NCBI GenBank assembly: GCA_020184695.1
Contig: JAANOX010000248.1
Span: forward strand, 186,001 to 250,000
Reading direction: 5' to 3'
From: Histomonas meleagridis 2922-C6/04-290x
Taxonomy: Eukaryota; Protista; Parabasalia
Length of the DNA: 64,000 nucleotides
Shown here: in pieces, positions 1 through 64,000 of the stretch
Numbering within the stretch: position 1 is the first letter of the stretch
Layout: each line of letters opens with the position of its first letter
Made by a program: the position numbers and the translations under genes
The notes under the pieces: generated by a model
Seen by the model: the letters and a program-made list of their open reading frames with translations, nothing else
Told to the model about the DNA's origin: nothing
Database searches by the model: none

Positions 1-137
1 AAGATCATTAATAAAAAATATTCAACTTCTCAATTTTGAAAAGTGACAGTATCTCATAGTTATCGACTTTTTGAATCCCAAGATTTTCAATACTCTCAAT
101 TTCGGGTTTTGGGACACCCTTAGGCGTTTACATTGAT

Positions 138-2682
138 ATGACTGAGCCTTGTTCATCCTGCTTGAAATTCCTAATTGAGCTTGAGAAAAATATATTCAGT
201 TTAACAGAAGAAAACTTCAAGGCGTCCTCTAAAAAAGTATTGGAATTATTCGATTCAAACTATCCTTGTACATTTAATACTATTATAAGTAACATCGTTT
301 TTAATGCATTTTCATCACAAAAACAAGCATTTGATATTTCCATAAATTTTTTAAAAACACTTCAAACGAAAGAAGAAGAAATTAATCAAAATATAGTTAA
401 ATTAATGTCAATTTTTATCAAACGTATATCCAAAATTAACACACAAGAATCATATTATTTAATCGAGAAATTAATTGAACAAAATTTGGTTGATAAAAGT
501 ATTACCAAAAATATTCATTCAAAATATTTTGCTCATTATAAAACAGAAGAAGAAAACCAAAACAAAAATCATTCAGAATTTGAGTATGATAGAAATGATC
601 AAATAGAAAAATACTTTTTGGATAATTACAAAAAACTTTCAAAGAACAATTGGGAACTTCATAAGAAGTATGTTAAAGAAGGAGTTAATCCGAACGAAAT
701 AGCAAAAGTAATTCGATATGATGACATAGAAAACCTTCAAGAAATATCATCGCAAACAAATTTTGATTTTAACCAAACAATCGAACCATCACTTTATGAA
801 AGGTGTTCATTTATTAATCAAGAAAATGTTACATTAATTGATTATGCCGCATTCTTTGGATCAGTTAAATGTTTTAAATATTTACTTGTGAATAATGCAA
901 AAGTAGAAAACACAGGTAAATATGCAGTTGCAGGTAGAAATGAAGAAATCATTCATTTATGTGAACAATATCATTCATCATTTGAAGGTGCATATGAAAC
1001 AGCAATTGAATTTCATCAAAATGATATTTTTTATTATATTTATGAAAATAAATTAGAAAAAATACAATCAATGCCGAAAATGGATGAAGATAAAACAAAT
1101 GATTTGTTAAGTCTTTGTATTAAAAAAGATAATTATGAAATTTTAACATTTTTGGAAGAAAAAGGAATGAATTTTAATGTTGATAATATAAATGAAACAG
1201 CAATGAATGGAAATTTATATCTCGTTAAATATTTCCTTCAAAATAATCAAATACCAAAAAACATTTTGCATTTTGCTTCAGAATCAGGAAATGTTGAACT
1301 TGTGAAATATGTTGTGGAACAAAAAGGAATAGATGTTAATACAAAAACTATTCATTTGAATAATTTATAATATGTTTTAATAATTTGAAACAGCACTTCA
1401 TATAGCAGTTAGAAATAATAATATAGAAATAGTAAAATTACTTTTAGATAAAGGAATTGATGTTAATGCAAAAACTATTTATTTGAATAATTTAGAATAT
1501 GTTTTAATAATTTGAAATATGTTATAATAATTTGAAACAGCACTTCATATAGCAGTTAGAAATAATAATATCGAAATAGTAAAATTACTTTTAGATAAAG
1601 GAATTGATGTAAATGCAGAAAATATTTGTTTGAATAATTTTTTATATGTTTTAATAATTTGGAATATATTTTAATAATTTAAAATATGTTTTAATAATTT
1701 AATATATATTTTGATAATTTAGAATATGTTTTAATAATTTGAAACAGCACTTCATATAGCAGTTAGAAATAATAATATCGAAATCGTAAAATTACTTTTA
1801 GATAAAGAAGGAATTGATGTTAATGCAGAAACTATTTATTTGAATAATTTAGAATATGTTTTAATAATTTGAAATATGTTTTAATAATTTGGAACATGTT
1901 TTAATAATTTGAAACAGCACTTCATATAGCAGTTAAAAATAATAATATCGAAATCGTAAAATTACTTTTAGATAAAGAAGGAATTGATGTTAATGCAAAA
2001 AATATTCATTTGAATAATTTTGGATATGTTTTAATAATTTGGAACATGTTTTAATAATTTGAAACAGCACTTCATATAGCAGTTAGAAATAATAATATAG
2101 AAATAGTAAAATTACTTTTATATAAAGAAGGAATTGATGTTAATGCAAAAAATATTCATTTGAATAATTTTGGATATGTTTTAATAATTTGGAATATGTT
2201 TTAATAATTTTATATATGTTTTAATAATTTGAAACAGCACTTCATATAGCAGTTAAAAATAATAATATCGAAATCGTAAAATTACTTTTAGATAAAGAAG
2301 GAATTGATGTTAATGCAAAAAATATTCATTTGAATAATTTGGAATATGTTTTAATAATTTTATATATGTTTTAATAATTTTATATATGTTTTAATAATTT
2401 TATATATGTTTTAATAATTTAATATATATTTTGATAATTTAGAATATGTTATAATAATTTGAAACAGCACTTCATATAGCAGTTAAAAATAATAATATCG
2501 AAATCGTAAAATTACTTTTAGATAAAGAAGGAATTGATGTTAATGCAAAATATATTCATTTGAATAATTTGGAATATGTTTTAATATTTTAGAATATACA
2601 TTAATAATATTTGACTGCAATTCAAATTGCACGACAAGAAGGTTACACAGAAATAGTAAATTTACTTCGTGAAAAATTATAA
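138..2682 (+). CDS. Segmented DUF3447/ankyrin-repeat gene (locus A): continuous ORF 138-1370, then 8 ankyrin units separated by non-coding spacers
   Basis: ORF has trichomonad DUF3447-type motifs (IRYDDIENLQ, FDFNQTIEPSLYERCSF, LIDYAAFFGSVKCFKYLL). Units ETALHIAV(R/K)NNNIEIVKLLLDK(E)GIDVNA start at 1387, 1534, 1741, 1911, 2061, 2231, 2461; terminal unit LTAIQIARQEGYTEIVNLLREKL* at 2611-2682. The extent beyond 1370 assumes spacer removal. Confidence 0.8.
1350..2610 (+). repeat. Nested tandem repeat: 90/93-bp ankyrin unit alternating with arrays of a 20-bp minisatellite (consensus about GGAATATGTTTTAATAATTT)
   Basis: Direct reading. Spacer lengths 37, 57, 117, 77, 57, 77, 137, 57 nt all equal 17+20n. 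Confidence 0.95.
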
Positions 2683-3040
2683 TTCAGAGTCTTCTTCTAT
2701 ATACATCAAATCTTCATTTTCAATAAGAAATGGAAATGAAGCATGTTTTAATAATAATTAAAATCAACTCGAATAGCAAATGTTTACAGAAAACAATCGA
2801 AAGAAAAGCACCTAAAACAATAAGTATCTGTTAATGCTGAAAGAAGAAAATGTTTATAATGAAAATCTCCATGGTCCGTATTCAGATTGTACGACTAAAT
2901 GAAGTATATTCATCACTTTTTTTTAAAAAATCGCTCATAAAGTGAATTAAAATTATTTTATATTTCGAAAAAATTAATTTTTGTAAAAATAGCAACAAAA
3001 TAATGCTAGAAGACATGCATTTATTTTGAGCAATGAATCA

Positions 3041-5600
3041 TTATGAAATTGAACATGACACATTCGGTTCAGGAGGAATCACATTTGGGTTTATTTTTTC
3101 TCCCTTTTTTTCTTCCTCTTGTTGTCTTGTTCTTTCTTCATTTTCTTGTTGTCTTGTTCTTTCTTCATTTTCTTGTTGTCTTGTTCTTTCTTCCTCTTGT
3201 TGTCTTGTTCTTTCTTCCTCTTGTTGTCTTGTTCTTTCTTCCTCTTGTTGTCTTGTTCTTTCTTCATTTTCTTGTTGTCTTGTTCTTTCTTCATTTTCTT
3301 GTTGTCTTCTTCTTTCTTCATTTTCTTGTTGTCTTGTTCTTTCTTCCTCTTGTTGTCTTGTTCTTTCTTCCTCTTGTTGTCTTGTTCTTTCTTCATTTTC
3401 TTGTTGTCTTGTTCTTTCTTCATTTTCTTGTTGTCTTGTTCTTTCTTCATTTTCTTGTTGTCTTCTTCTTTCTTCATTTTCTTGTTGTCTTGTTCTTTCT
3501 TCCTCTTGTTGTCTTGTTCTTTCTTCCTCTTGTTGTCTTGTTCTTTCTTCATTTTCTTGTTGTCTTGTTCTTTCTTCATTTTCTTGTTGTCTTGTTCTTT
3601 CTTCATTTTCTTGTTGTCTTGTTCTTTCTTCATTTTCTTGTTGTCTTGTTCTTTCTTCCTCTTGTTGTCTTGTTCTTTCTTCCTCTTGTTGTCTTGTTCT
3701 TTCTTCATTTTCTTGTTGTCTTCTTCTTTCTTCCTCCTCATTGATAGCATCTTCATCATCTGATCCGTATTCTTCTTCTTTTTCTTCTTCCAAACGTTTT
3801 ATTTCATTTTCTAAATGTTTCTTTTTATTTACATATTCGTATGGTTCCTTATTTTGATTGTTTTTAATCCAATCTTTCATTTCACTAATTTTCATTTTAA
3901 TTTTATCTTTTTTATTATTTGATAAATTCTTATTCCTTAATTCAATTAAACATTCATTACAAAACCCATTAAATTCATCCATTGCTTTGAGTCTTTGTTT
4001 ATCCATTTCCTTTTTTTGTTGATATTCTATTTCAATTTTTCGTAACCTTTCTCTTTCATTTTCGGACAATCTTCCAGAGTTATTGTTAATTTTAATACTT
4101 CTCATACAACCTGATCTTATGTCTAACGCAGATACATATAATATTCCGTTTTCATTGATCGAAAACTTTACGTCAATGAATCTCTTTTCGTCTTTTTTCG
4201 CGAGTGCTACTGGTAAAATAATATCTCCGAGGTAATGATTCTCATTTAAATTCTCACTTTCACCTTCATAAACTTCGATTCTAACTTCTTGGTCATAATC
4301 ATTTTGCGGCTCATACTGCTTCTTATTTTCTGTTGGGATTTTTGTATTTTTTTTAAGAATTTCACTAAATTTACCATTCACATTTACTACAAGTGTAAGA
4401 GGTATAACATCATCAACAGAAATATCTTTTAAACTTTGTTCCCCTTTAATAATAGCAGCTTGGATCGCTGCGCCAGTTGCTACTGCTGTTCTTGGGTCAA
4501 TGTTTTTCCGGATTTTTCCAGGAAACATTTCTTCAAGTTTTTCTTGAATATATTTAATCGATGAAGAACCACCAATAAGTACAACATCAGTAACTTGCGA
4601 TTTTGGCATTTGAGCATCAATTAAAACTTTATTAACTCTATCAAATGTCGAATCAAAAAGATCTCGACATATCTCCACAAATTTTGTTCGCTTGATTTCT
4701 TTAAGAATTCCATGCCCTGGAAATAATCCGGAGGTATTTAATGTAGCTGTAATTTTAGATGATAATGTTGTTTTTACTACCTCACATTTGTTTTTTAATG
4801 TACTTAATGTGCGAGGTGAATTTCGTGGATCAATTCCATAGAATTTTATGATTTTCTTCGAAAAATAATCAACAAGTCGATTATCAAAATCTTGTCCACC
4901 TAAATGAGTATTACAGGCTGTGACAAGAACTTTGAATTTCCCACCTTCTACTTCAAGTAATGAAACATCGAATGTACCACCTCCAAGATCATATATTAAG
5001 ATATAACGTCTTTCACTAAATCTCTTCTTATAACCATATGCATAGCTGCGGCTGTTGGTTCATTAATAATACGTAAAACATTTAGACCTGCAATAGTTGC
5101 AGCATCTTTGGTGGCTTGTCGTTAGCCATCATTAAAATATGCTGGAACTGTAACAACAGCATCTTTTATCTTGAACTCAATCTGACCTTCCGAAATTTCC
5201 TGAATACGTCTAAAATCTTGGATGAGATTTGTTCAGGATATAATTGTTTGATTTCATCATTAACTTGAACTTGAATCAATGGTAAACCTGTTTTATCTTT
5301 GACTACTTTGAAAGGCCACTTTGGAATATCTTTTTTTATCTCTTCAAAACTACGGCCTAGCATACGTTTGGAATCATAAATAGTATTGGCTGCATCTTCA
5401 GAAATCCCATTGGCTGCCTCTTCGCCAACAATTATATTATCACCATCAAATCTAACGATGGATGGTATTTACTCTTTGCCAATAAAGTTCAAAAGATAAT
5501 CAATTTCTCCTTGGATATAAACAGCACCACATGTAAATGTTGTGCCAAGATCTATTCCAAGAGCAAGTTTCGAAAAATCGATTTGTTTTCGTTTCCTCGT
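3041..5600 (-). pseudogene. Cytosolic-type Hsp70 homolog, disrupted in its 5' part, with a repetitive charged C-terminal tail
   Basis: Minus strand reads [73 protein letters not shown]. In-frame TAA at 5122-5124 and 5469-5471, plus frameshifts near 5040 and 5435. No clear start ATG. Frame open from about 5040 to 3041. Confidence 0.85.
3112..3737 (-). repeat. Tandem 24/27-bp repeat encoding QQE(N)EERTR, about 24 copies
   Basis: Visible TCTTGTTGTCTTGTTCTTTCTTC(A/C)T.. units; explains the overlapping repetitive ORFs in other frames. Confidence 0.95.
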
Positions 5601-5719
5601 TTTGGGTGGTAAAAAATGCCACCTTTCTCTCCCCAGCACAAATTATTTTGACTTGCTTTGTTAAAAATTACAGCTGTAATAAACCTCAGAATACGAAAAA
5701 TTACTTTAAACATTTATAA

Positions 5720-7803
5720 ATGTGTTTCCAATTTTTAAGCAATATACAAAAAACAATTAGGGAGTTAAAAGAAGAAAATATTGATGAATCGATTGAAATA
5801 GTCAAAGCATTATATGATTCAAATTTCCCAAATTCTTTTTATATAATTTTAGCTCAAACAATTTTTTCAGTGATAATATCACATATAAATAACATTGATT
5901 TATATTTTCAATTTCTGAATGAAATCCAAAATATAAATGATCATTTTAATGATATTTTTATTCAATATCTTCTTCATTTAGATTCTCAAGAATCTAAATA
6001 TTTAATTGAAATGATGATTAATTTAAATCTTGCTGACATTGATCTTGTTCAAACTAAAAAGTCCCTTTATTTCGCACATTATAAAACGAATGTTGATATT
6101 GATAGGCTAATGCATAACCAGAATATTCCATTTGTTGAAACATTTAAAGACAATATTAAAAAACTTTCAAAAAATGATTGGGAACTTCACAAACGATTAA
6201 TTAAAGAAGGAATTAACTCAGATGAAATATCAAAAATAATTCGAAATGATGAAATAGGAAATCTTTTAGAAATATCATCGCAAACAAATTTTAATTTTAA
6301 TCAGACAATCGAACCATCACTTTATGAAAGATGTTCATTTGTTAATCAATATAATGTTAGATTAATTGATTATGCAGCATTCTTTGGATCAATTAAGTGT
6401 TTTAAATATTTACTTATGAATGGAGCTTATATAATTTTAACAGGTAAATATGCAGTTGCAGGCGGAAATTTAGAGATAATTCATTTATGCGAACATAATC
6501 ATTCATCATTTGAAGGTGCATATGAAGTTGCAATTGAATTCCATCGAAATGATATATTTTATTATCTTTATGAAATTGATATTATTAAATATATAAATTT
6601 AGAAGATTTAGCAAAGAATTGTATTTTATATAATAATTATGAAATTTTTCTGTTTTTAGAAGAAAAAGGTTTAAATGTTGAAGATGAATTAATCATTGAA
6701 GTAATAGAAAGTGGTAATTTATATCTTTTAAAGCATTTACTTGAAAAAAATGAATTGCCAAAAGAAATTTTAGTTTCAGCTATAAAATCAAGAAATATTG
6801 AAATTGTTCAATATGTTATTGATCTAAATGGGTTTTATAATGGAGATAAATATATATTTTTTATTATATTTAAGATTTGTTTTAAATAATTAATTTTTCA
6901 ATTTTTTAAATGGAATTTAATATTATTATTTAATACGCCATTTTTAATTGCTTGTAAACAAGGTTCCGTTGAAATTGCAAAATTGCTTCTTAAAAAAAAG
7001 TATAGTAAAATAGGTGAGAAAAATATTTCTAGAATGAATTTAATATAAATTTTTAATTTTTCGTGTTTAAAATATATATTATTTGCTAATGGACTTTATT
7101 TAGCATCAAAATATGGTCATATTAAAATGATTAAATTCCTTCTTAGGCATAAAATTGAAATTGCACTTAATTTCTATATAATCTTTTCAAAGATAATTTT
7201 TATTTTTTGATATTCATATTTTATTTTTCATGATTATTTTTCATGTTTTTTTCACCTCTTATGATTGCAATATTTTATGGTCATATAAAAGTTATAAAAA
7301 TATTACTCAAAGAAGGAATTTATATAAATGCTATTGAATTTTATTTAAAAAATTGTATGATTTAATCTAATTTTAACATATAGAAGACCACATCGTCATT
7401 ATATCCTTGCACCATTATTTCTTGCAACTGAAAATAATAATGCAAAAATAGTCAAATTACTTCTCAAGCAGAAAGGAATTGATGTTAATATTAAAAATTT
7501 TTATTTGTTTTATTTAATATTTATTTTAATAATTTGAAATTTCAAAATATTATTTGGAAATGATTTGAATAATATAAAACAGCACTTATGATAGCATCTG
7601 AAAAAGGTTACACAGAAATAGTTAAATTACTTCTTGAACATGAAGGAATTGATATTAATGCTAAAAATATTTATTTGTTTTATATAAAATTTATTTTTCA
7701 AAATAATATTTGGAAATTATTTAAATTATTTGACACAGCATTTACATTCGCATCTAAAAATGGTCATGAGGAAATAATTCAATTATTTCTTGAGCACAAA
7801 TAA
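5720..7803 (+). CDS. Segmented DUF3447/ankyrin gene (locus B): ORF 5720-6889 plus 6 spacer-separated ankyrin units
   Basis: DUF3447 motifs in ORF. Units NTPFLIAC.., ANGLYLAS.., SPLMIAI.., APLFLAT.., KTALMIAS.., DTAFTFAS..EHK* ending at 7803. Confidence 0.75.
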
Positions 7804-8545
7804 AAAGAAATTGATATTTAAGACATATTTATCATGAATATGACAGCAAGTGATTGATAGAATAACACCATGAAAAATAAATAGTGATATAATCTGATTT
7901 AAAATCTTTATGCCACCGGAAGCCACTTTTTTGATTATAATCGGTTTACTTAAATTTCCGAGTCACCAAGAAAAATACAAAGCAAGTAACCAGATTAGGA
8001 ATGAAAATCTTTGCATTTAATGCAAATATCCAGGCATAAATAAGTAAAGAAAAAATTTAATTTTGCTCTATCGTCAATTGCTTTTTTTAGAGATTATTTT
8101 GAAATATTTCAGCTTTAAAAGTCTCAAACAAAAACATCCAAAAAATTGTTTAACCAAAGGTAAGTTAGTTCAGTAATATTAAATTTTATTATAATGAGTT
8201 TCAATTTGAAATTTAAATCAAACTTGAATATATTTCTTTTTTCAAATTTTATAAAAAAAATGAATGAACTAGACAAACTTTTCCGTTTTATATATCCTTA
8301 TATTAATTAAATATATTACAGAAGAAATGTGTTACATGTCAATTATCGGCATTTTATTTTTATAGTTTTTTAAATGAACACATAGAAAAGATAAATTAAA
8401 CCTCTAAAATTCACAGTAAAACCTCCTTTATCATCCTGACTTTGACTAAAGTAACGTTTCTTTTTACTACAAATCTGGCTTTTTTAAGGGTAAATCAAGG
8501 GTAAATTTGAGAGCTATCATTTGATTCAAAAAAAGCAGTTTTAAT

Positions 8546-9850
8546 ATGTTGAGCGCTGTTGCAGTTGTCAGTCGCACAGGAGAAGTTATTGCAATGCGTG
8601 TGTACAGGAAGGACTTTGATGTGACAGCATTCGATAATTACCGCATTGGAGTCATTGCAGCAAAAGAAATTACATCACCAGCAATTCTTGTTGACGGAAC
8701 TTCATTTCTTCATTATTTAGAAAACGAAATTTACTACGTTGGTGCCACAAGAAAGAATGCTAATGCAGGCGTTATTTTCGAATTTCTTTCAAAACTCCCA
8801 TCAATTTTCCAATCTGTTCTTGGCATAAAAGAACCTTTGGATATCGGCTTATGCAAGAAACATTCTCCTGAAATTATTGAGCTTCTTGATGAAATGGTTG
8901 ACTCCGGATATCCACAAAGTACTGATCCAGAAGCCCTTAGACTTCTCACACAACGATCCCCAGCTAGCAAAGCCTCATCTAAACTTGATAGCCAGGTCAC
9001 AATCATGACCACGGGTGCCATTTCATGGCGTGCACAAAATATCAAATATAAGCATAACGAAGTTTTCGTCGATATCATCGAAAAAGTATCTGTCCTTGTT
9101 TCTCCATCTGGAAAGATTCTTGATGCTTCAGTTAATGGCAACATTGTTATGCGCGTATACTTATCCGGTATGCCAGAATGTAAGATAGGATTTAATGACA
9201 AAGTAACAATTGAATCAGAAGGAAGACGTGGCCAAGAAACAAACAGAGTTGGTAACACAATCGAAGTTGATGATATGGTATTTCATCAATGTGTCAAACT
9301 TACCAACTTTGCTAATGATCGAGCAATTTCCTTCACTCCACCTGACGGAGAGTTCGAACTTATGAGATATCGTAAGACTGAAAACATCGGAATTCCATTC
9401 ACAATAACTCCTATGATTCATGACCTTCCAGGAAACAAGATTGAAATCCGTGTCAATGTCCGTGCAACATATGATATGAAACTTAGCGCAACACCACTCA
9501 TACTTTCAATTCCATTACCAGATAATACATCAAATGTCAAAATCTCATCAACAACAGGACGCGGTAAATATGTTTCTAGTCAGAATGCTGTTGCTTGGAA
9601 GATCACTAACTTCCCTGGTGGAACACAAGCAGATATAAGTATTATTGTATCTTGTCTTGCTGCTACTTCTAAGTCATCTCCTGCGACAAAGATTCAATTG
9701 CCAATTTCTGCCAACTTTAACCTTGCGATGTTTTCTGCTTCAGGTTTAGCATTAAGGTATTTAACAGTTGTAGAAAGATCTGGCTACACACCACAAAAAT
9801 GGTTAAGATACACAACCAAAGCAGGTAAGTATGAGGTTCGTATGGTCTAA
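8546..9850 (+). CDS. AP2M1: Adaptor protein complex medium (mu) subunit, AP-2 mu-like
   Basis: Longin-like N-terminus (R.YR.D), SWR, NEVFVDIIE, LSGMPECKIGFND, FHQCV, ISFTPPDGEFELMRYR. Confidence 0.85.
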   Translation: MLSAVAVVSRTGEVIAMRVYRKDFDVTAFDNYRIGVIAAKEITSPAILVDGTSFLHYLENEIYYVGATRKNANAGVIFEFLSKLPSIFQSVLGIKEPLDIGLCKKHSPEIIELLDEMVDSGYPQSTDPEALRLLTQRSPASKASSKLDSQVTIMTTGAISWRAQNIKYKHNEVFVDIIEKVSVLVSPSGKILDASVNGNIVMRVYLSGMPECKIGFNDKVTIESEGRRGQETNRVGNTIEVDDMVFHQCVKLTNFANDRAISFTPPDGEFELMRYRKTENIGIPFTITPMIHDLPGNKIEIRVNVRATYDMKLSATPLILSIPLPDNTSNVKISSTTGRGKYVSSQNAVAWKITNFPGGTQADISIIVSCLAATSKSSPATKIQLPISANFNLAMFSASGLALRYLTVVERSGYTPQKWLRYTTKAGKYEVRMV

Positions 9851-10006
9851 AATATCAACTGCATGAAAAAAAAATTTTTTTTTGTTGCTGAGTTAACGTT
9901 CTCTTTGATTTGATGGTTTTCTATCGTTTTGCTTTCATTTTGTCGGGATTTCAATTCAAAATGCATTTTGTGATAAACCGCCGGAAACTTCTGAATCGTT
10001 GCTCCC

Positions 10007-10016
10007 TCACTTCACA
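10007..10016 (+). promoter_or_regulatory. Initiator (Inr) element upstream of Xrn1 ATG
   Basis: TCACTTCACA immediately before ATG 10018; matches the trichomonad Inr consensus TCAY. Confidence 0.6.
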
Positions 10017-10017
10017 T

Positions 10018-13000
10018 ATGGGCGTTCCAGGTTTTTATCGATGGCTTGTTCAAAGATACCCATTAGTATTTAGGAAAATGTCTGATCCATCGCGTCCTAG
10101 ATTTAATAATTCATATATTGATATGAATGGTATATTCTATAAAAGTTTAGAAGCTTCGCATCAAATTGATGATACAATGTCTAAAGAATTTATTGGAGAA
10201 GTGCTTAGATATTTAGACATGCTTGTTCAAATAACAAGGCCAACTGATACTTTATTTATTGCTGTAGATGGACCTGCTCCAATTGCAAAAGCAACACAAC
10301 AAAGACATAGAAGATATCTTGCAACTAAAAAGTATACAGGCCACTCATTTAAATCACCAAATTTCACACCAGGTACAGAATTTATGTATCAAATACATCT
10401 TGCTCTTGTTGATTTCATCAAAACAAAGACAAGAACAGATAGTGCGTGGATGCGCCCAAAGGTTATTTATAGCAGTTGTTTTGTTCCAGGTGAAGGTGAA
10501 CATAAGATTCTTGATTTTATTAGAATGAGAAGATCTCAACCTGATTGGAAACCAGATCAAACGCACGTCTTATACTCAACAGATGCAGATCTTATCTTCT
10601 TAGGACTTCAATCACATGAACCTAATTTTAGTCTTATTCGAGAATCAGATGCACCTTTTGTTCAAAAAGAAACAGAAAAATATCAGATGAAATCGGCAAA
10701 GATGAAATATGGCCTTGAATACTTTGACTTACTTCATATTTCAATGATTCGTGATTATTTATCAATTGATTTCAAAGTCACTGGAGAAGAACTTGAAAAG
10801 ACAATTGACGATTTTGTTGCTCTTTCTTTTCTTATTGGTAATGATTTCATTCCTGAGTTTCATAGCATTGAAATTCAGAAAGGTGGATTTAATATTATTG
10901 CTGATTGTTATAAAAAGCTTAAAGAAGAATCACCGACTGAGCATTTAGTTGTTGAAGGAACCTTTAATAAGAGTTTTCTTAAAAATCTGATCATAGCTGT
11001 ATCCCAACATCTGGAAGATTGTTTTATTGAAGCACATAAAGCCACCAAGTTAAATGAAGCTGAACGTCATTCATTATTTTCACAAACCAATGAGAAGTAT
11101 CTTCTTTCTAAATATCCCAAACGAAAAAATGACATCAAAAGTTTGATCGGCGACATGTCATATAAAACGCTCGAAGCATTTTATTGGGTTCTTCAATATT
11201 ATAATTCGGGGTGCCCGTCATGGCGATGGAAATATCCATATCTTTATACACCACCATTACCTATGATTATACCATACATTGATTCATTTGAGCCACATTT
11301 TGAAATCGGTCAACCACTTTCACCATTTCTTCAAGAGCTTTTAATCATTCCACCACATTTTGCATCATTATTACCGAGTCCACTTCAATCATTAATGTTT
11401 CCGCCCTCCAAAATCTCATGTTATTATCCGAAAGATTTTGATTTAGATTATAATGGTAAGAAATATGAATATCAAGCCGTTGTATTATTACCTGAAATTA
11501 ACGAAGATGAAGTTGAAGAAGAATATAATAAACTTTATGACGCATTATCACCAGAAGAATTAGAGCGAAACAAATTCATGAAAGCATTAGAGTTCTTTCA
11601 TGATGAAACAGAGCCAAAAGAAATTGATGTCATATCGAAAATCATTCAGCCAATAATATACACTAAACAAACGCCGCCATGTGTACCAACATTAAATAAC
11701 ATAAAGTTCGAAACGCGTACCGAAGTTGTTCCTGTTATCTGTTTCGAGTTTCCTTCTAAACGCGATTCGATTGTAATAAAACCATTAATAAATAGGAAAC
11801 CGCCAACAGATCTTCAGACACTATTAAATCAAAAGATATTATTCGATTGGCCTTATTTGAAGTTGGGCTTAATAATTGGCGTAATCGATAACAAAGGAAA
11901 TCAAATTCTAATCGAAGGAAAAGAAAAACATAAATTTTTGCCAAATTTCGAAGAACTACAAAAACAATTCCTGACAAAATATGCTTTGGATATTAATGAA
12001 GTTAATGTATTACTCGAGGTTTTGGTGTATCATTCATCAACTAACGACGAATCTTTGTTTACTTATTCATCGAGGTCAGTTTTCATTCCATTTCAATTAA
12101 CGTTAGAAGTAAACCAAACAAATGCAATTCAGAGGTTTACGGAAGATACGAATTCAGAAAATTTGAAGCCGAAAGTTGGAACAGAAATAATAATTTTGGG
12201 TGGTACTAATGATGGATCTAAAGGTATAATTACCAAAGTTAATAATGAGAATACATATGATGTTAAAATCAACAAAGTTTTACCAATTAAAATTAGAAAT
12301 ATTATAACTAATGATTCGAAAGAATGGGTTAGTGATGACATCATAACGAAATTGTTATCAATACCATTCCATGCATTACGTTCTATATTTACATCAATTT
12401 ATATATCTGATGAACATGTAAATATCGCAATCCAACTTTATACACGTAATAAGAAAAATGTTATCAAAGGATATTGTAAGTTCGAAGATAACACATTTTA
12501 TTATCATAAATCAATCATCGAGCTTCTTAAACAATACTTTAAGTTAAGTGGCAAATTGAAGGAACTTTTGTGTAAACCTGAGGAAAAGTCGAAACCTCAG
12601 AATCTTAAAGGAGTTTCATTTAAACTTGGAGAAATATTTGGTACGACCAGTAAAACGTATCAACTTGCCAAACTTAATGACTTGAAGCAATTTCTAAATG
12701 ATAATGCACCTGCATCAAAAAGTATATTATGTTCTGTCAAAGAAAAACATTTTTCATATTCGACTTTATTAAACATCGAAAAGACAATTATTAACTCACC
12801 GAAAATCATAAAAGAAATTGAACTAAATGATGTAAACGAAAGTAAAATGTTATGGCCTGGGAAACAATCGAACGAAAACAGAACAGTGACAATACCTCCA
12901 ATCGGAAGCAGAGTCATAGCAATCGCTTCTTCTGGATCAGTTCCGTTTGGCTCGAAGGGCGTCGTGGTCGGGATCTGTAAGGATGAAAGGGTCGAAGTGC

Positions 13001-13101
13001 TGTTCGATGATATGTTGGAGTGCGGAACGAATTTGGAAGGAACAATACAAACGATGAGGGGAATGGTGATGATGGCCGGCGAACTGATGATGCTGAATTA
13101 G
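10018..13101 (+). CDS. XRN1: 5'-3' exoribonuclease, Xrn1-like
   Basis: MGVPGFYRWL, YIDMNGI, AVDGPAPIAK..QQR.RR, NFTPGTEFM, PGEGEHKI, DADLIFLGL, GNDFIP; C-terminal SH3-like region (GSRV..VPFG.KG.VVGI). Start placed at MGVP (10018), not the track's 9910. Confidence 0.9.
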   Translation: MGVPGFYRWLVQRYPLVFRKMSDPSRPRFNNSYIDMNGIFYKSLEASHQIDDTMSKEFIGEVLRYLDMLVQITRPTDTLFIAVDGPAPIAKATQQRHRRYLATKKYTGHSFKSPNFTPGTEFMYQIHLALVDFIKTKTRTDSAWMRPKVIYSSCFVPGEGEHKILDFIRMRRSQPDWKPDQTHVLYSTDADLIFLGLQSHEPNFSLIRESDAPFVQKETEKYQMKSAKMKYGLEYFDLLHISMIRDYLSIDFKVTGEELEKTIDDFVALSFLIGNDFIPEFHSIEIQKGGFNIIADCYKKLKEESPTEHLVVEGTFNKSFLKNLIIAVSQHLEDCFIEAHKATKLNEAERHSLFSQTNEKYLLSKYPKRKNDIKSLIGDMSYKTLEAFYWVLQYYNSGCPSWRWKYPYLYTPPLPMIIPYIDSFEPHFEIGQPLSPFLQELLIIPPHFASLLPSPLQSLMFPPSKISCYYPKDFDLDYNGKKYEYQAVVLLPEINEDEVEEEYNKLYDALSPEELERNKFMKALEFFHDETEPKEIDVISKIIQPIIYTKQTPPCVPTLNNIKFETRTEVVPVICFEFPSKRDSIVIKPLINRKPPTDLQTLLNQKILFDWPYLKLGLIIGVIDNKGNQILIEGKEKHKFLPNFEELQKQFLTKYALDINEVNVLLEVLVYHSSTNDESLFTYSSRSVFIPFQLTLEVNQTNAIQRFTEDTNSENLKPKVGTEIIILGGTNDGSKGIITKVNNENTYDVKINKVLPIKIRNIITNDSKEWVSDDIITKLLSIPFHALRSIFTSIYISDEHVNIAIQLYTRNKKNVIKGYCKFEDNTFYYHKSIIELLKQYFKLSGKLKELLCKPEEKSKPQNLKGVSFKLGEIFGTTSKTYQLAKLNDLKQFLNDNAPASKSILCSVKEKHFSYSTLLNIEKTIINSPKIIKEIELNDVNESKMLWPGKQSNENRTVTIPPIGSRVIAIASSGSVPFGSKGVVVGICKDERVEVLFDDMLECGTNLEGTIQTMRGMVMMAGELMMLN

Positions 13102-13801
13102 TATGCGTTGTTTTTTTATGGTACAAATTACGTTATTTGTATATATTAAAACAATTTAAAAATAATTTTTTATGTGATTTATCATTGTTTAATATTTAAA
13201 ATGTTTTGGTTTTCATTCTTTGAAAGTTCATCATAATTGCTGATGATTTTATCTTGATTTTAATGTTTTAAATTATGAATTTTTCACTTGACGTGTAATT
13301 ATGGAATATTTTCATTGATTAATAAAATTTTAAAGAAGATGCATTTGCATTGACTCTTGCGTGCTTTGCTGAATAAGAAGTTATTGTTATTAATTTTTTT
13401 ATTTCAAACAACAAAAAATGTACAAATCATTTCACTAAATATGAGGTAAATTTTTATTGATATTGTTTATTATCAATTGTGATGAATGAGAAATATTTTT
13501 ATTGTTTCATTAAAAAAACAATTTGCTTTATCAGCACTACCAACTTTTTTATTCAGTTTTTTCATCTGATATCAAATTTCATATTAAAAAATAAATTTAT
13601 TTGTTACAAAAATTATCTTTAATCAGACAGCGTAAGGTGATTTCACGCGATGATGACTTTCATATGTTATAAACAAGTGAATGGCATATTTAAAATATTT
13701 GGATTATATGAATTTTACAATTTATGTTTGATTTCAAAAAATATAAAAAACTTAATATAATTCTATTTACAAAATTCCGACTTTAAAAACATTCCAGCAA
13801 A

Positions 13802-14938
13802 TCATTCTCCGTTGTCATCATCGTTTAGCTCGTCATAAGTAAATGTCTGTTCGTTATTAACATTTACATTTTCCTCTTGTTCGTTATTATCAACAATTAT
13901 TTCTCTTTTTTCTTCTTCATTCTTTTTGCGTTCTGCTTCCTTTAACATTTCATCGAGATCATATCTACATATTGGACATTTCATTTGTTGCATTGTCCAT
14001 CTTTCGAGACAATCAGTATGTAAGCAATGTCCGCAAGGTAACTTTTTAGAGTCATTTTCAGTCATTTCAAGCCTACAAATAATGCATGTGTTATCATGCT
14101 CAATATCAGCAGAATTTGCACTAGGAAGATAGTCGTTAAACAACGATTGCATCCTCTTCCAATCGTTGAACTTTTTGAATGACTCTCTCAATTTGTTAAC
14201 GTTGTCCAAAATGTTTTTGGAAAGAACAAAAAATGTGAAAGAGCCAAGCCCTAATGAAATGGCTCTTCTAGCTTCAAGGGCAAGGAAAATAACTCGAAGT
14301 ATACAATTGGTAGATTCTGATATAATTTGTGATACAAATATTAGTCGATAAGAACTTTGTGAGTTACCAACATTCTCACGGTCGTAAAGTACAATAAAAT
14401 GAGAAAAAATCCCTTGAAGTGTTTCAACAAAAATAGTTGAATAATGCATATGGAAAAACGTAGAATTGTACTTGAAAAAGAAATAAATAGAAAGAAGGGA
14501 CATGGTTAGTTGTCCATACATAATTCGTATGTGTTGCTTAGGTGAAGGAAGAGAAATTGATGAATATAAATCTTCAACTTTTTTCTGTATTATCATATGA
14601 ATAAAAAGAAAATAGAAAGCAAAAAGATGTTCCGCTAGATAATTGTTACCATCAATTAGGTAAAAGAAATAGAATAAAATGTTGGATACTCTTTCAGATG
14701 CAACCTTGATTGCTAAACTTGAGACATCTCCGACAGAGAACTTAAGTAGGCACAAGGATATCGAAAGTAATATCCAAAAAAGAAAATTACTGAAAATCAA
14801 ATGATGAAAATTATCTTCAAAAAATGAAATGAACATGTCATAAAAAGATTTTGTAGAGATCCATAATTTAGATGCCGAAAACATCATTATTGATATTGTA
14901 AGTATGGTGTAAATTTCGTAGTATTTCCTTAACAACAT
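13802..14938 (-). CDS. Membrane-bound RING-H2 E3 ubiquitin ligase (Hrd1/gp78-like)
   Basis: Several hydrophobic segments followed by CIICRLEM..KKLPCGHCLHTDCLERW..CPICR. Confidence 0.75.
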   Translation of the reverse strand: MLLRKYYEIYTILTISIMMFSASKLWISTKSFYDMFISFFEDNFHHLIFSNFLFWILLSISLCLLKFSVGDVSSLAIKVASERVSNILFYFFYLIDGNNYLAEHLFAFYFLFIHMIIQKKVEDLYSSISLPSPKQHIRIMYGQLTMSLLSIYFFFKYNSTFFHMHYSTIFVETLQGIFSHFIVLYDRENVGNSQSSYRLIFVSQIISESTNCILRVIFLALEARRAISLGLGSFTFFVLSKNILDNVNKLRESFKKFNDWKRMQSLFNDYLPSANSADIEHDNTCIICRLEMTENDSKKLPCGHCLHTDCLERWTMQQMKCPICRYDLDEMLKEAERKKNEEEKREIIVDNNEQEENVNVNNEQTFTYDELNDDDNGE

Positions 14939-15154
14939 TTGGTCAGCAGTTTTTGTTTCAATCCTTTACAAATTTTTAAACGGTTTGACCAAATTTCGAA
15001 AAAAATCCGAAACTTGATTCAACTTTTATTTAACCAGAAATCTGGATGATTTTTGGAAGACATTAGCACATAGTTGTTTTGTAATTTGTAATACAAATTC
15101 ATAAAGATTCCATAAAAGATTAAAAAAGAATTTCCCATTAAAGTTTTAATTTAT

Positions 15155-15343
15155 TTACTGGCTTTGTGAGTTTGGACCAACCTTACGCTTAGCATCTGGG
15201 TTAGCTGAAAGGAAATACTTATTATAATGTTTGCGAGTTGCTGCACGACCGCGAAGTGGCTTTGGCTTTTCCATCTTTGGAACCTTTGGTGTGTTAGAAC
15301 GAACCTTACCTGCTTGAGCGAGAGAACCGTGAACCTTTCCCAT
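15155..15343 (-). CDS. RPS30: 40S ribosomal protein S30 (eS30)
   Basis: MGKVHGSLAQAGKVRSNTPKV..RGRA..R..YNK; start at 15343. Confidence 0.95.
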   Translation of the reverse strand: MGKVHGSLAQAGKVRSNTPKVPKMEKPKPLRGRAATRKHYNKYFLSANPDAKRKVGPNSQSQ

Positions 15344-15364
15344 TTTTAAAAAGGCCAAACATTT

Positions 15365-15372
15365 AAACGGTT
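15365..15372. promoter_or_regulatory. Myb-type (M3-like) motif AAACGGTT in the 95-bp divergent RPS30/AC19 promoter
   Basis: A (A/G)CGGT(T) core recurs near other gene starts (about 14978, 19133, 29173, 33435, 43950, 60050); resembles the trichomonad M3 core-promoter element. Confidence 0.5.
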
Positions 15373-15438
15373 TTCATATATTTCAAATCACATTTCTTAC
15401 TCATAAACAAAAAAGTGTCAGTAAACGTTTTCTTTAAT

Positions 15439-15759
15439 ATGGTAGAGCCAAGTACTTGCACAATTACTTTTGATAATGAAAATGATCCATCAAGTGGATC
15501 ATTCTTTTTCACCAGTGAAACACACACAATGGGAAATGCAATTCGTCAAACCTTGATTCCAAATGAAAGTGTTGATTTTTGCTCATATTCTGTTCCACAC
15601 CCAGCCGAAAGCAAAATGCGTCTTAGAATACAAGCAAAAGAAGGAGAAAATATCATAGATATTTTAGATGGGGCTTTAAACGATTTTTCAACTTGGTGTA
15701 ATAATACAGAAAATATTTTCGAAGCTGCAATGAATGAGTACTTAAGCCAAAATATGTAA
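15439..15759 (+). CDS. RPAC2: RNA polymerase I/III subunit AC19 (Rpb11 family)
   Basis: ETHTMGNAIR..V.FCSYSVPHPAESKMRLRIQ; ATG at 15439. Confidence 0.8.
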   Translation: MVEPSTCTITFDNENDPSSGSFFFTSETHTMGNAIRQTLIPNESVDFCSYSVPHPAESKMRLRIQAKEGENIIDILDGALNDFSTWCNNTENIFEAAMNEYLSQNM

Positions 15760-16012
15760 ATGTTATTTTCTTCACGTGTTTCTAACAATTTTAGTAAATA
15801 TTTCCTTCTTTGTTCTAAAACAATAACAATATTTTCTGATAGTTGAATCATAAAAATTATTTTTTTGCATTAAAATTAATCAAATCTGCATAAGGATAAG
15901 CAAATTAAGAATTTTTTTCTTCATATAAAATTAACGTACAATTGTTCAAAATTGAACATTAACGACACATAACCGGTAAAATGCATTCAAATAAAAGTAC
16001 GATACAAACAGT

Positions 16013-17545
16013 TTACTTTTTCTCATTTTTCATTTTTTCGATGATCTCCAACTTTCTCTTCAGTAAAAACTCTATTTCATCACTTACAATTTTTTGTGTA
16101 TAATTAACTCCATCAAGGTCAAAATTTTGTGAAGAATTTTCACAAAATTTATTTCTTAATTCGAACAATTTTTCGATTTTTTTGTTGCAATTCTTCAGTT
16201 CGTCAATGGAATCATTCACTTCGCCAATTCCAAGAAATTCTTTACGTAATTTTGTTAATTGTTTTCTTAATTTCTTGTTTTCCTCGATAGCTGAAGTTTT
16301 TTCTTTTTTGTTTTCTTCATTTGAAAACATTTTTTGTTCGAAACTTTTAAGAAGTTTAATTTCGTGTTGCAATAAATAACTTGAAGATATTGGCGTGCTT
16401 AAGTCGTTCGAACTTTTGTTTATCAGTTCGATGAAATTTATGTTTTCGATATCCTTTTTCATATCATTATAAAATTTGGTCAAATGTTCTTTGTTGTTCT
16501 TTTTTAAGTTATGTAACTCATCTAAAAACAATGATATGGAGCTAACATCTTCAAATAATTGATGCAATCTTTGTAAACGCAATTCAATTTCAGAAAGAAT
16601 TTGATTATTTTCAGATGTTTTAGATGTTGTAAGCTTTGTGGTTCCTGCCTTTTTAATTTGTCTAACTTTTTTTGGAGTGGTCATATCGACCTTTGATAGA
16701 GATGTAGTTTTACTTTTTGGTGAATCTGTTGGAAGTACTGATTTATTAACGGTTTTGGGGTGCTCCTTTGACTTGTTATGTGAAATAAATGATGACTTTG
16801 GGCTGTTAACGATGGGCATTTTAGGAATACTGCCAAGAAATAACTCATGAACACTACGTGGAGATGGTGGTTGGCTTTTTGCATCATTGTAATTTGACAT
16901 GCTAAACTTTTTTTGAATTCTTTTAAGAAATATATCAAAGTTAACAACTACATCAGGAATTGTAACTTTGATGGGACTTTGATAGCTGCTAGGAAGTCCT
17001 CGAAGTATACTTTCAATGTTACGTGTGATTGAAGTAATTTTGTTTGTTTTTTGTTGTCGTTCCATTTGTGAAAGTTTAAAAAGATCATCAGATTGAAGTG
17101 ATATTCTTGTTTTAAGAGATTGTAATTTCTTTTTTGCTATTTCATATGATTTTTGCTGAATTTTAATTTCAATGGAATCAATTAATGACATTAATTTTTC
17201 AGCACTCGCATTCATTTTTCTTTGTGTAGGAATGGAATTTGGTGCACATCTTAAGAAATCTTTGAGAAAAATTCTAATTTGTTCTAAAGAATTAGTAGGA
17301 AGAGGTTTGTTTTGCAAAATTTTTGGATGAGTTACCACACAGCTTTGAACTGTAGACATAATTTTATTCCATTGTATTACAAATAAAGAAAGTTCAAAAC
17401 TAATTGGATTCAATGCTTTTCTCAGTTCTTGTAGCATTCCTAAAATTTGGACGCCATTGGGAATTAGTGCTGTATTTTTTTGGTAATAATTAATTACAAT
17501 TGTTAGATTGTCTGATATTTTTTGGATGGATTCTTCTTTCTCCAT
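16013..17545 (-). CDS. Hypothetical coiled-coil protein with S/T/P-rich centre
   Basis: 510-aa ORF; no family recognised. Confidence 0.7.
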   Translation of the reverse strand: MEKEESIQKISDNLTIVINYYQKNTALIPNGVQILGMLQELRKALNPISFELSLFVIQWNKIMSTVQSCVVTHPKILQNKPLPTNSLEQIRIFLKDFLRCAPNSIPTQRKMNASAEKLMSLIDSIEIKIQQKSYEIAKKKLQSLKTRISLQSDDLFKLSQMERQQKTNKITSITRNIESILRGLPSSYQSPIKVTIPDVVVNFDIFLKRIQKKFSMSNYNDAKSQPPSPRSVHELFLGSIPKMPIVNSPKSSFISHNKSKEHPKTVNKSVLPTDSPKSKTTSLSKVDMTTPKKVRQIKKAGTTKLTTSKTSENNQILSEIELRLQRLHQLFEDVSSISLFLDELHNLKKNNKEHLTKFYNDMKKDIENINFIELINKSSNDLSTPISSSYLLQHEIKLLKSFEQKMFSNEENKKEKTSAIEENKKLRKQLTKLRKEFLGIGEVNDSIDELKNCNKKIEKLFELRNKFCENSSQNFDLDGVNYTQKIVSDEIEFLLKRKLEIIEKMKNEKK

Positions 17546-17827
17546 TTTTGAGAAAAAAGTGTTAACGAGAACGTTTATTAACGATCTGAAAAAACCAAAG
17601 ACAAAGATTTGAAATCTCTTGGAAAAAAAACATTTTAATTAAGCAAAAATAGCTTTGTTGAATCCTTCATATGGTTATATACAATGATAACCTAACAAAT
17701 AAAGGAATCATTTTCATGTGCACATTGAGAATTTTTATTTAAGATGCATTTTTTACAATATGCGATTACATTAATTTCAACAATAATATGTTTTTTTAGA
17801 GCATATATTCATTAAAAGTCGATTTTA

Positions 17828-19132
17828 TTAAATGAAATGAACTATCATCACAACCAGTAACAGAATCACACCCAATACCATCAGTCCTTGCTTAGGGTCG
17901 TCTTGAACAATATGTTTAATATTTTCAACATTAACCATATTTTTAATTGCTTCCACATTGACCATACTTTCGAATTTTTGTTTCTTAATTGGCTCATCGA
18001 TTACATCAGGTGCTTCAACTTCTTTTTGATATAAGTCACCTACTGTCATTCCTGGTTGTAATGTTATAACAAATGATTGATACCCTTTAGTTGTATCGTT
18101 CTTTAAGTTATCGGTTGATACATTGGATGTATCGGCCTCTGGGGTGCCCTCAGTCTTGAAAAGTGACTCGAAAACGGCCTCTCTATCGTACTTATCGGCC
18201 TTTAAAATAAACGGGTGCTGAAGCAGCTCGGGAATTTTTGCTCGAGCTTGTGGATCAATAATCATGCATTGGCGGATGAAGTCTTGGAACTCTTTAGATA
18301 TTTTATGACCTTGGCGGAAGCCTGGGAAACCTTTTGTTGCAATTTCGACCATTGCTCGCATTGCAGGAAATTCACAATATGGTGGAGCGCCTTCAATAAG
18401 CTCAATAGCAGTAGCGCCAATGCTCCACACATCGGCGGGGTATGAATATTTCATTCCGTTGATAACTTCGGGGGCCATCCAATATGGAGTACCAACAATT
18501 GAACATGTTTGGAAGGTCTTTTCAATATCAAATTGTCTGGAAACACCAAAGTCAGCAATACGAACTTCACCTTTAGAAGTAAGTAAAATATTACCGGCTT
18601 TGATATCTCGATGAACAATGTGGTATTTTTCGTGTAAGAACATAAGAGCCATGAGTGAATCATGGAGGACAACTGAAATTTGGGGTTCTGTTAATGGCTT
18701 TTTCTTTTTATCGATAATATCTCGAAGACTGCCTGCATCACAATACTCCATTAAAATGGTTAATGACTTCTCGAAAATGAATGAACCAAAGTACTTAACT
18801 GTATATGGTGTTGAAATTTGTCTCATAAGGTCAATTTCTTGTTTAAGTGAATCAAGTGATGACCTATTAAGAAGTTTTGGATTAATCATCTTTGCGGCAA
18901 GAATTGTGCCTGATGGGATATGTTTAAGAGTGCATACTGTTCCAAAACCACCTTCACCAATAACTTTTTCTTTTTGGAAAACATCTGTTGGATTAACTGA
19001 TTCATCAAAAGTCCAGTTGAGGTCTCTTCCAATATGAACGAGATGTTTAACCTCAGTTGGCCCTGAAATGTGTAATTCTTCCTCGGTCATCAGAGAAAAT
19101 GTCATAAACGGTCTCCGCTTATAGAAAAACAA
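17828..19132 (-). CDS. STE20-family Ser/Thr kinase with N-terminal CRIB-like motif and C-terminal hydrophobic tail
   Basis: ISGPTEVKHLVHIG; IGEGGFGTV, HRDIKAGNILL, ADFGVS, GTPYWMAPE; tail GLMVLGVILLLVVMIVHFI. True start probably 19105 or 19090. Confidence 0.85.
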   Translation of the reverse strand: MFFYKRRPFMTFSLMTEEELHISGPTEVKHLVHIGRDLNWTFDESVNPTDVFQKEKVIGEGGFGTVCTLKHIPSGTILAAKMINPKLLNRSSLDSLKQEIDLMRQISTPYTVKYFGSFIFEKSLTILMEYCDAGSLRDIIDKKKKPLTEPQISVVLHDSLMALMFLHEKYHIVHRDIKAGNILLTSKGEVRIADFGVSRQFDIEKTFQTCSIVGTPYWMAPEVINGMKYSYPADVWSIGATAIELIEGAPPYCEFPAMRAMVEIATKGFPGFRQGHKISKEFQDFIRQCMIIDPQARAKIPELLQHPFILKADKYDREAVFESLFKTEGTPEADTSNVSTDNLKNDTTKGYQSFVITLQPGMTVGDLYQKEVEAPDVIDEPIKKQKFESMVNVEAIKNMVNVENIKHIVQDDPKQGLMVLGVILLLVVMIVHFI

Positions 19133-19400
19133 AACGGTTTATGATGTTAAAATAAACCGATGGTTGATAAGAATTTGCCTCACTTTGATTGAAGCATAAA
19201 AATTCGCTATGATGAATAAGTTTAAACAAAAAAATTATTAGTAAAGTTTAAAAGGATCGTTAATATTTTAAAGATGAAATTCATAAAATAAATTGAGTAT
19301 GTCTCTTAAAATAATTGTCTTTAGGAATTAGGGTGCCCCTAATGAGAATGAGTTATCACTTTTTTGTTGGACTTTTTTATTATATTTGATTAAAAGTTCT

Positions 19401-22328
19401 ATGGAAAAATCAAGCAATATGCAAATGCTGTATATGCTTGAGAATATATTGTTAAATATAAATAAAGAAAATATAGAATCTTCAATTGAAAAAACCATTC
19501 TTTTATTTGATAAAAATTATCCTTCATCTTTTAATAACATTATATGTTTATTAATTTTTTCATTATTTTCTTCACGAAAACAAGAAGCAGATATATATCT
19601 AAATTATTTACAATTATTAAATAACAAAGAAAAAGAAATTAATCCCAAAAATAATATCATTGATTTATTTTGTGAATTTATATGTAAAAAGAAAAAACAA
19701 GAATCATTTTATTTATTAGAAAAGATGATAAAACAACATATGGTTGATTCAAGTGTAACTGAAAATTTTACTTCTAAATATTTTGCACATTACAAAACTA
19801 AAAAAATTGGGAGTAAAATGTATTATGGCGATCCATTTTGTAGTGACTTTTTATATAACATTGAGAAACTTTCTGAAAATAATTGGGAACTACATTTAAA
19901 ATATATAAATGAAGGAGGTAATCTGTTAGAAATAACAAAAGTAATTCGTAATGATGATATTGGAAAATTACAAGAAATATCATCACAAGAAAACTTTGAT
20001 TTTGATCAAAAGATTAAACCATCACTATATGAAAAATTTTCTTTTATTAACAAAGAAGGTATATCATTAATTGATTATGCAGCTTTTTTTGTCTCAATAA
20101 AATGTTTTAAATATTTAATGTTAAATAATTGTAATCTTTATAATACAAGTAAATATGCAGTTGCAGGTGGAAATTTAGAAATAATTAAACTTTGTGAACA
20201 AAAGGATATTTCATTTAGTGGTGCATTTAAAACAGCAATTAAATTCCATAAAAATGATATATTTCATTATCTATATGAAAATATGTTTAATAAAATTAGT
20301 GATGAATTTGTTCCAATAAAAGTTCATAAGATATTAAATCGATTAAAATTTTCTTTAAATGATAAAATATTAAATTTTTTAGGTAAACTTTGTATTAAAA
20401 GTAATAACTATGAAATTCTTTCATTTTTAGAAAAAGAAGGAATGAAAGTTACTGCTTATGTTATTAATAAAGCTGCAAAAGTAGGGAATTTATTCCTGAC
20501 TAAATACTTTTTTGAGAAATATCATGTTCCAAAAAATATCTTAGCTGATGCTACACAATCAGAAAATATAGAAATTATTAATTATATTCTTAAACAAGAT
20601 GGAATCCTTGTTAATGCTAAAAGTTTTTCTTCATTTATTTTGATATTTATTTATATGTTTTTAATGTTTTAATATATATTTTGATGTTATTTTTTATTAT
20701 TTGATGTTTCACTTGTTTATGCAACTGAAGTTGGTAATATAGAAATCGTGAAAATTTTATTGAATTTACCTGATATTAATGTAAATACTAGAGGTAAGAT
20801 TTTTTTAGATAATTTAATATTTTATATTTCTACTTGGTGTTTATTTTAATATATTAAAGCAGCACTTATTTTTGCAACATTGAATAACAATATTGAAATT
20901 ACTAAATTACTTTTAAATCATAAAGATATAGATGTTAATAAAAAACATATTAATCTCAATTATTTATGATTTCATCAATTTGTATAATGTTTTTTTAAAT
21001 GCTTTAAAACTCCATTATTTTTTGCAATCCAACATAATTATCCAGAAATTTTTAATTTACTTCTGAATCACAACAAAATTGATTTAAATATAACCGGTAT
21101 TATATTAATTTTTTTGAAGTTTGTTTAAACTATTTAATGTTTTAGAATAATATTTAGAATTTATTTCATCTTTTTAGAACAGTTCTTATAGAAGCATGTA
21201 GAAAATCTCGTGAAGAAATGGTTAAATTACTTCTTGAACGAAAAGAAACCGATATAAACGTAAATGCAAGAGATGTTAATTAATTTTTATTAAATTTAAA
21301 TATAACATTTTGATATTTCATAAATATATTTGGAAATTCTTCAAATTATATTATACAGCACTTATGCATGCAATTAATGGAAGTTATGTAAAAATAATAA
21401 AATTACTTCTTCAAGTCGAAGGAATTGATGTTAATGTTAAAAATATTTTTTTGTTATATATAAAATTTGTTTATTTGTTTAATATTTTTTAGTTTTATAT
21501 GGAAATCAATCAAATTATTTTCAACAGCACTTATTTTAGCAGTTGAAAGAGGTTGTCTTAATATAGTTAAGTTACTTCTTGAGAAAAATGGAATTGATGT
21601 TAATATTAAAAATATTTTTATTGTTTTATTTGTTATTTATTTAACCTATATAAAATTTCAAAATAAAATTTGCTAATTATCTAAATTATTTAAATCAGCC
21701 ATAACTATAGCAATTGAACAGAAAAATTTAAATATATTTAAAGTACTTCTTGATCATAAAGGAATTGATATTAATTCTACAGATATTTTTTTGTATTATT
21801 TAAAGTATTTTATAATAATTTAAAATCTCAAAATAAAATTTGGAGTTTCTCCAAATATTTTAATACATTACTTATGATAGCAGTCAAAAAAGGTACTACT
21901 GATTTTGTTAAATTAATTCTTTTGAAAAATTATAAAGATATTAATAAGACAAATGTTTATTTGTTTCGTTTAATGTTAACATTAACATATTTCATGTTAC
22001 AAAAAATTATTTGGGAATTATTTTAAACATTTAAAACAGCACTTATGAAAGCAGTTTCAATTGGTAACAAAGAAATTGTGGAGTTACTTCTTGATCAAAA
22101 AGGAATTGATTCAAATATTGTGGCAGTTGTTTCACTGTATCTTGTGTTGATTTTATTATTATAATATTTCAAAATATTATTTGGAATATATTTAAATCAT
22201 TCGACACAGCGTTTTCTATTGCAGCTTCAAAATCTGCTCTGTTTATTTTGGGATTACTTATAAAAAGAAATGAAGGAAATGAAAAAACGTCAAATTTTAC
22301 AAGAGCATGTTTGGTTATACCAAAATAG
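19401..22328 (+). CDS. Segmented DUF3447/ankyrin gene (locus C): ORF 19401-20672 plus 10 spacer-separated ankyrin units
   Basis: DUF3447 motifs. Units DVSLVYAT, KAALIFAT, KTPLFFAI, RTVLIEAC, YTALMHAI, STALILAV, KSAITIAI, NTLLMIAV, KTALMKAV, DTAFSIAA..IPK* (stop 22326-22328). Confidence 0.8.
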
Positions 22329-22768
22329 TTTAGACTCAACATTTTTCATAAAAATACTATTTATTCCAAATATTAAGTGATTTTAATTTTTATTCTAACA
22401 TATTTTTAGATAGCACAACAGCTTGTATTCGAATTTAAATTGCGATCGCTATCATATCAATTTACTGTATTATTTTTCGGGGGTATGTACAATTCCTCTT
22501 ATTTCCAATTTTTTTCTATTCAATTGTTAATTAAAGTTTTAACATGAAAGAATTGCTTGATTGCATTTTGGTGCAATTTTTATTTATTATAAACTTTCCT
22601 TAATTTATAACATATATGTCCGTTTATGCAGAACTTAGACTTTGAGTAATTTTTTCCTTTTATTACATTTGTGGAAACTGTGGCACTTTTTATCCGTAAA
22701 AAATAAGGTGTGTGGGGAATCGAACCTGAGGCGCTATTAAATTTTTGTTTTGCTCGACCAAAATTTAA

Positions 22769-25009
22769 ATGGAAGCCGAAAATCTACAAACTCTTATTCG
22801 AAAGGAAAATATAAATGTTTGCTTTGAAAAAATTATAGAATTAACAAAAGACCATGATAATCTTTTACAAATTCTCGAATTAATTGCAATCCAAATATCT
22901 GATGACAAACCAGAATTTCGAGGAAAATATCTCACCTTAATGTCTTCAATAATTGAACAACATGTGAATGAATTAGATGCATCTGAACTTCGAGAACGTT
23001 TTCAAAATTGTCTTCCACAAGTTGGACATCATGTTGTAAAACGTGTCCGTCGTCTCACTTACGCATTGTGTCTTTTGTGTATATCTAAGTCAGGTTTATT
23101 AAAAGATGATACCCAATTAGCAATTGAATTTATAAATGAAATTTTATCAATTGGAGAAAATAATAAATGTTTTCGTACTCTTTGCTACCAAACCGCCATT
23201 GACATAGTATTGCAATTCTTTCCAACTGATTATAAGCAAGTCCTTAATATTTTCAAAAACCAAAAAGAAGATGCACCATCATCAGCAGACAGATTATACC
23301 TTTGGTTAGTTCTGTCGCGTCATTATCCAAAAATCAAACTTAATAAAGAATTTCAGATCAATCTATCTCCAAAATCCTTTGAAAAATTCCAACCAATATT
23401 AAGTGAAACAGTCACAAATTCCGTTTCAATACATCCTCTTCTCTGTTTACTTTCTGAAAATCACTCATCTGATTTAATAAGTTTATCATCGTCTCTATAT
23501 ATGGAGGATCAATTCAATCATCCTATTATGTCAGCTCTTATTGCGTCTTCAATTCCATATCTTGATTCCAACGAATTTATAACATTTCTTAAAAATCGCA
23601 AATTATTTAACTCTTCAATTTCCATACCACACAACGCTTGGCTTGTTCAATCCATCAAACGCAAACTTACTGCCATGATAAATAATTCAGATCCACTAAT
23701 GCATAAAGTGTTAAATATTATTCTTACATATCCACGCGATCATTTACATAAATTTTTATTTAATTACATTCGAAACTGTTTTACACTTTTTAATGATGAA
23801 CAAACATTAGAAATCATTAATGAAACCAAAGAATTATCATTTAATGTTGCATATAAATTACTTTCGGCACAAATCCATCGCGAACGTATCAACAATTTTG
23901 GTATTATTAAGGAAATACTTCAAAAGGCTACTTCGAAAGTTTCTAATGAAAAAGATCGAATTAAACTTTCGGAATTTATTAATAATATTATGCGTCGAAC
24001 TACTAATGATGGTAAACCACTTCTAACAGAATCATTAGGTATCGAGATGCCAATAATCAAAGAAACAAATTCACGAAAAGAAATTTCACAAATTTCTAAT
24101 GAAGTAATTTCGATGATTAATTCCATAAATAATATCATTGGAATCAACGAAAACTTTGATGTTATTAAACCGAATAAAACATCTTTTATCGAATTTGTAT
24201 CGAAACTTATTAAAAGTTCATATCCGCATTATAAAAACATTGGAATCGAACTATTAAAATGCGGAATTTTTGCTCTTTCTTCTTCTTCTGTCAATATAAT
24301 TTCGGATATTCCCGAGTTATTACAAATCGCAATTAAGCGAGAAGATTTATGTAAATATGTAATTCCGTATTACATCCAAAAAATTAACGAAATTCCAACT
24401 TCTGATGATATGTTTACATTTCCATTAACGCAAGAAGATTCATATGAAGTTATACCAATTGTTATGAATGAGTTTAAAGGCGAAATTAAAAACGAATCAC
24501 AAATTAAAATTATCGAAAGTTTGTTTTCATTATTAAATGAAGAACAAATTATTGAAGTTATCATACAACAAATTGATAAAATTGTTTCGGATGAAAATAA
24601 CGCAATTGGCGGTACATATATTATATTAATGAAAATTAAACAATCATTTAATCTTGCAAATAGTGTAATGAAATATATTTTGGAAATTGTACCAAAATAT
24701 ATAACAAAACAATCCGCAATGAAAAACTTGAGATTGTGGATGGCAGAATGCGTGAAATATGATGAAATTGATGTTAATGATATAGAAAACGCTGTGTTTA
24801 CATTGGTAAACGTCGAATACCAAACATCGGCATCAGGAAAGAAAAAGGCAGAAGCTGCAATGAGTTGGGCACTGAAAACATTAAAAGCAACTGAGAGGAA
24901 AATACCATGCGAAATGTTCGAGAAATTGGGCGATGTCATAGAAAAAACTGGTTCAAGAGCCGCAGCTTCAATGTTGAAAAATATTATAAATATGAATAAA
25001 GAGAATTAA
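22769..25009 (+). CDS. Hypothetical protein, probable helical (ARM/HEAT-like) solenoid
   Basis: 746-aa ORF with helical L/I-rich composition; family not recognised. Confidence 0.7.
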   Translation: MEAENLQTLIRKENINVCFEKIIELTKDHDNLLQILELIAIQISDDKPEFRGKYLTLMSSIIEQHVNELDASELRERFQNCLPQVGHHVVKRVRRLTYALCLLCISKSGLLKDDTQLAIEFINEILSIGENNKCFRTLCYQTAIDIVLQFFPTDYKQVLNIFKNQKEDAPSSADRLYLWLVLSRHYPKIKLNKEFQINLSPKSFEKFQPILSETVTNSVSIHPLLCLLSENHSSDLISLSSSLYMEDQFNHPIMSALIASSIPYLDSNEFITFLKNRKLFNSSISIPHNAWLVQSIKRKLTAMINNSDPLMHKVLNIILTYPRDHLHKFLFNYIRNCFTLFNDEQTLEIINETKELSFNVAYKLLSAQIHRERINNFGIIKEILQKATSKVSNEKDRIKLSEFINNIMRRTTNDGKPLLTESLGIEMPIIKETNSRKEISQISNEVISMINSINNIIGINENFDVIKPNKTSFIEFVSKLIKSSYPHYKNIGIELLKCGIFALSSSSVNIISDIPELLQIAIKREDLCKYVIPYYIQKINEIPTSDDMFTFPLTQEDSYEVIPIVMNEFKGEIKNESQIKIIESLFSLLNEEQIIEVIIQQIDKIVSDENNAIGGTYIILMKIKQSFNLANSVMKYILEIVPKYITKQSAMKNLRLWMAECVKYDEIDVNDIENAVFTLVNVEYQTSASGKKKAEAAMSWALKTLKATERKIPCEMFEKLGDVIEKTGSRAAASMLKNIINMNKEN

Positions 25010-25227
25010 CTTATAATAATTCGTGTTATAAGGTTTTTATTTCTGATTTAAATATTTAAAAATAATATAAACTTCAAATAAAATAATGTGTATCATTAAG
25101 AGGAAATAGAAATCTCAAAAATTTTTTAATAAAATATATATTATATATTTGAACCAATTTCCCAAAGGTTTTAGAATACCGTTTATGTACGTTTATAAAA
25201 ATGGTAAACGTACAAAAAAATTAAAAA

Positions 25228-25827
25228 ATGTATTATTCCCCAAAAGAAAATTTATCGCCAAATATACAGCCCGAAGGAAAACGTCGAAATCATACTCCAT
25301 TCCGTGCAAGTCCTTCACTTTCTCGGAAAGCAAGAAATTCATTACTTACAGAAAATTTACTTGATAATAGTCCAATAAGTGACTCAACAGACTTAGAATT
25401 CGAAGAAGTTAAAAAGCGGATTGAAAAAAATCAAAATGATGAAATGGTATGGAAAGAAAATATTGATGATATTTTGGAAAATGAAAATGAACTCGTTCGT
25501 TCACTCAATTTTGACCATGAAGAAAGGTACAGCCTTGGTGAAATACAAAGGAAAAGTGAATATGCACAACTTCTTCAAGAATCTTACCAACTTGATGAAG
25601 AAATTGATTTTATGAATGCAATGTTTGATGCCATGGAGGACAATTTCGTCGAAATGTTCAGCCAAATAACTTTCAAAAGACTTTCTGCTGAATTTGAAGA
25701 AAAGTACCATCGAAAACCAAAGAAAATCAATCTATTTGAGTTAATTGGAACTCTTAAACTCGACGAAAACCCATATACTGAATGGGCACCCATGATAGAG
25801 AAACATATTTATAACAATCTCAAATAA
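25228..25827 (+). CDS. Hypothetical protein (S/T-P-rich N-terminus, acidic coiled coil)
   Basis: 199-aa ORF with several SP/TP sites. Confidence 0.65.
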   Translation: MYYSPKENLSPNIQPEGKRRNHTPFRASPSLSRKARNSLLTENLLDNSPISDSTDLEFEEVKKRIEKNQNDEMVWKENIDDILENENELVRSLNFDHEERYSLGEIQRKSEYAQLLQESYQLDEEIDFMNAMFDAMEDNFVEMFSQITFKRLSAEFEEKYHRKPKKINLFELIGTLKLDENPYTEWAPMIEKHIYNNLK

Positions 25828-25860
25828 ATATTTCGAATATTTTATTATTATTTTACAAAA

Positions 25861-27159
25861 TCACACAATAATATTTGGTCTTTTTGGTATCATTTGTTCT
25901 TGCGCCATATCGCAATATTCTGCAGACACAAATTGTAACATTTCCTTAGCATTTACGAGGTCATCTTCTTCCGCTCCATAATCTGTATAATGTTTTAGAT
26001 ACGCTTTCGCTCTAAATAATTTATTAAACCTTTCGACCATTGTATCAAACATATTATGTATAGCCGAAGTATTTGTTAAGCAGAGCACAGATAACTTCGA
26101 ATAAAGCGGCGGATTATTACAAATACCAATTTTCCATCCATCGCTATTCCATGGCGGAAAATGCATTCCGGATGACATTTTATCGATGCTTTGTCTTATT
26201 GAGTTCAATGTTACATCGCCTCGAATAAGTAATGCATTAGATAAATATGTTCCTGAATGTGGATCAACATCACATAATGACGCCTTAGAACTCATTGCTT
26301 CCGTAAAGAACCCACTAACACTTCGTGGTGCATTCTTAGGAATGATAGGTGATATTCCGGATACAAGAAACTTATGATTAGGAAATGGAATCATGTTCGT
26401 TTCGATTTCACGAAGATCAACATTCATTTTGCCAGAAAATCGTGAGCCGGCTGTAAGATCGAGAAGAAAATTGGCAACAACAGTGTTCATTTGATCATAT
26501 GCACCTTGCGTCTGTTGTTCATAACCATATACATAATTTTGTAATGCGGAATTATCAATTGGAAAAACACAATCAGCATATTGACAAAGATGTGAACATG
26601 ACATTACACAGTTATATGGTGAAATAACAACATCAGATGATGTAGATGGAGTAACTACAGTGGCCATTTTCCATTGTTTTGGATATTCATCAGCAAGATT
26701 CTCAAGAATATATGAGCCAAAGCCAGAGCCTGTGCCACCTCCTAGAGAATGAAGCATGAAAAATGAATCTAAATGATCTGTATTTTCAGCAAGACGTCGG
26801 ATTTTCTCAAAAACTATAGGACCAAGATCAACACCATGGCCATGATAACCAAAAGACCAACTATTAGCTGAGCTAGTGGCATCAAAAGAAATATTACAGC
26901 CTTGAAATATTCGACCTATTTTTGATTCTTGAAGTTTTTTAGTAACATTAAGTTCAGTATCAATTAAAACAGCACGAGCACGGACTTTGTTTAAAGTTGA
27001 AAATGAGCCGCCATCCCCAACTTCAAAAAAGGATTGATAAGAAAGATCATATGGTGATTGCTTGTGATAATTTACATGTTCTTGAAGTGCTTTCTCCCAA
27101 AACTTCCAGCCAATTTGATTGCCTGCTTGTCCAATTTGGAGAAAGATGATTTCAGACAT
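25861..27159 (-). CDS. TUBE1: Epsilon-tubulin
   Basis: LQIGQAGNQIG..FW..AL.EH, ARAVLIDTE, HSLGGGTGSGFG, MNVDLREIETNMIPFP; the ALxEH/ARAV pattern fits epsilon rather than alpha, beta or gamma. Confidence 0.8.
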   Translation of the reverse strand: MSEIIFLQIGQAGNQIGWKFWEKALQEHVNYHKQSPYDLSYQSFFEVGDGGSFSTLNKVRARAVLIDTELNVTKKLQESKIGRIFQGCNISFDATSSANSWSFGYHGHGVDLGPIVFEKIRRLAENTDHLDSFFMLHSLGGGTGSGFGSYILENLADEYPKQWKMATVVTPSTSSDVVISPYNCVMSCSHLCQYADCVFPIDNSALQNYVYGYEQQTQGAYDQMNTVVANFLLDLTAGSRFSGKMNVDLREIETNMIPFPNHKFLVSGISPIIPKNAPRSVSGFFTEAMSSKASLCDVDPHSGTYLSNALLIRGDVTLNSIRQSIDKMSSGMHFPPWNSDGWKIGICNNPPLYSKLSVLCLTNTSAIHNMFDTMVERFNKLFRAKAYLKHYTDYGAEEDDLVNAKEMLQFVSAEYCDMAQEQMIPKRPNIIV

Positions 27160-27375
27160 AAAAACGTTTAAATATAAAAAACAATAAAAAGTGACAGTAA
27201 TATCAGCATAAAAAAATGTTATTACAAATACGGCATTTGTATTCCCTCAACTTGGTGTCAGCTTTTACAAAAAAATTGCGCTAATGTAAACAAAAAGTAA
27301 AGCTGTTCATGACTATAACAATCTAAATACATGTTTATTTGAAATCATATTTTGCTTTAAACAAGTGATTTTTCA

Positions 27376-27702
27376 TCATTCAAGAAGGCCTATGTCTTTT
27401 GCTCGTGATCCACATTTAGCCTTGATTCGTAAATGCATCTGTAAAGTACTATCTGTAATTGGTATTGAAATTTTCTTCTCAGTGCGATCACATTCTATTA
27501 GATATGTAACAGGTTTATCATCTTCTATTTTAAATCTAACAGATATATAATGTGCTGGAATTGGTTTTGTTTTTGTTGGCTTTGAAAACTTAACATTTAC
27601 CCATGTTTGATCTTTTTCGTCTTTATATGGTTCAGTTAATGACACCATCCATCCATTTTCCCAAGAGTCAATTAATTCGCGGCAACTTTCCATTTTTGCC
27701 AA
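27376..27702 (-). CDS. Small protein resembling the AKAP14/AKAP28 axonemal family
   Basis: F.KPTKTKPIP...SVRFKIE..VTYLIE resembles the AKAP14 PT..KPIP..SV.F.IE motif (from memory). Confidence 0.45.
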   Translation of the reverse strand: MAKMESCRELIDSWENGWMVSLTEPYKDEKDQTWVNVKFSKPTKTKPIPAHYISVRFKIEDDKPVTYLIECDRTEKKISIPITDSTLQMHLRIKAKCGSRAKDIGLLE

Positions 27703-27780
27703 TTGTTCGTTTCTTCCTTAAAACTGCCAAAAAAATTTGAATTGATTTTTTTCTGCCGGTTGTGTCTGTTTAAAATTAAG

Positions 27781-28551
27781 ATGTCTTTGCCTTTTCGAAA
27801 TCGACAAATGTCAAATCGTTCAATTTCGAAAAGGCTTTATACTGCACAAAGAGACGCTTTAATATTAAAGCAAAAAATGGAATCATTATTGCCAAATAGA
27901 AATTCACAAATTTTAACAATTGAGCTTCTTAGAGGAATTACTATTAAAGTTTTGGTTAAATCTAAATTGATAACACAGATTTTAATCAAATCACTCCAAA
28001 ACTCAGGTGTAAAAGTTGCAGATAATGCAGATTATATTTTAACAGATTATAAAAAAGAAGAAATAGATTCACTCAAGAATTCAAATAAGAATATTAAAAT
28101 TATTTTGGTAAAACAAGTACCTTTTCTTTTGGAAAATATTAATTTTTCTGATTTCAAGGGGAGGCTAGTAATTTGCGATGCTTTTGGAAGGTTGCGTCCA
28201 AACTATAAAGATATTTCTCATATGCCACAACTTATATTAGCATCAATTCCTTATGATCAATTAATATCACCATTTTTTACCAACAAAAATCAAAACTCAA
28301 CAGAAACTGACTTTTACATGAGCGTACTGGAGGCCCTCCCACGAGAAGGAGAACAACAACTTACAAACGGAGGATATTGTGAAATTTGCAATAAAAGATT
28401 TGTAAATGGAAGAGAGCATCAACAATCAGAAGAACACAAAAGAAATAATACAGACTTGAAATGGGTCATGTTTGATCATTTGTCTTTATGTTTTAATCGG
28501 CTGCCACGAAAACAAATACAAACCTCTTTAATTATATCTCCAATTATATAA
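27781..28551 (+). CDS. DBF4-like protein (Cdc7 activator): motif-M-like segment and DBF4-type zinc finger
   Basis: LVICDAFGRLRP.YK and GYCEICNKRF...EH..SEEH; ATG at 27781. Confidence 0.6.
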   Translation: MSLPFRNRQMSNRSISKRLYTAQRDALILKQKMESLLPNRNSQILTIELLRGITIKVLVKSKLITQILIKSLQNSGVKVADNADYILTDYKKEEIDSLKNSNKNIKIILVKQVPFLLENINFSDFKGRLVICDAFGRLRPNYKDISHMPQLILASIPYDQLISPFFTNKNQNSTETDFYMSVLEALPREGEQQLTNGGYCEICNKRFVNGREHQQSEEHKRNNTDLKWVMFDHLSLCFNRLPRKQIQTSLIISPII

Positions 28552-28631
28552 ACTTGTTTTGTTGTGTACGATTTTCGTTTTCATTTCATTTTGCAAAAAT
28601 TTGAATATATTCATTTCAATAATAATTTATT

Positions 28632-29126
28632 TCAAACATGTGCTAATGCAAGATTTCCGGTTACAGGTCTCCCTTCACTATCCTCTAGCTTTACCAGAGG
28701 AAGTATTGGTTTAATTGTTTCTATGTTTTCATCAAACCATTTAATTAAAACCTCTTTTCTTCTTTTTGCCTCTCTGTCTACTTTTAAATTTAACTGTAAT
28801 GCTATAACCTCAGCCAAGCTCAAGAGCTCAGCTTGGTTAAGACTTGGACCATAAAAATCACAAATTGTTTTCCATCCTTCACTGGTTTTTACAGAAAAAC
28901 CTCGAAGTCTTTCATCTACTCTTTTCCGTTCTATTTCATTTTGATTTCTTGCCTGTTCAATTCCGCCATCGAATGCATTTCTTGTAAAATTTGATTCAGA
29001 TGGGGGATTTCTTAAACATTGATTCAAGCTTTTTAGTCTATCAATCACGAAAGTTGAAGTCTGGATGTTCATTCTTACGATCGTGGATATCCTGCTAATA
29101 GCATCTTTGAGTCTCTGATTTTCCAT
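28632..29126 (-). CDS. Parabasalid-type conserved hypothetical protein
   Basis: ELLSLAEVIA..LNLKVDREAKRRKEVLIKWFDEN motif, seen in many trichomonad hypothetical proteins (from memory). Confidence 0.6.
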   Translation of the reverse strand: MENQRLKDAISRISTIVRMNIQTSTFVIDRLKSLNQCLRNPPSESNFTRNAFDGGIEQARNQNEIERKRVDERLRGFSVKTSEGWKTICDFYGPSLNQAELLSLAEVIALQLNLKVDREAKRRKEVLIKWFDENIETIKPILPLVKLEDSEGRPVTGNLALAHV

Positions 29127-29244
29127 TTTTTGAGCAAAGCAAAATTGTCACTTCACATGGACATTTTTTCAGGCGGTTTAAACAAGATATTGCATTGAAA
29201 AAAACGTCCGCGATTTCGAACAAACCTAGTCAATCAAAATGTAG

Positions 29245-29610
29245 ATGTTCGATATAACTTCTCCTGAATTTTCTCAAATCATTCGTAATTATTGTGAACA
29301 GCAAAGGATTTCTGAAGCTAGACTTATAAGACAAGCATTTGATACACCAATAAATTATTCTACTCTCAAAGCATTTAGAAATCAAAGTTTAAGTCAACAA
29401 ATAGATGAAGCTCAATTTGAAATAAAAGTAATCAATGATGTAATTGAAAATGATGCCATTACAGCTCCGCCAAAAAATCAACAACAGATCATTCAAAATT
29501 CACAGGCTTATCAGCAAAATCAAGTTGCAAAGTCATACATGAAAATGGAAGAAGAAAAGCTCAAGGCTCTTAAAGCACTCTACGCTCAAGACCAAAATAC
29601 GCATGGATAA
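29245..29610 (+). CDS. Hypothetical protein
   Basis: 121-aa ORF, divergent from the previous gene. Confidence 0.55.
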   Translation: MFDITSPEFSQIIRNYCEQQRISEARLIRQAFDTPINYSTLKAFRNQSLSQQIDEAQFEIKVINDVIENDAITAPPKNQQQIIQNSQAYQQNQVAKSYMKMEEEKLKALKALYAQDQNTHG

Positions 29611-29667
29611 TATTGTATTATTTTTTTTGAATAAATGTTTGATATACTAATATTTTACTTACAATTT

Positions 29668-30246
29668 TTAACTTCTAGATTTCTTCTGACAATAATACTT
29701 AAAAACAGTAGTATTGAAAACTTCAATTAGATTACATCTTTTTGGAAGATTCCAGAAAATTTTGTCACCGTCTGAAGTATCTTGCCTATTAACAGCCCTT
29801 GCTAGTTGCTGTCCGCATGCCCATTTTGGCACTGGTTTTCCATTAAAAAATTCCGAGTTTAAGTCTAAATCAAAAGACTTCATTGGTTCTTCATCTTCCC
29901 AATCACTCATTTCATATGAATCTCTTGGATTTTCATGACTACATGTAAGTGTAAAAAGAGGCCGTTCTTCGTATTTTGGATTTTCTGGTTGTAAATCAAA
30001 ACGAAATTTAAAATTTTTGATATATTTTGGACCATTGCTATAATTTTGATCATCATGGTCTGCTGGTATATTAGGCATAATCGGTGGGTCATCAATTTCT
30101 GGTGGTGGTATGAATGGATTTTCAATTTTATATTGATGAATTTGCAGTTCTCTGTATAGCCAAGACTTGTTTGAATGGAAGATGCGGTCTATTTCGTTTA
30201 TTGCTGAATCTCCTAGAAAATTGATTTTTTGAACAATATTTTCCAT
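29668..30246 (-). CDS. INCENP IN-box (Aurora-binding) domain protein
   Basis: SYEMSD.EDE..GKPVPKWACG.QL..AV..Q....IF......NL.EVF fits the IN-box pattern; ATG at 30246. Confidence 0.6.
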   Translation of the reverse strand: MENIVQKINFLGDSAINEIDRIFHSNKSWLYRELQIHQYKIENPFIPPPEIDDPPIMPNIPADHDDQNYSNGPKYIKNFKFRFDLQPENPKYEERPLFTLTCSHENPRDSYEMSDWEDEEPMKSFDLDLNSEFFNGKPVPKWACGQQLARAVNRQDTSDGDKIFWNLPKRCNLIEVFNTTVFKYYCQKKSRS

Positions 30247-30618
30247 TTGCCTCTTCCAATAATTATTAAACGGCAATGTTCCCGACCAAAAAAAAATTCC
30301 TTAGAATATTACATTAATTATCACTGAAATATGGAAACAACATTAGCCATGCATTTTTTAAATTATAATATTCAAGTCATTTGAACCTGATAATTTTTTT
30401 TAATTGATTTATTAATCAGCTCAATTTTCGAGATTTTTTTATTTATAGAATAGCTACGATATAATATAAACTTTTTTATATTATTTTCTTTAAAATTCTT
30501 TTTATTAATCAGAAAAATTCAGGTTTAATGAAATCAATTTCTGACACCTTAACGTACGGAAATATTTACGTTTAAAATTTTCTGAGACCATATTCGTACG
30601 TTTAGGTTTATTTTACAT

Positions 30619-31575
30619 ATGAGCAAGATCTCTGTCGCACGCAGAACCAATGGATTAACTGATGCCAAGCTTAGCAGGAGGACGCCCTTAGGGCAATTAG
30701 CAAATCATACAGTTGCACGTCAACCAGTCCAAAAAGTTTCACAGATAACACGTGTGATTCCGAGAGAGCCATTTAAACACACCGAAATCCCAATTGGTTC
30801 CATTGAAGATCCACAGGACGTTGTTGAATTCGAACATATCATATATCGTACCATGCGTCAAAATGAAATTTCTGCAATACCACTTACCTTCAATCAGAAA
30901 GAAATAACCATGAAAGATCGAAATCTTCTTGTTGATGCCATGTGTCGCTTTCATTTTAAGTTATGTCTTACAACCAATGGTTTTTACAGATTCTTAGGTA
31001 TATTAGATAGATTTATAACCACAGCACATATTCCACGACGCAAACTCATTCTTTATGGATGCGCTTGTTTATTCATAGCCTCCAAGATTGAAGATGTTCA
31101 ACCAGCTCAATCTGATGATCTTATTGAATTGAGCCGACATGAATTTACACGAAACGAACTCTTTGAAGCCGAAAACTATGTAATTAACTCCATTGTTTTC
31201 GACACAACCTTCCCGACACCACTTTTCTTCCTTACGCAATTCATGAGAATTAGTGGTCAAACAAAGAAATCCATTCTCCTTGCACGGTATATTTTGGAAA
31301 TATGCCAAAGCTCGGAACATTTCTTTGGTTCTAAGGCTTCTTTGATGGCATCTGTCGCAGTGATGGCATGCAGATTATTATGTGGAGAAGAAAAATGGAC
31401 AACTGAATTGAGACAATATACTATGTACACTGAAGAAGATTTAATGCCACACATTAAAGTAGTGAAAGAGATGCTCTCTCAAAAGGATAGAGAGGAAACT
31501 AGATTCATGAGAAGGAAATACGGATCAGATTTGTTCTTAAACGTTGCTGACGTCGATGTCTCAAAGTTGAACTAA
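30619..31575 (+). CDS. Mitotic (A/B-type) cyclin
   Basis: D-box RTPLGQLAN; cyclin box R..LVD.M, LDRF, L.GCACLFIASK.E, FPTPLFFL. Confidence 0.85.
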   Translation: MSKISVARRTNGLTDAKLSRRTPLGQLANHTVARQPVQKVSQITRVIPREPFKHTEIPIGSIEDPQDVVEFEHIIYRTMRQNEISAIPLTFNQKEITMKDRNLLVDAMCRFHFKLCLTTNGFYRFLGILDRFITTAHIPRRKLILYGCACLFIASKIEDVQPAQSDDLIELSRHEFTRNELFEAENYVINSIVFDTTFPTPLFFLTQFMRISGQTKKSILLARYILEICQSSEHFFGSKASLMASVAVMACRLLCGEEKWTTELRQYTMYTEEDLMPHIKVVKEMLSQKDREETRFMRRKYGSDLFLNVADVDVSKLN

Positions 31576-31947
31576 CAAATTTGAAACTAAATATTATTTG
31601 GACTGATCTAAACGAATCTTAAATATTGATCTGAGAAATTGATTTGTCTTTCGATGATATTTTAAAATGAATTTTTGGTTTACTAATTTGTAATTTTTTG
31701 GGCTTATTGATCATATTTTAGTGTTTGATAATGTGCAAAATATGATATTTATCTTGGATAAAAATATTATGTTCATTATACCCAGAAGGAAATAGTGTGG
31801 TACGATTTTATCATTCAAAGAGAATTTTTCTTATACTTTTTACATGATTTCCAAAGAAGTCAACCACTAAAATGAGTTAACGTTCGATTGTTTATTTGAA
31901 AAGTGTCAAAAGTCCAAAAAATAAAAAGTGTCAGAAAAGTGACCAAA

Positions 31948-33255
31948 ATGCAGACCTACGGAAATGATGATGAAGACAACTTAATGCTCGGTAATTCTGA
32001 AAATTACCCAAAGCAAGAACAAGTATATGATGGTAGGCGTCAAAGAAAGGTAATTACACGTCGATGGATTGATCATCAACAAGCGTTTACTCTTTTCCGC
32101 CAAGATCGGCCATATCAATCATATGATCAATACCCGCAAAACATACCAGATCAACTTCGGAATTTATATCCTCCGTTTGCATATAAAAGTCTCAGTACTT
32201 CAATAACATCAAAATTTATTCGTGCATCAACAAATAAGAAGAGGTCTAGCATCAATGCAATGGCTTGGCAACCCGATGGCAAACGTCTTGTTGCAGGTTA
32301 TGCAAATGGAATGGTTACTCTTTGGAATGGTCTAGGTTTTAATTTCGAAATTATGATGCAACGTCATGAACCAGAATGTGCCATATTTGATTTAGTTTGG
32401 TCTCGTAGTGGCGATTACATGCTAACAGTTGATGAAAGCAATCTTCTCAAAGTATGGCAAACAAATTACGATGTCATTGAACAATGGAAACTTCATGAAG
32501 ACAAAGTCCGACAACTTTCCTTTGCACCCGGTGATCGCAAATTTGCATCTTGTTCTGATGATACAACAATTAAAATTTGGGATCTTGCAACATGCAAAAT
32601 GGAATGTACATTAAATGACAATGGTTGTAGTGTTCGTACAGTTGATTGGCATCCATCTCGATCCCTCATTGCCAGTGGAGGAAAAGATGGACATATTTAT
32701 CTTATGGATCCACGAGCCGATAATCCTGTTTGTCTCACATCCATCGCACTCCATAAGAACGTTGTCACCAAAGTTAGCTGGAATCGCAATGGAAATTGGG
32801 TACTTTCATGTGGTCGAGATTCCAAAATTCGTCTTGTTGATATTCGCATTATGAATGAATGGATGGTATTCCAAGGTCACGAGAAAGAAGCATTCACTGT
32901 CGAATGGCATCCGATTCACGAGCATTTGTTCGCAAGCGGCGGTTTCACTGGTGAACTTCACTGGTGGTGTGTTGGCAATGAGCGACCGTTGTACTCCCTC
33001 CCCAAAGCACACCAGCATTCTATTAACCAATTAAGGTTCCATCCACTCGGACATATATTAGCCTCGTCTGGGCAGGAAGGAATTGTAAAGTTTTGGGTGA
33101 GAAACAGATGTGGTGATGACGTGACAAAATCTTCAAATGAAGAAAGAGTTGAAGAAACCGCTGTTTCTGCAAATGTGGTTTCAAATGATATTCCGGGATT
33201 AAAACCTTTTGATGAACTAATGGGTAGTGATATACCTGTTGAAGTCCCGTGTTAA
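31948..33255 (+). CDS. WDR33: WD40 polyadenylation factor Pfs2/WDR33/FY
   Basis: TSITSKFIRASTNKKRSSINAMAWQPDGKRLV.G...G..TLWNG..FNFE..MQ.H; ends HPLGHILAS...KFW.RNR.GD; ATG at 31948. Confidence 0.85.
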   Translation: MQTYGNDDEDNLMLGNSENYPKQEQVYDGRRQRKVITRRWIDHQQAFTLFRQDRPYQSYDQYPQNIPDQLRNLYPPFAYKSLSTSITSKFIRASTNKKRSSINAMAWQPDGKRLVAGYANGMVTLWNGLGFNFEIMMQRHEPECAIFDLVWSRSGDYMLTVDESNLLKVWQTNYDVIEQWKLHEDKVRQLSFAPGDRKFASCSDDTTIKIWDLATCKMECTLNDNGCSVRTVDWHPSRSLIASGGKDGHIYLMDPRADNPVCLTSIALHKNVVTKVSWNRNGNWVLSCGRDSKIRLVDIRIMNEWMVFQGHEKEAFTVEWHPIHEHLFASGGFTGELHWWCVGNERPLYSLPKAHQHSINQLRFHPLGHILASSGQEGIVKFWVRNRCGDDVTKSSNEERVEETAVSANVVSNDIPGLKPFDELMGSDIPVEVPC

Positions 33256-33469
33256 AAATTGATTTGTGATAAAAAATAAAGTTTTATTTTCCAAATTATT
33301 TTATGTTTTTTTAGTAAGTAAGATACAAGTTGTACCTTCCTCAAATGATGTTATTTGAATAAAGATATGAATAATGAAAAAAGTTTTTCATTGCAAGTTT
33401 CAAAGTGTTAATTTTGCAAATAGGAAAAAGAATTAAACGGTCATTTCGGGGCGTCCCAATTCCAACTTA

Positions 33470-33886
33470 ATGGAAATAGAAAGTGATGACGTGAAAAAAG
33501 TAAATGAAGCAATCGAAATATCAAAAACTAGTTCTACAGATGCTTTTATTGCAATATGTTTTTATCATACAGAAATAACACCTTCTTTTTTTACAGCGAT
33601 GTTATTTAACAAATTTCGCATAAACTATAGTTCAGACACAGTCGGGAAATTATTCATCATAGATGCTGCCAAAAACCCAAAATTTGCTGCTAGCTTTGGT
33701 GTTATTCCAACACCAGCCGTTGTAATCATATGGAAAGGAAATCCTTTAGAAATTCGTCGTCCAGGATGGGACCTTACAAACAAGATAATTGGAGCATTGA
33801 GTGAAGAGTGTTGGCTTTCAATTCTTCGATATATGGCAAGCTTGCCAAAAGATGAAGAACGTAAATTTTTATCTGTAAACTTTTGA
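33470..33886 (+). CDS. Thioredoxin-fold-like protein without CxxC
   Basis: IDA..NP.FAA.FGV...PA.V..WKG pattern; weak assignment. Confidence 0.45.
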   Translation: MEIESDDVKKVNEAIEISKTSSTDAFIAICFYHTEITPSFFTAMLFNKFRINYSSDTVGKLFIIDAAKNPKFAASFGVIPTPAVVIIWKGNPLEIRRPGWDLTNKIIGALSEECWLSILRYMASLPKDEERKFLSVNF

Positions 33887-34911
33887 TGAAACGAACTTAC
33901 ACGTAAGTTCCCATGGGAATGTGCTATTAATTAACATAAATTGTTTATTTGATTAAACTTAATATTTGAAATATTTTTTATGAGGGAAAACAAGGTAAAG
34001 ATCAATTTACAAGTATTCTTATAAATGTTATTATAAATACATTATTTTATTAGATTAATAATATAAAACTGTAAGAGTTATTAGAAAAATAAATGCAAAA
34101 AGAAAATGTTAAGGTGGTGCTTTTGCTAAATAACACATGCAATATACATGTATATACATGAAGGATATTTACAATACAAATTTGAAGTATCAAAAGATTG
34201 AAGAATTCATTAACTTGTTATAAACTACCTTCTTATTTTTAGATAATTATTCCTGACTATTTTAATTTATCTGTTGGCCTTTAAGGAAGTAATATTATTT
34301 ATCATATTTTTAGAATAAAAAGATATTTGATAAGTTGGCATCTTCTCAAAATAAAATAAAAAAAGTCAATGTAAAAATGTAAAATATTATTTTGATATTT
34401 GTAATAATTTTTTCAATAAAACAAATATTTTTTTAGTGTTAATACCAATTTTTTTTTGTTCGAGAAGTAATTTAATTTTTTTCAAATTATCAAAATAAAT
34501 ATTAATTATAATAAATAAAAATTTTTTGCATTAATATCAATTTATACTTATTCAAGGAGTAATTTCAATGTTTATAAATTTTTGTTATAAACTTTTTAAA
34601 ATGATCTAACATCTTACTCGTTCTGAGATATTTATCATTGAAGCTTAACATTACATTTCTAATCTCTATGAACACAAAATGCAATAATTTAAAATATATT
34701 ACCAACAAATCCAAAATCAATCCTAAAACAAATCCTCAAAAAAACTTTTGAATTATTTTATACAAATTAAATTATCATTTGTATACACAAAACATAGAAA
34801 ACAAATACCAACACCAGTATAATTTATTGTAAAATCGTATTCTAATTGAACTGGTAAAATTCCTTTTTTAAATATAAAATAAGTTCCACAAAATCGTCTC
34901 GAAGATATCAT

Positions 34912-36510
34912 TTATATCCATTGGTCGTCTTCTTCATTAGCAATTAATGTGTTAAATTCAGTGTTAACTTGTTCAACTTTTATACATTCTGATGACTGCG
35001 AACGTATTTGCGATTTTGTGGGTGAAATTTCACTTTTGTTGTTTCGTATTATGAAGATAACAAGTCCAATGAGGATAAGAACAAATGCCACTGCACCGCA
35101 GACAATGCCAACGATGACTTTCGATGAAAGCGCTTCGTTTTTTTCAGAAGACTGAATATCTGTCAGAACGAAATAAGTAAAGTCGTAATAATATGTGGTA
35201 TAAAAACATATTGTGTATTCGTAATAAATAGATTGGGTGTAATAGTAAGTGTATGTGGAATTGGTCACAGTAACAAATATTGTGTGAGACAAAAATGTGT
35301 TGTTGACGAGTAATGTCTGGGTAATAGATATATAATTTGTTAAAGAATATGAATATACAGTACCTTGTGTGAGTGCATTTGATAGCGAGAATGAATTTGA
35401 TTTAGAAATTGTATTACTTCGTGTAAATGTATTCGATTTAGTGAATGTATTTGACTTCGAATATGTATTACTTTGCGAAAATGATTCTGAATTTGTAAAT
35501 GTGTGCGTTGGCCAGTGATACGGATTACATCCATCAATTGGTGTACCTTTGATTACATTATATGATCCAAACGTATCTCCTTTATATAAATCAGATGTCA
35601 TAACAATTGTTGTTGATGATTCATAGAAAATATTCTCAGCGATGTTGTCTGGTGACTCATAACCCAAAAAATAAATACATTTGAGATTTGTGCAACCACC
35701 AAATGCATAATCACCAATAAATGTTACATTTTCTCCAATTATAATTGTATATAATTTAGAACTAAATTCAAATGCACTGGTTTCAATTGATGTAACAAAA
35801 TTTGTTATTGTAATATTCATTAATGAACATTTATAAAATGAATAACTTCCAATAGTTTTTAATCGATTTTTGGAATGTAAAATGTTTCATTTTGTTTTCC
35901 TAATGGATAACAAATGATCGTAGTAATTCCTTTATTATAAAGAATACCTTTTTTATCTTTAAAATATTCATTCCCTTCTAAAACGTGAATATTGTTAAGT
36001 GATGTACATTCAGAAAAAACACGTGGTCCAATTGTTGTTACTGAATTTGGTATTGTAATATTCATTAATGTACTACACCCATTAAATGCAGAATCTCCAA
36101 TTGTCATAACATTGTTTCCAATAACAACTGTGTTCAATTGAGAACATAAACAAAATGCAAAATCATTGTTCCCCAATGATAACTGTTTTTAATTTAGAAC
36201 ATGATTGAAATGAATTATTTCCAATCGTATTTATATTATAAAATTCAGCTGAGTATAAAGAAGTCCATTTTGAAAATTCATTTGCTTCCATATTTTCAAT
36301 ATTATATTGAATAATAATATGTTCTGTTTCTTCTTTATATTCACCTCTTGATTCATATTCACTTGAATTAGTTATAATAAGAGTTTTATTCGTTTCATTA
36401 AATATTTCTTTCGATCGAATAAAAAAAATTATAAATAATATTGGAATGATTTGATATTTAATTTTCTCTTTTTTATATTTATTATTAAATGTTTTTAAAT
36501 ATTTAATCAT
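34912..36510 (-). pseudogene. BspA-like leucine-rich-repeat surface protein in three frames (LRRs, S/T-rich stalk, TM helix, short tail)
   Basis: TpLRR motifs (IGNNSFQSC..L, IG..AF.GC..L..I.IP.SV..IG), SNTF(S/T)K stalk, TM VIVGIVCGAVAFVLILIGLVIFII, tail EEDDQWI. Frame breaks near 36170 and 35865. Confidence 0.8.
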
Positions 36511-37319
36511 AATAACGGCAGTAATAAATAAAGATAATAAAATTATAAAATGATAATAGAAATAAATATTAATAATATTTTGATAAAAAATTCGTAAAAA
36601 TTCATGAATCAAAGAAATTTTTAGTAAAACTTTTGTTAAACTTATTTTATTTAATAATAATGATGTCTTATAATATGTTAATATTGATGACAAATTGAAT
36701 AAAAATTTAAAGACTTGATAATTCTTAAAATTTTGAATAAAAGAAATATAAAAATTAGAAAGGAATGAAAAATGATTATTTTTAACGTACACGATCTTCA
36801 TAAAACCATTAAATTTGATATTTGAAAAATTTTTAAGAATCAACAAATTTTGAAAATGTTGTAAAAATAATTTTCCAAACATTATTAAATTTTGTGACAT
36901 TTTTTGGATTTGAGATGGTATTTGAACATGAATAGTCATTAACAGAATACAGACTAGCATCGAAGAAAATTTGGATTGAGGCACTGCCGCAAAGGTTTTT
37001 TTTATGAATCAATTGAAAATTAAATTGGTATTCAATTATTAATATAAAGAAGCTTTTTCATAGAATGATTGTTCACAACGAATTCCTAACATGTCATAAA
37101 TTGCTTTTTGAATACTTTATCAATAAATAAACAATTTTGATATAAGAAAATTGAATGGAAAGCGTTTGTCTAACGGAGCTAAATTTCCCAGACTCAAACC
37201 CAAAATCTTTGTGTGTTCAAAAAGATTTTGATTGGTTTATCAATGATTTTTTAAATGGTTATTCGGTCAAAGTATCGTTAAACGTTCGAACGTTAAAACC
37301 TGACCAAATAAAATTTTTA

Positions 37320-38321
37320 ATGATTTCGTTGTTATTTTCGCTTGTTTGTTCGATTAATGATACAAACGTTGTATATTTAGATTCACCTGGGTTTCGGGAT
37401 AATGTTATTAAGAAAGATGAATTAACAACGTGGGTTATTCTTTTTATTGGAATGAACCATGAAAGTTGCATCAAAGCACATAAAGAGTTTTATAAAGCGT
37501 CAGAAATAATCCATGGAGTTGTTAAATTTGGCATTGTAAATATTACAAAAGAACCATTTTTACAACGGAAATTATCGATAAATTATGTTCCTTGCATTAA
37601 AATATATTACTCTGGAGGCGCCGAAGAATACAGAGGGAAGCAAAAAGCAAGCCATATTGTGTCATTTATCAGTGAAAAAATTCCAAATTTTGTAAGAACC
37701 TTTGATCGGAAATGGCTTGAAGAATCTATTCCATCAGTTGTTCTTTTCACTGAGCAAATCAAAGTTTCTGTTCTATGGGCTACACTTTCCATAAAGTTCA
37801 AAGATCAATATGTCCGATTTGGGATATGTAACGAATTCCATATTCATCGAGAATTTTCGATAGCCAAACTTCCAACGATTGTTTTCTTCAACAGTACCAA
37901 TCAAATTCGTTATCGTGGAAGTTTTACTGAAGAAGAATTATCAGATTCAATTTCAAAATTCTTGAACGGAACTTTAGAGATAAACGACACATTTGATGAC
38001 GAAGGCTTTTATCGGATGGATGAGTTTGCTGCCCAATGTCATGGTCGTGATTTCTGCGTATTGCACACTGGAAATGACATATGCAACGAATATCGACAAA
38101 TACGAACACTGTGCAAGCGGCAGCAAATGAAATTCTTTTATGGAGAAGGAAACCTTCCGTTTAAGCAAATGAAAGAAAATATGTATTACATATGGAACCC
38201 AAGAAAAAAGGGATTTGTCATAGTGGAGGACATTGACGAGCTAAGTGCGGCATTGGATAGAGTGGTTGACGGCGGTGCAAAGTGGATAAAGGCTGAGGAA
38301 TTGCATAATGAAGAACTTTGA
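37320..38321 (+). CDS. ER thioredoxin-domain (PDI-like, redox-inactive) protein
   Basis: Signal-like MISLLFSLVCS at 37320, thioredoxin folds (..I.YVPCIK, I.KLPTIVFF), C-terminal NEEL. The track's start (37155) is probably too long. Confidence 0.65.
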   Translation: MISLLFSLVCSINDTNVVYLDSPGFRDNVIKKDELTTWVILFIGMNHESCIKAHKEFYKASEIIHGVVKFGIVNITKEPFLQRKLSINYVPCIKIYYSGGAEEYRGKQKASHIVSFISEKIPNFVRTFDRKWLEESIPSVVLFTEQIKVSVLWATLSIKFKDQYVRFGICNEFHIHREFSIAKLPTIVFFNSTNQIRYRGSFTEEELSDSISKFLNGTLEINDTFDDEGFYRMDEFAAQCHGRDFCVLHTGNDICNEYRQIRTLCKRQQMKFFYGEGNLPFKQMKENMYYIWNPRKKGFVIVEDIDELSAALDRVVDGGAKWIKAEELHNEEL

Positions 38322-38785
38322 TTTGTAAATTGTTTTGTAAATAATTTTTTTATATTGAGTTTTTACAACAAAATAATGAATCCATTTATCTGTGAAGTAA
38401 TGAGGAAAAATTTGAGATATCAATGAATAAAATCCGTGACATTAAAATCTTTTCGAACAAATTTTGGCTAAATCAAATGTTATAAAAAAAATCAGATAAA
38501 ATGTATATCAAATAGATTAACTTTGCATTGCTTTGGAAAATTCCTAAATCATAAAGACACTTTCCGATAAAGTTTTGTATTAGTTTTAGTATAACCAATG
38601 GTTTTGTAAAATAACATATTAATCTAAAACAAAATGAAACACAAATATAAAGCAACACACACCTGTTATTGCCAAACGCTGTGACACTTTGCTACGTAAC
38701 TGATCAATAAAAAAATATAAATCAGTTTAAATTAAAGCGTTTTTTAGAATATTTATTGTAATGCTAAAATATATTAATATTTTTT

Positions 38786-41700
38786 CTACGCTTTTTCGGT
38801 TTCATCCTTTTTCTCTTTCTCTTCGTTATGTCTATGCATTAACATGCAAGGGAAAAGGAAATGCCCAGCGCCGCAGTCACAAAATGCCGGACCACTACCT
38901 GACTGCGTTACGTCGTGGCCCTTGTGACATACCTTAGCGCATTCCTCGCAAAAACAGAAATTAATTCCTGAGTTATTCATGCAAGTTCTGCACCTATAAT
39001 ATCTATTGTGGTTTACCATTGTGTAACCAGTTTGCTCGAATGTGCAATGTCCAGGTATGAAAATGTCTCTGCGATTACCGGAATTCATCATCATTTCACT
39101 ATTTTGTTTTCTTCTTGCGATCAAATCAATAATTTCTTTCTTGTTCATTAAACCAGTTTCATTAAGAATTGTTTTCTCATTGTTATCTTTAATGTTGACA
39201 TCAATTTCCTTTTGTTCGAGTAACAATTTCACAATATCATTATGACAATTACGAGAAGCCTTTAATAAAGCAGTATCGAATTAACAAAATAAATTCCAAA
39301 TATTAATATGAAACAGTAAATCATATATATTAACATTAGTATCTCTTGCATTAATATCGATACCATTTTGTTCAAGAAGTAAATTAGCGATTTCGCTGTA
39401 ACCTAATTCAGACACAATCATTAAAGGTGTTTTAAATGAATATAATAAATTCCAAATGATATTTTGATATATTAAATCAATCGAATAAATAGTTTTAACA
39501 TTAACATCAATTCCTTCTTGTGTAATAAGTATTTTAACTATAACAACATAACAATTTAATACCGCTAATACAAATGCTGTATTTCGAAGTATTATAATAA
39601 AACTTCAGAACATTTAAATAAATATTTACACTTAAGCTATTAATACCTTTTTGTTTGATGAATAAGTCAATGATTTCTGCTTGTCCATTTAATAAACATA
39701 ATGTAAAAACAGTTTTAAATAATTCGGAAAAACTTCGAAAAGTCATATAAATGAACATCACTTGTATTGATTTCGATTCCTTCTTTTTCAAGTATTAATT
39801 TAATGATATCGATATGACTCTTTGAAGCTGCATGCATTAATGCTGTTTTATATATAATAAATGAACACCAAATATTTGAGTTAAACTTCAAATAATGAAG
39901 TTATATATTATCTCTTGCATTAATATCAACATTATTTTGGTCAAGAAGTAATTTAACAAGATCAGTATGACCATTTAATGCTACAATCATTAAAATTGTT
40001 AAAAATCACATAAAGAAACACCAAATATTATAAACAATTTCTATATTATTCAAATAGATATTATCTTTGATATTAATATCAACATTATCTTGTTCAAGAA
40101 GTAACTTAACTATATCCGGTTTATCATTTTTCAATGCTAAAATAAGTGCTGTCTTAAATACATTAAATAATTTCCAAATTAAATTTTGAATTTTCATTTG
40201 ATAAAAACAAATTCTAAATATAACAAATAAACATTTTTAATGTTAATATCAATTCCTTCGTGTTCAAGTAATAATTTAACTATTTCTGTACGGCCGAATT
40301 GTGCTGCATAAATTAATGCTGTTTGAAATAAAATGAATAAATTTTAAATATTTTTTAATAACATTATATTGACAAAACTAATATTAAGTAAAACAAATAA
40401 ATATTTTTAGCATTAACATCAATTCTTTCTTTTTCTAAAAGTAATTTAGTAATTTCTACACTTCCATTATACGCTGCAGACATTAAAGCTGTATAAAATC
40501 AACGAAATGAATTCCAAATATTATTTTGATATTTGAAATCAACAAAATCGATTTTATCTTTGTTGTTAACATCAATTCCATTTCGTTCAAGTAACATTTT
40601 CGCGATATCATTATTACAACATTTAATAGCCACAGAAAGAGCTGTATCAAAACTAACAAAAAAACTCCAAATCTTTCAAACAAATATTAAATCATTATAA
40701 CAAACATAAAATATTACATATAAATATCATTTGTTACATTAATATTAAGTTCTCCATGTTCAAGAAGTAACTTAACTACATCAGTATAACCATAACGAGC
40801 AGCAAAAAGTAATGGTGTGAAAAACATTTATAATAAACATCAAACATTTTTTAGAAACACGAAAAATACCTAAAAAACATCACCTCTCACATTAACATCA
40901 ACATTTTTATTCTGAAGAATTAACTTAGCGATTTCTTCGTAACCATTTCTTAATGCTAAAATAAGTGCTGTATCATATTTCTAAAATAAATTCCAAAAAT
41001 AATTCAAAAACTTTATGTAATTAAAACAAATTCTACATATAACAAATAAACACTTACTCCATTAACATTAATTCTTTCTTGTTCAAGTAATAATTTTGCA
41101 ATTTCTATTTCATTCTTTTTGATTGCCATAATAAGTGCTGATTCAAATAATAGAAACAAATTCCAAATTTAACATTGAAATTTTATATCATTAAAATTAA
41201 CTCTAAATATAACTTATAAACATTTGTTTGATTTATATCAATTCCTTCTTGTGCAAGAAGTAATTTTACTGTTTCCAAATAACCTTTTTTAGATGCTTTC
41301 ATTAATGATGTTTCAAATGATTTATATAAACATTAAATTATATAATCAAATTTTATGATTTTGTAAGTTTATGTTAATTCCTTTTTTCTCAAGTAAATCG
41401 AGCATTTGTTGATTACATCTTTTCAATTCATTAATAAGTGATTCTTGAAATCGTATAAATAAATTTCAAATATAATAAAGAAATTCGAAATGTTGAAATT
41501 ATACTTTAAACATTATAAATATATCTTATCAAAATTATTTGTTAGATTTTCTTGTTCAAGAAGTAACTTAAGGATTTCATTATGACGACTTTCCAATGAT
41601 TTCATAAGTGTTGATTTAATTATCAGGATTTAAGGATTCTGTGTGTCATATAATTTCATTGTATTTTCAATCGATAACTTGAGGTTTTCTTGGTTAAGAT

Positions 41701-41818
41701 CAATAATTATTTGCATGAGTGAGTTAGGGATTTGCAAATGCATAGATTGATTTGTAACATATTCAGCTTCATTCTCAATCTCGTTTGTTGCTGGTGTCGG
41801 ATTAAGATTGCTTTGCAT
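38786..41818 (-). CDS. Segmented ankyrin gene (locus D): 62-aa family N-terminus, 16 ankyrin units with 15 spacers, one uninterrupted linker, C-terminal UBR-box zinc finger
   Basis: Units STLMK, ESLIN, ETSLMK, ESALIM, DTALIL, FTPLLF, DTALSV, YTALMS, QTALIY, KTALIL, LTILMI, KTALMH, KTVFTL, NTAFVL, KTPLMI, DTALLK; then DVNIKDNNEKTIL continuous; CTF..YRCRTC..CEECAKVCHKGHD..FCDCGAG. In-frame TAA at 41630-41632 and no DUF3447 core, so it may be a pseudogene. Confidence 0.7.
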
Positions 41819-42885
41819 AATGAAAAATGAAGAAGAAAGGCTGCATGTAAAAACGATTCACTTCATTGAAAATTTCAATTAAACAAATGTTTGTTGGGGG
41901 ATGTTTGACACAAAGGAATAACCCCCTCAAAAAAACCCCTCACTGACCATTTAAAAATTGGGCAATATCCATTCAAATTCAACTTTTTGATATGATTTTA
42001 TCTGCTTGGCATATTTAATAAAGAATGAACTAACTTTTATCAAAGGTGAGTTCATAATAGACAGTCACTATGCCTTTAATATATAACAGAGTTTTTTCTG
42101 TTCGACTGATAATGAATGGAAAATAGATAAATTATCCCACGAACAGATTAAAATGGAATATAGAAATCTACATCTATTATAAGACAAAAAATTTTAAATT
42201 TTTGATTAAAGATAATATATATATCATTATTTGTTATCAAATTCAGATATTTTTTTTTATGTCAATGAATGTAATAGTTTCACAAGAACACGACATCTTC
42301 TATGATTTATCTGGTCTTTAGAACTTATTGCAAATAAATAATCCGCATTGTATGGAAAGAGAAACTCTAAGCTAATGTCCTGAATGAAAATCAGATCAAA
42401 TATTCGATAATCATGAACACATCATCCAACCTATTATCTATTCAATTAATGGAAGATCAAAAGGATTGATTTTTACTTTCTTTGGTTCCAATTTTTACGG
42501 ACATTTTAAGTGTTTTAGGCAAATCCATATGCATTTATATTCATTTTACCAATTTTCAATGATTTTTACAATTGGTATTGACTAGATCCTAATTTTTTGG
42601 AAAATTTTTTAATTTCATATTATAAAAAATTATAGTTTTTGAAACATAACCTTAAGTCTTATTACAAATTCATTCTTTAAAATATATGTAAAAGTTTCTA
42701 TTCCTATAATTTCATTTTCATTTTTTTGATTATGATCAATGAAATGCAATTTGAAAAGTTTATTTAAAGTGACTCAATAATTTTTCAAAAATTTTAAAAC
42801 AACAAAAAATCAAAACTTTTAACATAAAAATATTTCTTTTTTAGTTTTTTATTTCGAGTTTCATTTTAATTTGGTGTGTGTATGT

Positions 42886-43875
42886 TTATTTAGGAATAAG
42901 CATTCCAAGCTGCATCAATAAATAATCCTTTTCTATCTTCAAATCTTCGTCCTCAACCTCTCCGAGCAAGTCGTTGATGTAAGGAATCAATTTTTCTGCA
43001 TTTGCACGGAGAATCTTCACAATCGACTCCGGCTTATGCTCATTAACAACAAACAATTTGAACACGTGGAAGGCTTCCATCGATATGTTATGGTACGAAG
43101 ACGCCATCAAGTCCATGATGACCATCAAATTTCGCGGATCTGCCAAATACGTTTCTTGGAAGCTTTGATAAGTAATTATGATCTCTCCTATCAGCTTCAA
43201 AGTTTGGCGGCACATAGCATAATTCTCTTCAATCAATGTGCTGTGAAGACGTTTGATTATTGATTCATTGTTCGCCTTTAAAAATTCTTCGGCTTGTGGT
43301 GCGTTAAGAAGCAACTCTCGAAACGTTGCAAATGAATCTGCTGAAACATCGAAATTAGGAGCAAAGAAATATGTGAATAATTTATCAAGCCTTTGGTCGG
43401 TTAAGAGCTCTTTTGCAGGGCCTTCATATCGAGCACATTGCCTAAGCATTTCTCCGGTGCAAACAGCAAGTTCTGGATGGTCATAAAAAGAAAGGATTTT
43501 ATCTATAACTGTTGGGTTATTTTGAATCCAAGTAGCAACTGGATGTTCACTTTGAGATTGCTGTGCAATGGATCCCGTAAAGATAATTGCAAATTGCTTT
43601 CTTTGTTCAGAAGATAAATTTAATAAATTATCTAATCCAAGCATTATTAAATTCGAATGTCCGATTTCGTTTGCTAATTGGAACGCAGTTGAATCACTTT
43701 CATCGCCATCCTTCTTTTTAAATAAGATTTCTACCATTTGGGCAAAATAACGATTTATCTTTTTTTGTAATTCTTCTAAATTTGTTGGGTCACCTAAGAA
43801 TTGTGGATAAGCAGTTAATGCTATTACTGTTTTGTTAACAACCTTCAGAGGTTTCGCGTTTGAGGAAGAGCTCAT
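42886..43875 (-). CDS. CAB39: MO25/CAB39/Hym1 family protein
   Basis: GEMLRQCARYE, NFDVSADSFATFRELL, RQTLKLIGEII, NLMVIMDLM, EAFHVFKLFVVN. Confidence 0.9.
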   Translation of the reverse strand: MSSSSNAKPLKVVNKTVIALTAYPQFLGDPTNLEELQKKINRYFAQMVEILFKKKDGDESDSTAFQLANEIGHSNLIMLGLDNLLNLSSEQRKQFAIIFTGSIAQQSQSEHPVATWIQNNPTVIDKILSFYDHPELAVCTGEMLRQCARYEGPAKELLTDQRLDKLFTYFFAPNFDVSADSFATFRELLLNAPQAEEFLKANNESIIKRLHSTLIEENYAMCRQTLKLIGEIIITYQSFQETYLADPRNLMVIMDLMASSYHNISMEAFHVFKLFVVNEHKPESIVKILRANAEKLIPYINDLLGEVEDEDLKIEKDYLLMQLGMLIPK

Positions 43876-44286
43876 TTATATGGTCACTTTTTTGACTCAA
43901 AAAAATAACCGCCTTAAATTTCAATTGTATATTCAAAAATGGTTTTCAAAACGGTGTATATAAAAAGCGTCATATAATAAGCGGTTGAATATAACAAATT
44001 ATCAGTTCTTTATCTCTACCTGTTGAAATACAATAGACAACTATATAGAGTAATATTTATTTTTGACGGATTGGAATATTTTTTTAATGAATTACAGAAT
44101 AATATTTTGAAATATTTATGTAAAATTCATCCTGCTTAACATTATAACGCATTATTGTGAGATAAATTAAAATATAATTGGATTATAAATTCGAATTGAA
44201 AAAATGATATGAATAAAATATCATCTGATTACTTCATTCTGTTTTATTATAAATATAAGTGATGTTTTTGAACATAAATATCAGAA

Positions 44287-44358
44287 GTCTCCGTAGTCTA
44301 ATGGTTAGAATAGGAGTTTAACACGCTCTTGACGGCAGTTCGATCCTGCCCGGAGACA
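44287..44358 (+). tRNA. tRNA-Val(AAC)
   Basis: Acceptor GTCTCCG/CGGAGAC+A; anticodon arm GGAGT-TTAACAC-GCTCT; T arm GGCAG-TTCGATC-CTGCC; 72 nt. Confidence 0.9.
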
Positions 44359-44366
44359 TTTTTTTT
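44359..44366 (+). terminator. Pol III oligo-T terminator
   Basis: T-run directly after the tRNA discriminator base. Confidence 0.7.
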
Positions 44367-44917
44367 GATTTATCTAGTGTATGAATATATATCTTTTCAT
44401 TAAAAAAAAAAATTAATTAGGAAAAAAAAATAAATTAGTATACTGAATTTTTAAATTTATATCAAAATATGAAATAATTTTTGTGGTGTCAGTTTTCCTT
44501 TTAAATTAATGAACAGATCTGTTGATTATCAATAAAATTTATAAATTTAATTTAATAATATTTTAATCAACAAATCAATTCCTTTAATACTTTTAGGATT
44601 TTTTTTTGTCTGTGTTGCATGTTTTATATATATTTATTTTTTAATAATTTTGTTCATAAAAATTCGCACTATTTATTACCAATTTCTCTTAAATTGGATG
44701 CTAAAGCATCCTATATTTTTTTTAGCTATTGGCTTTTATTGATAAATAATTTTTTTAATGATTCTTTCCTAAATTTAACAAGGTGAAGTGATGAGTGTAA
44801 GGCCTTACAACAAACGCGCTTGCATTGAATTTTTTAATAGTTTACTATAAATTGAATTGAAAGTGTCACAAAGATTTTGGTTCTGAGTGCTGAACACTCC
44901 ATCACTTCATTTTCGTA

Positions 44918-45313
44918 ATGAGACAAAAGAGTTCGGGCTCGAGAAAAATTAAATCAATAACAGTTACGGCGCCGAATGGGATGGTTGTAACGATTCCTCT
45001 AGTGAATCAAAAGATCAACGCCAATTCTAATGACTTACAGAGACTTGAACAAATAGGCAACAATATTCGAAGTAATTTTCTGCAGCAAGTACACAATGTT
45101 GCAGAGGAAGAAATTGTACAGCAAACAGACATCAGAAATAATTCTGAATTTATACAACAACAAGATAACGTTACCAAAGAAAAAATGATGCAACAAGTAA
45201 GCAAAGAAACAGATCTGTTCCCATTTTCATACTTTGGGTCAGATGAATTTGATTGGGATCAGCTTGAATTTGATTGGGATCAGCTTGAATTTGATTTTAC
45301 CAATCAAAGTTAG
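44918..45313 (+). CDS. Hypothetical protein with duplicated FDWDQLE at the C-terminus
   Basis: 131-aa ORF preceded by an Inr-like TCACTTCATT; 21-bp tandem duplication. Confidence 0.55.
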   Translation: MRQKSSGSRKIKSITVTAPNGMVVTIPLVNQKINANSNDLQRLEQIGNNIRSNFLQQVHNVAEEEIVQQTDIRNNSEFIQQQDNVTKEKMMQQVSKETDLFPFSYFGSDEFDWDQLEFDWDQLEFDFTNQS

Positions 45314-45911
45314 AAGAAACATCAGTAGCCAGTGATTACAAGTGGTTGTACTACTTTAAAAATCACTTTAAAAAATAATTTGTTGAAAATATCTTTTTGT
45401 GATCATCTTTGTAAATTCTTAGTATGTTTTGATAAGTTACAATCTTGTTTCTAAGAATGTAAAAACTTATAGCCTTGTTATGAATTTTGGGCTTTTTGTA
45501 ATAACATATGTTAGATTTATCACTTTTTCTTTCTACTTCTCCTGCTATTTATCGCAAGTTTTTGTAAGATATTTTTTAATGTGATATCATGAAAATTATT
45601 CATCTAGTTTTAATATGAAATTTTTAATGCATTATTTTGGAATAAATAATCTTATGTAATAAATAACAAGTTCAATTGCTTTAATTTGAAGTAATGTCTT
45701 CAATCAAAAGTTTGAATCTTTTTAAACATTTTAAAAAAACATCTATTAATAATTTTCAAAAAAATACTTGTATGAATTTCAACATCACTAAACAGCGATT
45801 CATTAATGAACTCTCAGCTGATGAGAGTGGTGATAAGTAAATATTTTTCCTTTTAGGATTGGTGTATTTGATAAAAGTGCCAGTAAAAGGTCATAATTTT
45901 CCAAACCAGAA

Positions 45912-48464
45912 ATGGAGGAGTATATTCCTTCATTTGAAGATTTCTTAGTGTTTTTGATGCAAATAAATAGTGAAAATGAAGAAGAAAGGAAAAATTCATT
46001 TGAAGTTCTTCATAAATTGTTCACTACCAAAATAATAGTTTTAATGGATCTATGTGCAAGTGCTCTAGAATTTCCACAAGGAAACGAAAGAATTTACATG
46101 CAAGCACTCATTTTGATTCGTCGTGCAATTTCAGAACAACCAAATTTACCATTTAAAGTCATTCAACAAAATTGGAATTCAAGTGATATGGAATCAATTA
46201 GATGCAGAATCGAGAATTCGACTATCCTTCATCTTTCTGCTCCATGGCCTGCAGTCAAAAATATGTCTGCCTTTGTTATTGCTTTAGTATTTAAATTAGA
46301 GGAGAATTTTAATTTATTTCCAATTTTACTCAGATGCTTAAGCACGAATGCTTACATAAAGTCATGGACCGGTGTAATTAAGGTTTTTACCGAAATTTTT
46401 GACATGAAGCTAAAATTTGTTGTTGATAGATGGGATCCAAAAATCACCCAAGTCCTTATGCCTTTTTTACTAAGAAATCTTGAAGCTCCAGATCTTCATA
46501 TAGAAAATTATGTTGTTTGTGGTCAATGTCTTCTTTCATTCATTAAATGTATGCCAAAAGTTTTTGATTCCAATGACAGGGTAATGCAAGTTCTTCATTC
46601 CCTTAACATTTGTTTTCCCAGGGCAAATCTTGAATTATATCGAATCTTTCATTTTATAATGTATCAATTTCTTTGTGAATTTTATAGCCATGCCAGTATG
46701 TTCATGCAGTACGTATTTGAAACTGTAATGAAAGGCTTTAGCAGTATCTATAAATATGTTTCCATCAACTTTTGGCATCGCTTTGCACTTTTTGAGTTTG
46801 ACTTAAAAAAAAAGTGCAACAATGTTAACGGTCAATCCGACAATGAACAACAAGTTTATCCTAATAACTTTATGTTTGAAGCAACCAAAGGTCTTATCAA
46901 TCCATTGTTGGATACTCTTGTTGCTAATAGTGAAAGTGTTATCGACGATAAAGATTTTGAAAATTCCGTCTATTATTATGCTTATGAAGTAATATGTGAT
47001 CTATTTCGTGCCAATCCAGAACTTACTTTCCGATGCGTTGTTAATTTTGTAATGAATCAAAAGGATATACCAATTTCTGGCGAAATCTCTGCACTTTATG
47101 GGATATCAGCTTTATGTTATCCAATTTCTAATAACGAATTAAATGATTTCATTACGCAATCTATTTCTTCATACATATTAATAAAATGTTCAAATGCTAA
47201 TCCACGCATTAGTCAAATAGCATTTTATACATTAAAACGAATCTCATCATCACATCCAATCATTATTTCTAATCCGAATATTTTACCGCAAATATTTGCG
47301 ACCATTGCTGAAAACATGTCACGAAACATTATCGTTACGATCGAAATCATTGATTTATTAATTACAATTATCGAAAGTTTTACTAATGAAATTAACGAAG
47401 GCAATTATGATAACTATATAAAACTATTTGAAATGATGAACAATAGTGAACTAATTCAACAAAGTGAAATAGTTGATAAACCATATGATATTTTAACACA
47501 TTTAATCAATAAAAATGGAATACATATCACAGAAGTAAAACTTAAGCAATTACTTGAACTTAATTTACAACAATTATATGAAATATTACAAAATCCTTTT
47601 ACTATATCATATGTGACATTAAAAGAAATAGGAATAATGAAATTACTTGGAGACATAATATTAAAATTAAAAAAAGGAATACATTATATATTACCAAGGT
47701 TATATGAGTTATTTGTTAATATAATACGTAACCAAAAATTCGAATTAATCGAAAACGCACTTCAAAATCTTTCACGTATGTTCTATTCTGATCAAGATTT
47801 TTTTGACTTTCGAGAAGAAATATTCGACGCATTTAAAATGACAATTCATTGTGGTAACCCATTAATTATGGGATTATCAGCTATAGCTATTGGTGACTTT
47901 TTCTTTCAAATTAATGCGCCAATTAATTTTGATATTCTTAATCAACCACTTGAACAACTGTATAACTTATTGGAAGATCCAAACGTCGACAACAAAAGAG
48001 ATTATTATGCAAATGTTGTACGATCGATTGGGTTAATATTACGAAAACATTATAATGTTATCCCTGAAGAATTAAAAATTCGTTACTTGAATAAGTTAAT
48101 GGAATTAACTAAAATATATACTATGGATAATAGAACTGATGAGGTAAAGAATTTGTTCAGCGCAATTGCTGTTGGATTTACTTCATTGTTCATGGCAAAT
48201 GATATAATAAAAAGAGATGATAATGAGTTCATAAGATGCTTCATCGTGTTCATTAAAAAAATTTGGTATTCGGAGGCGTACGATGAAGAAAATATATCCG
48301 AAATATATAAAATGGTTGACGCGCTAATAGATGCAACTAACAGTAAATATAATATCCAGTTGCAATCTAAGGAATTGAGATATTTAATGAGTCATGGATT
48401 GACACTTAGCGACCCGATAGTGGAACAAAGCGAAAAATTACTGAAAAAAATTCAAAGGTTGTGA
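45912..48464 (+). CDS. Importin-beta/karyopherin-like HEAT-repeat protein
   Basis: IBN_N-like start (..QALILIRRAI..IQQNW..IR..IE..IL..L.A), HEAT-like repeats over 850 aa. Confidence 0.65.
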   Translation: MEEYIPSFEDFLVFLMQINSENEEERKNSFEVLHKLFTTKIIVLMDLCASALEFPQGNERIYMQALILIRRAISEQPNLPFKVIQQNWNSSDMESIRCRIENSTILHLSAPWPAVKNMSAFVIALVFKLEENFNLFPILLRCLSTNAYIKSWTGVIKVFTEIFDMKLKFVVDRWDPKITQVLMPFLLRNLEAPDLHIENYVVCGQCLLSFIKCMPKVFDSNDRVMQVLHSLNICFPRANLELYRIFHFIMYQFLCEFYSHASMFMQYVFETVMKGFSSIYKYVSINFWHRFALFEFDLKKKCNNVNGQSDNEQQVYPNNFMFEATKGLINPLLDTLVANSESVIDDKDFENSVYYYAYEVICDLFRANPELTFRCVVNFVMNQKDIPISGEISALYGISALCYPISNNELNDFITQSISSYILIKCSNANPRISQIAFYTLKRISSSHPIIISNPNILPQIFATIAENMSRNIIVTIEIIDLLITIIESFTNEINEGNYDNYIKLFEMMNNSELIQQSEIVDKPYDILTHLINKNGIHITEVKLKQLLELNLQQLYEILQNPFTISYVTLKEIGIMKLLGDIILKLKKGIHYILPRLYELFVNIIRNQKFELIENALQNLSRMFYSDQDFFDFREEIFDAFKMTIHCGNPLIMGLSAIAIGDFFFQINAPINFDILNQPLEQLYNLLEDPNVDNKRDYYANVVRSIGLILRKHYNVIPEELKIRYLNKLMELTKIYTMDNRTDEVKNLFSAIAVGFTSLFMANDIIKRDDNEFIRCFIVFIKKIWYSEAYDEENISEIYKMVDALIDATNSKYNIQLQSKELRYLMSHGLTLSDPIVEQSEKLLKKIQRL

Positions 48465-48645
48465 TATAAATAAAATATACTGAAAGATGTTGTTTTAATT
48501 ATTTGCTTTTCACTTTAAGTTGATATTATGATTGCAGATATTTTAAATGGGCAAAACATTGTTAATATATACAGAAATTTTAGTTATATCTGTGTATAGA
48601 AAAAAAAATATCAAAAAAATTTACAATGATGTCGTTTTAATTATA

Positions 48646-49960
48646 TAGGGTGTTCAAAAAGTCCTGACCCCCCCTCCTATTATGGGCTGTGATTAGTTTA
48701 TAAATAAAATATTCATATAATATTAAAATATAGTTAATGAAGATCTTATATATGTGAAATATGTGATTTTTGATTAATTGCATATCGAGAAAAATTTAAT
48801 TTAAATTTTGGTGACGCAAAAAATTTGAGAAGAACCGTCACTTTTTTTCATGGATGCCGTCGAACAAAGATTCATTATTAAATTTCTCTTCCTCTCAGGA
48901 AAAAAAATACAAAGCCATATACAGAGAAATGTACACTGTCTTGGAAAATAATACAGTTCATATAAGTACAGTCAAAAGGTGGTGTAGAAAATTCAAAAAA
49001 ATGGTGACTTTTCATGCCTTGATGAGGAACGTACAGGGGAGACCCCCATCTGATCTTGTTCATCCAATTTCAAAAATTCTTCAAAAAGCAACCATTTATT
49101 TCAGCCCGCTTAATTGCAAAGCAATTATCAGTGACTCCAAATACTGTATTAAAAGTTCTTTTATGAGGACATGGGGTTGAGGCGCTTCACTAGGAAATGG
49201 GTCCCCCATGATTTGACGGAAGAACAAAAAAATTGGAAAGAGTCGATATGTCAAAATCAATTTTAAAAAAATATTAGAAAAAAAGCGAAAAAGAAAAATT
49301 TCATTAATATAATGACTGGGGATGAGTCATGGTTTTATTTTAATTATCAAAGTTCTTATATGTATGCAGCATCACGAGATGAAGTGCCAACCCGTACCCA
49401 AAAGAAAATTGACAGTGAAAAAATCATGCTGACAATGTTCTTCAATGGAAATTCCCTATTATGCATTGATTTTTCTACCAAAAAGGCAAAAATATAATCA
49501 ACGCTATTTCATCGATAATATTATTGAAGAAATAATTAAAAATACAAATGAGGATGAGGATCAATTGGACTTAGATCAAATGATGATTCATATGGACAAT
49601 TGTAAAGTTCACAAAGGAAATTTAGTTCAACAAAAATTAAATCAAATAAAGCTTAAATCCATTCCGCACCCACCTTATTCTCCTGACATCAGCCCATGCG
49701 ACTTTTGGTTATTTGGTTATTTAAAAATATTTGGAAGATAAAGAGATAAAATCGAAACATCAATTAAAAACTCAAATTTTAACGGCATGGGAACACGTCA
49801 ATTTTGAATAGCTTCAAAGCGTGTTCTTGGAATGGATCAAAAGATTGAAGTGGATAATAGAAAACAATGGAGAATACTATATCACATAAATAAACAAGAA
49901 TATCTAAAATTGTTTATTCATTGAGATAGGAGGGGGGGTCATGACTTTTTGAACACCCTA
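48646..49960 (+). mobile_element. Mariner (Tc1/mariner, DD34D) DNA transposon, 1315 bp, transposase frameshifted
   Basis: 35-bp TIRs (48646-48680 and 49926-49960, one mismatch), TA at both flanks; motifs WVPHDL, TGDESW, HMDN, HPPYSPDISPCD with 34 residues between the 2nd and 3rd D; ORF broken into at least 4 pieces. Confidence 0.95.
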
Positions 49961-50299
49961 TATGATATTTTTTGCAATAAGTTGACATTATAGTTGTAGA
50001 TATTTTAAAATGGGCAAAACTTTGTTAATATATACAGCAATTTTAGTTATATGTGATATTGAGTTAGCATTGCAATTTAACGAGAAATCAAAGGAATAAT
50101 TTTATTGAACATAATTTAATCTTGTTTGTATATGGTAAAATAATTTTATATATTTTCTATTTAATATATGTAATATAACATTTGTTTAATCAATTATTTA
50201 GAAATGATTTGCTTAAAACAATTTTTTATCTAAAGTAAAAAGTTTATTTCAATCATAATAAGGTTAAATTTTATGGAAAAATGTCCAACATAAAACAAA

Positions 50300-50928
50300 A
50301 TGATGAATGACTTTGATATTTTATATAGTTTCCTTATATAATAACTCCAGAAATTCTTATTATAGGTGATTCATCAGTTGGTAAGAGTTGTCTTCTTATG
50401 CAATTTTCAGATGGCACGTTTTCTGAAAGTTATATTTCGACCATTGGCGTTGACTTTAAAATTAGATCGGCAACAGTAAATGGAAAACAAGTGAAACTTC
50501 AAATATGGGACACTGCTGGACAAGAAAGGTTTCATTCGATTACTTCTAATTATTATCATGGTGCACATGGAGTTGCAGTCGTATACGATATTACTAATCG
50601 TGAAAGTTTCGAACACACAAAAAAATGGGTTGATGAAGTTGAAAAAATAGGAAGCTTAAAAATATGCAAAGTAATCGTTGGGAATAAAGTAGATATCGGT
50701 GATAAAAGAGAGGTGTCTGAACAAGAAGGAAAAGATTTCGCAGAAACACTTGGCGTGCCATTTATTGAAACATCGGCAAAAACTTCATTTAATGTAAGAG
50801 AAATGTTTAATAATTTATGCATTGCAATTGATGATAGAAATGACTTGTTTAGGGAAATTAACCCTGATAAAAAGAAAGAACTTGGTGAAGGTAAGTCAAT
50901 ATGCAGATATCGCTTCTGTGGTTGCTAA
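50300..50928 (+). CDS. RAB1: Rab1-like GTPase with a predicted 23-nt intron (50328-50350)
   Basis: Splicing GTTTCCTTATATAATAACTCCAG gives MMNDFDILYKILIIGDSSVGKS; also TIGVDFK, WDTAGQERF, GNKVD, ETSAK; C-terminal CGC. Confidence 0.8.
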
Positions 50929-51760
50929 ATTTGATGCAAATAAGGACAAAAAATCAAATTTTATTTAATTGTATATGTGAAGACGACATTTTTGAGTTAA
51001 ATATTTTTAGAATAAAACTGGTTGTGTAAAAAAAAAAATTATTGTATTATGATTCAATTTGTTGAAAAATTTACGAACACATCAGAAGAATATGACTACA
51101 GATTCACTGAAACTATCTTGCATGCTTGCAATTCATAATTTTAACATTCTTTGGTTCGATCCATTGACTTTTGTGAAAACATTATTTATAAAAAAGTAAA
51201 ATCCATTTAAGACCAAAAATAATGGCCATGCATAAGTTTCAATTTGTATAGCATGAAAAAGATTTATTGAGCAATTTATTTCATTCTTTAACGTTTTGAA
51301 AACATTTTTTTAGGAATATTTAAGTGTAATACCTGACATAAATAAGTTTACTTAGTTTAATTAATTTACAATTTTTTCTATATTGTCGAAAAATGATAAA
51401 AATTAAATTCAATGCTTACTGTAAAAATAGAATTTTTTGCATCAAAACTGCAGCTGCTTGCTTACATTATTCTTAAATTTATTATTTGTTATGATTGTCA
51501 TGAAATGATGAAAATTAATATTTGAAGTCAACAACATTACGCTGAAAATTACAACTATATTCATGTCTAAGGGTATAAATTTTCCTACATAATGAATTAT
51601 TATATTATGACAAAATTTAAAAAAAACGAAAGACTTCACAAGGTCACATCAAATTGTCCAAAATTTCAATTCAATTTCTGAAGAATTCGGTTTAGACACA
51701 ATATAATTACCATCACGTGATAATGTCCTTTAATTCAAAGGAATTCATATCATCTAATTT

Positions 51761-51770
51761 TCACTTCATT
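51761..51770 (+). promoter_or_regulatory. Inr element of actin
   Basis: TCACTTCATT 11 nt upstream of ATG 51782. Confidence 0.65.
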
Positions 51771-51781
51771 TTTTATTTATC

Positions 51782-52912
51782 ATGGCTGAAGACGAAGTTC
51801 AAACATTAGTTATTGATAATGGTTCTGGTATGTGCAAGGCTGGTTTCGCTGGTGATGAAGCACCACGCTCAGTTTTCCCATCCATAGTTGGTCGTCCAAA
51901 GTATGTCCAAACAATCGCAGGAGGACAAAACAAGGATACATATGTTGGTGATGAAGCATGCGCTAAGGCAGGTATCCTTATCCTCAAGTACCCAATTGAA
52001 CACGGTATCGTTACCAACTGGGACGATATGGAAAAGATCTGGCACCACACATTCTACAACGAATTACGTGTTGATCCAGCTGAACATCCAGTTCTTCTTA
52101 CAGAAGCCCCAATGAACCCAAAGGCCAACCGTGAAAAGATGATCCAACTCCAATTCGAAACATTCAACGTTCCAGCATTCTATGTTGGTATCCAAGCCGT
52201 TCTTTCCCTTTACTCATCTGGTCGTACAACCGGTATCGTTTTCGATGCAGGTGATGGTGTTTCCCACACAGTTCCAATCTACGAAGGCTACTCCCTTCCA
52301 CACGCCATCATGCGTATCAACCTCGCCGGTCGTGATCTCACAACTTATCTTCAAAAGATCCTTAACGAACGTGGCTACACCTTCACAACATCCGCCGAAA
52401 AGGAAATTGTTCGTGATATCAAGGAGAAGCATGCATATGTTGCTCTTGATTTCGACGAAGAAATGAACAAGGCCGCCACAACATCCGAATGCGACATCTC
52501 ATACACACTTCCAGATGGCAACGTCATCACCATCGCCAACGAGCGCTTCAGGTGCCCAGAACTTCTTTTCAAGCCACACTTCAATGGCTTCGAATTCGAA
52601 GGTATTGACCAAACCCTCTTCAACTCCATCATGGCATGCGATATCGATGTCCGTAAGGATCTCTACGCTAACATTGTTCTTTCCGGTGGTACCACAATGT
52701 TCGAAGGTCTCCCAGAACGTATGGAGAAGGAAATGGTCCGCCTCGCACCACCAACAATGAAGATCAAAGTCGTCGCCCCACCAGAACGTAAGTACGCAGT
52801 TTGGATCGGTGGCTCCATCCTCGCATCACTCGCTACATTCCCACAAATGGTTATCACACGTGACGAATACAACGAAGCTGGTCCAGGAATTGTCCACCGC
52901 AAGTGCTTCTAA
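51782..52912 (+). CDS. ACT: Actin
   Basis: Full-length actin ([47 protein letters not shown]); strongly biased, highly-expressed codon usage. Confidence 0.99.
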
Positions 52913-53141
52913 ACAATCGCACCTTATTTTTTGTTTGAATACTCGATACCGTGTGATTTAATGAAACAGAATCTCAATTTTTTTTAATTATTTTATCAAA
53001 CAAAATCATGAAAACTTAATATTATGCAAAATAATGCACTATATATTCAAATATTTAAAAAATCTTCTTTATACTAAATTTATCATATCGTTTGGCCACC
53101 CCGAATTTAACGTTTTCTTGACGAATTCAAAAAATAAAAGT

Positions 53142-55820
53142 ATGCAGAAAAAATCAAATAGGGAATGCTATAAAAAAACATCATATCAATTCATGGAGCA
53201 ACTTGAAAATATTATATTTTCTTTAAGTGATGAAAATATCGGAGCAGCAATTCAATCAACATTAAATTTATATGATGTCCGTTTTTCATTTTCATATAAT
53301 CTTATTGTATCCCAATTAGTTTATTCTTCCTTTGTTTCTTTTGTAAATAATGAAAGTAGATGTTTTTTATATTTAATAGGAATTAATGAAAAAGAAAAAG
53401 AAAAGAAAAAAATTATAAATATATTTTATTGGTATCTTCTCCGATTGCAATCACAAGAATCAAAGTTTCTGCTTGAAAAAATGCTAGAACAGAATATGAT
53501 AGATGAAATCGAAAAGAAAAATGATAATTCTTTTTCTCATCAAAATTTATCTGATCAAACCAATAAAAGTAAAAACACTCAAAAATCTTCAAAAGATGAA
53601 TCAGAACTAAATAAAAAACAAACGCATGAAGGAGTTAATCAGTCTATTGTCGCTAAAGCAATTCGAAATGATGAAATAGAAAAACTTCAAGAAATTTCAA
53701 CAGAAACAAATTTCAATTTTAACCAAATAATTGAGCCATCACATTACGAAAAATGCACATATGTAAATAAAGAAAATGTTTCATTAATTGATTATGCAGC
53801 ATTTTTTGGGTCAATCAAATGTTTTAAATATTTATTATTAAATAATTCCAATATAGCAAATGCAGGTAAATATGCAATTGCAGGTGGAAATTCTGAAATT
53901 ATTCATTTATGCGAACAAAATCATTCATCATTTGAAGATGCTTATGAGATAGCAATTGAATTTCATCGGAATGATATCTTTCATTATTTGTATGAAAATA
54001 ACATTATCGAAATCAAAGATAAGATAAAACTTGGGAAAAAATGTATTAAATATAATAACTATGAACTTTTTTCATTTCTGGAAAAAGAAGGAATGAAAAT
54101 CAATGATTCCTTAATTAATGAAGCAGCAAGAAATGGTAATATATTCCTTACATTATGTTTTCTTGAGGAAAATAAATTACCTGATAATATTCTCGTTTCT
54201 TCTGCTGAATCAGGAAACATTGAACTTTTTAAATATATTCTTGAACAAGAAGGAATTGATATAAATGTTAAAAATGTTTTTTTAATGAATATAAATTTTA
54301 TTTCTTTAATTTCATGTTAATTAATCATATATGGATTTTATATTGTTTTTTTAGAACTGCACTTATGATGGCATCTGAAAAAAATGATACTGAAATTGTG
54401 AAATTATTGCTAGAATTAAAAGGAATAGATGTCAATGCTAAAGATGTTTTCTGGTTTGATTAAATTTTTGTTTTATATATTTGAAATTTCAATACAATAT
54501 TTGGAATTTAAATATATCTGATGAAACAGCACTTATTATTGCTTCTTCAAAAGGGAATATTGAGACAATCAAATTACTTCTTCAACATAAGAAAACTGAT
54601 ATTAATTTGAAGAATATTTTTTTGTTAATTATAAAGTTTATCATTAAAATAAGAAATTTCAAATGTATAAATGGTGTTTTACTAATTAATTCACAACACC
54701 GCTTATGTTGTCATGCATCTCAGGAGCAAATGATATTGTTCGATTACTTCTTGATCAAAAAGGAATTGATGTTAACTTAAAAAACATTTTTTTATTTCAA
54801 TTAAAGTTTATTTTACTGAAATAATGTTAAATATTAATTTTCGGTGTTTATTTTTACTATTTTGGACAAGTATAATGCTTGCATGTCGATATAACCATAT
54901 TGAAATTGTAAAAATGTTAGTTCTTAAAAAAGGTATAGATGTTAATTTGAAAAACATTTTTTAATATAATTTTTTGTTTATTCAAAATATTTAATGTTAA
55001 CAAAATACATTTAATATTTATTTCATTTTCTTTGGACAGCATTAATGTATGCATGTAATAACTCAAATCCTGATATGATAAAATTACTACTCGAAAAGAA
55101 AGGAATAGACCTCAGTACAAAAAATATTTATTTAATTAAATTAATATTTACAAATGATTTTTGGTGTATATAACCAAAATTTGGAATTTTTTCAACAAAT
55201 TTTCAATGGCACTAATGTGGGCATGTTCAAATGATCAACTTGAAATTGTTCAACTTTTAATTGAACGAAAAGTTAGTGTTAATGTTAAAGATATTTATTT
55301 ATATTTATTTAATGTTTCATTATATTTTTTTATGTTTCAAAATTATATTTGGTGTATTTTTATATTATTTAAAACAGCTTTAATGTATGCATGTACAAAA
55401 GAAAATATTCCAATTATAAAATTACTTTTAAGTCAAAAAGGTATTGATATTAATGCAACTGATGTTTTTTAATGAGATTTAATGTTTTAAAATGATTCTT
55501 AATGTTCTTTTCGTTGATTAACTGCTTAAATTTAATTTTTGGTATTTGTTGAATTGTTTTTGGACAGCTTTAATATATGCTTGTTCAATAGGTAACACTC
55601 AAGTGGTAGAATTACTTCTTGAACAAAAAGGAATTGATACAAATATAAGAGGAATATATTTAAATTATTTAATGTTATTTTTATGTTTCTGATGTTTGAA
55701 AATATAATTTGGAATATTATAAAAGTTATTCGTACAGCTTTAATGTGGGCAAGCAAATTTGGTTACGAAGATATTGTTAATTTAATACTAGAAAAAGAAA
55801 AAATTGTAAATCAGACATAA
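53142..55820 (+). CDS. Segmented DUF3447/ankyrin gene (locus E): ORF to 54320 plus 9 spacer-separated ankyrin units
   Basis: DUF3447 motifs. Units RTALMMAS, ETALIIAS, TTPLMLSC, WTSIMLAC, WTALMYAC, SMALMWAC, KTALMYAC, WTALIYAC, RTALMWAS..NQT* (stop 55818-55820). Confidence 0.8.
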
Positions 55821-55949
55821 ATTATATAAAAATTTGTATTATATAAATATTATGTATTTAAAAAATTAAATTTTGTATATTTTATCTAATGTGCGCGATT
55901 AATAAATTTCATCATATATTTTTTGTGATGATGTCTTTAACCTTAAATA

Positions 55950-57645
55950 TTAAATGGAGATTTGGCATTTTACTAAAAGTAAAAATAATTTTGATTCATT
56001 TGTAATCAAACAATGAATATATATGAATAAAAAATTAACATTGTTACGAAAACGAACAATAAAAATTATAAGAATTATTATAAATACAATCGCAACAATT
56101 ATAACACAAACAATAATGATAACCATATTTGTTTGATTTTCATTATTATCATAAAAAATGTGAAATAATCCGAATAAAACAAAAAATATGTTGAATACTG
56201 AATAACTGTATAATGATAACATAAAAATCCAGTAAATAAATAAGTAAAAGAAGAAGATAACACCTTATTGAAACTATATATGTATTGGAAATAAATGAAA
56301 AGTAAATGATACAGAAAAGTTAATGAATATGAAAATGTTGTCTAAATTCATATGAATTCTCTAATACAAATGAATTCGATTTTGTAAATGCATTGGATGA
56401 AGTAAATGGAAATGATTTCATAAACGTATTTGAATTAATCAAAGCATTTGATTTAGAAAATGTATTAGAATTTGTAAAAGTATTTGATTTAGAGAATGTA
56501 TTAGATTTTGTAAAAGTATTTGATTTAGAGAATGTATTAGATTTTGTAAAAGTATTTGATTTAGAGAATGTATTAGAATTAGTAAAAGAATTTGATTTAG
56601 AGAATGTATTAGAATTAGTAAAAGAATTTGATTCAGGAAATGTATTTGATTTTGTAAAAATGTTCGATTTAGAAAATGTATTTGAATTCGTATATGCTGT
56701 AGAACATCCTGATACAGTTCCAAAGGTAATACTAAATATTTTAAATGCGTTACTTAGATATGTTTTTAACACCATAATTTCAATTTTATCTGTAACTATA
56801 TAAAAAGCAATATCACTAATTGTAGGTTCTGTTTCCCCATAAAAGTAAACACATTTAAGTTCATTGCACCAATTAAATGCGTAATCATTAATTATTTTTA
56901 CATTTTCTCCAATGCAAACAGTAGACAAAGAAATACAATATGAAAATAATCCATATGAAATAATTGATATTTTATTGGAAATTGTAAATGCTTTTAGATT
57001 AGTACAAAGACAAAATGTAAAATTACCAAAATCTATAATATTTTTACAATTAATAATTTCTTCTAAATTACCAGAAGAATAAAATGAAGATTCTCTAGTA
57101 GCAGTAACTGTTGATGGAATTTCATATGTTATACTTTCTTTACATGCTGGATAAAAGTAGATGGTTTGAATAGTTTTATCATAAAGAACTCCATCATCAT
57201 TCAAATTACAAAAATATGGATTATTCTCAGATATCTTAAAAAACTTAATTTTCTCACATAGTATAATAACACATTCACCAAATGAAATTACTGAATCAGG
57301 AAATGTTATGTTCTGCAAGAAATTACTATTTTGAAATGAACGATCTCCAAATATTTGAACACTTTTTCCAATAACAATTGATTCTAAATTATAACAAGAT
57401 GAAAATGCATAAGATTCAATTGTCGTAACAGAATCACCAATGATAGCTGAAAGCAAAGAACTCCATTCCGAAAAAGTACTTGATGGAATTGTATCAACAT
57501 TTTCATCTATAATAACAGCTGTAGAGTATTGCGATATTTCATCAAATTCATTAGAATTAGTAATTGTAAGTGTATCATCAGAAAATGTTTCTCTTGAAGG
57601 TATACAAAACATAATAAATATTAAAGGAAGGAATTTATTTTTCAT
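55950..57645 (-). pseudogene. BspA-like LRR protein: ORF 56320-57645 intact through the stalk, TM region out of frame
   Basis: Signal peptide, TpLRRs, SNTF(S/T)K stalk; frame break near 56345 before the TTFSYSLT segment homologous to the other BspA; TM VIIIVCVIIVAIVFIIILIIFIV lies in ORF 55950-56222. Confidence 0.75.
56445..56690 (-). repeat. 18/36-bp tandem repeat encoding the SNTFSKSNTFTK stalk
   Basis: Repeated TTTGATTTAGAGAATGTATTAGATTTTGTAAAAGTA on the + strand. Confidence 0.9.
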
Positions 57646-58492
57646 TTTCCTGATCCTATTATTATTTCATTGAATAAATTTGATGAAAAAGAATTCGTTT
57701 TCGTGATAAATAATATAGATACAAAAAAGTAAAATAAAATTTTAAATGAAATATTAAATAGATTCAATTCTCTTTTATACAACACAAAATAAGTGGGATT
57801 TAAAAAATGAAATAATGAACAACATATCTTTTTTCGATTTATGATGGAAAAATTTTTTTGTGTTAAAGAGAGATCATAAGAATTTATGTGTAAATCGACA
57901 AGAGAGAATTGAACCTTTGAAGCATTAAAATATACATATACACAAAATTCTGGGGAGGGATATTCATAAATTAATTCATTTTCTTCATAATGATCAAAAC
58001 ATAGCGAAATCGAATGATTCATATCTAAGATACGACAGTTTGCGCATGTTTTAAGTAGTATTAAGATAAAATATTGAAAAATAATCATGTTACATGATTC
58101 AAGAAGGTTGTAACCGCTGTATTTGAATTATTTACACGGAGAAATGTTGTCAAATTATTTTCAAATAAACCGTTCCTATCAAAGCCGATTTCAATGTAAT
58201 ACCCCACAAAAAGCCGATATTTCACATCATATGACGTTAAGCGAAATTTATCGTATTATTTTTTTGAAATTCTTCATGATGAACCACAATTAATCTGTTT
58301 GTGGCTTTGGGTTTTACTCAAAATTAAATGTTGATATTGATGATTCATCATTTCTTCTTTCCATGAAATTTATTTTGACTTAAGCAAAAATCTGATTTCG
58401 TTAAATTTTCAGACGGAAGTTGCGCTACTTCATAAGATTCGAATTATCACAAATTTAATCGTATAGAAAATTTATTTATTAAATAAAAAATC

Positions 58493-60031
58493 CTAAAGCT
58501 CATCATTTGTCTTTGATGTGATCATTTTCCTTAAGTTTTCGAGAACTTCGTTCATTGTTTTTGCTTCTTCAGGTTTCATTTTCGGAATGAATTTCTTTGT
58601 TTCTTCTTCAATTTCATGGAATTCCTCATCCGAAGGCAAAGTTGCGCCGAGTTCATGTTGATATGTTCCGTACACCTCCAAACTCAAAAGGACATCTTCG
58701 CTAGAATCCCCTAACACAGGGATAACCGCACTACTATTTGCAGGATACAAATATGCAAATGGTAATTTTGGTAATGAAGGAAATCCACCTTCAACAAAAT
58801 TTAATTCGGGGATAATCATGCCGAATTTAATGTGTTCTGTTTTGTTTTCCGATTTCAAATTGTCGGCGGTTTTGTAAACCTTTGAAAAGTATTCCTTTGA
58901 TTTTGTTGATAAACTAACAAAGAATAATACAGTGTCCTTCTCAGTATCATCAATGAAGTCATGGTAAGTTAATCCGACCACTTTTTTAATTGGTCGATTG
59001 AAATTTTGATAAGATGAAAATCGTTCACTTCGATAAGTTTTCTTCAGCTCTGAATTACGGATCTTGTTTAGAATTTGTGTGAGACTTTCATTAAGTAATG
59101 TGTCATTGAAATCATTGCGAATTAATTCCTTGTCAAGAATTTCTGAATAATCGTATCGGTAACCGTTTTTGTAATTCAAAATTTCTAAGTAATAAGAAGT
59201 TGTGTCATAATAATCGCTGGTGAATTCCTTGATGATGTCTCTGTCCGAACTTCTGACGTAGATGAACGAGAAATCGGGATACTTTTTGCCGAATTCATAT
59301 AGAAAATCATATTGATGTTGATTAAATGATGGGGTGATTAAAATAACTGACGTCTTGTCGTTGCGCATAAGAACTGACTTGTCGACTCTGGAGACATATG
59401 GATATGAGAATTGCTTTAATCCTTCCATTGTGCAATTGAAGGATTTGAGCGTTTTGTCTGTTTTACGATAAATGATGCAATTGTTGGGCTTGAGGTCAAT
59501 ACTTTCAGCAAGAGAATCACTTAAGTTAATGACATTGATCGATCCGATTTCATGTCCAATATCCTTAGCAAGATGAACAAGATGGTCCGTGAGGTTTGCC
59601 CTACTGCCTATGGTGATTGGAGCTCCTCCAAGAGCAGCTACAAATTCAAATTGCTCATTCAAAATTGGACGTTTTCCTTTTAAGAATAAATCAATTGTGT
59701 AAAGCATAGACATCTCATTAGAAACTGGGTCTGACATACCAATAAGTTCACCATCTTTGAAAAATGCGAGACATGGAGTTTCAATTTTCTGATTTAGGTA
59801 TTCTTCCATTATTTCATCAACTGCAGTGTAAAAACTTGCTTCTGGGAAGAGTGGTTGAGCCGCTAAAAATTCTTTTGCTAATTCATATGATGGTTTTGGA
59901 ATTAAAACAACAACATTTGAATGCTCTTTAATATACTTTCCTATTGGTGACTTATAAGGTAATGGTGAAAATCGTGTTTTTTTAAATGGAACGTATATAG
60001 ATAGTGCACAAACCACAAATGCACCAAACAT
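58493..60031 (-). CDS. ER-resident multi-thioredoxin-fold (PDI-like) protein
   Basis: N-terminal signal-like segment, PCLAFFKDG and VVGLTYHDFI..KDTVLFF PDI-like segments, C-terminal NDEL. Confidence 0.65.
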   Translation of the reverse strand: MFGAFVVCALSIYVPFKKTRFSPLPYKSPIGKYIKEHSNVVVLIPKPSYELAKEFLAAQPLFPEASFYTAVDEIMEEYLNQKIETPCLAFFKDGELIGMSDPVSNEMSMLYTIDLFLKGKRPILNEQFEFVAALGGAPITIGSRANLTDHLVHLAKDIGHEIGSINVINLSDSLAESIDLKPNNCIIYRKTDKTLKSFNCTMEGLKQFSYPYVSRVDKSVLMRNDKTSVILITPSFNQHQYDFLYEFGKKYPDFSFIYVRSSDRDIIKEFTSDYYDTTSYYLEILNYKNGYRYDYSEILDKELIRNDFNDTLLNESLTQILNKIRNSELKKTYRSERFSSYQNFNRPIKKVVGLTYHDFIDDTEKDTVLFFVSLSTKSKEYFSKVYKTADNLKSENKTEHIKFGMIIPELNFVEGGFPSLPKLPFAYLYPANSSAVIPVLGDSSEDVLLSLEVYGTYQHELGATLPSDEEFHEIEEETKKFIPKMKPEEAKTMNEVLENLRKMITSKTNDEL

Positions 60032-60059
60032 ATCTAAAGGGTAAAATTACCGTTTTACA

Positions 60060-60675
60060 CGGGGTACCCCATTCTACATCCACAGGTTGTGCGTAATTGG
60101 CAATTTGAAGACTCCTCTAACTTGAGTTGTATGTTTCACCTGATCTATGTGAAATCATAATGTTTAAGCCTGCGTCAAGGATGAGTTGCAACTTCCATAG
60201 CTTCGGAGATTGTAAAACGATTTGGTTAACCTTAAGTAATAAAGTGTTGCACCACTTTCCTTCAATAACCTTACGGGTTGCCTTTGAATTTGTTGTGTAA
60301 AGGTCATCACCGATGAGTTGAACCTTGCTTCCGAGTGTAACCTGGAATAAAGTTAGGTCTTTTCATCATAGAATTCGGATGCAGCAGCACCAAGACCAAT
60401 GCGGATATCCTTTCCTAGCCACCGGTGGTCTTGATAGCGCGTTCGATGAATGTGATAGCTTCTTCTGGTGTTTCAAGACATGGCGAGAAACCTCCCTCAT
60501 CACCAAGCTTTGCAGAGACGCCCTTTTCATTAACAAGGATGGCATTTTGTTTTGTATACAAAGTTGGTCTGGGTATGAAATTCCTGCGGCTGGTGAGGCC
60601 ATGAATTTTTGTAACTTGAGATTGCCACCGGCATGCTTACCACCTTAATGGATGCTTACCACCATTAAGTATGTT
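60060..60675 (-). pseudogene. Degenerate enolase fragment
   Basis: Minus-strand pieces ILNGGKH, AGGNLK, KLGDEGGFSP, AAASEFY, KVQLIGDDLYTTN, LLLKVNQI, MISHRSGET, with frameshifts, internal deletions and a duplicated ATGCTTACCACC. Confidence 0.85.
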
Positions 60676-60835
60676 GAAGATTTAAAAAAATGCACGAACA
60701 TTAAGTTATACAATCAATGATTTTTTTTAAAAGCAGATAACAAATTTCACATTTTGAATATTCTTTCAAATCAAGATTTAATTTATGTTAAATCATTCAA
60801 ATACTTAAAAAGATGTACATTAAAACTATTTACAA

Positions 60836-61984
60836 TTATTCAAGTATAACTGTGTCTTCAAACCGTATTCCAACATTTCGTAGTTCTTTAGGACAATCAG
60901 CGAAACGAGGATTAAAGTATAAGCCTGGCTCAACGGAGAACGCCATTCCCTTTTCCAGCTTCCGATCAAAGTTTATTGATCTTGCATCATGTACATCTAA
61001 TCCAACCCAATGCGATGTATGATGCAAAAAGTAATATGAAAGAGAATTCATATCCATTTTCAAACCGATTTCATTAAGTCCAGATAACAATTTCCCTTTA
61101 GCTATCTCCTTTAGTTGGTTTAGTGTTTCTACTTCTCCATTTTTTACAATTTTCACTAAGTCATTTTTCACTGATTCAACACATTTGATTGTATCGGAGT
61201 GAATTTCACTAACTTTCCCGATACAAACGGTTCTTGTGAAATCTGATGCGTAATGATCAACTTCAGCACCACCATCGAGTAATAATGATTGACCTTCTGT
61301 GATTGTATCATTGCTGTTAATAGAATGGAGATAAGTGGCGTTCTTCCCAAAAAGAGCTAAAGTCGGATATGCTGTTCCTGAAGCTCCTCTTTCAATTACT
61401 GCGTTCTCAAAACGAGCAACAACCATTTTCTCAGTATCACCTGGCTTTATGGTTTGAATAACATGAGGAAATGAATCAATAGTTATTTGAGACGCTTTTT
61501 TCATTAAATTAATTTCATACTTTGACTTAATGACTCGAAGAGAATCTACGTACGGTGATAGGGATTTAAACATTGAGCCGATGTGAAAAAGGCGATCTGA
61601 TTTAGGATAAGAACAATAAACATTTTCATGATTAAGATTGTGTTTGGAAGCCCAGCTGCTTAATTCATCTGAAAAAAATATGCTGTCAACACCTGAAGTA
61701 GACTTTACTTCTTCAAGTGATAATGTTGGACCATAAAACATCGTTTCGGAATTTTCTTTTGATAAGAATAAAGCTGACTTAGCTTTGCCACCTTCGTTAT
61801 AAATTGCAAGCGCTCCACCTGGACGTTTTTGCCCAGTCAAGTAAAAATAATCTGAATGTTGATCAAAAGGAATTGGGATTGATGGAATTAAATGAAGAAC
61901 TTCACGTCCAAAAATTAGTGCCATTGAACCTTTTGGGAGTAGTTCATATAACTTATTTCTCCTTGCCACTAATTCTTTCTTCAT
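60836..61984 (-). CDS. Xaa-Pro aminopeptidase (aminopeptidase P, M24B; AMP_N plus catalytic domain)
   Basis: RR..L, F.Q.SDYFYLTG, LRVIKS..EI..M, LLDGGAE..HYASDFTRT, HHTSHWVGLDVHD, FSVEPGLY, GIRFED. Confidence 0.85.
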   Translation of the reverse strand: MKKELVARRNKLYELLPKGSMALIFGREVLHLIPSIPIPFDQHSDYFYLTGQKRPGGALAIYNEGGKAKSALFLSKENSETMFYGPTLSLEEVKSTSGVDSIFFSDELSSWASKHNLNHENVYCSYPKSDRLFHIGSMFKSLSPYVDSLRVIKSKYEINLMKKASQITIDSFPHVIQTIKPGDTEKMVVARFENAVIERGASGTAYPTLALFGKNATYLHSINSNDTITEGQSLLLDGGAEVDHYASDFTRTVCIGKVSEIHSDTIKCVESVKNDLVKIVKNGEVETLNQLKEIAKGKLLSGLNEIGLKMDMNSLSYYFLHHTSHWVGLDVHDARSINFDRKLEKGMAFSVEPGLYFNPRFADCPKELRNVGIRFEDTVILE

Positions 61985-62047
61985 TTTGTTTACAGTTATA
62001 TTCAAGTTTGAATAGTTTACATAAAACCCCCAAAAAAAACAAAAAAA

Positions 62048-62392
62048 ATGGGGAATTGCTGTTCATCAGGAGATAAATATGATGAAATTCCCACAATATC
62101 AAGAAGCGATATTTACCCACCAACTGCAAATGCTCCTTTAAGAATTTCTCCAGATGATTTTGAAACACTTGTTAGTCGTTTAAAAACAGCAAATTCTGAT
62201 CAAGAAAGAATTTCAATTATTAGAGCAATGACCCACTACAAATATTCGCTTGATGATATAAATAGCATGTTAGCAACAATTTCAAAAAATCAAGAAAAAA
62301 TTAAAGCAGTGAGAATTCTGAAGAAATGTGTTATGGAAGGAGAGCCAAATAATGGACGACTTCTAAAGCAACTCCAAGAATCTTATACTTAA
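62048..62392 (+). CDS. Small dually acylated hypothetical protein
   Basis: MGNCCS N-terminus (myristoylation plus palmitoylation-type motif); divergent from the aminopeptidase gene. Confidence 0.65.
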   Translation: MGNCCSSGDKYDEIPTISRSDIYPPTANAPLRISPDDFETLVSRLKTANSDQERISIIRAMTHYKYSLDDINSMLATISKNQEKIKAVRILKKCVMEGEPNNGRLLKQLQESYT

Positions 62393-62689
62393 TCAACTTT
62401 AACAAAGATTAAGATTAAGATCTTTTCACAATGAACCACTTGTCGTTGTTCATTTTTGGCCTGTACCGGTAATATCATGTGTGGTTCAACAGATGAAACA
62501 AAATATAGATTTTAATTTTGATCATCGATTATCACCATTTTTAATTTTTTTTGAAACACATGTTTTATGTTTGACTCAAAATTAAACATCTGGTTTTAAT
62601 CAATGAGCAAACAATCAATGATTATTAAAAGATAATCCTTTTTTTAATTTGAAATTTTTTAAATGCCTTTGAGAGAAATTTTTTGAGAT

Positions 62690-62970
62690 TTAAATAATGA
62701 CTTCATAAATTCAATTTCTAATGTTAATAATTTGAAGAACTTTCAAAGGCAATTAATTAAAGAATGAGTTAATCCATCTGAGATTGCAAAAATAATTCGA
62801 AATGTTGAAATAGAAAAACTTCAAGAAAAATCAACGCATAAAAATTTTGATCTTATTCAAACAATTGAACCATCACTTAATAAAAGAAGATCATTTATTA
62901 ATGATTATAATCATTATAATGTTAAAGATATTTATTTGTTTTATTTGATACTTATTTCAAAATTTTAAGG
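62690..62970 (+). pseudogene. Relic of the DUF3447/ankyrin family
   Basis: Reads LIKE*VNPSEIAKIIRN.EIEKLQE..NFD..QTIEPSL, fused directly to NVKDIYLF (AAAGATATTTATTTGTTTT). Confidence 0.75.
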
Positions 62971-63153
62971 ATCGCGTCCGATTGTAAAATACTTCCTGTA
63001 CTTTTACAAAAAAATTTTTTTTGCTATTTTCAACAAACTCACAAAGATGGTTATTAGTTATTTTTTGCGGCCGAACCCCTCCAAGTTCCACATAAGGTCC
63101 AAAAAGGAAAAAGTGCCGATCCAAAAAGTTCAAAGAGGCCGTTAATAGATCGA

Positions 63154-63816
63154 ATGCTCGAAAACAAGGAAGGATGGATACAAATCAAGAGAGGTGCCGA
63201 GGCCTCAATCTGGAAAATGACGCTATTTGGTAAGGACTGTGTTGCCAAAGTTGCAGAGCCAAAACTATGGCGTGTAAAAGAACTTGATGAAAGATTAAGA
63301 TCAGAACGTATTCAAAATGAAGCCAGAACCAACCTTAAATGTATGAGACTTGGTATTCCAGTTGCACCAATCTTATATGTTGATAGAGCTACAACAACTC
63401 TTGTACTTGAAGAACTTAATGGCGGAACAGTCAAACAACTCCTTTTTGATCATGCAACAGATACAGAAGAAGACCCTAATGTAATCCAAGCGATGGTAGA
63501 AATGGGTCAAATTATTGCCAAATTACATGAAAATAATATAATCCATTCTGACTTAACCACATCTAATTTTATGCTTCATGATGGTAGGGTTCGTGTTATT
63601 GACTTTGGCCTTTCCTTTATTTCCACTATGTTCGAAGATATGGCAGTTGATCTTTATGTTCTCGAAAGGGCTTTCACATCGTCACATCCTGGAAAGCAGC
63701 ACCTCGTAGACATAATACTAGATGCATATTGTCAATCGACAGGAAAATCACAAATGGTAATGAAAAGATTAAAGAAAGTTCGTTCAAGAGGAAGGAAACG
63801 CTCAATGGTTGGATGA
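63154..63816 (+). CDS. BUD32: KEOPS complex kinase Bud32/TP53RK
   Basis: IK.GAEA.I, R...EAR, IHSDLTTSNFM, IDFGLS, EDMAVDLYVLERAF, VR.RGRKRSMVG. Confidence 0.95.
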   Translation: MLENKEGWIQIKRGAEASIWKMTLFGKDCVAKVAEPKLWRVKELDERLRSERIQNEARTNLKCMRLGIPVAPILYVDRATTTLVLEELNGGTVKQLLFDHATDTEEDPNVIQAMVEMGQIIAKLHENNIIHSDLTTSNFMLHDGRVRVIDFGLSFISTMFEDMAVDLYVLERAFTSSHPGKQHLVDIILDAYCQSTGKSQMVMKRLKKVRSRGRKRSMVG

Positions 63817-64000
63817 AAAATCAAAAAGTAAATGCTGATTATTGTTTATTTCATGGCTTTAAATCAGATTTCTCCTAAACTAATTTTCTAATTCTCTCCT
63901 CTGAACAAAGAGCTTCCCTAAGTTTTAGATCCATGCATAGAATAAATTTGCTTCTTTGGACTTTTTAGCTTTTGTTCTGATTTGCGCTTGAAATCAGTCA

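Follow-up and report, generated by a model that had tools for sequence, protein, structure and literature searches.

Spacers in ankyrin genes of Histomonas meleagridis are probably strings of 17-nt removed pieces alternating with single kept codons

Results

The stretch of H. meleagridis DNA that we analysed, called the window below, is 64 kb long and contains five ankyrin arrays, loci A to E (Table 1). The coding segments of locus A match the Pfam families DUF3447, Ank and Ank_2, and its seven ankyrin segments between 1387 and 2553 are 91-100% identical to one another in pairwise comparison. In loci C, D and E the diverged coding segments are still open and ankyrin-like, and the stops and frame shifts sit in the spacers. 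The last linker of locus E, IKDNNEKTIL, is uninterrupted and provides an internal control for the canonical spacing of the repeat.

Table 1. Ankyrin arrays of the window and their parts; kept triplets are predictions
Feature	Position	Strand	Description
Locus A, first coding segment	138..1349	+	DUF3447 and first ankyrin repeats, ending ...DVNTKT; ORF 138-1370
Locus A, spacer 1	1350..1386	+	37 nt: 17-nt leader, putative kept triplet ATA, 17-mer
Locus A, spacer 2	1477..1533	+	57 nt: three 17-mers, putative kept triplets AGA GAA
Locus A, spacer 3	1624..1740	+	117 nt: six 17-mers, putative kept triplets TTT GGA AAA AAT AGA
Locus A, spacer 4	1834..1910	+	77 nt; putative kept triplets AGA GAA GGA
Locus A, spacer 5	2004..2060	+	57 nt; putative kept triplets TGG GGA
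Locus A, spacer 6	2154..2230	+	77 nt; putative kept triplets TGG GGA TAT
Locus A, spacer 7	2324..2460	+	137 nt: seven 17-mers, putative kept triplets GGA TAT TAT TAT AAT AGA
Locus A, spacer 8	2554..2610	+	57 nt; putative kept triplets GGA AGA
Locus A, seven ankyrin coding segments	1387-1476, 1534-1623, 1741-1833, 1911-2003, 2061-2153, 2231-2323, 2461-2553	+	90-93 nt each
Locus A, last segment	2611-2682	+	unique, directly after spacer 8; stop TAA at 2680-2682
Locus B, array	6830..7800	+	gene 5720-7802; includes 77-nt spacer 7499-7575 and 63-nt spacer 7669-7731
Locus B, spacer 1	6854..6931	+	predicted pieces 18+17+17+17 nt, kept AAG AAT GGA, giving GDKY-KNG-NTPFL
Locus B, spacer 2	7025..7084	+	60 nt; predicted kept triplets AAT CGT
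Locus D, array	20620..22330	+	gene from 19386; spacers 57, 57, 77, 77, 76, about 79, 77, 78 nt
Locus E, array	38786..41650	-	16 ankyrin units, UBR-box zinc finger at end; spacers mostly 77 or 57 nt
Locus C, array	54270..55817	+	gene from 53034; nine spacers: 77 nt (seven), 78 nt, 97 nt

The original prediction gave the spacers of locus A as 37, 57, 117, 77, 57, 77, 137 and 57 nt, and re-measuring returned the same values. It also claimed that spacer lengths across the loci follow 17+20n. This quantum stands, with 34 of the 48 spacers in the five arrays fitting it exactly, and the older 77-nt spacers parse as 17+20+20+20 as had been said. The tally behind it needed correction, since 57 nt is commoner than counted (12 cases, next to 22 of 48 spacers at 76-78 nt) and two spacers listed as 60 nt parse as 57 nt plus one more exon codon. 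The TAA TAA noted before TTT|GAA was confirmed in the downstream frame. Spacers of irregular length (60, 63, 76, 78 and 80 nt) can be parsed in frame if one piece is given 16, 18, 20 or 23 nt, and thus a strict 20-nt step does not set the borders.

The 20-nt module consists of a T-rich 17-mer (RTTTWTTT..ATTT) and a purine-rich triplet. The pieces, with a modal length of 17 nt and the consensus RTTTWTTTnnnnnATTT, are almost free of G and C, with C at 3% or less at positions 2-4 and TTT at the 3' end. In the 95 pieces outside locus A, position 1 is A (51%) or G (43%), and T makes up 93% of both position 2 and the last position. An A stands 4 nt from the 3' end (position 14) in 74% of these pieces and in 96-100% of those of locus A. 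Both ends of a piece read as a purine followed by UUU, and the 3' border has no invariant terminal dinucleotide. The triplets between the 17-mers look different: none of the 93 in the 34 exact spacers is a stop, compared with an average of 8.5% stops at the other offsets in the spacers outside locus A, where G reaches 40% and 31% at the first and second letter of the triplet but mostly stays at or below 5% (16% at most) inside the 17-mers.

In locus A the 20-nt arrays are found by TRF with 82-90% matches. The 17-mer ATATGTTTTAATAATTT occurs there in 24 copies with at most 2 mismatches, every one on a 20-nt grid, where shuffled sequence leads us to expect 0.62 matches in the whole window. The locus is built of head-to-tail minisatellite (VNTR) units whose 24 17-mers lie in runs of 1 to 6 modules. 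The number of modules differs between adjacent, nearly identical units, and the three TAT modules of spacer 7 are identical; the ongoing gain and loss of whole modules that had been proposed for this locus is real. Across the 24 modules, 35 of 72 letters in the triplets depart from the consensus versus 14 of 408 in the 17-mers (Fisher p 5e-22), and variation per site is 0.61 in the triplets versus 0.065 in the 17-mers. The module counts are taken from the assembly. It is unlikely that the array is an assembly artefact, because at locus B the assembly and the short-read DNA contigs are colinear, and independent metagenome contigs of relatives show the same architecture. Two such metagenomic relatives, with 38-55% protein identity, share it. 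In a more distant one (L006) spacers of 55-290 nt lie at the same position of the repeat and the 17+3 model scores below zero; we draw no support from that relative.

For expression we used the RNA runs X3, X4 and X5 and the DNA run X1 as Logan contigs, which show presence and not absence. At the first spacer of locus B, which is a unique locus, one contig from each RNA run (X3 record 15, X4 record 22, X5 record 29) matches 6621-6854 and 6932-7025, which are flanks of 234 and 94 nt, without a mismatch, and carries 8 other letters where 77-78 nt of DNA stood. The DNA contig (X1 record 7) is colinear and unbranched over 6620-7120. Positions 6855-6931 are therefore in the DNA and missing from the contigs of three RNA runs. 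The letters predicted to stay in the RNA across 6854-6932 would be AAGAATGGA. The first of the nine letters of AAG AAT GGA equals base 6854, which leaves exactly 8, as counted. From this number and from the ends of the pieces we infer that the 8 letters are the triplets. The next RNA piece of the locus stops at 7025, one letter beyond the codon AAT, as it should if the triplet kept after it begins with A.

Of the words of 138-2700 in locus A, 39-45% are present in the RNA runs. All 12 of the displayed junction records of locus-A type are in frame and free of stops, when each would be in frame by chance one time in three. Their triplets (gga, gaa, aga, tat, ata, aaa) are the vocabulary of the DNA triplets between 17-mers, and neither of the two locus-A-type joints in the table of joints occurs in the DNA run. 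The strings come from paralogues, and none equals any string predicted for locus A itself. Many RNA records resume at 1387, after spacer 1. Joints at spacer 7 connect 2321 or 2323 with 2461 through 11 or 15 letters, again from paralogues. At spacer 8 the joint from 2553 to 2611 (runs X4 and X3) has 0 letters that fit both sides, when a direct junction would allow 5. One X4 contig is colinear through the last 17-mer of spacer 1 (1369-1453), which means that unprocessed forms or DNA carry-over exist. The spacers are thus present in the DNA, absent from the RNA and replaced there by short in-frame strings. These strings would correspond to the triplets between the 17-mers, with each 17-mer excised as a unit.

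Joining exon, triplets and exon gives textbook ankyrin hairpins (NAKD-NEG-ETAL). The linkers predicted in this way, NEG, KNG, YNG, KDG, NG and similar, stand ahead of x-T-A-L, and the last triplet codes for the conserved glycine in 20 of 26 spacers outside locus A. The ankyrin repeat (Pfam PF00023) spans 33 residues, with G at position 2 of the model, followed by T-x-L-H/M-x-A. The glycine supplied by the last triplet falls on that position 2, and its spacing is identical in the uninterrupted last linker of locus E. Units with the kept triplets have 33-34 residues and a Gly before x-T-A-L; units without them have 30-31 residues and no such Gly. Against uninterrupted ankyrin proteins of Tritrichomonas type, arrays that keep the triplets score 96-111 bits, and arrays with whole spacers removed 56-76 bits. 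A register test with phmmer separated the registers poorly: any three letters per module restore the spacing, and most of the score comes from that spacing and not from which letters they are. The summed score is highest for register 0, by a modest margin (587 versus 564 or less).

The pieces were also compared with the known intron types. As for U2-type introns, the sequence at locus B is present in DNA and absent from RNA; GT(GC)...AG ends are not found, and none of the 95 pieces outside locus A has a terminal AG. The parabasalid pattern of 5' GTAYGT and 3' ACTAACACACAG is not seen either, and the position matrix of the pieces differs from it. The Trichomonas 3' motif ACTAACACACAG is absent from the pieces, and its single match in the window with at most 2 mismatches (435-446, in coding sequence) compares with 3.0 expected by chance. 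Nor do the pieces show the U12-type (AT-AC) pattern of 5' ATATCCTT, branch site TCCTTAAC and 3' AC. A search for a conserved RNA fold was negative, the consensus of 18 spacers with their flanks having energy 0.0 and no pairs; single spacers fold with a mean z of -0.67, and an Rfam search returned tRNA only. GT-AG, AT-AC and ACAG-type borders, tried by hand at loci A, C and E, led to out-of-frame products or called for dinucleotides that do not exist there. In-frame read-through under an altered genetic code was set aside because spacers of 37, 77 and 137 nt shift the frame.

Discussion

The original prediction held that each spacer is removed whole, by a mechanism with a 20-nt measuring step. 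The first part conflicts with the short in-frame strings that the RNA holds in place of the spacers. The second loses its basis if the unit splits, as its variation indicates, into a conserved 17-nt removed piece and a variable 3-nt kept codon. We consider it probable that the 20 nt are 17 removed plus 3 kept, and that serial excision of such pieces, with single codons kept, is the explanation of the spacers as a whole. A spacer would then be a tandem string of very short T-rich pieces, each cut from the pre-mRNA, instead of a single intron, and the single purine-rich codons between the pieces would remain in the mRNA. From 17+20n nt of spacer, n+1 pieces would be removed and n codons kept. 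These codons would make up the hairpin loop between two ankyrin repeats, with the last usually the conserved glycine. The idea becomes that every module border is used, instead of internal modules acting as alternative acceptors. With 17 nt removed and 3 kept, any number of modules would preserve the reading frame and a 20-nt ruler becomes unnecessary, although there may be a looser preference for a length near 17 nt per removed piece. The commonest length, 77 nt, can presumably be understood without a ruler as well, since three kept codons restore the repeat of 33-34 residues.

In locus A one module would be one kept codon and one removed piece. Tandem gain or loss of modules by slippage or unequal exchange would add or take away exactly one loop residue and leave the frame intact, which would make locus A a coding minisatellite concealed in intron-like sequence.

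As to how the pieces are removed, we lean slightly towards a derived spliceosomal reaction that works piece by piece, with RUUU at the 5' end, A-UUU at the 3' end and A14 as a possible branch point. One point against it is that 3-nt exons flanked by 17-nt introns are hard to fit to the known footprints of the spliceosome. More tentatively, a dedicated non-canonical excision system, either non-spliceosomal or a deeply altered spliceosome, might recognize its substrates, U-rich and about 17 nt long, by RUUU at the start, AUUU at the end and their length, and remove them one after another while sparing the single codons.

The alternative that survives best keeps the same 17/3 anatomy and dispenses with the spliceosome: RUUU and the end of AUUU would be the cutting sites of an endonuclease that recognizes U tracts, with the ends rejoined by an RtcB-type ligase. 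It would suit borders that lack GT-AG and AT-AC and have a purine and UUU at both ends of the piece, as well as the missing Trichomonas-type 3' motif and exon and piece sizes that are awkward for a spliceosome. However, an enzyme of this kind would also cut wrongly at the ATTT motifs inside the pieces if length were not measured too, the spacers share no conserved fold, be it a bulge-helix-bulge or loops of IRE1 type, and no endonuclease/ligase pathway is known to act repeatedly on mRNA. We regard this route as rather unlikely.

Less likely still is the removal of each spacer whole, as one non-canonical intron whose length is measured in 20-nt steps, with the strings in the RNA coming from paralogues that have uninterrupted linkers. 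This would account for the quantised lengths (17+20n), for RNA joints (2553 to 2611 and 6854 to 6932) that sit exactly at the borders proposed earlier, and for displayed strings that cannot be assigned to locus A. It would join ...AAT directly to GAAACAGCA. At the unique locus B, however, the RNA has 8 extra letters between perfect flanks. Whole removal would also produce repeats of 30-31 residues that lack the conserved Gly and score 25-40 bits lower, and it gives no account of why only 3 of 20 positions vary in locus A or why the triplets are free of stops and rich in Gly. The 20-nt ruler itself is broken by spacers of 60, 63, 76 and 78 nt.

We see very little chance that the arrays are decaying pseudogenes or assembly artefacts, with RNA contigs that derive only from intact paralogues or DNA carry-over. 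In favour of this, the RNA runs cover a nearby Hsp70-like pseudogene colinearly and so contain non-coding, DNA-like sequence, and locus A is highly repetitive. Against this, the diverged coding segments of loci C, D and E have stayed open and ankyrin-like with the stops and frame shifts in the spacers, the RNA contig of locus B matches both unique flanks with 0 mismatches, and the architecture is conserved in other species, with short-read DNA contigs in agreement with the assembly. Least credible of all is that the spacers are kept in the mRNA and skipped by the ribosome (bypass or recoding) or removed from somatic DNA, because, much as short T-rich gaps with stops look like byp elements, there are RNA contigs without the spacers, and run X1 has no joined DNA form, its contig being unbranched over the first spacer of locus B.

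Serial excision of 17-nt pieces would have partial parallels in several known systems. The closest in size are ultra-short spliceosomal introns, where pieces of about 15-25 nt with a tight modal length are likewise taken out of nuclear pre-mRNA, including in an intron-poor parabasalid relative. Stentor introns are 15-16 nt long and those of the Bigelowiella nucleomorph 18-21 nt. Trichomonas vaginalis has spliceosomal introns of 23 nt (PMC12316389). However, ultra-short introns have GT-AG ends and a branch motif (ACTAACACACAG in Trichomonas) and lie between ordinary exons, at most one or two per gene, whereas the H. meleagridis pieces begin with R-T, end with T and come up to seven in a row with 3 nt between them. 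The putative kept codons are reminiscent of the 3-nt microexons of animals and plants, in that a single codon kept between removed segments adds a residue to a surface loop. Known microexons are single events between long introns and depend on dedicated enhancers, unlike a tandem series with 17-nt neighbours.

The non-canonical introns of euglenids and Fritillaria borealis also lack GT-AG, are removed precisely and have proliferated within a lineage. Euglenid non-conventional introns are much longer and depend on a fold in which their two ends pair. The H. meleagridis spacers show no conserved fold, and alternation with single codons occurs in neither class. HAC1/XBP1 splicing (IRE1 with RtcB) and tRNA-type introns offer further cases of short pieces, there 20-26 nt, cut out of an mRNA without a spliceosome, but these systems need defined stem-loops or a bulge-helix-bulge fold, and the spacers have neither. 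In coding minisatellites of surface and repeat proteins the number of head-to-tail units sets the length of the protein, as it may in locus A, with the difference that here 3 of 20 repeated letters would reach the protein and a unit that is not a multiple of three would still be frame-neutral. Bypass elements (phage T4 gene 60, the byps of Magnusiomyces mitochondria) likewise interrupt an ORF with short non-coding gaps that contain stops, but these stay in the mRNA, whereas there are H. meleagridis RNA contigs without the spacers.

If this is true, intervening and coding sequence would alternate here more densely than in any known case, with 17 nt out and 3 nt in up to seven times running, and the pieces would form an intron-like class that lacks both GT-AG and AT-AC ends, in a lineage credited with only a few dozen strictly canonical introns. 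It would bear on the lower size limit of both intron and exon and show how a repeat unit can leave the frame intact although its length is not divisible by three. If a dedicated excision system exists, the module of codon and piece would be a frame-neutral minisatellite that allows fast variation of hairpin-loop length and sequence in a large ankyrin family, and its signature would be the hypervariable kept triplets of locus A.

Our search of the literature on Histomonas, Dientamoeba and parabasalids in combination with ankyrin, introns or microexons returned no description of such genes, and the arrangement appears to have no described precedent. Protein searches for the ORFs of the processed RNA contigs found none in a collection that apparently has no RNA-derived products of H. 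meleagridis. In these searches the 78-residue piece of locus B had no candidates and the C-terminal 163 residues of locus E no hits; the 410-residue ORF of locus A as query returned paralogues and relatives only. Standard gene finders and splice-aware mappers will miss junctions of this kind, and so the large ankyrin family is probably mis-annotated. The published annotation of H. meleagridis has at most one intron per gene (PMC8529796). Two of the paralogues, P0015 and P0017, are truncated before the ankyrin array, and P0017 visibly reads into a first spacer.

Spacer design

The DUF3447-plus-ankyrin family has five genes in the window (loci A to E), and the homologues that carry names are from Histomonas meleagridis. 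The plan of their arrays is set out in the table below, spacers being the gaps between ankyrin coding segments.

Coding segments and ankyrin arrays of the five loci
Feature	Position	Strand	Remarks
Locus A, first coding segment	138-1349	+	
Locus A, middle			seven near-identical ankyrin segments, 90-93 nt each, 91-100% identity
Locus A, last segment	2611-2682	+	unique
Locus B array	6830-7800		same plan as A, diverged sequence
Locus D array	20620-22330		same plan as A, diverged sequence
Locus E array	41650-38786	minus	same plan as A, diverged sequence
Locus C array	54270-55817		same plan as A, diverged sequence

The eight spacers of locus A measure 37, 57, 117, 77, 57, 77, 137 and 57 nt, and each consists of a 17-nt leader, ATTYATTTGAATAATTT, followed by one to six copies of a 20-nt module, the exact module counts being those of the assembly. 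The 17-mer ATATGTTTTAATAATTT occurs 24 times in locus A (at most two mismatches), always on a 20-nt grid, against 0.62 matches in shuffled versions of the window. These are the lengths and modules of the original prediction, and its rule of 17+20n extends across arrays A to E, where 34 of 48 spacers fit it exactly and 22 of 48 are 76-78 nt long.

Written in a 20-nt register counted from the 3' border, the spacers become T-rich 17-mers (pieces) alternating with purine-rich triplets. The consensus of the 95 pieces outside locus A is RTTTWTTTnnnnnATTT, with a purine at position 1 in 94%, T at positions 2-4 in 82-93%, A at position 14 in 74% and T at positions 15-17 in 80-93%. In the same non-A spacers G makes up 40% of the first and 31% of the second triplet positions, and inside the pieces it is mostly at or below 5% (maximum 16%). 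Stop codons are absent from all 93 triplets, and at other offsets in the non-A spacers they average 8.5%. Irregular spacers of 60, 63, 76, 78 and 80 nt can be parsed in frame if one piece is given 16, 18, 20 or 23 nt, so the borders would be read from the sequence, possibly with some preference for a length near 17.

Spacers in DNA and RNA

Contigs assembled from three RNA runs and from one DNA run, which are evidence of presence and not of absence, were compared with positions 1300-7299. Locus B is unique and free of paralogue noise. Here a 380-nt contig found in all three RNA runs matches 6621-6854 and 6932-7025 with zero mismatches, with eight extra letters separating the two parts, and a single contig of the DNA run is colinear across 6620-7120. 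The spacer is therefore present in the DNA and absent from the RNA, where it is replaced and not merely deleted. The spacer removal proposed earlier is borne out in that the spacer is missing from the RNA, but it is not taken out whole. Removal occurs at the RNA level with short in-frame strings retained, and we infer that these strings are the triplets between pieces and that the pieces come out individually.

For the first locus B spacer, the best-fitting parse has pieces of 18, 17, 17 and 17 nt and the kept triplets AAG AAT GGA. Of these nine letters eight are left in the contig because the first kept letter, A, is the same as base 6854 and an aligner would stretch the left part to that position. 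At the second spacer AAT is predicted to be kept first, and the RNA match ends at 7025, one base past the codon, and not at 7024. The letter count and the ends thus agree, indirectly, with kept triplets at both spacers. Protein searches with pieces of loci A, B and E found no other source for the eight letters.

The RNA picture at locus A is blurred by many paralogues, as seen in the very high summed depths. Even so, all 12 locus A-type joints with printed intervening letters are in frame and stop-free (chance 1/3 each); the letters are made up of gga, gaa, aga, tat, ata and aaa triplets and give linkers such as NAKN-GGGEE-ETALH and NAKT-GY-ETALH. Neither of the two locus A-type joints in the main table of joints occurs in the DNA run, whose contigs speak to presence only. 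The joint across the last locus A spacer, 2553 to 2611 in two RNA runs, has zero letters that fit both sides and a right part beginning exactly at 2611; a direct junction would give five such letters, so this joint is not direct.

One RNA run (X4) also has an 85-nt contig, 1369-1453, colinear with the DNA across the final 17-mer of spacer 1, and contigs of the RNA runs cover 3693-5671 colinearly in an Hsp70-like gene (3041-5640, minus) that is probably a pseudogene. Taken together these indicate unprocessed RNA or some DNA in the RNA libraries; for 1369-1453 the sources in X4 would be unprocessed transcripts, paralogues or DNA carry-over. The Hsp70-like gene is split over three frames with stops in frame. 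Its C-terminal part (3041-4678) is open and ends in about 24 copies of the 9-residue NEERTRQQE, with a 27-nt period at 3117-3733, and position 4802 is A in the DNA run and G in two RNA runs.

Proposed restoration of the ankyrin repeat

Joining the upstream segment, the triplets and the downstream segment gives, among others, IKN-NEG-KTAL, AKD-NEG-ETAL, LKN-KNG-WTS, TND-YNG-DTAL and VKT-NG-KTP. In 20 of 26 non-A spacers the final triplet encodes glycine (GGA, GGT or GGG), and the Pfam Ank model has a conserved G at this site, two residues ahead of T. An identical spacing is seen in NIKDNNEKTIL, the sole uninterrupted linker of the window, which lies at the end of locus E. With triplets kept, arrays C and E are textbook ankyrin repeats of 33-34 residues. 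Compared with uninterrupted ankyrin proteins from Tritrichomonas and elsewhere they score 96-111 bits, and 56-76 bits with whole-spacer removal. Any three letters per module bring back the spacing and most of this score; register 0 has the top summed score among 20 registers and no stops, by a modest margin. Glycine and the lack of stops are stronger arguments for kept triplets than the register score.

A proposed frame-neutral module

A spacer would then contain n codons that are kept and n+1 pieces of 17 nt that are removed. One more module would lengthen the gene by 20 nt and the mRNA by 3 nt, so that any number of modules stays in frame. The 20-nt measuring step of the original prediction is not needed, since these parts give 17+20n without a ruler. 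That 77 nt is the commonest length would reflect selection on the protein and not the excision step, three kept codons giving the canonical repeat length.

In locus A the predicted loops have one to six residues (I, RE, FGKNR, REG, WG, WGY, GYYYNR and GR). Among its 24 modules the pairwise difference per site is 0.61 in triplets and 0.065 in 17-mers, with non-consensus letters at 35/72 and 14/408 (Fisher p 5e-22). A neutral minisatellite would not focus its variation on triplets in this way; the 17-mers look constrained, as expected of a processing signal, and the triplets either free to vary or diversifying. Recent gain and loss of modules is indicated by a run of three identical TAT modules (2364-2423) and by unequal module numbers in near-identical units.

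Candidate machinery

As judged from their sequence, the piece ends do not fit any known class. The pieces have neither GT-AG nor AT-AC ends; the Trichomonas 3' intron motif was not found in them, and a conserved fold of the spacers was sought and none found. We lean towards a derived spliceosomal reaction because, to our knowledge, the spliceosome is the only machinery taking many internal pieces out of nuclear mRNAs, introns of 15-23 nt are known in other systems, and the pieces begin with RUUU and have, four bases from their 3' ends, a conserved A as a possible branch point. The main alternative is excision of the pieces by an endonuclease-ligase route.

Relatives and annotation

Metagenome contigs contain relatives 38-55% identical to the 5' domain with spacers of the same design, and motifs specific to one piece, such as ATTTCAAAAT in the third, are common to them. 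With triplets, one contig (L001) gives AKD-RAG-YTALM, ARD-DNG-LTALI and AMA-EGG-VT, and another (L005) LNIQD-NDG-CTSLM and INVKD-NNG-KTAIY. A more distant DUF3447-ankyrin gene (32% identity) in L006 (Logan SRR19599918, 2360-3330) and L007 has spacers at the same repeat position, ranging from 55 to about 290 nt, with a further one of about 20 nt. The L006 spacers are longer and do not fit the 17+3 model; those of both contigs may show this system in an older or a different state. Linkers of the Tritrichomonas foetus homologues are ordinary. One of them, TRFO_20532, has ordinary ankyrin linkers and then ends abruptly in ...INITNIEIFFPG, which looks like read-through into a spacer after N-I-T-N, and a few interruptions of this kind may exist in T. 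foetus as well.

In the published description of the H. meleagridis genome (PMC8529796) no gene has more than one intron and ankyrin goes unmentioned. The Trichomonas intron census explicitly reports that motifs are strict and that transcripts do not have several introns. Full-text literature searches returned no description of such spacers. Public models of two annotated H. meleagridis paralogues (P0015 and P0017, 'cask-interacting protein') end ahead of any ankyrin array, and the hydrophobic C-terminus of P0017, ...YKGLFIIYIF, looks like read-through into a first spacer. The ankyrin arrays of the family appear to lack annotation in public models.

Other features of the window

The window is AT-rich (20-36% GC) and its housekeeping ORFs, an adaptor mu subunit, XRN1, a tubulin and a WD40 protein, are long and unbroken. 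The sole Rfam and ARAGORN match is a tRNA-Val (AAC) at 44287-44358 (+). A BspA-type leucine-rich-repeat ORF (56320-57645, minus) adjoins a tandem repeat at 56426-56692, read on the opposite strand, with a 36-nt unit, 7.4 copies and 89% matches. Array E, of 16 ankyrin units, terminates in a UBR-box zinc finger (38786-39100, minus; Pfam zf-UBR, E 3.9e-07), an unusual fusion that suggests a role in substrate recognition.

Follow-up and report, generated by a model that had tools for sequence, protein, structure and literature searches.

Spacers in a Histomonas meleagridis ankyrin gene are removed from RNA in multiples of 17 nt and probably hold single loop codons between mini-introns

The window analysed here is a 64,000-nt stretch of contig JAANOX010000248.1 from Histomonas meleagridis 2922-C6/04-290x. 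It carries a forward-strand ankyrin gene whose repeats are interrupted by ten spacers (J1-J10, Table 1). The N-terminal ORF has Pfam matches to Ank_2 and DUF3447, and 44 of the 45 ankyrin repeat units above the listing threshold were kept. The product agrees with the ankyrin repeat, defined as a unit of 33-34 residues with T-A/P-L-x-x-A, a helix pair and an x-x-G-x hairpin. An annotated H. meleagridis protein (P0013) ends inside the first spacer. The T. foetus homologue is unsegmented and reads K-D-E-K-G-K-T-P-L at the same place in the loop.

Table 1. Features of the ankyrin gene, with predicted modules and kept codons and the aligned RNA pieces at each junction
Feature	Coordinates	Strand	Predicted structure and kept codons	RNA contigs
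N-terminal ORF (DUF3447 + Ank), up to first spacer	19386..20624	+	ORF list; Pfam DUF3447, Ank_2	
J1, 81 nt	20625..20705	+	mini-introns 20625-41, 20645-62 (18 nt), 20666-82, 20686-702; gat, aat, gat, gat (D-N-D-D)	pieces end 20624, restart 20702; 8 letters between, as predicted; net removal 69 nt
J2	20799..20858	+	three modules after exon extension aag; aat, ggt, aaa (N-G-K)	pieces 20799 / 20855; 4 letters, as predicted; net removal 51 nt (3 x 17)
J3	20949..21008	+	three modules, no GG; atg, aat, aaa	pieces 20953 / 21004; 0 letters; 50 nt missing against 51 predicted; frameshift and stop in assembled transcript
J4	21099..21178	+	four modules; gaa, aat, aga, aga (E-N-R-R)	pieces 21098 / 21176; 9 letters, as predicted; net removal 68 nt (4 x 17)
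J5	21275..21354	+	four modules; aaa, gat, gga, tat (K-D-G-Y); TTTGGAA at 21329-21335	pieces 21274 / 21352; 9 letters; net removal 68 nt
J6, 79 nt	21445..21523	+	second module 19 nt (16-nt element)	X3 and X5: spacer retained minus 17 nt; pieces 21352 / 21418-21613 with 17 gaps
J7, 81 nt	21614..21694	+	first element 18 nt; gtt, aaa, gct, aaa (V-K-A-K)	pieces 21613 / 21691; 8 letters, as predicted; net removal 69 nt
J8	21785..21864	+	aaa, aaa, gga, aat (K-K-G-N)	joint 21785>21862 in three RNA runs and no DNA-run contig; 8 letters, as predicted
J9, 81 nt	21955..22035	+	second element 18 nt; aat, cat, ggg, aaa (N-H-G-K)	joint 21954>22033 in three RNA runs, absent from DNA run; 9 letters, as predicted
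J10	22126..22205	+	tgt, aat, gga, gac (C-N-G-D); TTTCAAA-N6-TTTGGAA at 22167-22186	joint 22125>22203 in two RNA runs, absent from DNA run; 9 letters, as predicted
Last exon, up to stop codon	22206..22328	+	translation	contig 22203-22600
Lone 17-nt element ATTTATTCCAAATATTA in 3' UTR	22359..22375	+		missing from X3 contig, present in X5 contig

The spacers have a conserved internal geometry. We aligned 36 of them (60-150 nt each) on the Thr codon of the ankyrin T-A-L. G occupies position -23 in 29 spacers and position -22 in 29, and 29 of the 36 carry GG at this place, although G makes up only 0.095 (9.5%) of spacer bases. T precedes it at -26, -25 and -24 (34, 32 and 35 of 36), a purine follows at -20 (35 of 36), and T returns at -6, -5 and -4 (32, 31 and 34 of 36). 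The original prediction, which had proposed a ruler-like 3' signal with GG at a fixed distance from the Thr codon in G-poor DNA, is borne out in this respect. In the region 20625-22205, six of ten spacers have GG at this place (ggt, gga, gga, gga, ggg, gga) and the other four have gat, aat, aga and gct, matching the near variants already listed there. Its complementary upstream arm TTTCAAA was also recovered at 22167, 7697, 55335 and, on the minus strand, 40530.

The pattern recurs every 20 nt through the entire spacer, with T at -4, -24 and -44, a purine at -20, -40 and -60 and A at -7, -27 and -47. The original prediction had overlooked this recurrence. Spacer lengths fit 20n+3k in 32 of 38 cases. 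Indels are absent from the final 40 nt and all lie in the 5' half; the odd-sized modules of 19 and 21 nt are always the first or second, and the final two are always 20 nt long. Length variation is thus confined to the 5' part, as originally described.

Transcripts of this gene were available as assembled Logan contigs, not as reads. The kinds of run were guessed ('RNA?', 'DNA?'), with X3, X5 and X6 as putative RNA and X1 as putative DNA. RNA contigs reach from 20422 into the spliced repeats. In the RNA-run contigs of this organism the spacers are missing, 8 of 10 fully, whereas DNA-run contigs retain them; one X1 contig (20423-21447) runs unbroken through J1-J5. The J8-J10 joints occur in RNA runs and in no X1 contig. 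The same contrast holds across the family, where loose ends before ACAGCACTT consist of hairpin codons in the RNA runs (e.g. ...AATAAAGGAGA) and of module sequence in the DNA run (...TTTGGAAATTATTTAAAATATTTAAT). At a second locus (locus E), the share of 31-mers present is 0.99 in DNA runs and 0.25-0.31 in RNA runs, where exons alone predict 0.37. These observations uphold the earlier claim that the spacers are removed at the RNA level.

They also bear on the idea that the spacers are kept in the mRNA and bypassed by the ribosome, or are cut from DNA in some nuclei like the internal eliminated sequences of ciliates. The broken genomic frames are all that speaks for it. With the spacers already missing from the RNA, there is no need to invoke bypass, and the absence of joints from the DNA run, together with the 31-mer shares, argues against programmed elimination. 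The suggested DNA rearrangement at RSS-like half-sites is contradicted in the same way, as DNA-run contigs pass through the spacers unbroken and without joints. We regard bypass or DNA elimination as extremely improbable.

The net removal at the junctions is 68, 68, 68, 68, 69, 69, 69, 51, 50 and 17 nt. These values resolve into 4 x 17 and 3 x 17, with 69 nt where an 81-nt spacer contains one 18-nt element. Removal from RNA in multiples of 17 nt is established by these contigs. Joined forms could in principle arise from paralogue hopping in de Bruijn assembly, template switching by reverse transcriptase or transcripts of unsegmented paralogues; the contigs are from Logan, and the same output contains many joints that hop between paralogues of this large family. 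Identical joints are nevertheless found in three RNA runs, in contigs that match the unique flanks at 0-2 mismatches, and none is found in the DNA run. The deletions comprise 17n nt within a 20-nt repeat, where slippage or template switching would give 20n nt, and the resulting sequences stay in frame and translate into canonical hairpins. An artefact of this kind is quite improbable.

We propose that every spacer consists of 20-nt modules in tandem. Each module would comprise a T-rich mini-intron of 17 nt, or rarely 18 nt, and then a single codon retained in the mRNA. Across 96 modules, the first base is A in 64 and G in 28, the second is T in 90, position 14 is A in 79 and positions 15-17 are T in 85, 80 and 91, giving the consensus RTTT....ATTT. 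Modules were parsed only in stretches between HMM-defined repeat units; a greedy decoder of the whole gene was dropped as it called false modules inside AT-rich exons. The kept triplets have a coding character. They contain no stop codon in 96, where about seven would be expected among the 12 that start with T, and are purine-rich (AAT, GAA, GGA, AAA, AGA) in a context of 52% T. The spacers are thus probably one-codon exons between 17-nt mini-introns with non-GT-AG termini.

The modules would account for the fixed geometry base by base. In TTT|GGA|A, the first three bases would end mini-intron 3, GGA would be a Gly codon and the A would be the first base (R) of mini-intron 4. The following N13 and TTT would be the remainder of mini-intron 4, NNN the last loop codon and ACA the Thr codon. 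The heptamer, originally read as a single cis signal, would accordingly combine a kept Gly codon, GG(A/T), with TTT and a final A from the termini of two adjacent mini-introns, and the T(T/A)(T/C) taken for a codon is instead the final three bases of a 17-nt element. Reading GG(A/T) as a Gly codon would explain why its third position wobbles and why GAT, AAT, AGA and GCT (Asp, Asn, Arg and Ala) occur as variants. Each module would lose 17 nt and keep three, so the reading frame would be preserved for any number of modules. This would explain why spacers measure 40-140 nt in 20-nt steps.

The decoded loops resemble the ankyrin hairpin x-(N/D/K)-G-x before T-A-L, for example KDGY, KKGN, NHGK and CNGD, and in most spacers Gly is second to last in the loop, two residues before Thr. 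The beta-hairpin loop would therefore be encoded codon by codon. The predicted mRNA was aligned in simulation and compared with the RNA contigs in its left end, right start and count of unaligned letters. Under the model of one codon per module, the ends of the aligned RNA pieces are exact at 8 of 9 junctions, which fixes the register at both ends of the spacer. We infer the same cutting register for every internal module, and the identity of the internal kept codons is suggested by letter counts, first and last letters and analogy between modules.

A single non-canonical intron of about 77 nt, in which a 3' ruler signal and an RNA hairpin (TTTCAAA-N6-TTTGGAA) are read by a nuclease or by branch-point machinery, would likewise remove the spacer from RNA. 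The motif and its distance are conserved, and a stem of six or seven pairs is possible in 16 of the 36 spacers. The stem originally envisaged does not covary, with 162 paired cells against 163 +/- 4 for shuffled partners. Minimum free energy structures differ between spacers and have no shared fold (mean z-score -0.66), and the top mutual-information pairs include no Watson-Crick or complementary covarying pairs. The GG wobbles as a Gly codon does. Furthermore, eight or nine letters that match neither flank stay in the RNA for each 80-nt spacer, so removal is not in one piece. We therefore consider this single intron very improbable.

Each spacer could instead contain two introns (about 51 nt and 17 nt) around one 9-nt micro-exon encoding x-Phe-Gly, such as ATA TTT GGA. 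This arrangement removes the same total (51+17=68) and leaves the same nine unaligned letters, in frame and with Gly two residues ahead of Thr; that J6 loses 17 nt independently fits it equally. However, it places the piece ends correctly at only 4 of 9 junctions, with false chance extensions at J1, J4 and J7, and makes the J2 pattern (20799, 4 letters) impossible. In 9 of 38 spacers, TTT is preceded by the codon TAA, which would act as a stop, and the 20-nt periodicity of the 5' half is left unexplained. A micro-exon of 9 nt is unlikely, and the one-codon modules remain our preferred reading.

J3 is the only junction that departs from the module model, by one base that results in a stop codon. 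At J6, three of the four elements remain, and RNA contigs cover position 21460 within the first. Either processing is imperfect or the gene is decaying. The lone element in the 3' UTR has a module PWM score of 7.7, inside the range of true modules. Translation of the spacers under another genetic code was ruled out by the frame shifts, the presence of all three stops and the long standard ORFs of neighbouring genes, and a 40-nt GT...AG intron within the spacer by the coordinates of the RNA pieces. Protein database searches for the spliced product, as a cDNA route to the junction letters, returned none; P0021 was rejected as an unrelated unsegmented protein. The sequence L002 comes from H. meleagridis and thus probably from the species of the window itself, and so carries no independent cross-species conservation. 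The one sequence that may belong to another organism is the metagenome scaffold L001.

The mini-introns lack the sequence signals of the spliceosomal intron classes compared here. Trichomonad introns are defined by a GTAYGT-like 5' motif, a 3' (A/T)CTAAC-ACAG motif and a length of at least 23 nt (PMC12316389). A search for type A and B motifs gave one match with two mismatches, outside the arrays and below chance expectation. The U2-type GT is not the rule at the 5' end, where T stands first in four modules beside the A and G counted above, and AG is absent from the 3' end, where the last position is never G. As to a branch adenosine for lariat formation, A occurs at positions 10/11 (-8/-7) in only about 60% of modules, and at position 14 in 82%. 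U12-type (AT-AC) introns have RTATCCTT at the 5' end, the branch site TCCTTAAC and AC or AG at the 3' end. The Histomonas elements agree with them only in R at +1 and T at +2; their consensus is RTTTATTT, they end in TT and C is nearly absent.

Bulge-helix-bulge introns have two 3-nt bulges with the cut sites and a 4-bp helix between them; general folding, the test applied here, gave neither a shared fold nor complementary covarying pairs. IRE1-type CNG|CNGN loops in paired stem-loops are not apparent, as no C or G is conserved at or near either cut site. The fixed length of 17 (18) nt and the lack of Watson-Crick covarying columns do not fit euglenid non-conventional introns.

To our knowledge, RT...TT termini fit no known splicing chemistry. 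Our preference, a weak one, is for a divergent spliceosome-like machinery that recognizes the RTTT and ATTT termini and excises by intron definition under a length constraint; a pathway of endonuclease plus ligase has almost the same likelihood. A spliceosome acting on three-base exons between 17-nt introns is sterically hard to envisage, which counts against the model. It is conceivable, but somewhat doubtful, that a new non-spliceosomal excision-ligation system measures about 17 nt between the two termini and acts on elements one codon apart. If so, a 20-nt minisatellite of intron plus codon could lengthen or shorten protein loops in frame.

If confirmed, these elements would rank with the shortest intervening sequences on record. 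No family with RT...TT termini would precede them, and they would provide the first example of entire protein loops built from successive single-codon exons. They would probe how small an exon or intron can be and still be recognized, and an unknown RNA processing enzyme or a heavily modified spliceosome may come to light in the Histomonas lineage. Gene models across the large ankyrin family, such as P0013, are truncated, and pipelines that filter junctions for GT-AG would never detect such junctions. The 17+3 arithmetic allows loops to vary in length in frame and could diversify a surface or interaction family of this poultry parasite.

Our literature searches found no description of single loop codons stored between tiny non-GT-AG introns. 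The original comparison with the uniformly short trichomonad introns is a fair analogy. Type B introns of T. vaginalis and T. stableri are 23-28 nt long and number one or at most two per gene; all are GT...AG, their 5' motif is extended and the (T)CTAAC branch site is fused with the 3' end (PMC12316389). They share with the Histomonas elements a parabasalid host, a very short and near-uniform length, a T-rich body, a short distance from any branch site to the 3' end and an occurrence in UTRs. Unlike type B introns, the Histomonas elements are 17 nt long with RT...TT termini, lack the type B motif and number dozens per gene, with single codons between them. The smallest spliceosomal introns cited in PMC12316389 are those of Stentor (15-16 nt) and the Bigelowiella nucleomorph (18-21 nt). 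The Histomonas elements are like these in size class and strict length. Stentor and Bigelowiella introns are GT-AG and scattered over ordinary exons, whereas the Histomonas elements stand in tandem with 3-nt exons.

Euglenid non-conventional introns are also removed at the RNA level, lack GT-AG and have variable border sequences. Their length is variable and pairing between the two ends defines them, whereas the Histomonas elements have a fixed length, with no end pairing or covariation found. Introns removed by an endonuclease and a ligase (tRNA and archaeal bulge-helix-bulge introns, and the 26-nt intron of IRE1-cut HAC1/XBP1) are similarly small and excised independently of GT-AG, at cut sites set by geometry and not by the sequence at the cut. 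Unlike these, the Histomonas elements have no evident bulge-helix-bulge fold or CNGNNG loops and contain almost no G or C. The 3-nt micro-exons of animals and plants are likewise single codons that serve as exons. They are flanked by long canonical introns and few occur in any one gene, whereas the single-codon exons of Histomonas would follow one another, three to seven in succession, at a spacing of 20 nt.

The window is AT-rich (GC 20-36%) and, by the ORF list, carries long intronless ORFs in the standard code. Its genes include XRN1, itself represented on two contigs in the protein collection, and DUF3447/ankyrin-repeat proteins, a combination characteristic of parabasalids. Among named proteins, those of Histomonas meleagridis were the best relatives of the N-terminal domains of the ankyrin proteins. 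The sequencing runs, with two DNA samples from one 2021 study, match the two strains of the published H. meleagridis genomes, and the DNA most likely comes from this species or a very close relative. In the ankyrin gene at 19386-22328 all repeat units are separated by AT-rich spacers (J1-J10, numbered 5' to 3') of ~60 or ~80 nt that shift the frame and contain stops. The sole Rfam/ARAGORN match in the window is a tRNA-Val(AAC) gene.

Features of the window and net removal at spacers J1-J10
Feature	Position	Strand	Net removal (nt)	Remark
Ankyrin gene	19386-22328	+		413-codon N-terminal part, then ten ankyrin units of 90 nt
Ankyrin/spacer array	1260-2550
Ankyrin/spacer array	6935-7810
Ankyrin/spacer array	39185-41311	-
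Ankyrin/spacer array	54186-55805
Locus A	1350-2463			near-identical repeats
J4, J5, J8, J10			68	4 x 17
J1, J7, J9			69	81-nt spacers, one 21-nt module each
J2			51	3 x 17
J3	20949-21008		50	one base off
J6	21445-21523		17	remaining spacer kept
Mini-intron 3, examples	22166-22182; 21655-21671; 7539-7555			before Gly codon
Lone 17-nt module	22359-22375			3' UTR
Isolated remnant	62910-62975
High-scoring modules beyond parsed arrays	34430-34520	-
High-scoring modules beyond parsed arrays	41330-41485	-
tRNA-Val(AAC)	44287-44358

Alignment of 36 spacers, anchored on the Thr codon of the ankyrin T-A-L motif, recovered the fixed 3' pattern of the original prediction. T occupies positions -26 to -24 in 34/36, 32/36 and 35/36 spacers, and the predicted GG is borne out by G at -23 and at -22 (29/36 each), with spacer G at 9.5%. 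A purine lies at -20 in 35/36 spacers, T fills -6 to -4 in 32/36, 31/36 and 34/36, and the last two 20-nt blocks are constant in length, in line with the near absence of indels noted for the last 20 nt. Because columns recur every 20 nt (-44/-24/-4, -60/-40/-20, -47/-27/-7), each spacer can be read as 20-nt modules in tandem, every one consisting of the consensus R-T-T-T-(A/G)-T-T-T-N-A-A-T-N-A-T-T-T and a triplet rich in purines. The lengths of 32/38 spacers fit 20n+3k. Recent duplication had been named as a possible source of the conservation, but between paralogues the module ends share 71% pairwise identity versus 51% at the third positions of codons in the adjoining exons, so the module signal exceeds shared recent ancestry. 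Module middles (50%) resemble third positions.

Excision of these elements takes place at the RNA level. We compared three runs labelled RNA, available as assembled contigs, with one labelled DNA from the same organism over 20000-22600. DNA contigs cross the spacers unbroken (one spans 20423-21447 with 0 mismatches), whereas RNA contigs align as pieces that halt at each repeat end and resume 3 nt ahead of the following Thr codon. Neighbouring pieces are separated by 8-9 letters that fit neither side, or by 4 and 0 at short spacers. The joints of J8-J10 were each found in two or three of the RNA runs, and no contig of the DNA run contained them. At a locus of repeats and spacers only (54356-55733), DNA runs contained 0.99 of sampled 31-mers and RNA runs 0.25-0.31, with 0.37 expected from exons only. 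Two runs among the genome study's samples (X4 and X8), provisionally labelled DNA, contained 0.19-0.44, like RNA runs, and could be RNA libraries or DNA sequenced at low coverage. The excision unit is 17 nt, 18 nt being tolerated three times, and at both outer ends of every spacer the cuts keep a fixed register. An element can also be excised on its own, as at J6 and in the 3' UTR. The UTR module is absent from a contig of one RNA run (X3) and present in another (X5), which suggests that excision is not confined to ankyrin loops and differs from sample to sample.

Which bases are kept was addressed by simulated alignment of predicted mRNAs at 9 junctions, with exact extension from both flanks. 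If each module keeps its 3'-terminal triplet, left end, right start and unaligned-letter count all match at 8/9 junctions. Among the features reproduced are the unusual J2 pattern (20799 and 20855, with 4 letters) and three cases in which a Gly-position codon ending in T moves the right piece one base earlier. Keeping a single 9-nt micro-exon, x-TTT-GGA, matched 4/9 junctions and would leave an in-frame TAA stop in 9/38 spacers. Retention of every triplet is favoured by several independent lines. The kept triplets (AAT, GAA, GGA, AAA, AGA and others, against a 52% T background) include 0 stops in 96 modules, although the twelve starting with T should by chance have yielded about seven, and most spacer lengths follow 20n+3k. 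The decoded loops (KDGY, KKGN, NHGK, CNGD, NGK, KNGS, RKGE, NEGK and others) are ankyrin hairpins with Gly two residues before Thr; an unsplit T. foetus homologue reads ...KDEKGKTPL at the loop site. Finally, loose ends before ACAGCACTT carry hairpin codons in RNA runs versus module sequence in the DNA run, family-wide. We infer the identity of internal kept triplets from the number of letters, from those at the ends and from the homology of the modules to one another.

Two spacers deviate. At J3, which lacks a Gly codon, the transcript loses 50 rather than 51 nt and is left one base out of frame with a stop. The second element of J6 is 16 nt, and only one of the four elements is missing from the transcript. 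This points either to imperfect processing of these transcripts or to decay of this gene copy.

The proposed TTTGG(A/T)(A/G) motif thus keeps its fixed geometry, but it is not one signal: its parts are divided between two mini-introns and a Gly codon. Its TTT corresponds to the last three bases (15-17) of mini-intron 3 and GG(A/T/G) to the Gly codon that stays in the mRNA, while the closing A/G opens mini-intron 4 as its position 1, with the 17 nt of that element completed by the N13 and TTT; the following NNN is the last loop codon. Codon identity explains the third-base wobble and the variants GAT, AAT, AGA, GCT and AAA, which encode Asp, Asn, Arg, Ala and Lys, all tolerable at a hairpin turn. 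The upstream TTTCAAA belongs to mini-intron 3 and spans its positions 2-8, where C at position 5 is enriched (16/36) and does not covary with the Gly codon. Mini-intron 3 has its own consensus, ATTTCAAAAT..., also seen in an ENA metagenome scaffold. The stem suggested between TTTCAAA and TTTGGAA is not upheld: 162 paired cells compare with 163 +/- 4 when partners are shuffled among sequences, so column composition suffices. The spacers share no common fold (mean z -0.66), and mutual information across their columns reflects module subtypes, not base pairs.

Elsewhere in the window, locus A is a module-number minisatellite. One 20-nt module (ATATGTTTTAATAATTT plus codon) is repeated 2 to 7 times in its spacers, which would yield loops of 2-7 residues (IE, REE, WGE, FGKNRE, GYYYNRE). 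In the isolated remnant, ...aat gtt aaa gat is followed by two modules, with gat and aag as kept codons, before unrelated sequence takes over; this probably represents a truncated member of the family. Of the extra minus-strand modules, one adjoins a weak ankyrin unit at 34518 and others lie upstream of the 16-unit array.

The same modules are present in H. meleagridis GCA_020186115.1 and in the metagenome scaffold. In the former, an annotated 'caskin' (P0013; sequence L002, 4001-5521) stops a few bases past the first repeat, inside the first spacer, and public gene models of the family are therefore truncated. The full-text literature search returned nothing on a single-codon/17-nt mini-intron layout. 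The H. meleagridis genome paper (two strains, 28.7% GC) describes introns as scarce, with no gene having more than one, and makes no reference to ankyrin genes (PMC8529796). In the T. vaginalis census, which filters junctions by motif, all introns are GT-AG and none is shorter than 23 nt, with at most one per gene there and two in T. stableri (PMC12316389).

The mini-introns begin with RT (position 1 is A in 64, G in 28) and end in TT, and for this reason fall outside the U2-type, trichomonad (defined in PMC12316389), U12-type and IRE1-type classes. The spacers show no evident bulge-helix-bulge or end-pairing structure. A preceding A goes with A rather than G at position 1 (32 vs 7, Fisher p = 0.012), a weak hint, and the best-conserved internal base is A at position 14 (82%). 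Both a divergent, intron-defined spliceosome-like excision and an endonuclease-ligase route are candidates, and we rate the former slightly higher. About 60% of modules, though usually not the first, carry A at positions 10/11, and this distance of -8/-7 from the 3' end, again a weak hint, equals the branch-to-acceptor distance of trichomonad introns.

Follow-up and report, generated by a model that had tools for sequence, protein, structure and literature searches.

The window, that is, the whole 64,000-nt stretch of Histomonas meleagridis DNA analysed here, contains five ankyrin genes whose repeat arrays are interrupted by short spacers. Within the spacers we distinguish elements, which are inserts of about 17 nt, from micro-exons, which are the single codons between them. 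Four of the genes (loci A to D) are as follows.

1350..2610, plus strand: locus A; 32 elements distributed over 9 spacers, each spacer having 1 to 6 single-codon exons
6854..7731, plus strand: locus B; about 18-20 elements, several atypical 5' ends (TTCT, GATA, GATT) and one 9-nt micro-exon
20625..22202, plus strand: locus C; 38 elements in 10 spacers
39278..41524, minus strand: locus D; 48 elements distributed over 15-16 spacers; a zinc-finger C-terminal exon lies downstream

The fifth gene (gene E, locus E) was resolved part by part; slashes in its decoded loops mark where elements lie.

53129..54275, plus strand: first exon; ATG at 53142, 378 codons; N-terminal DUF3447/ankyrin part up to the first hairpin (..G-I-D-I-N-V-K-N), with Pfam DUF3447 and Ank matches
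54276..54352, plus strand: spacer 1, 77 nt; elements 54276-92, 54296-312, 54316-32 and 54336-52; micro-exons AAA (54293-5), CAT (54313-5) and GGA (54333-5); decodes K-N/K/H/G/R-T-A-L
54353..54445, plus strand: ankyrin exon, 31 codons; Pfam Ank 2.7e-08; exact 93-nt piece of RNA contig X3 rec17
54446..54522, plus strand: spacer 2, 77 nt; elements 54446-62, 54466-82, 54486-502 and 54506-22; micro-exons AAT, GAA and GGA; decodes K-D/N/E/G/E-T-A-L
54523..54615, plus strand: ankyrin exon, 31 codons; Pfam Ank 1.5e-06; covered by X3 rec17
54616..54692, plus strand: spacer 3, 77 nt; four 17-nt elements; micro-exons AAA (54633-5), GAA (54653-5) and GGT (54673-5); decodes K-N/K/E/G/T-T-P-L
54693..54785, plus strand: ankyrin exon, 31 codons; Pfam Ank 4.7e-07
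54786..54862, plus strand: spacer 4, 77 nt; four elements; micro-exons AAA, AAT and GGT; decodes K-N/K/N/G/W-T-S-I
54863..54955, plus strand: ankyrin exon, 31 codons; Pfam Ank 2.8e-08; exact piece of RNA contig X2 rec10
54956..55032, plus strand: spacer 5, 77 nt; four elements; micro-exons TTT (54973-5), AAT (54993-5) and AAT (55013-5); decodes K-N/F/N/N/W-T-A-L
55033..55125, plus strand: ankyrin exon, 31 codons; Pfam Ank match; exact pieces in four runs
55126..55202, plus strand: spacer 6, 77 nt; four elements; micro-exons AAT, GGT and GGA; decodes K-N/N/G/G/S-M-A-L
55203..55292, plus strand: ankyrin exon, 30 codons; Pfam Ank match; exact pieces in four runs
55293..55370, plus strand: spacer 7, 78 nt; one element of 18 nt (55293-310) followed by three of 17 nt; micro-exons AAT, TAT and GGT; decodes K-D/N/Y/G/K-T-A-L
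55371..55463, plus strand: ankyrin exon, 31 codons; exact pieces in X2, X3 and X4
55464..55560, plus strand: spacer 8, 97 nt; five 17-nt elements; micro-exons AAT (55481-3), AAT (55501-3), ACT (55521-3) and GGT (55541-3); decodes T-D/N/N/T/G/W-T-A-L
55561..55653, plus strand: ankyrin exon, 31 codons; Pfam Ank 1e-07; covered to 55635 by RNA contig X4 rec24
55654..55730, plus strand: spacer 9, 77 nt, placed by the parse only; four elements; micro-exons AAT, GAT and GGA; decodes I-R-G/N/D/G/R-T-A-L
55731..55820, plus strand: last ankyrin exon, 29 codons and TAA stop

Gene E comprises 37 elements and 28 micro-exons in all, and its decoded protein has 682 residues in one continuous frame. RNA contigs of three runs begin near 53129 and continue unbroken to 53689, placing the transcript start there, and the TCA at 53127-53129 resembles a trichomonad initiator. 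All ten gene E pieces tested exceeded the gathering score of the Pfam Ank family PF00023 (21.4-34.1 bits, cut-off 21.1). The nine repeat exons aligned to the 33-position profile from position 3-5 to position 31-32, and the last exon to position 25. The large exons are PF00023 ankyrin repeats, and the micro-exons supply profile positions 33, 1 and 2 (Gly). Indeed, the third micro-exon encodes Gly in 14 of the 19 regular spacers, matching position 2 of the Pfam model with the large exon at positions 3-32, and the kept codons rebuild the ankyrin hairpin as x-x-G followed by x-T-A-L. The commonest decoded repeat length is 34 residues, an exon with one codon more being accompanied by one micro-exon fewer.

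As judged from a parse of the sequence, the ankyrin spacer of about 77 nt consists of four 17-nt inserts alternating with three single codons. The general form is n+1 elements of 17 nt with n one-codon exons between them, giving a 20-nt period (77 = 4x17 + 3x3; 97 = 5x17 + 4x3); a spacer usually has four elements (range two to seven) and three codons (range one to six). The 64-kb window holds 173 elements, spread over the five genes, and 120 single-codon exons. Element length is 17 nt in 166 of the 173, 18 nt in 6 and 16 nt in 1. The parse was made by a Viterbi procedure and only elements inside arrays were counted; at low penalty it invents elements outside arrays, for example at 53334-53378, which the RNA contigs contradict. 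Elements are U-rich and lie in phase 0, with the consensus RTTT..N9..ATTT, and contain 6% G and 58% T versus 27% G and 22% T in the micro-exons. The latter are rich in codons for G, N, K, R and E, and their freedom from stops is partly built into the parser. Only 38 of the 173 elements have a stop codon in the incoming frame. Tandem Repeats Finder independently reported period-20 arrays inside the spacers, and chains of at least three elements at 20-nt spacing were found within the window at the five loci only, and in none of five window shuffles. No isolated element joining two open frames of at least 80 codons was found elsewhere in the window.

These results bear on a first-pass annotation of the same DNA. 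Its coordinates and lengths for the nine spacers of gene E (six of 77 nt, then 78, 97 and 77 nt) proved exact, and the other four loci are present as it described them. Its proposal that the units are intact and coding is also upheld, given that each 29-31-codon unit of locus E is open, matches PF00023 alone above the gathering score and yields in-frame products. On the other hand, it took each spacer for a single unit excised whole and overlooked the 20-nt inner period; the elements are separate and the codons between them are kept. The join K-N-I-F-x-T-A-L that it suggested, with 2-5 ambiguous linker residues, has to be replaced by kept codons, as in K-D/N/E/G/E-T-A-L, and the F of F-x-T-A-L is the TTT closing the last 17-nt element rather than a residue. 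The element junctions are unambiguous because 56 of the 173 elements cannot slide even by one base. We also considered a single intron for each spacer, bounded by GT-AG, AT-AC or displaced ends, and rejected it; no such ends were found, and the RNA carries 7-11 letters per spacer.

In the RNA contigs, gene E appeared as exon pieces that match the locus without any mismatch over 93-95 nt, with as many as four exons in a row. The spacers are skipped and replaced by 8, 8, 7 or 11 letters, the 7 being seen as 2 letters that follow 5 aligned nt containing one mismatch. The boundaries of every piece and all letter counts of these contigs are as predicted by the 17+3 parse, including those of the partly processed contigs with 2 or 6 letters. 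Note that this evidence consists of k-mer-assembled contigs rather than raw reads or full-length molecules, from four runs taken to be RNA by guess, and covers locus E, with one confirmed edge for each of spacers 1-4 and no listed junction for spacer 9. Contig X3 rec17 resumes exactly at 54353, confirming the 3' edge of spacer 1. At spacer 2 the same contig reads 54445, 2 letters and then 54482 onward, which is the prediction for removal of elements 1-2 only (the predicted junction peptide across this spacer is DNEGETALIIASSK). At spacer 3 its genomic match ends at 54616, as predicted, the remaining 101 letters being 8 plus the 93 nt of the exon that follows. After spacer 4, contig X2 rec10 matches again from 54862, and it reads 54955, 8 letters and 55032 at spacer 5 (predicted letters TTTAATAA), both as predicted. 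For spacer 6, contigs of four runs read 55126, 8 letters and 55203, in exact agreement with the prediction. Spliced contigs at spacer 7 end at 55293, or at 55298 (one mismatch) with 2 further letters, and resume at 55370 as predicted; some contigs retain this spacer with one letter missing at 55303, by which its first element becomes 17 nt, and an unspliced contig spanning it (55264-55399) was also found. Between 55463 and 55560, at spacer 8, the contig letters are the 11 letters AATAATACTGG, identical to the prediction, and the partly processed contig X4 rec24 reads 55463, 6 letters and 55521 onward, indicating that elements 1-3 are gone and elements 4-5 kept. At the level of contigs, at one locus and in four runs, the elements are introns in the operational sense: they are in the DNA and absent from the RNA, and the exons are rejoined colinearly.

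We also compared sampled words of 54276-55730 between libraries; 0.99 of them were present in DNA runs versus 0.23-0.29 in RNA runs. Word depth at spacer 7 was 193 versus 346 in X2 and 39 versus 53 in X4, and unspliced and partly spliced forms were abundant, suggesting that processing may be inefficient or that the libraries may contain DNA. The latter point would suit an origin of element-free RNA from element-free DNA, either unsegmented twin copies or IES-like somatic excision, with the segmented copies silent, and unsegmented ankyrin paralogs are indeed clearly expressed (loose-end consensus ..AKDKDGETAL..). Such an origin is nevertheless improbable, because DNA runs hold nearly all of the words, single contigs mix removed and retained elements of one spacer beside exact exons (X3 rec17, X4 rec24), and the RNA loop codons are the in-phase genomic spacer triplets, letter for letter. 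Furthermore, the length of 17 nt is strictly kept in 166 otherwise diverged elements, which points to selection on the segmented copies themselves. Parabasalids are not known to have nuclear dimorphism or to eliminate DNA.

Period-20 spacers are also the type of template that is prone to reverse transcriptase (RT) jumps, and k-mer assemblies could in principle misjoin over 20-nt repeats, so that spliced contigs might be artefacts from dead tandem pseudogenes. We regard this as very improbable. Jumps between direct repeats delete multiples of 20 nt, not four 17-nt pieces each sparing one codon, and identical junctions were seen in four runs, with products always in frame and rebuilding x-x-G-x-T-A-L. 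The listed exon pieces are identical between the strain of the RNA runs and the assembly apart from one letter, whereas the retained spacer has substitutions and an indel, and every exon lies above the Pfam Ank threshold. Translational recoding, in which ribosomes hop over elements or shift frame on retaining transcripts, might be thought of in view of the abundant spacer-containing RNA and the few elements with a stop in the incoming frame. It would, however, need about 37 consecutive 17-nt hops per protein, and the elements show neither the take-off/landing codon pairs nor the hairpins of T4 gene 60, making it scarcely credible. Of the processing routes offered by the first-pass annotation, removal at the RNA level by a process that is not GT-AG is thus visible in the contigs of locus E, ribosomal bypass is unnecessary because element-free RNA exists, and DNA rearrangement is unsupported because of the word counts above and the existence of partly processed RNAs.

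We therefore consider it very likely that the five loci are functional ankyrin genes of H. meleagridis and that the three beta-hairpin loop codons of each repeat are 3-nt exons between 17-nt RUUU..AUUU elements, the elements being excised from RNA and the frame restored. Each 17-nt element would be an independent excision unit, since partly processed RNAs lack some elements and keep others, and since elements have been lost and gained singly in evolution with the repeat length steady at about 34 residues. All intermediates seen have lost 5' elements and retain 3' ones, suggesting that removal probably proceeds 5' to 3'. With this order, each micro-exon would first be joined to the long upstream exon.

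We next consider the element ends. The 5' dinucleotides of the 173 elements are chiefly AT (97), GT (55), TT (9) and AA (9), with ATTT (53), GTTT (36) and ATAT (30) as the commonest four-letter starts, and the 3' dinucleotides are chiefly TT (135) and AT (25), with AG in none; neither the GT nor the AG of U2-type introns is therefore the rule. U12-type AT..AC introns have a conserved 5' ATATCCTT and branch site TCCTTAAC, and 0/173 elements end in AC. Trichomonad introns are at least 23 nt long and combine a 5' GYAYGY or GTWYWD with a 3' RCTAACACAYAG or TCTAACH1-2AACAG (PMC12316389). The loose 5' pattern fits 32 of the 173 elements, the 3' motif none and CTAA four, and at 17 nt they fall outside types A and B. 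These counts agree with the earlier description of spacers that start (A/G)TTT, lack a frame-restoring GT..AG or AT..AC pair and lack the trichomonad branch/acceptor. A is enriched 7-9 nt before the element 3' end, and W/R (slash, border) occurs at both junctions in 119 of the 173 elements. Predicted folds of the spacers do not exceed those of shuffled sequences in stability (mean z 0.0), and lone elements have a mean MFE of -0.04 kcal/mol, so the defined helix or stem-loop of bulge-helix-bulge, tRNA-type or HAC1/XBP1 introns was not found.

As for the remover, we give something close to an even chance to a spliceosome that operates at the smallest intron size it can handle and is lenient about intron ends. 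For the spliceosome speak the single fixed length, as in other minimal-intron lineages such as Stentor (15-16 nt; PMC13644364), the purine at +1 and the A enrichment where trichomonad introns place their branch A; against it stand the 0/173 AG ends, only 55 GT starts, the rarity of CTAA and a length below that of both trichomonad motifs together. A dedicated cut-and-ligate pathway, in which an endonuclease would cut at both U/R borders, an element-binding protein or RNP would serve as a 17-nt ruler and an RtcB-type or tRNA-ligase-type RNA ligase would join the exons, is possible but rather doubtful. It would account for the lack of AG or AC ends, the frequent W/R junctions, the length fixed to the nucleotide and the missing trichomonad splice motifs. 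Yet the bulge-helix-bulge or stem-loop that tRNA endonuclease or Ire1 usually reads is absent, a 3-nt exon cut on both sides would drift away unless held, and such density in mRNAs is without known precedent. The remaining probability falls to other machineries. If the spliceosome does the removal, the elements are an extreme variant of spliceosomal introns and not a new kind.

Among known systems, the type-B introns of T. vaginalis and T. stableri (23-26 nt, 23 nt being the shortest trichomonad intron; PMC12316389) belong to the same phylum and are likewise very short, with U-rich filler, a narrow length class and repeat-protein genes among their hosts, and are gone from mRNA. However, they are GT..AG introns with a 5' GTWYWD and a 3' motif with fused branch site, at most one or two per gene, whereas the Histomonas elements never end in AG, start with AT in 97 cases, are too short for both motifs and number up to 48 per gene in tandem. 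Bigelowiella nucleomorph introns are about 18-21 nt long and, like those of Stentor, are canonical GT-AG introns scattered through all genes between exons of ordinary size. The introns of Stentor coeruleus are GT-AG and 15-16 nt long (cited in PMC13644364). Like the Histomonas elements, these minimal introns have a single, sharply defined ultra-short length and, when retained, introduce in-frame stops or frameshifts, but the Histomonas ends are non-canonical and the elements occur only in a single loop of a single repeat family, with 3-nt exons between them. In animals, micro-exons are rare, sit between long canonical introns and depend on enhancers (SRRM3/4). They and recursive splicing show that 3-nt exons can be spliced, 3 nt being the lower limit reported in a preprint (bioRxiv 10.64898/2026.05.13.725022), and the limits of exon definition are generally held to be overcome by adding each exon in turn to an upstream exon that lengthens step by step. 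In Histomonas, by contrast, each repeat has three or four of them and the 64-kb window 120, every one lying between 17-nt elements. Euglenid non-conventional introns vary in length, and their ends pair in a stable helix that juxtaposes the exons; the machinery that removes them is still unidentified. They resemble the Histomonas elements in interrupting nuclear pre-mRNA without GT-AG, but the latter are fixed in length, and their ends, RUUU and AUUU, lack complementarity and form no predicted helix. Ciliate IES are eliminated at the DNA level, and translational bypass elements (T4 gene 60, yeast mitochondrial byps) remain in mRNA. Both are short AT-rich inserts that break reading frames at high density, but in Histomonas the DNA keeps the elements and the RNA loses them. 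Introns removed without a spliceosome by endonuclease and ligase (tRNA introns, archaeal bulge-helix-bulge, HAC1/XBP1; overview in PMC5435141) are also short (26 nt in XBP1) and lack GT-AG, but have a defined fold and occur once per RNA, whereas the Histomonas elements have no predicted fold and occur by the dozen.

The genome paper on H. meleagridis describes introns as scarce, with 573-638 annotated and at most one per gene, and leaves the 17+3 layout unmentioned (PMC8529796). We found no description of this layout in the searchable literature, a scope that excludes most subscription journals, so that absence is not proof. Exact look-ups with two readings of the gene E N-terminal ORF returned no gene on record for either, and a protein search with RNA-derived peptides spanning two exons gave no candidate. 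Given 173 elements in one 64-kb window against 573-638 annotated introns, and an N-terminal ORF off the record, current proteomes probably lack a large protein family of this parasite or contain it in truncated form. Splice-aware mappers and motif-filtering pipelines (as in PMC12316389) would discard the junctions of 17-nt elements. The layout recurs at another locus in a second H. meleagridis assembly (L002; same species and hence not a cross-genus case) and in ENA metagenome scaffolds from three samples (L001, L125, L126). A metagenome scan with a degenerate three-element pattern gave at least 120 stretches, which proved on screening to be chance matches, one of them (L111) a 20-nt minisatellite in non-ankyrin DNA; the pattern was too weak. 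Element chains were absent at two Tritrichomonas loci downstream of short DUF3447 genes (L127 in T. foetus, L128 in T. musculus), two loci rather than a survey.

We tentatively propose that Histomonas, together with the source organism of the matching metagenome scaffolds, may possess a previously undescribed RNA excision system free of spliceosomal splice-site rules, which would excise U-rich elements individually at a length of precisely 17 nt and thereby permit single-codon exons, with a 20-nt cassette that tunes loop length residue by residue. Two limits of gene structure are broken here at once, as the intervening sequences match the shortest known introns in length yet have no canonical ends, and single-codon exons are the rule. 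The genes also offer a tractable case of how an excision machine sets its sites with a fixed ruler and almost no sequence information. Since blackhead disease of poultry has no treatment or prophylaxis (PMC8529796), parasite-specific RNA processing is of practical interest.

The 20-nt module further suggests frame-safe evolution of loop length by minisatellite-like slippage. Array size would change by tandem duplication of the unit of element plus codon, and each gain or loss of 20 nt would add or remove exactly one loop residue after processing. The 20-nt units of locus A are near-identical, which points to recent tandem duplication. Its decoded loops of 1-6 extra residues are odd for a folded ankyrin stack and could mean that some 20-nt units are used otherwise than parsed. 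At locus D, 32-codon exons are followed by only two micro-exons, so that the repeat length stays at about 34.

Histomonas meleagridis is a parabasalid parasite of poultry. Its 43-Mb genome has 28% G+C and scarce introns, with at most one per gene (PMC8529796). The window is AT-rich (20-36% G+C) and dense in genes, and its open reading frames (ORFs) are long, intron-free and written in the standard genetic code. The ankyrin gene at locus E, hereafter gene E, opens with an initiator-like TCA at 53127-53129, and its ATG lies at 53142, 13 nt 3' of this motif. RNA contigs of three runs begin at 53129, so that a longer ORF from 53034 is probably unused. Upstream of 53129, there are 18 extra letters in contigs of two RNA-type runs (X2 and X3) and 1793 in record 1 of a third (X1), none matching the genome there; these letters could be adapter, chimeric assembly or an upstream exon. 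The gene begins with the following domain.

From 53142, + strand: DUF3447/ankyrin N-terminal part, 378 codons from the ATG (Pfam search)

The region 54276-55730 holds nine spacers of 77, 77, 77, 77, 77, 77, 78, 97 and 77 nt, alternating with open units of 30-31 codons. Each unit alone exceeds the Pfam Ank threshold, covering profile positions 3 or 4 to 32 of 33. The first-pass annotation had described these spacer lengths and open units, and was right in all measurable details.

We then aligned the assembled contigs of four runs of inferred RNA type (X1-X4) to 52900-56100. Contigs made of exact exon pieces skipped the spacers, and in the place of each spacer stood a few letters that matched neither flank, as listed below.

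Between 54955 and 55032, + strand: 8 letters replacing spacer 5
Between 55126 and 55203, + strand: 8 letters replacing spacer 6
Between 55293 and 55370, + strand: 2 letters replacing spacer 7, preceded by 5 nt that contain one mismatch
Between 55463 and 55560, + strand: letters AATAATACTGG replacing spacer 8

When the 97-nt spacer was written in rows of 20, it read GAT, 17 nt, AAT, 17 nt, AAT, 17 nt, ACT, 17 nt, GGT, 17 nt, TGG-ACA-GC, and its triplets were exactly the contig letters AATAATACTGG. One parse into 17-nt elements separated by single codons (micro-exons) fitted all nine spacers of gene E: 77 is 4 × 17 + 3 × 3, 97 is 5 × 17 + 4 × 3, and in the 78-nt spacer one element is 18 nt long. 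From this parse alone, we computed the expected stop and restart of the alignment for every exon piece, together with the expected number of unplaced letters. The predictions (54955, 8 letters, 55032; 55126, 8, 55203; 55293, 7, 55370; 55463, 11, 55560), as well as the single edges at 54353, 54445, 54616 and 54862, all agreed with the RNA contigs. Furthermore, X3 record 17 extends 101 letters past 54616, which equals 8 letters and the following exon of 93 nt, and X1 record 6 extends 183 letters past 55298, which equals 2 + 94 + 11 + 76. The elements are present in DNA and missing from RNA, with the codons retained in order. The first-pass annotation had taken each spacer for a single non-GT-AG insert; the non-GT-AG ends hold, and the removal that it proposed is seen in the RNA contigs, while the single insert gives way to 17-nt elements and single codons that are kept. 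Judged from RNA contigs of one locus and from libraries whose type is inferred, excision of the 17-nt units from RNA, with the single codons left behind, is likely.

Among words sampled from 54276-55730, a fraction of 0.99 was present in DNA runs of the species versus 0.23-0.29 in RNA runs, and ~0.40 is expected if exon-internal words alone survive. Two further runs typed as "DNA?" (X8 and X9), which share their samples with the genome runs, contained only 0.28-0.35 of the array words, like the RNA runs, and may be RNA libraries. One contig of the RNA runs (55264-55399) was unspliced, and three others were partly processed.

X3 record 17, spacer 2: elements 1-2 gone, 3-4 kept; a downstream spacer of the same contig fully processed
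X4 record 24, spacer 8: elements 1-3 gone, 4-5 kept
X3 record 18, spacer 5: elements 3-4 kept

Such mixed states within a single molecule argue for stepwise, unit-by-unit removal from RNA, and against both an element-free DNA template and contaminating DNA; we regard an origin of the element-free RNA at the DNA level or from a paralog as improbable. The first-pass annotation had also offered ribosomal bypass, an option made unnecessary by contigs that themselves lack the elements, and the elements do not have the defining features of translational bypass elements. Artefact and recoding, taken jointly, are very improbable indeed. The remaining elements were the 3' ones in all three partly processed contigs, which fits a 5'-to-3' order of removal. 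Each 17-nt unit would be excised independently, probably from 5' to 3', and this order would join each codon first to a long upstream exon, solving the micro-exon problem.

In retained spacer sequence, the strain of the RNA runs differed from the assembly by substitutions at 54518 and 54520 and a one-letter deletion at 55303, whereas the listed exon pieces differed by one letter only, as expected if constraint acts only on element length and ends. The deletion turns gene E's only 18-nt element (55293-55310) into one of 17 nt. This site is polymorphic: the letter is missing from all X3 and part of the X4 spacer-keeping contigs, and X2 keeps 18 nt. The two substitutions, C>T (54518) and G>T (54520), lie in the retained fourth element of spacer 2 in X3 record 17; this element ends atypically in the assembly (..CTGAT), and its retention may go with one specific allele or with weakness of the element.

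The decoded junctions of gene E are as follows, with slashes marking the elements.

Spacer 1: K-N/K/H/G/R-T-A-L
Spacer 2: K-D/N/E/G/E-T-A-L
Spacer 3: K-N/K/E/G/T-T-P-L
Spacer 4: K-N/K/N/G/W-T-S-I
Spacer 5: K-N/F/N/N/W-T-A-L
Spacer 6: K-N/N/G/G/S-M-A-L
Spacer 7: K-D/N/Y/G/K-T-A-L
Spacer 8: T-D/N/N/T/G/W-T-A-L
Spacer 9: R-G/N/D/G/R-T-A-L

These junctions are the ankyrin beta-hairpin, and the Ank profile positions missing from the large exons (33, 1 and 2) come from the micro-exons. The third micro-exon was Gly in 14 of the 19 regular spacers of the whole window. At the hairpin site, unsegmented paralogs that are also expressed in these runs have ..A-K-D-K-D-G-E-T-A-L.., with equal length (contig loose ends).

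All five segmented loci (A-E) were decoded with a Viterbi parser whose states are codons and elements, and all gave continuous ankyrin arrays, with a repeat length most often of 34 residues. The window contained 173 elements (166 of 17 nt, six of 18 nt and one of 16 nt) and 120 single-codon exons, whose freedom from stops is partly imposed by the parser, the register at locus E being fixed by RNA. The commonest micro-exon residues were G (33), N (26), K (14), R (13) and E (10). Elements began with AT (97), GT (55), TT (9) or AA (9) and ended mostly in TT (135) or AT (25), giving the consensus RTTT-N9-ATTT; AG or AC ends were found in none of the 173. The boundary could not be moved by even one base in 56 of them. 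Base composition was 58% T and 6% G in elements versus 22% T and 27% G in micro-exons. Chains of at least three elements at 20-nt spacing occurred only in the five loci and in none of five window shuffles, and no isolated element joining two long open frames was found elsewhere in the window. At locus D, exons one codon longer are trailed by one micro-exon fewer, indicating that elements are lost or gained singly with protein length held. The 20-nt units of locus A are near-identical, with 2-7 per spacer, which is the mark of recent tandem duplication of the element-plus-codon unit. At locus B, one spacer (7660-7740) decodes with a 9-nt micro-exon (K-I-Y) in place of three single codons, and several elements begin with TTCT, GATA or GATT; the consensus overstates how strict the end rules are.

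Removal by the spliceosome is a serious possibility, though we stop short of calling it probable. Lineages with ultra-short introns typically show one sharply defined minimal length, 15-16 nt in Stentor (PMC13644364) and 23-26 nt for type B introns of T. vaginalis (PMC12316389). The elements have a purine at +1 and U-rich filler, are gained and lost singly as introns are, and are enriched in A at -9 to -7 (at most 64%, at -7) and at -4 (80%); trichomonad introns have their branch A at -8 (PMC12316389). However, none of the 173 elements ends in AG, the majority start with AT, and 17 nt is too short for the trichomonad 5' motif (6-7 nt) plus the 3' motif (12 nt). A new, dedicated activity of endonuclease-ligase type, which we rate as rather unlikely, would account for the exact length ruler and for the W/R that flanks 119 of the 173 elements on both sides. 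Against it, folding predicts no structure that would expose the sites (mean z 0.0), and something would need to keep the freed trinucleotide in place between the two cuts. The elements lack the defining features of GT-AG, AT-AC, trichomonad type A and type B, bulge-helix-bulge, HAC1-type and euglenid non-conventional introns, and yet they are introns by the operational definition. We found neither tandem 17-nt elements nor arrays of single-codon exons described in the searchable literature, including papers on the genomes and introns of Histomonas, Tritrichomonas and Trichomonas. The T. vaginalis intron pipeline explicitly discards junctions without canonical motifs (PMC12316389), and would by design miss elements of this kind. 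The gene architecture is real, expressed and apparently undescribed.

The same rows were present in a paralogous locus (L002) of a second H. meleagridis assembly (GCA_020186115.1), e.g., GAT, 17, AAT, 17, AAT, 17, GGA, 17, CAA-ACA. In three samples, ENA metagenome scaffolds (L001, L125 and L126; Histomonas or a relative) encode N-terminal domains ~50% identical to that of gene E followed by the 17 + 3 architecture, e.g., AAC, 17, TAT, 17, AAT, 17, GGG, 17, ATG-ACA. This layout was not found at two Tritrichomonas loci, and a metagenome pattern scan gave chance matches only, among the matches listed. A T-rich 20-nt minisatellite in non-ankyrin metagenome DNA (L111, Ga0268261_10061573) mimics the element-chain score, so a period of 20 alone is not diagnostic. 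Between the DUF3447 N-terminal ORF and the segmented array of L002 lies a reading frame (5343-6420) that we take, as a guess from its residues ..HPPYSPDIAPSDFWFFG.., to be transposase-like; it may be a transposon insertion into a segmented ankyrin gene. Two other tandem repeats were seen in the window: a 27-nt repeat at 3117-3733 (~24 copies, 93% matches) in overlapping long ORFs on both strands (3041-4678 on the minus strand), probably a low-complexity coding repeat, and a 36-nt repeat at 56426-56692 (7.4 copies) within the minus-strand ORF 56320-57645.
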